A DNA stretch of 17,352 nt from an uncultured bacterium. GTDB lineage: Bacteria; Lernaellota; Lernaellaia; Lernaellales; Lernaellaceae. The translations under genes and the position numbers were made by a program. A model generated the notes under the pieces. The model was given only the letters and a program-made list of their open reading frames with translations, made no database searches and was not told where the DNA came from. The stretch covers positions 1-17,352 of the forward strand of contig CAZHPN010000134.1 of assembly GCA_964534375.1 (NCBI GenBank), written 5' to 3'. Below are positions 1-17,352 of this stretch, piece by piece (within the stretch, counting starts at the first letter, position 1; every line of letters starts with the position of its first letter).

Positions 1-61
1 GCCGACCCAGGACGAGGCGAACGCAATGATCACCTGCATGAACGCCTGTTCACCTTCGTGA
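1..61 (+). CDS. 3' end of an unidentified CDS (partial; ...PTQDEANAMITCMNACSPS*)
   Basis: Frame from position 2 is open to TGA at 59-61, contains a CxxxC motif, and is followed by an intrinsic terminator. Confidence 0.6.
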   Translation, partial: PTQDEANAMITCMNACSPS

Positions 62-89
62 CGGCCAGTCGGTCCAATCAGCGATCGAG

Positions 90-120
90 AAAAGGGCGGG
101 GCCTTCCCGGCCTTTTTTTT
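90..120 (+). terminator. Rho-independent terminator
   Basis: aaaagggcggg-gcctt-cccggcctttt stem with one mismatch, ending in a T8 run, about 30 nt after the stop at 61. Confidence 0.8.
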
Positions 121-381
121 GCCGATTTCGCGGGCTCTTTTGCGTGTTGACCGGCGCGTTCGGCCGATCCCCCCTGATCGAGCCGGTCGCGCTACGTCGT
201 CGCCGTTTTTCGGCCGATGTAAAAAGCGAGGAAATCCCGCGTTTTCGGTGGCGATAACAGGCCGGACAACGGCGCCTTTGTGCCCCATCCAGGGGAGATC
301 TCTCTCGGACATGTTATGCGTAACACCAACGGTCGATCTCCTGTTTCTGCGCCACGATGTTCGTTGCACCGTTGTTGCGGC

Positions 382-426
382 TGGGAATCATGGGACTTAT
401 GGGACCAATGGGACTCATGCGACTAT
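382..426. repeat. 9-nt-period tandem repeat (TGGGAnnnn x5)
   Basis: Units tgggaatca/tgggactta/tgggaccaa/tgggactca/tgcgactat; same family as 11740-11856. Confidence 0.8.
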
Positions 427-486
427 CGGCGTCATGTACGGTTGCCAACGGGCTCAGCAAAACCACGCAGGCCCCGCGCCGGTTCG

Positions 487-507
487 TTCCGCAATCGGCA
501 ATCCGAA
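487..507. repeat. Degenerate 7-nt-period repeat (ATCCGCA-like x3)
   Basis: Units ttccgca/atcggca/atccgaa, followed by a small gcggc-act-gccgc hairpin at 516-528. Confidence 0.4.
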
Positions 508-857
508 CGTTGCTTGCGGCACTGCCGCGCGGTGTCTCTGGGCGCGATACCGAATTACGACGGCAGAACGCGCAACCAGCTTTAACCGCGGATCGGTTCC
601 GTGGGTCCACAGGTCACGACGAACGGCGAATGCGCCGACCGTACAAGCACAGGTCGGGGAACTTGGTTCCGCGCCGGTTTTTTTGCCGGCGGGACGCAGT
701 TCGACGCCGGAGCAACGCGCGCCGTTTGTCGCGAGGGAAACCGCCGGCCAAGGAACCGGCGGGCCGGCCGCGGGCGCCGACTTGACGCCGCGGCCGCCGG
801 CGTCGTGCGGAAAAAAACAACGGTTGTTCGACAGAACAACCAAGGAGGTGCAACGGC

Positions 858-1076
858 ATGTACAAGAAAATCATTCTGTTGGTCGCGCCGCTTCTCGTGC
901 TCGGCCTGGGTCTCAACATGTGGGCCTGCGGGAGCAGCAGCACCACCGATGACGACACTGCCGTCGATGACGACACGTCGCCGATTGATGACGACACCTC
1001 GCCGACCGACGATGACGTGAGCCCGACCGACGACGACGCCAGCCCGATGGACGACGACGCGAGTCCGATAGGTTAA
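858..1076 (+). CDS. Small Asp-rich repeat lipoprotein (72 aa)
   Basis: AAGGAGG RBS; MYKK + hydrophobic core + MWA-C lipobox-like site (Cys24); mature part is six DDDxSPx-type repeats; terminator downstream. Confidence 0.85.
   Translation: MYKKIILLVAPLLVLGLGLNMWACGSSSTTDDDTAVDDDTSPIDDDTSPTDDDVSPTDDDASPMDDDASPIG
948..1070 (+). repeat. Coding tandem repeat, 21-nt units encoding DDD(T/V/A)SP(I/T/M)
   Basis: One 18-nt unit and five 21-nt units, with synonymous codon variation between units. Confidence 0.9.
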
Positions 1077-1111
1077 GCCAATCTGGGAGCGATCGACGCT
1101 GAGATCGCGAA

Positions 1112-1145
1112 GACGGCGGCCCGGCAGGGGCCGCCGTCGTATTTT
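1112..1145 (+). terminator. Probable intrinsic terminator
   Basis: Perfect 11-bp stem gacggcggccc/gggccgccgtc, 5-nt loop, gtatttt tail. Confidence 0.65.
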
Positions 1146-1348
1146 GATCCAACGACGCGAATGCGCGACGCCGATCAGAGTTCAGTTCGCAGTGCCGCAG
1201 GCGCGCGCTGAGCGCCTGCCGGCCGATTTCCCGTTGCATTCAATGTCGCTTGCCGTACACTGAACGGCGCCGCCGGTCGGAATTTTGCGTGCGGGGCCGC
1301 AGGTTCAACGCCGGCCGGGGGGGCGACAACCACAGCAAGGTGTCGGCG

Positions 1349-2353
1349 ATGGCGAGTTCGGCAAAGGTCTCGTTGTCCGGCGGCGAAGGCGGCGGCCGAA
1401 ACGCGTTTTCCTTTTATTGGGCGATGCTCTCGTTCGTTGTGTGCCTGGTGCATTTTCGATTGGCGCACAACGAGGGTTCTCTCAGCCCGATCGTGGTCCA
1501 GACGTGGAACATCGTCACGTGGCATGCGACGGCGCCGTTTCACTACCGGCTGCTGACGCCGCTGGCGTTGTTCACCCTGGAATCCCACCTGCCGTTCAAG
1601 GCCAATGCCATTGCGTTCTTTTTTCATCTTTTCGTCTTCTTCGCGCTGTTCTCCTATTTTTTCGATTACCTCACGAAGTGGTTCACGCCGGCCGAAAGCG
1701 CGCTGGGCGTGATGATGCTGGCGTTCTGCGTGATCGTCGCCGCCACCGAAAGCGGCCCGATGCGGAGTCTGATTTTTCAGGGCGATTCGTTCCGCGGGCC
1801 GTGGGATATTACGTCGACGTTGTTCTATGCGGCGCTGGCCGGCAGCCTCGTCGAACGAAATGCGCCCGCGTGGTATTTTGCTTTCGCCCTGGGCACGCTG
1901 AACAAGGAGACGACGGCCGCCTTTGTTCCGGCGGTGTTTTTCATGTGGCGCGACAGGCCGTATCGCCACGTGCTCGCCACCGCCGCGATCTACGCCGCGA
2001 TCAAGTTCTTTCTTTGGCATTTATATGGCGAAAGCCCGCTCGCCGAACGCGTGACCGTCGATAATCTCGCCATGCTGTTGTCGAGGGACGTTGAGGTCTA
2101 CGTCGTGTTCGCGATGACTTTCTGCGGCGCCTGGGTGTTTCTGTTCCACGGTCTCAAACGCTGCGCCCGAGAATTGCGGGTCTTGTTTTTGTCGGTGGCG
2201 CCCGTGTTTTGTCTGATTGCCTTGTGGCGCGGCCGCATTATCGAGATCCGGTTGTTCACGGAGCTTGCCGTCGTCGTCGTCCCCGTCGCACTCGCCGGAA
2301 TGCGATTGCGAGCAGCAATTGGGATAACGGACGACCCTACCTTGTCGCAATAA
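1349..2353 (+). CDS. Polytopic integral membrane protein, possibly GT-C-like glycosyltransferase
   Basis: About 9-10 hydrophobic segments with motifs APFHYRLLTP, LGTLNKET and EIRLF; ATG at 1349 follows AAGGTG. The function is inferred only. Confidence 0.7.
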   Translation: MASSAKVSLSGGEGGGRNAFSFYWAMLSFVVCLVHFRLAHNEGSLSPIVVQTWNIVTWHATAPFHYRLLTPLALFTLESHLPFKANAIAFFFHLFVFFALFSYFFDYLTKWFTPAESALGVMMLAFCVIVAATESGPMRSLIFQGDSFRGPWDITSTLFYAALAGSLVERNAPAWYFAFALGTLNKETTAAFVPAVFFMWRDRPYRHVLATAAIYAAIKFFLWHLYGESPLAERVTVDNLAMLLSRDVEVYVVFAMTFCGAWVFLFHGLKRCARELRVLFLSVAPVFCLIALWRGRIIEIRLFTELAVVVVPVALAGMRLRAAIGITDDPTLSQ

Positions 2354-2488
2354 GCGGGCGGAGTTGCGCTGCAAGAAAAACCGCAAAAAGGCCTTGCTTC
2401 GACCGAACGCGGCACCACATTCTATCGCGTCGACGGCGGGGGAAGGGGAGCCCCGCGGCGCGGCGGAGATAAATAAGGAGGAGCAGAA

Positions 2489-2998
2489 ATGACATCGTCA
2501 GACATCGTGAAAGAATTGTTTTCCGCCTTGGATTCGGGAAACTACACCAAGGCCGACTCGTACCTGGACAATAACTTCAAGTTCTCGGGCCCGACGCCGA
2601 CGGCGTTGGGCAAGGCCGAATTTCTCGCCTTTGAGAAGGCGATGCGCGCCTCGACGCCCAATGTCGACCACGGCATCACCGTCTCGTGGGAGAGCAAAGA
2701 CGGCGAGGTGCGGGGCGAGGCGCACGTGCGCGGCACGCACACCAAAGACCTGAATCTGCCAATGATCCCGCTCGTCAAGGCCACCAACAAGAGTTACCGG
2801 TTGCCGGCGGAGAAGTACACGGCGTGGGTGAAGAACGGGAAGATCGCGAGCATCGCGGTGGACACGCCGACCGACGGCGGGGTGATCGGCATGCTGACGC
2901 AAATCGGCCGCGAGGACATCGCGGATTGCCTGCGTACAAAAGGCCTCAATTGCCGAGCGGATTACGAAGAAACAGGTTCGACCAGGGCTCACATCTGA
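2489..2998 (+). CDS. SnoaL-like / ester cyclase (NTF2-fold) family protein, copy 1
   Basis: TAAGGAGG RBS; motifs F.F.GP, GTHT..L.LP..P.V.AT.K...LP and V.NGKI typical of the ester cyclase family. Confidence 0.8.
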   Translation: MTSSDIVKELFSALDSGNYTKADSYLDNNFKFSGPTPTALGKAEFLAFEKAMRASTPNVDHGITVSWESKDGEVRGEAHVRGTHTKDLNLPMIPLVKATNKSYRLPAEKYTAWVKNGKIASIAVDTPTDGGVIGMLTQIGREDIADCLRTKGLNCRADYEETGSTRAHI

Positions 2999-3101
2999 CA
3001 AAATAGTTCGCCAGGCCAGTCTCGCGATCGGAAGCGAGAAGCCCTTGGGCGGCGTGAGACGCATGGATGGGCGCAAGCAAGAAGGGGGGCGGCTGCGCTG
3101 A

Positions 3102-5372
3102 CTAACAGCCGCAGCCGCCGTGTTCCGCCGCAGCGGAGAGGTCGCTCGTTGCCGGGCCGGGGGAATCATCATCGTCGTCATCGTCATCGCTCGCGCTGGC
3201 GGGCAGGATGACGATTTTCACGGCGGGGCTGGTTTGCGGGCCGGCCGCGGCGAGGACGTACACGGTTCCTGGGGCGAGCGCGCGGAAACGGGCGCATTCG
3301 ACACGCGCCAGGGCCGGATTGCTCAAACGGAATTCGCTCCAACCCGAAACGTCGACGGCCGCGCCGGACGAATAGTGGCCGGCGGCCGCGAGCGCGATTT
3401 CCTCGCCGACCCGGATTTGCGTTTTCGCGGCGCGGACCGCGAGATCGGTCAACCGGGTGAGCAACGGTCGTTTCCAATTGAGTACCCAATAGCGATATTG
3501 CGTGAACGCCCGCCCGGGCAGGGCGTTGTCCAGAGAGATTTCCAGGGTTGCATGGCCCTTCGTCAACGCGGGCGGCAGATCGAACACCGCGTCGCGCCAC
3601 CGTTTGAACTTGTTGCGCTCGGGCGAACGCCAGACGCCGGCGGCGACGCCGTTCACGCTGACGTTGACGGCCTGCCGCCCTTGCCCCTGGTCGATCCGGC
3701 GCACGAGCCGCACGCCGTCGTTGAACGGGTTGACGCGCATGGTGAAGCGCGCCGCGCCGGTGGACCGGACGCCGGAATCGACGATGACCTCGGGCGGCCG
3801 CGTCCCTTCGTAGACGAACGAATTGGGTCCGACCGGCGCGTCGGCGGTTCCGTGGTAGCCGACGCGCTGCCGGTCCGCGGCGTCCGCGAGGCCGAACTCG
3901 TCGGCCGGTACGAGCGCGGCTTCGTTGACGCGATAGGCGAAAACGCACGAGCGATACGCCTCGTCGTTGTACTCGTCAAAGGCGTCGTGCTGGATGGCGA
4001 ACGTCGCGCCGTCGTAGAACTCGAGCGCATCCGCCGCCTGCACGCGGTACATGTCGTACGTGTCGCCGTCCGGGCCGAGGTAGTGCTCCGGCGCGCCGTG
4101 CGTGGGCAACGTGAACGGCCCGTGTTTGAAGTACCAGCCGGCGTTGTAGTAATCCTCCGTGCCCGTGCCCTGGATCGACGGCGAGCGCTGGCCGTCGGCC
4201 CAGAACGTCTCGTTGCCTTCGAGGAACCGCGGGCCGCTGCGCCCCGCCGCAACGTGCACCACGCCGACCATCTTGCCCTGACCGGTCAGCGAGGCGAACT
4301 GGTAATCGCGGCCGATGACCGTCGGGTCGGAAACCTGGTGCACGGTTTCGAATGTGCCGGCGTAATCGTCCGGCGGCCGCGACGTCCAGCCGACCTCGAC
4401 GTCGAGCGCGACGGGCGCGGCGGAATCGTTCGCCAGCGCCAACTGGACGCCGGTGAAGAACGGCATCGGGAAAAAGCTGTAGAGCACGCCGTCGCGCACG
4501 CCGAAGAGCAACGCCGACACGGTCGAATCCGGCCGGCTGGCGCCGAAAAACAAGCCGAGCGGAATGTCGACGGTGGGCGAGCCGCCGTCGAATGCGGCCG
4601 TCAAACGCACGCTCGTCAGCAACGCGGCGTCCAGGCTCGCGGGCTTGAACCGCAGGCTGGCGATTTGGCCGGCGCCGGTCTGCGAAAAAATCGGCGTCGT
4701 CGCCCCGGGGGGAATCTGGATTTGCGTTTGGCGAAGCGTCACCCCCGCCGCGTTTTTCGGATCGGTTCCCGCGGCCGCCGGGTCGTACAGCCGGCGCACG
4801 GTCGAGTAGTCTTCCGTGCCGGTGAACGACGTTACGGTCGTGTCGCCGCGATAGGCCTGCGCGGTGATGTTGTAGAAGAAGGTCCAGATGGTGGCGCCGA
4901 TAACGAGACGCTTCTGATAGCAAATGGGCACGTACGAAACGAAGCCGCCGCTCGAAGCGGCCTGGTCCCATACGAGCGGCGGCGTGAAGGGCGCAAGCTG
5001 CCCCGCGAAGAAATCGGGCAGGCGGTCGTTGACGATCGGCTCGGTCTGATCGTCCACATAAAAGCGCAGGTGCGAAAACGGAAACAATCCGGTGAACCAG
5101 ATGCGGTAGACGCAGCCCGGGCCCTCGGCGTCGAAGAGGATGTTCATGCCGTCTTGCCAGTAAAGCCGCGAGGAGAGGCCGGTGAAGCCGTCGTCGTTGA
5201 GGCCGGCGCGATCAAAACTTGAGGTCCCGAATGTCCGCACGCCGAGTTCGATCTGCGGCAACTGCCAAAGGTCGGTCATGCGCGCGACGCCGGTCAGCAG
5301 CTCGGCGCGCGCCGTGGCGGCGAAGAAAATCGACAATGCCAGCAAGGGCCACAGGCGCCCCATCCGCCCCAT
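3102..5372 (-). CDS. Secreted DUF2961 / glycoside hydrolase family 172-like protein with Ig-like domain and poly-Asp GGCGC tail
   Basis: GAGGTG RBS; signal peptide ending ARA; motifs SSFDR, GPGCVYRIW, FFPMPF, GQGKMVG, LEGNE and GTGTEDYYNAGWYF; Big_2-like segment near the C-terminus. Confidence 0.85.
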   Translation of the reverse strand: MGRMGRLWPLLALSIFFAATARAELLTGVARMTDLWQLPQIELGVRTFGTSSFDRAGLNDDGFTGLSSRLYWQDGMNILFDAEGPGCVYRIWFTGLFPFSHLRFYVDDQTEPIVNDRLPDFFAGQLAPFTPPLVWDQAASSGGFVSYVPICYQKRLVIGATIWTFFYNITAQAYRGDTTVTSFTGTEDYSTVRRLYDPAAAGTDPKNAAGVTLRQTQIQIPPGATTPIFSQTGAGQIASLRFKPASLDAALLTSVRLTAAFDGGSPTVDIPLGLFFGASRPDSTVSALLFGVRDGVLYSFFPMPFFTGVQLALANDSAAPVALDVEVGWTSRPPDDYAGTFETVHQVSDPTVIGRDYQFASLTGQGKMVGVVHVAAGRSGPRFLEGNETFWADGQRSPSIQGTGTEDYYNAGWYFKHGPFTLPTHGAPEHYLGPDGDTYDMYRVQAADALEFYDGATFAIQHDAFDEYNDEAYRSCVFAYRVNEAALVPADEFGLADAADRQRVGYHGTADAPVGPNSFVYEGTRPPEVIVDSGVRSTGAARFTMRVNPFNDGVRLVRRIDQGQGRQAVNVSVNGVAAGVWRSPERNKFKRWRDAVFDLPPALTKGHATLEISLDNALPGRAFTQYRYWVLNWKRPLLTRLTDLAVRAAKTQIRVGEEIALAAAGHYSSGAAVDVSGWSEFRLSNPALARVECARFRALAPGTVYVLAAAGPQTSPAVKIVILPASASDDDDDDDDSPGPATSDLSAAAEHGGCGC

Positions 5373-5788
5373 CTTGCACCTCGCAATTCGCTCGTTTCCG
5401 GTCCCGGTTGCAGGCTGTTAGTTTCTCACTTTTTTTGATTTCGTCAAAGCCGCGGATGGCGGTGGCAGTTTGCCGCGCCCGGCGAGATCAGTGGTGCGTA
5501 AGGATCTGGAACGCTCCGGCGACCATTAATTCGACTCCCCGGCGCGGGTCGTAGAACGCGCGAAGCAAGGGTTCGCAGGACGAGTTTCAATTCGGCGCCG
5601 ATTTGGCGCGACTTGCGTCGCCGGGTGGTACGGCGGAACGCGCGACGGGACGAAATCGACTTGGACCGCAGCGCCGGGGAGCCATTAACATCGGACGGCG
5701 CAGAGATTTCACGGCGAGGGGTGCTTACAGTGAAGGGAACAAGGACCGGTCGACATGCCGGCAGCGAAAAAGATAGAAGGTAAGGAAG

Positions 5789-5863
5789 ATGAACAACAGG
5801 GTAGTGCTGGCAACCGCCGCGGTTTTCGGCGCATTGCTCGTCGTGCTGTATTTCTGGCGCTGA
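5789..5863 (+). CDS. Putative 24-aa single-TM small protein (MNNRVVLATAAVFGALLVVLYFWR)
   Basis: Below the ORF-track size cutoff; purine-rich AGAAGGTAAGGAAG upstream; an in-frame stop at 5774-5776 fixes the start; one hydrophobic helix flanked by Arg. Confidence 0.5.
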   Translation: MNNRVVLATAAVFGALLVVLYFWR

Positions 5864-5999
5864 GCCGGCCGCAAGCCAAATAAACCGCGCTTCGACTCTT
5901 GCCTTTGGATTCTGTCGAGACCATGTTTCAATAAGGGATTGGATTACGCCAGCGGGTTCCCACCGCGAGGGCGGGACAGGTCGAAGAAAGGATCTCAAA

Positions 6000-6509
6000 A
6001 TGTCTACTTCGGACTTGGTGAAGGAAGTTTTCAACGCGCTCGACGACGGCGACTACGACATCGTTTCCGCCAATCTCGACCGCGACTTCAAGTTCAGCGG
6101 GCCGACGCCGAATCCAATTGGAAAACAAGAATTCATCGCGTTTGAACGCGCTTTGCGCCGGGCCATGCCGGACCTCAAGCACAATTGCTCCGTATTGTGG
6201 GAAGGCAAAGAGAGCGAGGCGCGGGGCGAAGTCCGCGTCACCGGCACGCACCAGAACGTGCTGGATCTTTCCTACGTACCGAAAGTGGAGGCGACCAGCA
6301 AACGGGTCAAACTGCCGACAGAACGATGGACGGCCCGCGTGAAGAACGGCCGGATCGTTTCGTTTGCGGCTGAAGTCGGGCCGGACGGCGGCCTGCTCGG
6401 CATATTGAAGCAGATCGGGCGCGAGGACCTCGCCGATTGCCTGCGGACCAAAGGTGGTGACTGCCGGATCTACGAAGAAAGCAAGTCCATGGGGCTGCAC
6501 ACCTTCTGA
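6000..6509 (+). CDS. SnoaL-like / ester cyclase family protein, copy 2
   Basis: AAAGGA RBS; same length (169 aa) as 2489-2998 and about 53% identical by my manual alignment. Confidence 0.8.
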   Translation: MSTSDLVKEVFNALDDGDYDIVSANLDRDFKFSGPTPNPIGKQEFIAFERALRRAMPDLKHNCSVLWEGKESEARGEVRVTGTHQNVLDLSYVPKVEATSKRVKLPTERWTARVKNGRIVSFAAEVGPDGGLLGILKQIGREDLADCLRTKGGDCRIYEESKSMGLHTF

Positions 6510-6602
6510 GCGGCAGAGGGTAGGACTGGGGGATTCGTCCATGAAAGGCAATCGTTTCAGTCGCGACGAAAGCGGCCGGACGTCGGGTTCTTGGCGATCG
6601 GG

Positions 6603-7463
6603 CTACGGGCGCGAAAGCGATCGACGTACAGCCGCGGCGCGGGTCCGTGGTTTTCGCAAGAGCCGCGGCCTTTCGCGCGAGCCGCGCCGCGGTTGATCCG
6701 GCGCCGGGCCGGGTTCGTCGAACTGCGCGAACGGGTCGGACTCATATTTTTTTGGTTTTTTCCATTGCCACGGCGGGATCGGGTCGTCGTCGAGCCACAA
6801 GCCGGTGCGTGTTGCGCGGGCCTCGGTGTCCAGCGTTTCCAGTTCCCGCTCAACCGGCGCTGTCCGAGAATCCCACCAAGCCAAGCCGGCCTGAATCAGC
6901 CGGGCGCTGAGCGATTTGCCGTCGGACGTAGTAACCTCGCCGAGCACGCGGCCGGTTTCGTCCACGCCGACTACCTTGACACTGACCGGATGCCGACGAA
7001 TCGCTTGCACCGTGAATTCGCGCGCGGCGCGGCCAAAGGGTTGACTGATTCGGGGGCAGACGACGGCGAACAAACGCACCTTGACCGGAATCTGATCCCG
7101 GAGAACGGTGAGATTGCCCCCGTCGGTGACGCGCTTAATTTCGCCGGAGAAGTCCTCGTAAACCGGGTCGGCCATGGCCTCGGCCTGGGGGAGCGAGTCG
7201 TCCTCTTCGGTCGCGGATTCGGGATCGACCGGCGGATCGGACCGCCGGTCCGCCCGGCGGCCGGAACGAGCGGCCGACCGCGCGTCCGCCGGGCATTCCG
7301 TGTGTTTCTCGGCGCAACGTTTGGACAACGGCTTGCCGTCGCAGCAGCGGCAGCCGCACATGCCGCCGTGTCCGCGGCAGCAGGCGTCGGCGGCGAAGGC
7401 GCGACCCGCGAAGTAAATCGTGCAAAGAATTACCAAGGGCGACAATAAAAGCGGCCTCTTCAT
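6603..7463 (-). CDS. Secreted thermonuclease (SNase)-family protein with N-terminal Cys-rich module; catalytic motifs degenerate
   Basis: GGGAGG RBS before ATG 7463; signal peptide ending AFA; CCRGHGGMCGCRCCDGKPLSKRC; SNase signatures V.DG, VRL, QPFG..A, D..GRVL, LIQAGLAW, AR..R.GLW and PPWQW. Confidence 0.8.
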   Translation of the reverse strand: MKRPLLLSPLVILCTIYFAGRAFAADACCRGHGGMCGCRCCDGKPLSKRCAEKHTECPADARSAARSGRRADRRSDPPVDPESATEEDDSLPQAEAMADPVYEDFSGEIKRVTDGGNLTVLRDQIPVKVRLFAVVCPRISQPFGRAAREFTVQAIRRHPVSVKVVGVDETGRVLGEVTTSDGKSLSARLIQAGLAWWDSRTAPVERELETLDTEARATRTGLWLDDDPIPPWQWKKPKKYESDPFAQFDEPGPAPDQPRRGSRERPRLLRKPRTRAAAVRRSLSRP

Positions 7464-7655
7464 GCGCCGGCGCCTCCCGTTGCGATTTGCCCAGAAAGCC
7501 GCCGTTTCGTCAACCGCCGGCGAGTTTCCCATTTCCACGCGCCGGGCCTCGTGCGTCCCGTGCGACTTCGCGTGCGGAGCCGCGGTCGGCGCGTCAGCGC
7601 TCCGGTTTTGTCGCGACGGCGCGTCGGCTGTTATTTGGGGGATGTTATTTTCGCC

Positions 7656-7684
7656 TTGACATCGCCGCCGCGTCGTGCGCTAAT
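7656..7684 (+). promoter_or_regulatory. Putative sigma70 promoter of the IHF/HU gene
   Basis: Perfect TTGACA at 7656-7661, 17-nt spacer ending in TGn, then a weak -10 GCTAAT. Confidence 0.45.
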
Positions 7685-7725
7685 TAGGCAAAAATAAAAG
7701 TAAACTTGCGGGGAGGGGGATGTGG

Positions 7726-8022
7726 ATGAACAAATCTGATTTGGCGGAAGCGTTATCGGCGCAGGCGGGAATCACGATCAAGAAAGCGTCGGAAGTCGTC
7801 GATTTGGTTTTTGACGAGATGGGCGGCGAACTCGCCAAGGGAAACCGCATCGAGATTCGCGGCTTCGGCAGTTTTGTCATCAAGGATTACGGAGCGTACG
7901 TCGGGCGCAACCCGAAGACCAAAGAGCAAATCGAAGTGCCGCCGAAGCGGCTGCCTTATTTTAAGGTCGGCAAGGAACTGCGTTCGCGCGTCGACAGAAA
8001 CGGCGCCAAACCAGGTTCTTGA
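7726..8022 (+). CDS. ihfB: Integration host factor beta-like / HU family DNA-binding protein
   Basis: MNKSDL...RIEIRGFGSF...GRNPKT...PYFKVGKELR; GGAGGGG RBS fits ATG 7726. Family is certain; the beta-subunit assignment less so. Confidence 0.85.
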   Translation: MNKSDLAEALSAQAGITIKKASEVVDLVFDEMGGELAKGNRIEIRGFGSFVIKDYGAYVGRNPKTKEQIEVPPKRLPYFKVGKELRSRVDRNGAKPGS

Positions 8023-8154
8023 GCAAAATTTAGACCGCGTCCGGCCTTGCAACAAACCCCGCGTTTCGTCAAAGTGTGTGCCGTGTTTTTCTCGGCGCTT
8101 GGCGGCGGCGCAACGCGGCGCGCGTCCGTCTGCCGGCCAGGAAAGTGAACGGCG

Positions 8155-9327
8155 ATGAATATTCACGAATATCAAGCGAAAGAGCTCTTTCTCGCTTACG
8201 GCGTGCCGACGCCGCGCTTTCGCGTGATTGGCAACCCGTGGGAGGCGTACGAAGCCGCGCAGGAACTCGGCGGCGAGACCTTCGTCGTGAAAGCGCAGAT
8301 CCATGCGGGCGGGCGCGGCAAGGCCGGCGGCGTGAAAGTGGCGCACGGCCTCAACCAGGTGCACCAGCTCGCGATGGAAATGTCCGGCAAGACGTTGGTC
8401 ACGCCGCAAACCGGCCCGGCCGGCAAGAAGGTGCGCAAGATCCTGATCGGGCAGGCGGTCGATATTGCCCGCGAGTATTACCTGGCGCTGCTGGTGGATC
8501 GCAGCGCGCGCGCGGTGGCGATCATGGCCAGCCGCGAAGGCGGCGTGGAAATCGAAACCGTGGCGAGCAAGAATCCCGGCGCGATTTTCGTGCAGCGCGT
8601 CGATCCTATGGCTGGCCTCGCGTCCTTTGCCGCCCGCAACGTGGCGTACGCGTTGGGACTGGGCGGCCCCCAGGTCAAACAATGCGCGGAGATGGTCCGC
8701 AACCTGCACCGCTTGTTCCAGGAAAACCACTGTTCGCTGCTCGAAATCAATCCGCTCGCCGTCGACGCACAGGGCGCGCTCTGGGCCGCCGACGCCAAGA
8801 TCGCGATCGACGACAACGCCCTGACGAGCCGTCCGGATCTGCGGCGCCTGCGCGACTACGATGAGGAAGAGCCGCTGGAAATTCAGGCGCGGCGTTACGG
8901 CGTCGATTACGTCAAACTCGACGGCCGGATCGGCTGTCTGGTGAACGGCGCAGGTCTGGCGATGGCGACGATGGACCAGATCAAGCTGGCCGGCGGCGAA
9001 CCCGCCAATTTCCTGGACATCAAAGGCGGCGCCAACAAGCAGAACGTCATCAACGCGTTCAAACTGCTCACGGCGGACGAGCGCGTCCGCGTCGTGCTGA
9101 TTAATATCTTCGGGGGCATCGTGCGCTGCGACATGGTGGCGGCCGGTATTCTTTCGGCGTTGCGCGAAATCGAGGTCAAGCTGCCGATCGTCATCCGGCT
9201 GGAAGGCACGAACGTCGAAGAGGGCCGCAAACTGCTGGCGGAATCGCCGTATTCGTTTGTTCTCGCCGACGGTCTGGCCGACGCCGCGCGCAAAGCCGTG
9301 AGCGCCCTCGCGGGGGAAACAGCGTGA
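8155..9327 (+). CDS. sucC: Succinyl-CoA synthetase beta subunit
   Basis: [57 protein letters not shown]. Confidence 0.97.
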
Positions 9328-10202
9328 GCATCTTCGCCGACGAAAACACGCGCGTCGTGGTGCAGGGCATTACCGGAAAAGAGGGCAGCTTCCACGCGCG
9401 GCAATGCCTCGCTTACGGAACCAAGATTGTCGCCGGCGTGACGCCCGGCAAAGGCGGCCAGAAGACGGAAGACGTGCCGGTGTTCAATTGCGTCCGGGAA
9501 GCCGTCGCGGTCGCCGACGCCAACACCAGCCTGATCTTCGTGCCGCCGGCGGGCGCGGCCGACGCGATTCTCGAAGCGGCCGACGCCGGCATCGCCCTAG
9601 CCGTGGTCATCACCGACGGCGTGCCGACGCTCGACATGATTCGCGTGTTGCGGCAAATAGCCGGCCGGCCGATTCGAGTGCTGGGGCCGAATTGCCCGGG
9701 CCTCATATCGCCGGGCAAGACCAAAGTCGGCATCATGCCCGCGGCGATTCACCTGCCCGGGCGCGTCGGCGTCATCAGCCGCAGCGGCACGCTGACGTAC
9801 GAAGTGGTTTACCAACTTACGACCCTCGGCGTGGGCCAATCGACCTGCATCGGCGTCGGCGGCGATCCCGTCGTCGGCACGGATTACCTCGATTGCTTGC
9901 GCGCTTTCGCCGCCGATCCCGAAACTGACGCGATCTTGCTGATCGGTGAAATCGGCGGCGACGCGGAGGAACGCGCCGCGGAATTCATCAGGGAACATGT
10001 CCGAAAACCGGTGGTCTCATTCATTGCGGGCCTGTCGGCGCCGGCCGGCAAACGCATGGGCCATGCCGGCGCGATCATCGCGGGCGGCAAAGGCACGGCG
10101 CGCGCCAAATTGGCCGCGTTGGCGGAGGCCGGCGTGCGCGTGGTCGAAGACGCGTCGCGCATCGGGCAGACCGTGAAAGAAACGTTGGCCAACCGGGTTT
10201 GA
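9324..10202 (+). CDS. sucD: Succinyl-CoA synthetase alpha subunit
   Basis: [34 protein letters not shown] and phospho-His motif RMGHAGA; GTGA overlap with sucC. Confidence 0.97.
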
Positions 10203-10245
10203 CGGCCCGGGCCGGCGTGCGGCAGCGAAGAAAGGACGGCAGGTT

Positions 10246-11703
10246 TTGCGACGGTTGATTTTCATTGTCGGGGCGTTGGCCGCCGTCGTGGCGGCGGCGG
10301 TCGCCGCGGCGTGGGCGGCGAATTGGGAATTGGCGTTCAAAGAGCGGGTGACCTTGGCGGCGCTGGACATTGCGCCCCCCGGTCTGCGGGCGAGATTGCC
10401 GCGCGACCCGGCGGTCGTACACGCGGCGTTGCTGGAAGCGGCGACGTTGACGCGCAACGGCAAACGGGATCCGGAAGAGCATCTGGCGCAGGTGCGGCAG
10501 ATGCTGAAAAAACCGGACGCCCCGCCCGAGCGGCTGCTGGCTGAGTTGGCGGCGCTGGCCACCTATTTCATGGACAAAACGGCGCCGGAAGCGGTGCGCT
10601 CGTTTTTCGTCGCCGTCGACGGCAGCGACGAAATCGGCGCCGATCGCTTTGACGGCTATTACTACGTGGCGCATTTCGCCCCGTTCATCGAGGTGGTCAA
10701 GTCGGTGGTCGGTCCGACGCGCGATTCGCTCGGCAAAGAAGCGGGCGGCGCGGGAGCGACCGGCTCGACGAAGACCGCGGACAGCGTGGCGCAGATGTTC
10801 GATCTCTACGTCAATGCGACGGTCGATCTGTGGGCCTCGCTGGCCAAGGACGCCGAGATCCCGTTTGGCGAAATGCCGGCGGCCGGCCTGCGTTCCGCGC
10901 CGAAATCCGGCAGCCTGGTGAACTCCGGCGGCATTTTCCGGCCGACGATCGGGTTGGACACCGGGGTGTTGACGCGGCAGATGTTCGCCGAAGGGCAGAA
11001 GTCGGGCGCGCTGACCAAGCTCGACGTCGGGGCCGCCGGCGGCGCCAAGAAGACGTCGGACGAATTCGTGTTCGACGACGTGAGCGTGTCGGGCGACGAG
11101 GCGAAGCGCAAGGCGTCGCAGTTGGCGAATTCCGACGTGACGGTCGATTCGCGCGGGATGGACCGGATGTCGGCGCTCGACGATGAAACGCGGGCGGCGC
11201 TCAATAAAATGGGCATCGACGTGGGCGCGCAGCGCGGCGAATTCAAAGGGACGCGCGGCGGCGTGCAACCGGGCCAGGTCGTGAAGGCCGGCGATATCGA
11301 AATCAAGTTGAACAACCTCTCGACGGTGGAAATCGCGGGGCGCGACAAACGGCAGGTCTACATGCAGTTGCCGGACGTGGCCGGTTCGACGGCCGGCTCG
11401 ACCGGGGTGTTGAATCAGAAAGCCGTCGTCGCGGTCATCGGCGCCAACATCGGGGCGTTCAAGAATTGCTTCGAACGCCGGCTGCGCGACATTCCGGACC
11501 TTGCCGGCCGGGTGTTCGTGCAATTCACCATCGGCGTCGACGGCGCGGTAGGCGACGTCAAGTTGCTGGAAAACACGACCAATGACCGGCCATTCGCCGA
11601 CTGCCTGGTGAGCCACGTGGAACGACTGCGCTTCCCGCCGCCGAAGGGCGGCGAGGTGACCTTCGTCTTCCCGTTCATCTTCGAGCAAGCGTACGCGATG
11701 TAA
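10246..11703 (+). CDS. Exported protein with C-terminal AgmX/PglI-type (TonB-C-like) domain
   Basis: TTG start after AAGGA; signal peptide; C-terminal [26 protein letters not shown]...CL......[17 protein letters not shown], as in myxobacterial GltG/GltJ-type domains. Confidence 0.8.
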
Positions 11704-11725
11704 CGGCGCGAACACGCGCCGTCTT
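11703..11725 (+). terminator. Hairpin directly after the stop codon, possible terminator
   Basis: acggcgcg-aaca-cgcgccgt 8-bp stem with a weak U tail. Confidence 0.35.
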
Positions 11726-11739
11726 GGCCCGAACAGTTC

Positions 11740-11856
11740 TGGGAATTATGGGAAGCCTGGGAGGTCTGGGAATTATGGGATCGGTGGCGCCGCCTGCCCC
11801 GTGAATCCCAGAACTCCCAGGATTCCCGGATCTCCCCCCAATCTCTTGTTTCCCAG
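11740..11856. repeat. Inverted array of 9-nt-period repeats (TGGGAnnnn x5 ... nnnnTCCCA x3-4)
   Basis: Left arm tgggaatta/tgggaagcc/tgggaggtc/tgggaatta/tgggatcgg; right arm tgaatccca/gaactccca/ggattcccg. Confidence 0.85.
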
Positions 11857-11910
11857 AGAGGCTGTCGATTCTCTCGTATTGATCGATTTTTACGAACTCA
11901 CTGCCCGCAC

Positions 11911-11975
11911 AATGGCGAATGGCGAATAGGGAATGCAGAAATGCCGACGCCGCCCGAAATTCTCCATTAGATTCT
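11911..11975. repeat. 7-nt-period repeat (AATGGCG x4) with degenerate inverted arm
   Basis: Units aatggcg/aatggcg/aataggg/aatgcag; inverted remnant attctccatt at 11959-11968. Confidence 0.65.
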
Positions 11976-12015
11976 TCGGGCTTCACAGAAACAGTCGATT
12001 ACTTCCGCAGTCTCG

Positions 12016-12744
12016 CTACCCGGCGCCGCCTTTGCCGGCGGGCTTTTTCTTGACGTTCTTGGTGTCTTTGACCTCGCCCGCGAGTTTGGCGAGAATCGCT
12101 TCGTCGGAGGGAGAAAGCTTCTCCAGGCAGATGGCGTTGCGCGTGTCGTCCTTGTCGTCGATCAGCAAGATCGCCAAATACAGATCGTGAGTGAGATAGA
12201 CGCCGCGAATCTGCACCGGGCTGTCAGGGTTCGTGTACTTGGCGAAGAAGCGTTCCATCAGTTTCGGATGATGGAAGAAATTGCTCCAGGGCGCCCCGGT
12301 TTCTGTCGTCGATTTCAGGGCCTCGCCGAAAGCGCCGATCTCGATTCGTTTCTTGACGCTCTTGGTCGGTTCGCCCATGTGCAGGATCTGTTCGAACGGG
12401 TAGCCGACTTTGGAGAAATTCAGCAATTGTTCACCGGTGATGTGTTCTTCCCACCACGATACAAAACCGTCCTGGTCCAGATCGCGCGGGTCGAAAGCGG
12501 GCGGTGTGGCGGATTCGGCGGCGCCGCCGGCGGCGGAGGCAGGCGCGCCGATGCGCCGATACGGCATCCCGGCGACGGCCAGAATCAGCGACATCGCCAA
12601 CAGGCCAATGAGGATCACATCTTGTATGTTGTCGAATCCCTTCCGGTGCTCCTCGCACAGATACAACGGTGCGATTGGAAATACGTGAAAACGTTTGACG
12701 GCTTTGTATTTCGCACTCGCCCTGCATTTGGCGCACTTGATCAT
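12016..12744 (-). CDS. Hypothetical bitopic membrane protein (CxxC...CxxH knuckle, TM helix, EF-hand-like loop)
   Basis: GGAGGGG RBS before ATG 12744; MIKCAKC...LCEEH; TM VILIGLLAMSLILAVAG; loop DLDQDGFVSWWE. The longer called N-terminus merely runs through a repeat. Confidence 0.75.
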   Translation of the reverse strand: MIKCAKCRASAKYKAVKRFHVFPIAPLYLCEEHRKGFDNIQDVILIGLLAMSLILAVAGMPYRRIGAPASAAGGAAESATPPAFDPRDLDQDGFVSWWEEHITGEQLLNFSKVGYPFEQILHMGEPTKSVKKRIEIGAFGEALKSTTETGAPWSNFFHHPKLMERFFAKYTNPDSPVQIRGVYLTHDLYLAILLIDDKDDTRNAICLEKLSPSDEAILAKLAGEVKDTKNVKKKPAGKGGAG

Positions 12745-12801
12745 TCCTGGCCCCCCTCCGAACGCCATATTATCTAACAAGTTTCGGTCGCAGACGCAAG
12801 A

Positions 12802-13008
12802 GAACGAGAATAGTGAACAAGGAAAAAGGAAAAAGGAAAAAGTACGAAAAACCGGCGACCACGGTTTGGAGAGAGCTTCATGCACACGCGCGATGCCCTG
12901 ATTCGACGCTATTTTCCGAAGCCCATCGGCGGCAATAACGCGTTTTGCTTGAGTTTCCAGACGCCGGGTGGGCCCTTGCACTTTTTCCTTCTTCCTTGTT
13001 CATTCCTC
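12802..13008. repeat. MITE-like element with 7-nt-period inverted arms (AAAAAGG/AACAAGG)
   Basis: Left arm tgaacaaggaaaaaggaaaaaggaaaaagt (12814-12843); right arm actttttccttcttccttgttca (12980-13002); about 135 nt of spacer. Confidence 0.75.
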
Positions 13009-13037
13009 TTGACACGCTCCAATCGGTCGCCTACACT
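13009..13037 (+). promoter_or_regulatory. Sigma70 promoter of the RHH-sat operon
   Basis: TTGACA (13009-13014), 17 nt, TACACT (13032-13037). Confidence 0.8.
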
Positions 13038-13060
13038 CCAATCACACTCCAAATGGAGTG
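13014..13060. promoter_or_regulatory. Putative operator array (ACRCTCCAA x3 plus an inverted copy)
   Basis: acgctccaa 13014-13022, acactccaa 13033-13041 and 13044-13052, plus palindrome cactcca-aa-tggagtg 13045-13060, all overlapping the promoter region. Confidence 0.65.
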
Positions 13061-13074
13061 CCAACGGAGCCTCG

Positions 13075-13308
13075 ATGGACAAAGTGACGATCAAAATCCC
13101 GCGGCAACTCTATGAGAAGATTCAACTTCTGATTGACGATTCGGGATTTTCGAGTCCGACCGAGTTCATCGTCTACGTTCTTCGCGATTTGATCGGCGGA
13201 CAACTCGCCGGGCGGCAAGCGGCAAAAAAAGAAGACAAATCTCAAGAACTTACGACCGAGGAAGTGGCGGCGATCAAGCAACGTCTGCGCAGCCTCGGGT
13301 ATCTGTAG
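13075..13308 (+). CDS. CopG/ribbon-helix-helix transcriptional regulator with RLxxLGYL tail (77 aa)
   Basis: GGAG RBS; beta-strand KVTIKIP, helix, GFSSPTEFIVYVLRD; tail EEVAAIKQRLRSLGYL. Confidence 0.85.
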   Translation: MDKVTIKIPRQLYEKIQLLIDDSGFSSPTEFIVYVLRDLIGGQLAGRQAAKKEDKSQELTTEEVAAIKQRLRSLGYL

Positions 13309-13329
13309 ATTAGAAAGGACCGGCGCAAC

Positions 13330-14487
13330 ATGATTAAGGCCCACGGTGGACGATTGGTGGATCGCTTTGTTAAGGGAGACATCCGCGAGGCTCTGCTCGA
13401 AAAAGCGGCCCAAATGCCGAAAATGACGCTCAACGAGCGCGAAATCGCCGACGTCGAGATGCTTTCGTGCGGCGCGATGAGCCCGCTCGAAGGCTTCATG
13501 ACCCGCGACGACTACAAGAGCGTTGTGCACGATATGCGCCTGGCGTCGGGCCTGGTGTGGCCATTGCCGATCACCCTCGCGCCCAAGGCCGGCGACGATC
13601 GCAAATTCCAAATCGGGCAGCAGCTCGCGCTCGTGGACGACGGCGGCCGCATCGTGGCAGTCATGGATGTCGAAGACGTTTACGACGTCGACCACGCCGA
13701 AGAGGCCGCGAAATGTTACCGCACGACCGACCCGGCGCACCCGAGCGTCGCGTATCTGCGCAATTACGGCACGACGTATCTGGGCGGGCCGATCACCGCG
13801 CTGAATAAGGTCGAGCACGACGACTTCAACGGATACCGCCTCGAGCCGAAAGAAACGCGCGTGCTGTTCAAGACCAAAGGCTGGAAAACGATCGTCGCCT
13901 TCCAGACGCGCAACCCGATCCACCGCGCGCACGAGTACCTGCAAAAATGCGCGCTCGAACAGGTCGATGCGCTGCTGATCCATCCGCTGATGGGCGCGAC
14001 GAAAAAAGGCGACATCCCTGGCGACGTGCGCATGGCGTGCTACAAGGCGCTCGTCGAAAATTACTACTGCCCCGACCGCATCGCGGTCAGCATTTTCCCC
14101 GCGGCGATGCGCTACGGCGGCCCGCGCGAGGCGATCTTCCACGCGCTGGTCCGCAAAAACTACGGCTGCACGCACTTCATCGTCGGCCGCGATCACGCCG
14201 GCGTCGGCACCTACTACGGCTCGTACGACGCGCAAAACATCTTCGCCGAATTTTCGCGCGAAGAGATCGACATCGCGCCGATGATGTTCGAAAACTCGTT
14301 CTTCTGCAAAAAGTGCGGCAACATGGCGAGCGCCAAGACCTGCCCGCACGGCGCGGAAGATCGTGTGAATCTCTCGGGCACGAAGGTCCGCGAAATGCTG
14401 GCGCGCGGCGAGCGGCCGCCGGCCGAGTTTACGCGGGCCGAGGTCGCGGACGTTTTGATGAAGTATTACCAGAGCGAAAACGCCTGA
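13330..14487 (+). CDS. sat: Sulfate adenylyltransferase (Sat-type ATP sulfurylase)
   Basis: HGGRL, SPLEGFM, FQTRNPIHRAHE, YGGPREA, VGRDHAG, Zn site CKKC...CPH, SGTKVR. Confidence 0.97.
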   Translation: MIKAHGGRLVDRFVKGDIREALLEKAAQMPKMTLNEREIADVEMLSCGAMSPLEGFMTRDDYKSVVHDMRLASGLVWPLPITLAPKAGDDRKFQIGQQLALVDDGGRIVAVMDVEDVYDVDHAEEAAKCYRTTDPAHPSVAYLRNYGTTYLGGPITALNKVEHDDFNGYRLEPKETRVLFKTKGWKTIVAFQTRNPIHRAHEYLQKCALEQVDALLIHPLMGATKKGDIPGDVRMACYKALVENYYCPDRIAVSIFPAAMRYGGPREAIFHALVRKNYGCTHFIVGRDHAGVGTYYGSYDAQNIFAEFSREEIDIAPMMFENSFFCKKCGNMASAKTCPHGAEDRVNLSGTKVREMLARGERPPAEFTRAEVADVLMKYYQSENA

Positions 14488-14504
14488 CGAACGAGGAGGG
14501 CGCC

Positions 14505-15884
14505 GTGAAAAAGATGATCGTCATCGGCTTGGATTGCATGGAACCGAGCCTCGTGTTCGAGCAGTTTCGCGACCTGATGCCGAATGTCCGCCGGCTGACC
14601 GAAGCCGGCGTGCACGGCAAAATGCGCAGCACGGAGCCGCCGATCACCGTGCCGGCCTGGACCTCCATGATGACCAGCAAAGACCCGGGCCAGCTCGGCG
14701 TGTACGGCTTCCGCAACCGCGCCGATTACTCCTACAAGGGTCTGTATTTCGCCAACGACGATTACATCCATGAAAAACGCGTCTGGAACTATCTGGCGCG
14801 CCGGCGCGTCAACACCTTCGCGCTCAGCGTGCCGCAGACGTATCCGCCCAAGCCGATGCGCGGCACGCTCGTCGCGGATTTCCTGACGCCCGACAAAAAC
14901 GTGCCGTGGACATATCCGATCGAGGCGGCGCACGAGATCGATTTTCTGGCCGACGGCGACTACATCATCGACGTCAAGGATTTCCGCACCGACAACAAAG
15001 ATTGGCTGATCGAGCAGATTTACAAAATGACCGAGCGCCGCTTCAAGGTGTTCCGCGAATTCGTGCGGCGCGGCGAACATGAATTCTGCATGATGGTCGA
15101 GATGGGCGTCGACCGGATGCACCACGCGTTTTGGCGGCATCACGACGTGAAGCACCGGCTGCACGAGCCGAACAACAAATATCAATATGTCATTCGCGAT
15201 TATTACAAATACCTCGACGCCCGCATCGGCGAGCTGCTCGAGGTCGTCGACGCCGACACGGCGGTGATGATCGTTTCCGATCACGGCGCCAAGGGCATGG
15301 TCGGGGCGATCTGCGTCAACGAATGGTTGATGCAAAAGGGCTACCTCGCCCTCAAAGAACCGCTGAAGGGCCCGGGCAAGCTGAAGATGGACAACATCGA
15401 CTGGTCGCGCACCAAGGCCTGGGGCGAGGGCGGCTACTACAGCCGCATTTTCTTCAACGTCAAAGGCCGGGAGCCGGAAGGCATCATCGCTCCGGCCGAC
15501 TACCCAGCCTTCCGCGACCGCATCCAAAAGGATTTCGAAGAGATCGCCGACGAAAATGGCAAGAACATCGGCACGGTGGTGCTGCGGCCGGAGAACATCT
15601 ACCGCGAAGTGAAGAACGTGGCGCCGGATCTGATCGTTTATTTCGGCAACCTGGACTGGCGCAGCGCAGGGCAGATTGGCACGGGCAAGATCCATATTTT
15701 CGAGAACGACACCGGCCCCGACGACGCCAACCACGCCGCGTACGGCATCTTCGCGCTGCGGCTGCCCGGCGGGCAAAAGGCGCAGGCGCTGCCGGAATAC
15801 TCGATCTACGACGTGGCGCCGACGATCCTGAATTATTTCGGCGTCGAAATTCCGGCCGATTTCATCGGCAAGAGCGTGTTATAG
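14505..15884 (+). CDS. Alkaline phosphatase superfamily protein (nucleotide pyrophosphatase/phosphodiesterase-like)
   Basis: GAGGAGG RBS + GTG start; IGLDC, STEPPITVPAW (Thr nucleophile position), DRMHH, SDHG, DDANH, DVAPTIL; no signal peptide. Confidence 0.9.
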   Translation: MKKMIVIGLDCMEPSLVFEQFRDLMPNVRRLTEAGVHGKMRSTEPPITVPAWTSMMTSKDPGQLGVYGFRNRADYSYKGLYFANDDYIHEKRVWNYLARRRVNTFALSVPQTYPPKPMRGTLVADFLTPDKNVPWTYPIEAAHEIDFLADGDYIIDVKDFRTDNKDWLIEQIYKMTERRFKVFREFVRRGEHEFCMMVEMGVDRMHHAFWRHHDVKHRLHEPNNKYQYVIRDYYKYLDARIGELLEVVDADTAVMIVSDHGAKGMVGAICVNEWLMQKGYLALKEPLKGPGKLKMDNIDWSRTKAWGEGGYYSRIFFNVKGREPEGIIAPADYPAFRDRIQKDFEEIADENGKNIGTVVLRPENIYREVKNVAPDLIVYFGNLDWRSAGQIGTGKIHIFENDTGPDDANHAAYGIFALRLPGGQKAQALPEYSIYDVAPTILNYFGVEIPADFIGKSVL

Positions 15885-15895
15885 AATGGGAACAT

Positions 15896-16030
15896 TAAAC
15901 ACAGAGGGCACAGAGAATTGCACGGAGGACACAGAGGCGGCCGGAACGCGTTGCGCGCGTTCGCGCGACGCGTTCCGGCCGCGCTCTTCTCTGTGCTCTC
16001 TGTGTCTTCCCTCTGTGCTCTCTGTGTTTA
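15896..16030. repeat. Long palindromic element with CACAGAG-family arms and a 21-bp inner GC stem
   Basis: Outer arms taaacacagagggcacagag...ctctgtgctctctgtgttta; inner stem gcggccggaacgcgttgcgcg/cgcgcgacgcgttccggccgc (15937-15982). Confidence 0.9.
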
Positions 16031-16058
16031 AAATTCCATACACAAAAAGGGACGCAAT

Positions 16059-16661
16059 ATGAAAAAGGGTTTCACGATTTGGTTCACGGGCCTCTCCGGC
16101 TCCGGCAAGTCGACGCTCGCCACGATGGTCGAAGAGACGTTGCTCGAGCGCGGCCTGAACGTCGAAGTGCTCGACGGCGACGTGGTGCGCACCAACCTGA
16201 GCAAAGGGCTGGGTTTCTCGAAAGAGGATCGCGACATCAACATCCGGCGCATCGGCTTCGTGTGCGAATTGCTGACGCGCAACGGCGTGGTCGCCATCGC
16301 CGCGGCGATCAGCCCGTACAAGGAAATCCGCAACGAGAACCGCAAGCGCGTCGGCCGCTTCGTCGAAGTGTACTGCGAGTGCCCGATCCCGGTGCTCGCC
16401 GAACGCGACATCAAGGGCCTGTACAAGAAAGCGCTGGCCGGCGAGATCAAGAATTTCACCGGCGTGTCCGACCCCTACGAGCCGCCGGACCACCCGGAGA
16501 TCGTCTGCCGCACCGACCAGGAGTCGACGCGGCAATCGCACGACCGGATCGTCCGGACGCTCGAACTCATGGGCTACGTCCCGGCGGCCGAAGGCGCGGA
16601 CTACAGCCCCGAAGAAGAAGAAAAAATCAAGAAACGCCTGAAAGACCTCGGGTATCTCTAA
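16059..16661 (+). CDS. cysC: Adenylyl-sulfate (APS) kinase with C-terminal RLxxLGYL extension
   Basis: [46 protein letters not shown]; tail [19 protein letters not shown]. Confidence 0.97.
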
Positions 16662-16703
16662 AAGACCATCAGAGCGATTAGCAGATGCCGGTTCAGGCGA
16701 CCG

Positions 16704-16732
16704 GGGCGGCATGACGGCCGCCCTCTCTATTT
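16704..16732 (+). terminator. Possible terminator after cysC
   Basis: gggcggc-atgacg-gccgccc stem followed by tctctattt. Confidence 0.45.
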
Positions 16733-16733
16733 G

Positions 16734-16806
16734 AACCACAGAGGCGCAGAGGGCACAGAGAAAAAATCAATAAAAAGCCTCCGTGTTCTCTGTCGCTGTG
16801 TGGTGA
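16734..16806. repeat. Second CACAGAG-family inverted repeat element
   Basis: accacagaggcgcagagggcacagag, A-rich loop, ctccgtgttctctgtcgctgtgtggt. Confidence 0.8.
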
Positions 16807-16956
16807 ACTTCCCCCTCGTTCTTCGTCAATTTCCTCCCGCGGAAAACAGCGGGCCGGCGCATTTTTTTCTGCGCGCAAATCGACGAAAATGCGCGGAAAT
16901 CGCCAAGACATTGAAATTGTGAGTTATTTCGTCGCTGTTCCAGAGTTAATGCGCTG

Positions 16957-16985
16957 TTGACTTTTGGTTTTCGGTCCGTTATAAA
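16957..16985 (+). promoter_or_regulatory. Sigma70 promoter of the downstream lipoprotein gene
   Basis: TTGACT (16957-16962), 17 nt, TATAAA (16980-16985). Confidence 0.7.
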
Positions 16986-17065
16986 CGAACCCGGGTGGGA
17001 GACTTATTCCCGACTAAAAGGCTTGTTCTAATAGCGGTAACGAAGTAACTTTACCAGGAGGTTCA

Positions 17066-17352
17066 ATGATGAAGAACATGCGTTTGGCAATCCTAGTGCT
17101 CGCGGTCTTCGCGAGCCTGTTGGCGTTTGCGTGCGCCAGCACCTCTAGCAGCAGCAGCGCCGCCGCGCCGGATGACGACGACGACACGTCGCCGACCGTC
17201 GACGACGACAGCTCGCCGACCGTCGACGACGACGACGACAACGACGACGACTCCTCGCCGCCGGTTGACGACGACAACGACACTGTGGTCGACGACGACG
17301 ACGACAACGACGACAACGACGACAACGACGACAACGACGACAACGACGACAA
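17066..17352 (+). CDS. Asp-rich lipoprotein, N-terminal part (runs off the window; absent from the ORF track)
   Basis: AGGAGG RBS; MMKNMRLAILVLAVFASLLAFA-C lipobox; then Ser-rich segment, DDDDDTSPTVDDDSSPTV... and (DDN)n. Start is 17066 or 17069. Confidence 0.85.
   Translation, partial: MMKNMRLAILVLAVFASLLAFACASTSSSSSAAAPDDDDDTSPTVDDDSSPTVDDDDDNDDDSSPPVDDDNDTVVDDDDDNDDNDDNDDNDDNDD
17171..17352 (+). repeat. Coding low-complexity repeats (DDDxSPxV units and GACGACAAC 9-mers)
   Basis: Directly visible; a perfect gacgacaac array runs to the window end. Confidence 0.9.

Follow-up and report, generated by a model that had tools for sequence, protein, structure and literature searches.

Why should two proteins of one operon, unrelated in fold, end in the same short helix at the stop codon, when the enzymes encoded between them have no such end? 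The question is raised by a 17,352-nt stretch of DNA (the window), in which four genes follow one another on the forward strand in the order RHH-sat-AlkP-cysC, an operon that is kept across phyla in the related loci compared. The initial annotation, made from the sequence, had proposed that the common end is a portable peptide on the RHH protein and on CysC, which binds the tail-less AlkP enzyme in trans.

The first gene (13075..13308; alternative start GTG at 13084) encodes a probable CopG-type RHH protein of 77 aa, likely an autorepressor. Its match to RHH_1 (E 0.0038, 17.6 bits) lies under the Pfam cut-off of 20.5, that to CdrS (E 8e-5) far under the CdrS cut-off, and the NikR RHH gave an E of 0.52. 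Relatives are named CopG/Arc/MetJ in their source records and CopG in the Atlas clusters, and an Atlas search with the RHH protein returned only its own CopG-named clusters. In 19 of 19 genome loci the RHH gene is the first of the operon. A promoter with the −35 box TTGACA at 13009 and the −10 box TACACT at 13032 precedes it (promoter/operator 13009..13070, forward strand), and four half-sites with a spacing of 10-11 bp (CACTCC at 13034, CACTCC at 13045, GGAGTG at 13055 and GGAGC at 13066) overlap the −10 box of this promoter of the RHH gene itself, forming a putative operator. Both TTGACA and TACACTC were invariant in 6/6 aligned orthologous promoters, as was the first half-site, and similar half-sites occurred downstream of it. 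The genome-wide count of the operator palindrome was not above chance (2 observed, ~9 expected); a second copy, on contig C107, was dropped, as it was surrounded by sensor-kinase ORFs. No toxin gene was found in the operon, which otherwise holds only sat, AlkP and cysC, nor among the neighbours in related loci.

The second gene, sat (13330..14487), encodes an ATP sulfurylase (PUA_2, E 2e-99; ATP-sulfurylase, E 4e-53), and the third (14514..15884) a cytoplasmic AlkP-superfamily enzyme of the NPP/Phosphodiest type (PF01663, E 2.9e-43). Inspection of their ends bore out that both lack the tail, AlkP stopping at ...IGKSVL. The last gene, cysC (16059..16661), encodes an APS kinase of 200 aa (PF01583, E 3e-61; NCBIfam PRK00889, 278 bits with a cut-off of 244), which carries the P-loop GLSGSGKST, aligns over 172 residues to 5cb6, and is the sole APS kinase found in the genome, with one PF01583 match. 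The spacer between AlkP and cysC contains an unstranded tandem repeat (15988..16026; 9-bp unit, 3.9 copies), which probably lies outside the tail system. In a public RNA-library run, three contigs match stretches of the AlkP and cysC genes exactly; RNA cannot be separated there from carried-over DNA, so these contigs are not counted as evidence of expression.

The last 20 residues of the RHH protein (13246..13305, forward strand) comprise a hydrophobic position, an S/T cap, an acidic turn, an amphipathic helix and the motif L-G-Y-L, and they match the add-on tail of CysC (residues 181-200; 16599..16658, forward strand) at 10 of 20 positions in register, both proteins stopping one residue past L-G-Y. 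That a common C-terminal module is present was thus confirmed, and it proved to be distinctive: of the 52,573 six-frame ORFs in the genome that end at a stop and are 60 aa or longer, only CysC shared at least 9/20 residues with the RHH tail. The shorter pattern [RK]L[RKH]xLGY had 11 occurrences in a set of 64,321 six-frame ORFs with a 50-aa minimum, ten of them no more than 2 residues from the stop.

CysC holds two such helices in tandem. That is, the add-on tail follows the native last helix, which is itself of the L..MGY type (...LELMGYV; residues 163-174, 16545..16580, forward strand; predicted by AlphaFold2 at 157-170). Canonical CysC proteins end at the native helix, the alignments to 5cb6, 2gks and 8a8h ending at residues 173-174, and the solved structure 8a8h ends in ...KLGYL. 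A profile of 26 tails gave nothing significant against the PDB sequences (best E 0.11, a designed protein), its only related row being the native end of a CysC at E 0.67, and this search found no solved structure showing the tail. When longer proteins with the RHH tail were sought (query region 38-77), none of 17 candidates scored, which counts as weak evidence. A literature search of main texts found nothing relevant on an LGY tail or a PAPS-AlkP module.

The tail is well conserved among relatives of both hosts. Nearly all of the best RHH relatives (119 of the 120 best, from a family of 421 clusters) end in L..LGY plus 0-3 residues, the linker varying in length, and the add-on tail was present in all of the 120 best of 7,881 CysC hits. 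Conservation covers the whole 14-residue helix and the cap upstream of it, and the last 0-3 residues are variable. A census of tail hosts, as proposed in the initial annotation, yielded 13 credible tail-bearing ORFs from 15 regex matches in this genome: nine Sulfatase-fold enzymes, one of them fused to radical SAM/SPASM, one Phosphodiest enzyme, two RHH paralogues and CysC. The initial annotation placed tails of this kind on many sulfatase/AlkP-superfamily proteins, and this holds both for the ten in this genome and for the relatives, where 19 of 20 long tail-bearing ORFs (20 fetched of 23 matches at E≤1e-3) were Sulfatase or Phosphodiest. In these sets the tail is almost confined to enzymes of the AlkP fold and to proteins encoded in the same operons. 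Besides cytoplasmic proteins, the tail terminates lipoproteins and multi-pass membrane enzymes. A long form (I/M/V at −9, no Pro at −11/−12) was seen in 11 of 11 tailed AlkP-fold ORFs that have neither a TM nor a signal segment and is the form found on RHH and CysC; a short Pro-capped form was seen in 11 of the 18 that do have one.

The AlkP enzyme belongs to a very large family (12,894 representative clusters at E≤1e-3), and the fold of one of its homologues is nearest to ENPP1, Xac NPP and PhnA. With residues counted from 14499, which makes the ATG residue 6, T50 (14646-14648) is the putative nucleophile; of 112 homologues, 93 have Thr at this position and 9 have Ser, and D12, D261, H262 and H412 are conserved in the same set. 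Xac NPP has counterparts of both the T50 motif and the SDHG motif in the alignment, T50 falling on the Thr of its LTFPN stretch, which we take to be the nucleophile of that enzyme. When AlkP and CysC residues 158-200 were modelled together with ESMFold2, from our own alignments, the complex scored 0.84 (runs 0.85, 0.79 and 0.84), as opposed to 0.02 for the best of 3 controls and 0.00 for the control in which an unrelated protein took the place of AlkP. The mark passed by this score was also passed by 116 of 157 solved complexes and by 2 of 215 mismatched pairs, a calibration that is approximate where own alignments are used. The runs shared at least 51% of their contacts, with a partner pLDDT of at least 57. 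In the model the CysC tail lies in the active-site cleft of AlkP, and the invariant Y199 contacts I49, T50 and V51. The CysC side of the interface (residues 179-182, 186-187, 189-191, 193-194 and 196-200) includes all of the conserved tail positions, i.e. Y182, E186, E187, I190, R193, L194, L197, G198 and Y199, and some 20 of the 30 residues on the AlkP side, T50 included, are conserved in at least 64 of the 112 homologues. The proposed docking of the CysC tail on the tail-less enzyme in trans therefore passes a controlled in-silico check. The predicted site beside the nucleophile Thr is more in keeping with a plug, gate or anchor than with the PAPS channel of the initial annotation, and a tail lying over the nucleophile, as modelled, would block catalysis, which is awkward for a simple channelling complex.

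Comparison of loci indicates that the tail does move between proteins, as its proposed portability implied, for it is found in related operons on RHH, on CysC, and on AlkP itself or fusions. In most of the 19 genome loci, two of which are archaeal, a tailed RHH gene is followed by sulfate-activation and AlkP-fold genes; an AlkP-fold gene was visible in 16 of them, L024, L025 and L030 being truncated or without one in range. On contig C325 of the present genome, a second tailed RHH paralogue directly follows a tail-less Phosphodiest gene. Natural fusions of the AlkP homologues comprise sat-AlkP, CysC-AlkP-tail, AlkP-PK-sat and AlkP-PK-tail, and CysC-RHH-tail fusions occur at 5 loci. At 17 loci the AlkP orthologue is tail-less and the add-on tail is on CysC, whereas at 9 loci of a sister clade (support 96/90) the tail is on AlkP, in 5 cases as a CysC-AlkP-tail fusion and in 4 on AlkP alone; no tailed CysC or RHH gene was found within 4 kb of these nine. 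No locus combined the two arrangements, a complementarity that is not statistically independent, because the switch of the tail between CysC and AlkP maps to a single event on the tree, and that comes from loci collected with RHH or AlkP queries, with the ascertainment bias this entails. The expected pairing of a tail-less AlkP with a tagged CysC thus stood at the 17 loci and failed at 9 others, where the same AlkP orthologue lies beside a CysC without the add-on tail, and docking by CysC is therefore not obligatory. At 10 Planctomycetota-type loci only RHH carries the tail, CysC having no add-on, and the place of AlkP is taken by another protein, short (303-305 aa) and sulfatase-like. The cis-tailed or fused AlkP genes L032, L033, L036 and L056 have unrelated housekeeping or regulatory genes as neighbours.

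The same features could arise if the tail were an amphipathic helix sticky enough to pack on the protein that bears it or on further copies of the tail, with no specific site on AlkP; it would then tetramerise RHH dimers on the four-site operator and stabilise CysC and AlkP oligomers. The spacing of the four half-sites does call for cooperative binding of several RHH dimers, and the RHH antitoxin PrpA tetramerises via its C-terminal domain (PMC9731233). Moreover, AlphaFold2 modelled CysC alone with an ordered tail beside the native L..(L/M)GY helix (linker pLDDT 83, linker and tail 83-90), and the tail could therefore simply pack in cis by that helix. This also qualifies the flexible linker of the initial annotation, which stands for a cis-tailed AlkP homologue (linker 43-68, ahead of a tail at ~84) but may be less floppy in CysC. 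The AlkP core itself has a nearly invariant internal W-L-x3-G-Y-L helix, and helix-Gly-Tyr-hydrophobic may therefore be a general capping motif. However, a generic oligomerisation helix would be expected on many folds, not on AlkP-fold enzymes and their operon partners only; the controlled model sites the tail in the AlkP cleft and loses it when AlkP is replaced; and the tail switches between CysC and AlkP in sister clades. On balance we regard self-association as unlikely.

It appears less probable still that the tailed proteins are recruited to a common scaffold, e.g. TPR proteins, with neither the AlkP domain nor the tail as the partner, and we consider this very unlikely. TPR genes do lie close to RHH at two loci (L015 and L017), but the window has none, AlkP itself passes the modelled docking test, and one partner cannot serve all tails, because they occur in the cytoplasm as well as on exported and membrane proteins. 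The extreme C-terminal position after a linker also recalls degrons and encapsulation peptides, so that the tail might mark its hosts for coordinated turnover or for a compartment. Against such a tag stand the conservation of the 14-residue helix and cap rather than of the variable last 0-3 residues, and the presence of the motif on lipoproteins, multi-pass membrane enzymes and cytoplasmic proteins alike. Compartment targeting, an alternative of the initial annotation, had to be rejected, as the BMC shell (PF00936) and encapsulin (PF04454) families had 0 matches in the genome, which is 94.4% complete, and were picked up in the control genomes; proteolysis, its other alternative, fits poorly. 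Taken together, a degradation or sorting tag is barely plausible.

We therefore slightly favour, at little better than even, a portable docking or plug helix for AlkP-fold enzymes, given in trans by CysC and probably by RHH too. The tail would be a helix of ~20 residues that binds the AlkP-fold active-site cleft. It starts with a hydrophobic anchor, the S/T cap and the acidic turn, which lead into an amphipathic helix whose one face bears I, L and L, and it has the invariant Gly-Tyr. Many sulfatase- or phosphodiesterase-type enzymes carry it in cis on a flexible linker, and the tail-less AlkP of this operon would receive it from its pathway partner CysC. Docking would tether CysC to AlkP while covering or gating the catalytic site, and substrate or product may displace the tail. 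The putative RHH autorepressor, which would sit on the four operator half-sites over its own promoter, probably provides its tail to AlkP as well; by occupying the same site, it would make repression track the state of the enzyme.

A further reading, distinctly unlikely in our judgement, is that the tail Tyr serves as a pseudo-substrate or a true acceptor in the AlkP-fold site, for example by reversible O-sulfation or phosphorylation with PAPS from the tethered CysC. If so, one peptide switch would act as the gate of a very large family of uncharacterised enzymes, as a tether for the PAPS supplier and as a signal of enzyme state to the RHH repressor, i.e. a metabolite-sensitive plug acting in cis in thousands of sulfatase-like enzymes and in trans in partners, in bacteria and archaea. 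More generally, the docking-helix reading points to an undescribed way to wire an enzyme to a partner, and perhaps to a regulator. Operons and natural fusions link the AlkP family to PAPS synthesis in many phyla, archaeal ones among them, and a cleft-binding peptide would give a handle on its function through peptide probes, co-crystals and inhibition assays. It would also offer a simple route by which an enzyme controls its own repressor, and would account for the end helix shared by thousands of annotated "sulfatases".

Relationships of this kind between enzymes and regulators have precedents. In the CymR-CysK and TnrA/GlnR-glutamine synthetase pairs, a metabolic enzyme reports its state by binding a transcription factor, and TnrA and GlnR bind glutamine synthetase through their own C-terminal tails; the protein families differ from those of the present operon, in which RHH-AlkP binding is putative. 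Mnt likewise has an RHH domain followed by a short C-terminal helix, which tetramerises dimers by joining them on a multi-site operator, but this helix is not known to be shared with enzymes of the operon that Mnt controls. The AlkP enzyme resembles the NPP/phosphonoacetate hydrolase branch (2gsn, 4gtw, 1ei6) in its fold, Thr nucleophile motif and SDHG metal motif; it differs in its low identity (~14%), its cytoplasmic location and its setting in PAPS-synthesis operons, with fusions to sat, CysC, a pyruvate-kinase barrel or a glycosyltransferase.

In the RHH type II antitoxins PrpA and ParD (PMC9731233), a small N-terminal RHH domain that binds DNA leads into a flexible C-terminal region, and this region binds the product of a downstream gene in an operon under the antitoxin's own control; the present RHH protein would have the same layout. 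Here, however, the putative partner is a metabolic enzyme and not a toxin, and the C-terminal region is a single short helix common to CysC and AlkP enzymes. The closest parallel is that of CysK, for which PMC5562914 describes insertion of the CysE C-terminal tail into the active site, mimicry of this tail by the CdiA-CT toxin, and coupling of complex formation to metabolite levels through occupancy of the site. As in that case, unrelated proteins with a common C-terminal tail would reach into the cleft of one sulfur-metabolism enzyme and so anchor a complex, which here is modelled. In comparison with that description, the enzyme here has an AlkP/NPP fold instead of being PLP-dependent, members of the enzyme family carry the tail in cis as well, binding is modelled, and a 14-residue helix with Gly-Tyr and 0-3 variable residues takes the place of a terminal Ile whose carboxylate is read. 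With none to three variable residues after the invariant Tyr, the terminal carboxylate cannot be what recognition relies on. The tail may thus work like CysE-CysK docking without being a member of that system, and it would then be the second case, after CysE-CysK, in which insertion of a tail into an active site forms a complex in sulfur metabolism.

The putative ribbon-helix-helix (RHH) protein of 77 aa (13075-13308) and the APS kinase CysC (16059-16661), both encoded on the forward strand, end one residue past an L-G-Y motif. Aligned in register, their last 20 residues share 10 identical positions. This confirms the common C-terminal tail reported in the initial annotation. Among the 52,573 stop-terminated six-frame ORFs of the genome, CysC alone matched the RHH tail at 9 or more of the 20 positions, and the core motif occurred 11 times in 64,321 ORFs, in 10 cases at most 2 residues from the stop. 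The two proteins encoded in between on the same strand, Sat (13330-14487) and a cytoplasmic AlkP superfamily enzyme of the Phosphodiest type (ATG at 14514, end at 15884; hereafter AlkP, residue 6 being the ATG), had been described as tail-less, and neither has a C-terminus of that kind. CysC contains the motif twice. That is, its native last helix (residues 163-174), at which canonical CysC proteins stop, already shows an L..MGY pattern, one solved archaeal enzyme ending in KLGYL, and a 10-residue linker joins this helix to the add-on tail (residues 181-200), which is the second copy. The linker had been called flexible; disorder is predicted for the linker of a cis-tailed AlkP (pLDDT 43-68) but not for that of CysC (pLDDT 83). 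A tail-like, nearly invariant internal helix, N-x-W-L-x3-G-Y-L, is also found in the AlkP core (15318-15347, residues 274-283). Considering this helix and the native last helix of CysC, caps made of a helix, Gly-Tyr and a hydrophobic residue may be a recurrent motif.

The tail is conserved in both families, and its range of hosts is narrow. The RHH family comprises 421 clusters; among the best 120, 119 end in the tail, which is separated from a conserved RHH domain by a linker whose length varies, and all of the 120 closest of 7,881 hits to CysC carry the tail, with an 18-residue sequence that is almost invariant. The genome has further tail hosts: nine proteins of the Sulfatase fold (in one case fused to a radical SAM/SPASM maturase-like domain), a single Phosphodiest protein, and another small RHH protein paralogous to the first (31% identity, E 3e-8). 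This paralogue, 64 aa long (L009, 2353-2634), comes immediately after a tail-less 767-aa Phosphodiest ORF on contig C325, the pair spanning 34-2634. A profile built from 26 tails and run on 21 genomes (this one and 20 relatives) gave matches in 18, with 10-12 per genome within the same family. The long matches at E<=1e-3 (20 of 23 fetched) comprised 19 Sulfatase or Phosphodiest proteins, three with a radical SAM fusion, and one protein without a Pfam match. In the fusion on contig C256 (1026-3458, L008), the sulfatase-fold part joined to the radical SAM/SPASM maturase-like domain bears the long, cytoplasmic form of the tail at its end, an arrangement conserved in relatives (L084, L087; ORFs of 1093 and 1140 aa). 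In all 11 AlkP-fold hosts devoid of membrane and signal segments, the tail is of a long form, in which the residue nine positions ahead of the Tyr is hydrophobic; the RHH protein and CysC carry this form too. Of the 18 hosts with such a segment, 11 have a shorter, Pro-capped form. The existence of two forms therefore removes the apparent problem of one tag serving two compartments. Literature searching retrieved no published account of the LGY tail or of a PAPS-AlkP module.

The four genes lie in a window that is the complete 17,352-base contig C134 of a 6.3-Mb draft genome (completeness 94%); the remainder of the contig contains sucCD, SnoaL-like, DUF2961 and nuclease genes but no glycan genes. 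Since the genome has no APS-kinase match other than cysC, and only a single weak PAPS_reduct match (45 bits, on contig C137) and one Sulfotransfer_3 match (on contig C82), the operon may be the sole source of PAPS in the cell. The 174-bp spacer between the AlkP gene and cysC contains short tandem repeats of 8-9 bp units (15947-16026), for which length variants were seen among metagenome contigs. At 17066-17350, an open-ended gene encodes a protein that has a signal peptide and an extended poly-Asp/Asn tract (58 copies of a GAC repeat). In a metatranscriptome-library run, contigs identical to 15590-15809, 16230-16470 and 16629-16700 were found, which is compatible with expression of the AlkP/cysC region but is no proof of it.

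Querying with the RHH protein yielded 19 genome loci, from Planctomycetota, unclassified bacteria, a Methanofastidiosum and one record titled Halobacteria, and the RHH protein was tailed in all 19. In most of them the RHH gene is followed by sat, AlkP-fold genes and, in bacterial loci, cysC; two archaeal loci have cysD/cysN in place of sat, and three (L024, L025, L030) are incomplete or lack an AlkP-fold gene in the stretch examined. Homologues of AlkP form 12,894 representative clusters at E<=1e-3 and include natural fusions (P0332, P0363, P0247, P0249, P0281, P0354) of the types sat-AlkP, CysC-AlkP-tail, AlkP-pyruvate kinase barrel-sat, AlkP-pyruvate kinase barrel-tail, AlkP-GT2 (glycosyltransferase) and nucleotidyltransferase-AlkP. 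The pyruvate kinase barrel could serve ATP regeneration. No classical sulfotransferase was found in the operons of AlkP homologues, and the AlkP-fold enzyme may itself be the user of PAPS or APS. Furthermore, five metagenome loci encode CysC, an RHH-like domain and the tail as one polypeptide (L043, 1897-2649; L058, 5336-6055; L062, 5348-6070; L068/L069, 5206-6057; ORFs of 240-284 aa). Kinase and repressor domain are thus physically linked in some lineages, which suggests a route by which CysC acquired its tail.

Upstream of the RHH gene, a TTGACA box is followed 17 bases further by a TACACT box, and four half-sites (CACTCC, CACTCC, GGAGTG and GGAGC), spaced by 10-11 bp, overlap the -10 box. 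Six orthologous promoter regions all keep the promoter and first half-site unchanged, and each then continues with related half-sites. The palindrome is not over-represented genome-wide, and the case for an operator therefore rests on conservation in place. Judging from these half-sites, the RHH protein looks like an autorepressor.

The placement of the tail was surveyed at loci carrying a complete AlkP orthologue, found via RHH or AlkP queries. AlkP was tail-less next to a separate CysC with the add-on tail at 17 loci, and next to a CysC lacking it at nine; five loci had CysC-AlkP-tail fusions and four had AlkP-tail alone. No locus of the survey combined a tailed AlkP with a tailed CysC or RHH protein. 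A maximum-likelihood tree groups all nine AlkP genes that are cis-tailed or fused into one clade, sister (support 96/90) to a seven-member clade that contains the AlkP of the window. The complementarity between AlkP and CysC is real, yet it counts as a single relocation event, because the nine genes group together. At 10 further loci, of Planctomycetota type, CysC lacks the add-on tail and the middle enzyme is different. Beside the same AlkP orthologue, one CysC clade (L067, L070, L072-L075) has another conserved extension of ~30 residues after the native LGYL, which is not the tail.

ESMFold2 was run on AlkP (alignment of 112 sequences) with CysC residues 158-200 (alignment of 106). The complex scored 0.84 (0.85, 0.79 and 0.84 in three runs), against 0.02 for the best of three controls; of the reference cases, 116 of the 157 solved complexes and 2 of the 215 mismatched pairs reached the score mark, counts that apply only roughly because own alignments were used. 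The runs share at least 51% of contacts, with a partner pLDDT of at least 57. On CysC, the modelled interface consists of exactly the conserved tail positions (Y182, E186, E187, I190, R193, L194, L197, G198, Y199, L200). On AlkP, it comprises T50, G70, F71, R72, P116, F128, L129, P131, D158, F162, R163, R206, H209, G311, G312, Y313, R388 and D408, and corresponds to the most conserved surface of the family, ~20 of 30 residues being conserved in at least 64 of the 112 homologues. Tyr199 is predicted to contact I49, T50, V51, G70, F71 and Y313. T50 aligns with the Thr of the LTFPN stretch in Xanthomonas NPP, which we take to be the nucleophile, and SDHG aligns with SDHG; H209 and the SDHG residues are presumably metal ligands, as in NPP enzymology. 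The model supports, but does not demonstrate, the trans docking on AlkP proposed in the initial annotation. The shared tail itself is confirmed, and its interpretation is supported in part. In the AlphaFold2 model of a cis-tailed homologue, the tail helix (pLDDT ~84) comes after a disordered linker, consistent with docking of the tail on the core of the same protein.

Taking together what was computed (conservation, host range, linkage, fusions, relocation and the complex model), a docking helix with the CysC tail acting in trans is the most likely mechanism. The tail would be a portable helix for the active-site cleft of AlkP-fold enzymes, many of which carry their own on a tether. The AlkP of the window has lost its tail or never had one, and CysC would supply it. 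We infer that such docking occurs in the cell, keeping the PAPS-making kinase on AlkP while covering or gating the catalytic centre, possibly with displacement of the tail by ligands. By inference, the RHH tail might use the same cleft, so that repression would track the state of the enzyme.

Against docking, CysC lacks the add-on tail at the nine loci with the same AlkP and at the 10 Planctomycetota-type loci, and a tail placed over the AlkP nucleophile, as modelled, would bring no obvious benefit for channelling. It is possible that the tail simply packs in cis beside the native helix, because CysC alone is already modelled with an ordered tail; the tail could also be a self-associating helix, which would account for cooperative binding at the four half-sites.

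The docking helix would be a variant of a known mechanism, a shared C-terminal tail entering an enzyme's active site, on a very large uncharacterised family. By its architecture, the RHH protein resembles RHH antitoxins such as PrpA, in which an RHH domain and a linker precede a short end that binds a partner whose gene lies downstream (PMC9731233). The nearest known parallel to a tail in the AlkP cleft is CysE, whose tail docks in the active site of CysK and is mimicked by an unrelated toxin (PMC5562914). Unlike in that system, the residues after the Tyr vary here, and the tail system is therefore not a strict member of the CysE-CysK type.

Follow-up and report, generated by a model that had tools for sequence, protein, structure and literature searches.

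A conserved cytoplasmic AlkP-superfamily enzyme encoded with the genes for PAPS synthesis is a candidate sulfuryl transferase

The 17,352-nucleotide stretch of DNA analysed in this study (the window) carries on its forward strand, at positions 13,075-16,661, the genes for a putative ribbon-helix-helix (RHH) regulator, an ATP sulfurylase (Sat), a cytoplasmic member of the AlkP superfamily (AlkP1), and an APS kinase (CysC), in that order. This arrangement is a real module kept across many phyla, the association of AlkP1 with sulfate activation is far above chance, and a functional tie of AlkP1 to PAPS is well supported. In the leading reading, to which we give a probability of roughly 40%, AlkP1 is a PAPS-consuming sulfuryl transferase acting via Thr48.

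Results

The coordinates and motifs originally given for sat, the AlkP-fold gene and cysC were all re-found in the sequence. The first gene of the module encodes a CopG-like protein of 77 residues (13,075..13,308, +), which matched the RHH_1 model (17.6 bits, cut-off 20.5) and the CdrS model (8e-5) below their cut-offs, and ends in the tail …LTTEEVAAIKQRLRSLGYL (13,234..13,305, +). It is followed by sat (13,330..14,487, +), encoding a homo-oligomeric-type ATP sulfurylase of 385 residues with PUA_2 (4e-53) and ATP-sulfurylase (PF01747, 2e-99) domains, whose scores exceeded the NCBIfam cut-offs for this activity (NF003166, 549 bits against 387; TIGR00339, 466 against 323). Likewise, cysC (16,059..16,661, +) encodes an APS kinase of 200 residues (PF01583, 3e-61; NF002059, 278 bits against a cut-off of 244) with the P-loop GLSGSGKST and a C-terminal extension of 25 residues that the APS kinase model leaves uncovered. 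The spacer between AlkP1 and cysC is occupied by a REP-like palindromic dispersed repeat (15,890..16,035) containing a G+C-rich 20-bp hairpin (15,937-15,982), partial copies of which repeat lie on about 20 further contigs of the same genome. A sigma-70-like match 5' of the RHH gene (TTGACA-17-TACACT, 13,009..13,037, +) is weak, since the consensus scan that produced it returned one site against 1.5 expected, and the terminator-like hairpin 3' of cysC (16,703..16,724, +) likewise came from a consensus scan only, with 6 sites found against 7.1 expected. As the contig, which at 17.4 kb is the entire window, stops 690 bases past cysC, the 3' end of the operon is out of view.

AlkP1 (14,505..15,884, +) starts either with GTG at 14,505, which has GAGGAGG 5 nucleotides upstream, or with ATG at 14,514, and ends at 15,884. 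Its translation matched PF01663 (Phosphodiest) over profile positions 2-342 of 342 (2.9e-43, 149.2 bits against a cut-off of 23), and it is a member of COG3379, within a subfamily that is very conserved and uncharacterised; at least 8000 homologues came up in a database search, and identity across phyla was about 60%. The motifs IGLDC, PPITVPAW, DRMHH, SDHG and GPDDANH of the original prediction were borne out in the translation, as was the placing of Thr at the nucleophile position (PPITVPAW) instead of the sulfatase CxPxR, which is absent from AlkP1; the predicted cytoplasmic location agreed with the lack of a signal peptide or hydrophobic N-terminus. The nucleophile and two-metal ligands (D10, T48, D203, H207, D259, H260 and H410, with D406 and D407) were invariant in all 26 homologues of the alignment, and the three residues that were re-examined (T48, H207 and D406) in 80 of 80. 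C11 and R70-N71-R72 are invariant as well, and the cleft contains the invariant arginines R70, R72, R161, R204 and R386.

An AlphaFold2 model of AlkP1 (pLDDT 89.1, pTM 0.91), in which strand 1 spans residues 3-9 and the metal-ligand Asp is residue 10, gave Xac NPP, PhnA and ENPP1/3/6 as its top Foldseek matches. The best structural matches were nucleotide pyrophosphatases/phosphodiesterases (NPPs), namely the Xanthomonas enzyme (PDB 7n1s, 2gsn), ENPP1 and ENPP3, with 7n1s_B reaching an E-value of 1.8e-16 and TM scores of 0.58 (query) and 0.68 (target). AlkP1 and the NPPs share PF01663, a Thr nucleophile in P-x-T-x-P, and the order of the Asp/His ligands, the residue mapping resting on motif order and fold. 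However, they are just 12-16% identical, the NPPs are secreted whereas AlkP1 is cytoplasmic, and AlkP1 goes beyond them in about 80 extra residues, the invariant C11 and R70-N71-R72, the tails of its partners and its PAPS-synthesis setting. A PDB sequence-profile search with AlkP1 gave zero matches, and no characterised relative was found. AlkP1 is predicted to be a cytoplasmic two-metal enzyme of the NPP-like type, whose catalytic site is intact and whose nucleophile is Thr48.

Several other assignments were rejected. A formylglycine sulfatase (PF00884) was discarded on its score (18.7 bits, cut-off 25) and the nucleophile motif; a P-loop-like sulfotransferase, because none of PF00685, PF03567, PF13469 and PF17784 matched at E ≤ 0.01 and the fold is NPP-like; and a CysQ or PHP pAp phosphatase, because neither an Inositol_P nor a PHP domain was found in AlkP1.

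Among 80 related loci, cysC was located within 5 kb of AlkP1 in 37, from many phyla, and in 33 it followed AlkP1 directly in the same orientation, while Sat was found at 26 and RHH homologues upstream of AlkP1 at 17, all 17 of them bearing the tail; at 11 loci the arrangement was RHH-AlkP1-CysC or AlkP1-CysC with Sat absent within 5 kb. Proximity to cysC followed identity to the window AlkP1: at 55% or above, cysC was near in 25 of 28 loci, in the 52-55% range in 10 of 19, and below 52% in 2 of 33. All 43 genomes with AlkP1 away from cysC encode APS kinase elsewhere, against a baseline of 11 positives among 14 control genomes. Across 17 species genomes of Lernaellota, cysC adjoins AlkP1 in all nine carriers, and of the eight without AlkP1, one had a full APS kinase, two a weak or partial match, and five none. 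Long homologues at E ≤ 1e-30 numbered 276, and all 120 among the matches listed were Sat::AlkP1 fusions composed of PUA_2, ATP-sulfurylase and Phosphodiest domains and 49-55% identical to AlkP1 along its full length. The enrichment of homologues beside sat and cysC, the lack of which would have counted against the original prediction, is very strong, and the AlkP1 subfamily has been gained and lost jointly with APS kinase and joined to ATP sulfurylase in some lineages. Recurring neighbours comprise GT4, GT2, UDP-GlcNAc 2-epimerase, acyltransferase, epimerases, a Wzx-type flippase, LPG_synthase_TM, a DASS sulfate symporter, and one to three additional PF01663 paralogues.

As to the fate of PAPS, a Pfam scan of the 25 window ORFs found no PAPS/APS reductase, sulfite reductase or P-loop sulfotransferase, as had been claimed for the operon. 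When the search was extended to the source genome (94% complete), neither a CysH equivalog nor a NIR_SIR sulfite reductase was found, and the sole PAPS_reduct-family ORF, within a glycosyltransferase cluster, matched only CysD/LarE, weakly. Sulfotransfer_1 and Sulfotransfer_2 were also absent from this genome (the latter searched without a positive control), but a single Sulfotransfer_3 gene was detected at C82, so that the absence of a P-loop sulfotransferase is true of the operon and false for the genome. Because a sulfite reductase and a CysH equivalog are both missing, PAPS would serve sulfation, and the gene content thus indicates that the module supplies PAPS to sulfation and not to sulfur assimilation. 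At the 37 cysC-linked loci no P-loop sulfotransferase was found in 127 of 144 further gene calls of at least 140 residues and in the representatives of recurring clusters. In 13 of these 37 genomes NIR_SIR and Sulfotransfer_1, _3 and _4 were all absent, absences in metagenome-assembled genomes being soft evidence; Sulfotransfer_3 genes were present in 19, and together with that of the source genome they indicate that canonical PAPS consumers often exist.

The C-terminal tail common to CysC (16,587..16,658, +) and the RHH regulator, …EEExxIKxRLxxLGY[LI], is a new observation. It was present on 31 of 35 AlkP1-adjacent CysC proteins with a readable C-terminus, as opposed to 3 of 20 CysC proteins not beside AlkP1, and the G and Y of its LGY motif were invariant in all 28 aligned tails. 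AlkP1 itself bears the tail in four loci, of which three have a tailless adjacent CysC and the fourth (L009) has no CysC in the flank. In other genomes, 10 of 10 sampled tail matches lay in cis on AlkP-superfamily paralogues, and in the source genome the tail also occurs on two sulfatase-family proteins. Co-folding of AlkP1 with CysC residues 158-200 gave a score, which is the model's own confidence, of 0.80, versus 0.01 for the best control; 116 of 157 solved complexes scored this high, as did 2 of 215 mismatched pairs, counts that are only rough because our own alignments were used here. The runs shared at least 62% of contacts with a partner pLDDT of at least 58, and the interface on AlkP1 comprised residues 47-49, 68-70, 204, 207, 309-311, 386 and 406, CysC Tyr199 touching Thr48, F69, H207 and Y311. 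The CysC tail is accordingly predicted to dock in the AlkP1 catalytic cleft. Since the contact residues are invariant in tail-bearing and tailless loci alike, however, peptides might land in this cleft by default.

Discussion

EptA and LtaS are Thr-nucleophile AlkP transferases that pass a group through a covalent Thr intermediate to an envelope acceptor; they are PF00884 proteins, membrane-anchored and periplasmic, with lipid donors, whereas AlkP1 is soluble and cytoplasmic. Phosphonoacetate hydrolase PhnA (PDB 1ei6, 3t02), equally near AlkP1 in fold (TM 0.60-0.68), is cytoplasmic with a Thr nucleophile like AlkP1, but AlkP1 has no nearby phosphonate genes and did not match the NCBIfam PhnA model. 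In nodPQ-nodH and raxPQ-raxST, second or dedicated sulfate-activation genes stand beside a P-loop sulfotransferase that spends PAPS. AlkP1 similarly adjoins sulfate-activation genes, yet has the AlkP fold and not the PAPS-binding P-loop-like fold, which a 2024 review describes as the hallmark of polysaccharide sulfotransferases, the enzymes with which that review deals (PMC11625862). The only precedent that we found for an AlkP-superfamily protein on the sulfate-adding side is Haloferax volcanii Agl7 (HVO_2046), annotated as an N-acetylgalactosamine-4-sulfatase, whose deletion strips sulfate from the dolichol-phosphate-linked hexose (PMC3892788). Agl7 is archaeal and sulfatase-family by annotation and not PF01663, and is likened to AlkP1 by annotation and genetics only.

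In the proposed mechanism, the CysC tail would run along the arginine-rich invariant cleft with its penultimate Tyr beside Thr48 and the metal ligands, and its docking would tether the PAPS producer CysC to AlkP1; the RHH regulator, having the same tail, could compete for the cleft. The metal-activated Thr48 would accept the sulfuryl group from PAPS with release of PAP, and the sulfo-enzyme would hand the group to a cell-envelope acceptor, for example a lipid carrier, glycolipid or glycan. The AlkP paralogues whose genes are often found further downstream would work in the same pathway.

Several considerations count against a transferase. NPP-type sites usually attack phosphorus rather than sulfur. 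The cross-phylum identity of about 60% is easier to reconcile with a universal small-molecule substrate than with glycan acceptors that vary, the fusion partner is Sat rather than CysC, as would befit an enzyme whose substrate is made by Sat (PPi or APS), and the canonical Sulfotransfer_3 consumers occur in the source genome and its relatives; as for the tether, a cleft-filling tail could be inhibitory.

A more elaborate proposal, which we put forward only tentatively and hold to be possible though doubtful, makes AlkP1 the founder of an AlkP-fold two-metal sulfotransferase class that takes sulfate from PAPS onto Thr48 and passes it on, with a portable helix from a C-terminus serving as the latch that gates its cleft. 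Such a helix would mediate channelling when borne by CysC and transcriptional feedback when borne by the RHH repressor, so that AlkP1 would double as a pathway sensor, and a lipid-carrier acceptor would provide the exported AlkP- or sulfatase-like paralogues with an extracytoplasmic sulfate donor.

Of the alternatives to a transferase, the best surviving, although unlikely, is a dedicated inorganic pyrophosphatase of a Sat-AlkP1-CysC complex that hydrolyses the PPi formed by Sat and thereby pulls a highly unfavourable reaction forward. Alkaline phosphatases do hydrolyse PPi, and APS kinase-ATP sulfurylase-pyrophosphatase fusions exist in some eukaryotes. The gene order kept in the Sat::AlkP1 fusions, the very high conservation expected for a universal small substrate, the five invariant arginines crowding the cleft, and the failure to find a family-I soluble pyrophosphatase in the source genome also speak for it. 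However, this genome encodes an H+-PPase, CysC is a tighter partner than Sat (37 versus 26 of 80 loci, with the 11 Sat-free loci noted above), polysaccharide loci that lack both sat and cysC contain homologues about 50% identical, and the tail on the RHH protein and AlkP paralogues is left unexplained.

Somewhat less credible is an envelope-glycoconjugate phosphodiesterase or phosphotransferase with no direct PAPS chemistry, clustered with these genes only because another enzyme sulfates the same polymer. This would leave unexplained the Sat fusions, the predicted position of the CysC tail, the way in which AlkP1 and cysC come and go together within a single phylum, and the 13 genomes without a recognised sulfotransferase, even though the neighbours include polysaccharide and lipid genes, PF01663 takes in GPI ethanolamine-phosphate transferases, and Sulfotransfer_3 in 19 of 37 genomes could perform the sulfation.

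A nucleotide hydrolase keeping toxic PAPS or PAP in check, either as a PAP 3'-phosphatase replacing CysQ or as an NPP-like PAPS/APS phosphosulfate hydrolase, appears improbable. NPPs cleave phosphoanhydrides, PAPS among them, the fold and residues of AlkP1 are NPP-like, and the module is bound up with PAPS synthesis; moreover, a true CysQ was not established in the source genome, as both of its Inositol_P proteins scored below every equivalog cut-off. PAP phosphatases (CysQ; PHP-type, NF041577) can adjoin PAPS-synthesis genes too, AlkP1 belonging to neither family, and a PHP pAp phosphatase homologue co-occurs with AlkP1 in four loci, directly after cysC and, in one case, as a fusion with the AlkP paralogue that follows. 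In NCBIfam it matched 3',5'-nucleoside bisphosphate phosphatase best, at 219-225 bits where the family cut-off is 400, and RNase RNM followed closely. From this protein PAP is an expected pathway product, and a separate gene for its removal weakens the PAP option, while there would be no point in tethering a PAPS destroyer to Sat and CysC, and the polysaccharide-locus homologues are unlike a nucleotide salvage enzyme.

Least probable is a role directed at the tails themselves, as substrates (e.g., penultimate Tyr O-sulfated or de-modified) or as pseudo-substrate latches, AlkP1 then mainly sensing a metabolite and controlling CysC and the RHH repressor: the Tyr199 contacts, the invariant LGY residues, the tail on a transcription regulator, and its occurrence in cis on paralogues and on the two sulfatase-family proteins favour it, but the catalytic set and cleft are invariant also in 33 loci without a nearby tail-bearing gene, in 8 of whose genomes no tail was found at E ≤ 0.01, a fusion of AlkP1 to its own substrate tail in four loci would be odd, and we know of no protein modification of this motif.

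To our knowledge, all PAPS-dependent sulfotransferases share a single PAPS-binding fold, and genome surveys detect sulfation by the corresponding Pfam models alone. AlkP1 has another fold, is very conserved, travels with APS kinase, and is spread over many phyla that are mostly uncultured, 13 of the 37 carrier genomes having nothing else recognisable to spend PAPS. Even if AlkP1 were a helper such as a pyrophosphatase, the predicted three-enzyme PAPS complex would be new, as would a shared tail joining an enzyme cleft (by predicted docking), a kinase and a repressor. Should AlkP1 be what spends the PAPS, it would represent a new catalytic route through a covalent sulfo-Thr at a two-metal site, and in wetlands, soils and sediments microbes would sulfate their envelope polymers far more widely than annotation suggests.

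Organization of the module and its contig

The window, one complete contig of 17,352 bases, belongs to a metagenome-assembled genome of 6.3 Mb in 381 contigs (94% complete), and its module comprises four plus-strand genes separated, in order, by 21, 17 and 174 bases. A putative ribbon-helix-helix (RHH) regulator of 77 aa (13075-13308), whose matches to RHH_1 and CdrS both lay under the cut-offs, is followed by sat (13330-14487; PF01747, 2e-99; PUA_2, 4e-53; NF003166, 549 bits vs a cut-off of 387), the gene of the AlkP-superfamily enzyme AlkP1 (14505/14514-15884; PF01663, 2.9e-43), and cysC (16059-16661; PF01583, 3e-61; NF002059, 278 bits vs 244). Every AlkP1 motif named in the original prediction, i.e., IGLD, PPITVPAW, DRMHH, SDHG and DDANH, was found in the translation, and AlkP1 was judged to carry no export signal because the protein begins directly at strand 1 and the metal-ligand Asp10. 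The gap between AlkP1 and cysC is filled by a palindromic element of 146 bases (15890-16035), in which a G+C-rich 20-bp hairpin lies between inverted CACAGAG-type repeats; since partial copies (84-100% identity) are dispersed over about 20 further contigs of the genome, the element resembles a REP- or MITE-like repeat. It scored as terminator-like too, and might attenuate read-through into cysC. A search of the entire window against Rfam at gathering thresholds gave no match.

The other genes of the contig are unrelated, encoding SucCD, an HU protein, a staphylococcal-nuclease-like protein, a DUF2961 protein (3102-5372, minus strand) and two SnoaL-like proteins of 169 aa each (2489-2998 and 6000-6509, both plus strand), which lie on either side of the DUF2961 gene and may be a local duplication. 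Several further ORFs had no Pfam family, and the putative minus-strand ORFs upstream of the module (10075-11715, 546 aa; 12016-12981, 321 aa) matched neither Pfam nor NCBIfam. The contig ends 690 bases past cysC within the gene of an Asp-rich lipoprotein (17066-17350, plus strand) with the lipobox LAFAC and Asp-rich repeats (DDDDDTSPTVDDD…), the latter being probably the cause of the assembly break; a Ser-rich frame runs on the opposite strand (17014-17352, minus strand). Wetland metagenomes contained the window, their shares of the sampled words being 0.97, 0.87 and 0.59; the top one may be the source sample. In one metatranscriptome, contigs over AlkP1 (15590-15809) and cysC (16230-16470) gave a weak hint of transcription of both genes; such contigs can establish neither a transcript nor its termini or abundance, and gaps in their coverage carry no meaning.

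AlkP1 as a distant NPP-like enzyme

The database search with AlkP1 returned at least 8000 homologues at E ≤ 0.001, of which the best 120 (57-88% identity) all contained PF01663 and were named only 'alkaline phosphatase family protein' or 'predicted AlkP superfamily phosphohydrolase/phosphomutase'. In an alignment of 26 homologues from several candidate phyla, the mean column identity was 71%, and the invariant residues included D10, C11, the predicted nucleophile T48 (within STxPPITVPAWT), R70-N71-R72, D203/H207, D259/H260 and D406-D407-x-N409-H410. The AlkP1 sequence profile matched nothing in the PDB at E ≤ 0.01. The AlphaFold2 model (pLDDT 89, pTM 0.91) was nearest in fold to Xanthomonas NPP, phosphonoacetate hydrolase and ENPP1/3/6 (TM 0.55-0.69), although the identity to these was only 12-16%. 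By its invariant residues and the closest folds of its model, AlkP1 is a two-metal enzyme of the NPP-like type, with an intact catalytic set and Thr as the nucleophile, belonging to a distant uncharacterised branch.

In the open-access papers searched, no work was found on the AlkP1 family (COG3379) or on an AlkP-fold sulfotransferase. A 2024 review of sulfotransferase classes presents a shared PAPS-binding fold as the hallmark of polysaccharide sulfotransferases and sets out PAPS-independent sulfotransferases as a separate class; its text contains 0 occurrences of 'alkaline phosphatase' (PMC11625862).

Association of AlkP1 with sat and cysC

The synteny scan used one genome per species, and the best 80 of at least 592 relatives' loci were kept; these came from Acidobacteriota, Eisenbacteria, Poribacteria, Desulfobacterota, Binatia, Chloroflexota, Actinomycetota, Planctomycetota, Verrucomicrobiota, Myxococcota and unnamed lineages. 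The expectation that AlkP1 homologues are enriched beside sat/cysC was borne out: among these best 80 of at least 592 loci, CysC was encoded within 5 kb of AlkP1 in 37 (33 immediately downstream on the same strand) and Sat in 26, together with an additional PF01663 paralogue in 30 and RHH in 17. When the loci were grouped by identity to the AlkP1 of the window, CysC was nearby in 25 of 28 at 55% or more (one miss having a flank of only 91 bases), 10 of 19 at 52-55%, and 2 of 33 below 52%. A cultured bacterium, Singulisphaera sp. Ch08, has a homologue of 52% identity that does not adjoin cysC (locus L074). A seeming fusion of AlkP1 with the kinase in locus L041 was rejected, as the long open frame there is not in AlkP1's reading frame.

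An APS kinase was encoded elsewhere in all 43 genomes whose AlkP1 does not adjoin cysC, against a high background (11 of 14 control genomes). For the window's own phylum, 17 species genomes were compared, and no statistic is given since kin are not independent. AlkP1 was present in nine of them, with cysC as the adjoining gene in all nine, and the eight genomes without AlkP1 comprised one with a full APS kinase, two with weak or partial matches and five with none. A single genus was divided, G082 having both AlkP1 and cysC and its relative G083 having neither, and therefore the pair moves as a unit.

Furthermore, AlkP1 had 276 long homologues at E ≤ 1e-30, and all 120 of those listed showed PUA_2, ATP-sulfurylase and Phosphodiest domains in that order. 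The listed Sat::AlkP1 fusions are 826-911 aa in length and 49-55% identical to AlkP1 across its full length; those bearing a name were called ATP sulfurylase or sulfate adenylyltransferase, two of them coming from Anaerolineae, and the three sequences examined had kept all AlkP1 motifs.

A C-terminal tail shared by CysC and the RHH protein

In the window, the CysC and RHH proteins have the same ending, …EE…IKxRLxxLGYL, encoded at 16587-16658 and 13234-13305 (both plus strand), respectively. The full motif, [FY][ST]xEEExx[IV][KR]x[RK]Lxx[LM]GY[LIF], situated at the C-terminus or at most three residues from it, was carried by 31 of the 35 AlkP1-adjacent CysC proteins with a readable end and by all 17 RHH proteins, but by only 3 of 20 CysC proteins not adjoining AlkP1, two of which adjoin another AlkP paralogue. 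AlkP1 itself carries the tail in four loci (L009, L019, L047 and L070); the adjoining CysC is devoid of it in L019, L047 and L070, and no CysC lies inside the L009 flank. In Binatia loci, the tail ends a frame at or overlapping a putative CobW-like GTPase gene after AlkP1 and may belong to that protein, the GTPase annotation coming from L028 alone, a locus without the tail. The window's genome has only four ORFs with the tail ending, namely those of RHH, CysC and two members of the sulfatase family whose nucleophile motifs are of the Thr/Ser type (L090:2753-4399, plus strand; L093:3473-4870, minus strand). A profile built from 28 tails found matches in 25 of the 33 genomes having no tail near AlkP1, and all ten of the matches fetched were C-termini of AlkP-superfamily paralogues.

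Co-folding of AlkP1 with CysC residues 158-200 scored 0.60, 0.80 and 0.85 (median 0.80), with the best of three controls at 0.01; 116 of 157 solved complexes scored at this level, as against 2 of 215 mismatched pairs, a calibration that is approximate since own alignments were used. The runs had at least 62% of contacts in common and a partner pLDDT of at least 58. The modelled tail runs along AlkP1 residues 82-86, 126-133 and 156-161, and its last five residues contact 47-49 (Thr48 among them), 68-70, 204, 207, 309-311, 386 and 406. The co-fold models thus support tail binding to AlkP1. The tail-contact residues are invariant in loci with tails and in those without, and the contact site, being the family's substrate cleft, could be the default placement of any peptide.

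Neighbouring genes and paralogues

Neighbouring ORFs were clustered with a codon-position G+C filter against antisense frames of high-G+C DNA. The commonest gene order was (RHH) sat, AlkP1, cysC, the further PF01663 paralogues AlkP2 (~435 aa) and AlkP3 (~700 aa), and, immediately following AlkP3, another PF01663 gene truncated by the locus end. Recurring neighbours were GT4 and GT2 glycosyltransferases, UDP-GlcNAc 2-epimerase, NAD epimerases, a PlsC-like acyltransferase, a Wzx-type flippase, LPG_synthase_TM membrane proteins, a DASS anion symporter and a TauE-like exporter, and likewise NUDIX and SurE. Of 144 further gene calls (at least 140 aa, from 37 cysC-linked loci), 127 were scanned along with the cluster representatives, and no P-loop sulfotransferase was found in these. 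The 23 ORFs left out of the 150 prepared were mostly antisense over AlkP1/cysC or from already annotated clusters, and included a 983-aa frame overlying the Sat match of L036 (7691-10639, minus strand). In loci of Binatia, Gaiellaceae and Poribacteria that have no sat/cysC, the homologue lies amid Wzx, Wzy-like, UDP-glucose dehydrogenase, DegT and sulfatase-like genes.

Directly after cysC, four acidobacterial loci encode a PHP protein with 3',5'-nucleoside bisphosphate phosphatase as the top NCBIfam match (219-225 bits, short of the 400-bit cut-off) and RNase RNM close behind. PHP and AlkP2 are separate adjoining genes in L017, L048 and L075, and are fused in the remaining locus (L023:7619-10012), where one frame of 798 aa contains an AlkP2-type PF01663 domain and a PHP domain whose nearest match is pAp phosphatase.

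The N-terminus of AlkP3 consists, in order, of a signal-like segment, a conserved AYIGPGAG motif, a single transmembrane helix and a basic stretch (L024:8523-10721; L073:4823-6748; L010:8496-10634; L083:6979-8844). The succession of signal-like segment, helix and basic stretch suggests that AlkP3 would be membrane-anchored with its catalytic domain toward the cytoplasm. The paralogues in the window's genome are dispersed over contigs C52, C225, C325 and C244. The one on C325 (52-2334; locus L084), of a further type termed AlkP4, has a twin-arginine (Tat) signal with a lipobox (…RRGFLQGVAGAAALAAGC…), and therefore one or more of the family's paralogues act outside the cytoplasm, where PAPS is unavailable.

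Fate of PAPS

The original prediction had seen no PAPS/APS reductase, sulfite reductase or P-loop sulfotransferase in the operon. Throughout the window's genome, the absence of cysH and of NIR_SIR sulfite reductase stood, whereas that of sulfotransferases did not: Sulfotransfer_1 and Sulfotransfer_2 were absent (the latter in a search without positive control), and a lone Sulfotransfer_3 gene was located on another contig, adjoining an ASST-like gene and an epimerase. Since neither NIR_SIR nor CysH was found, the genome does not encode assimilatory reduction, and its PAPS must be made for sulfation. The single PAPS_reduct-family ORF (C137:3058-3765; locus L086) was rejected as CysH, for it gave only weak matches to CysD and LarE and is clustered with genes of a GT4 glycosyltransferase, a hexapeptide acyltransferase and a PIG-L deacetylase; it resembles the PP-loop ATPases CysD and LarE more than CysH. 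The genome also encodes two Inositol_P proteins, each under all equivalog cut-offs.

Among the 37 genomes with the AlkP1-cysC pair, Sulfotransfer_3 was present in 19 and NIR_SIR in 13. Of the 18 without Sulfotransfer_3, 17 were also without Sulfotransfer_1, and none had Sulfotransfer_4 (searched without positive control). None of NIR_SIR, Sulfotransfer_1, _3 and _4 was detected in 13 of the 37, such absences being soft because the completeness of these genomes is not given.

Possible function of AlkP1

Among the alternatives considered, a dedicated pyrophosphatase would agree with the Sat fusion and with the failure to find a family-I PPase in the window's genome, and yet is unlikely in view of the 11 loci without Sat and the H+-PPase present in the genome. 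Unrelated phosphodiester chemistry and, after it, the hydrolysis of PAP, PAPS or APS were both rated improbable. A tail-directed or regulatory role, to which the tail would point, was given the least credence.

Despite the very high conservation of AlkP1, the fusion to Sat rather than CysC, and the Sulfotransfer_3 genes in half the genomes, all of which speak against it, we tentatively favour AlkP1 as a PAPS-consuming sulfuryl transferase (rough probability 0.4), because it is linked most tightly to the enzyme that produces PAPS, its loci contain genes for envelope glycoconjugates but none for a canonical sulfotransferase, and another PAPS consumer was not found in one third of the carrier genomes. 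The co-occurring pAp-phosphatase-like gene, implying that PAP is formed there, was also counted for the sulfuryl transferase, and Haloferax Agl7 offers a genetic precedent in the superfamily (PMC3892788). Whichever reaction AlkP1 may catalyse, its synteny, co-occurrence, fusion and neighbourhood, as well as the fate of PAPS, make it very likely that AlkP1 is functionally tied to PAPS synthesis.
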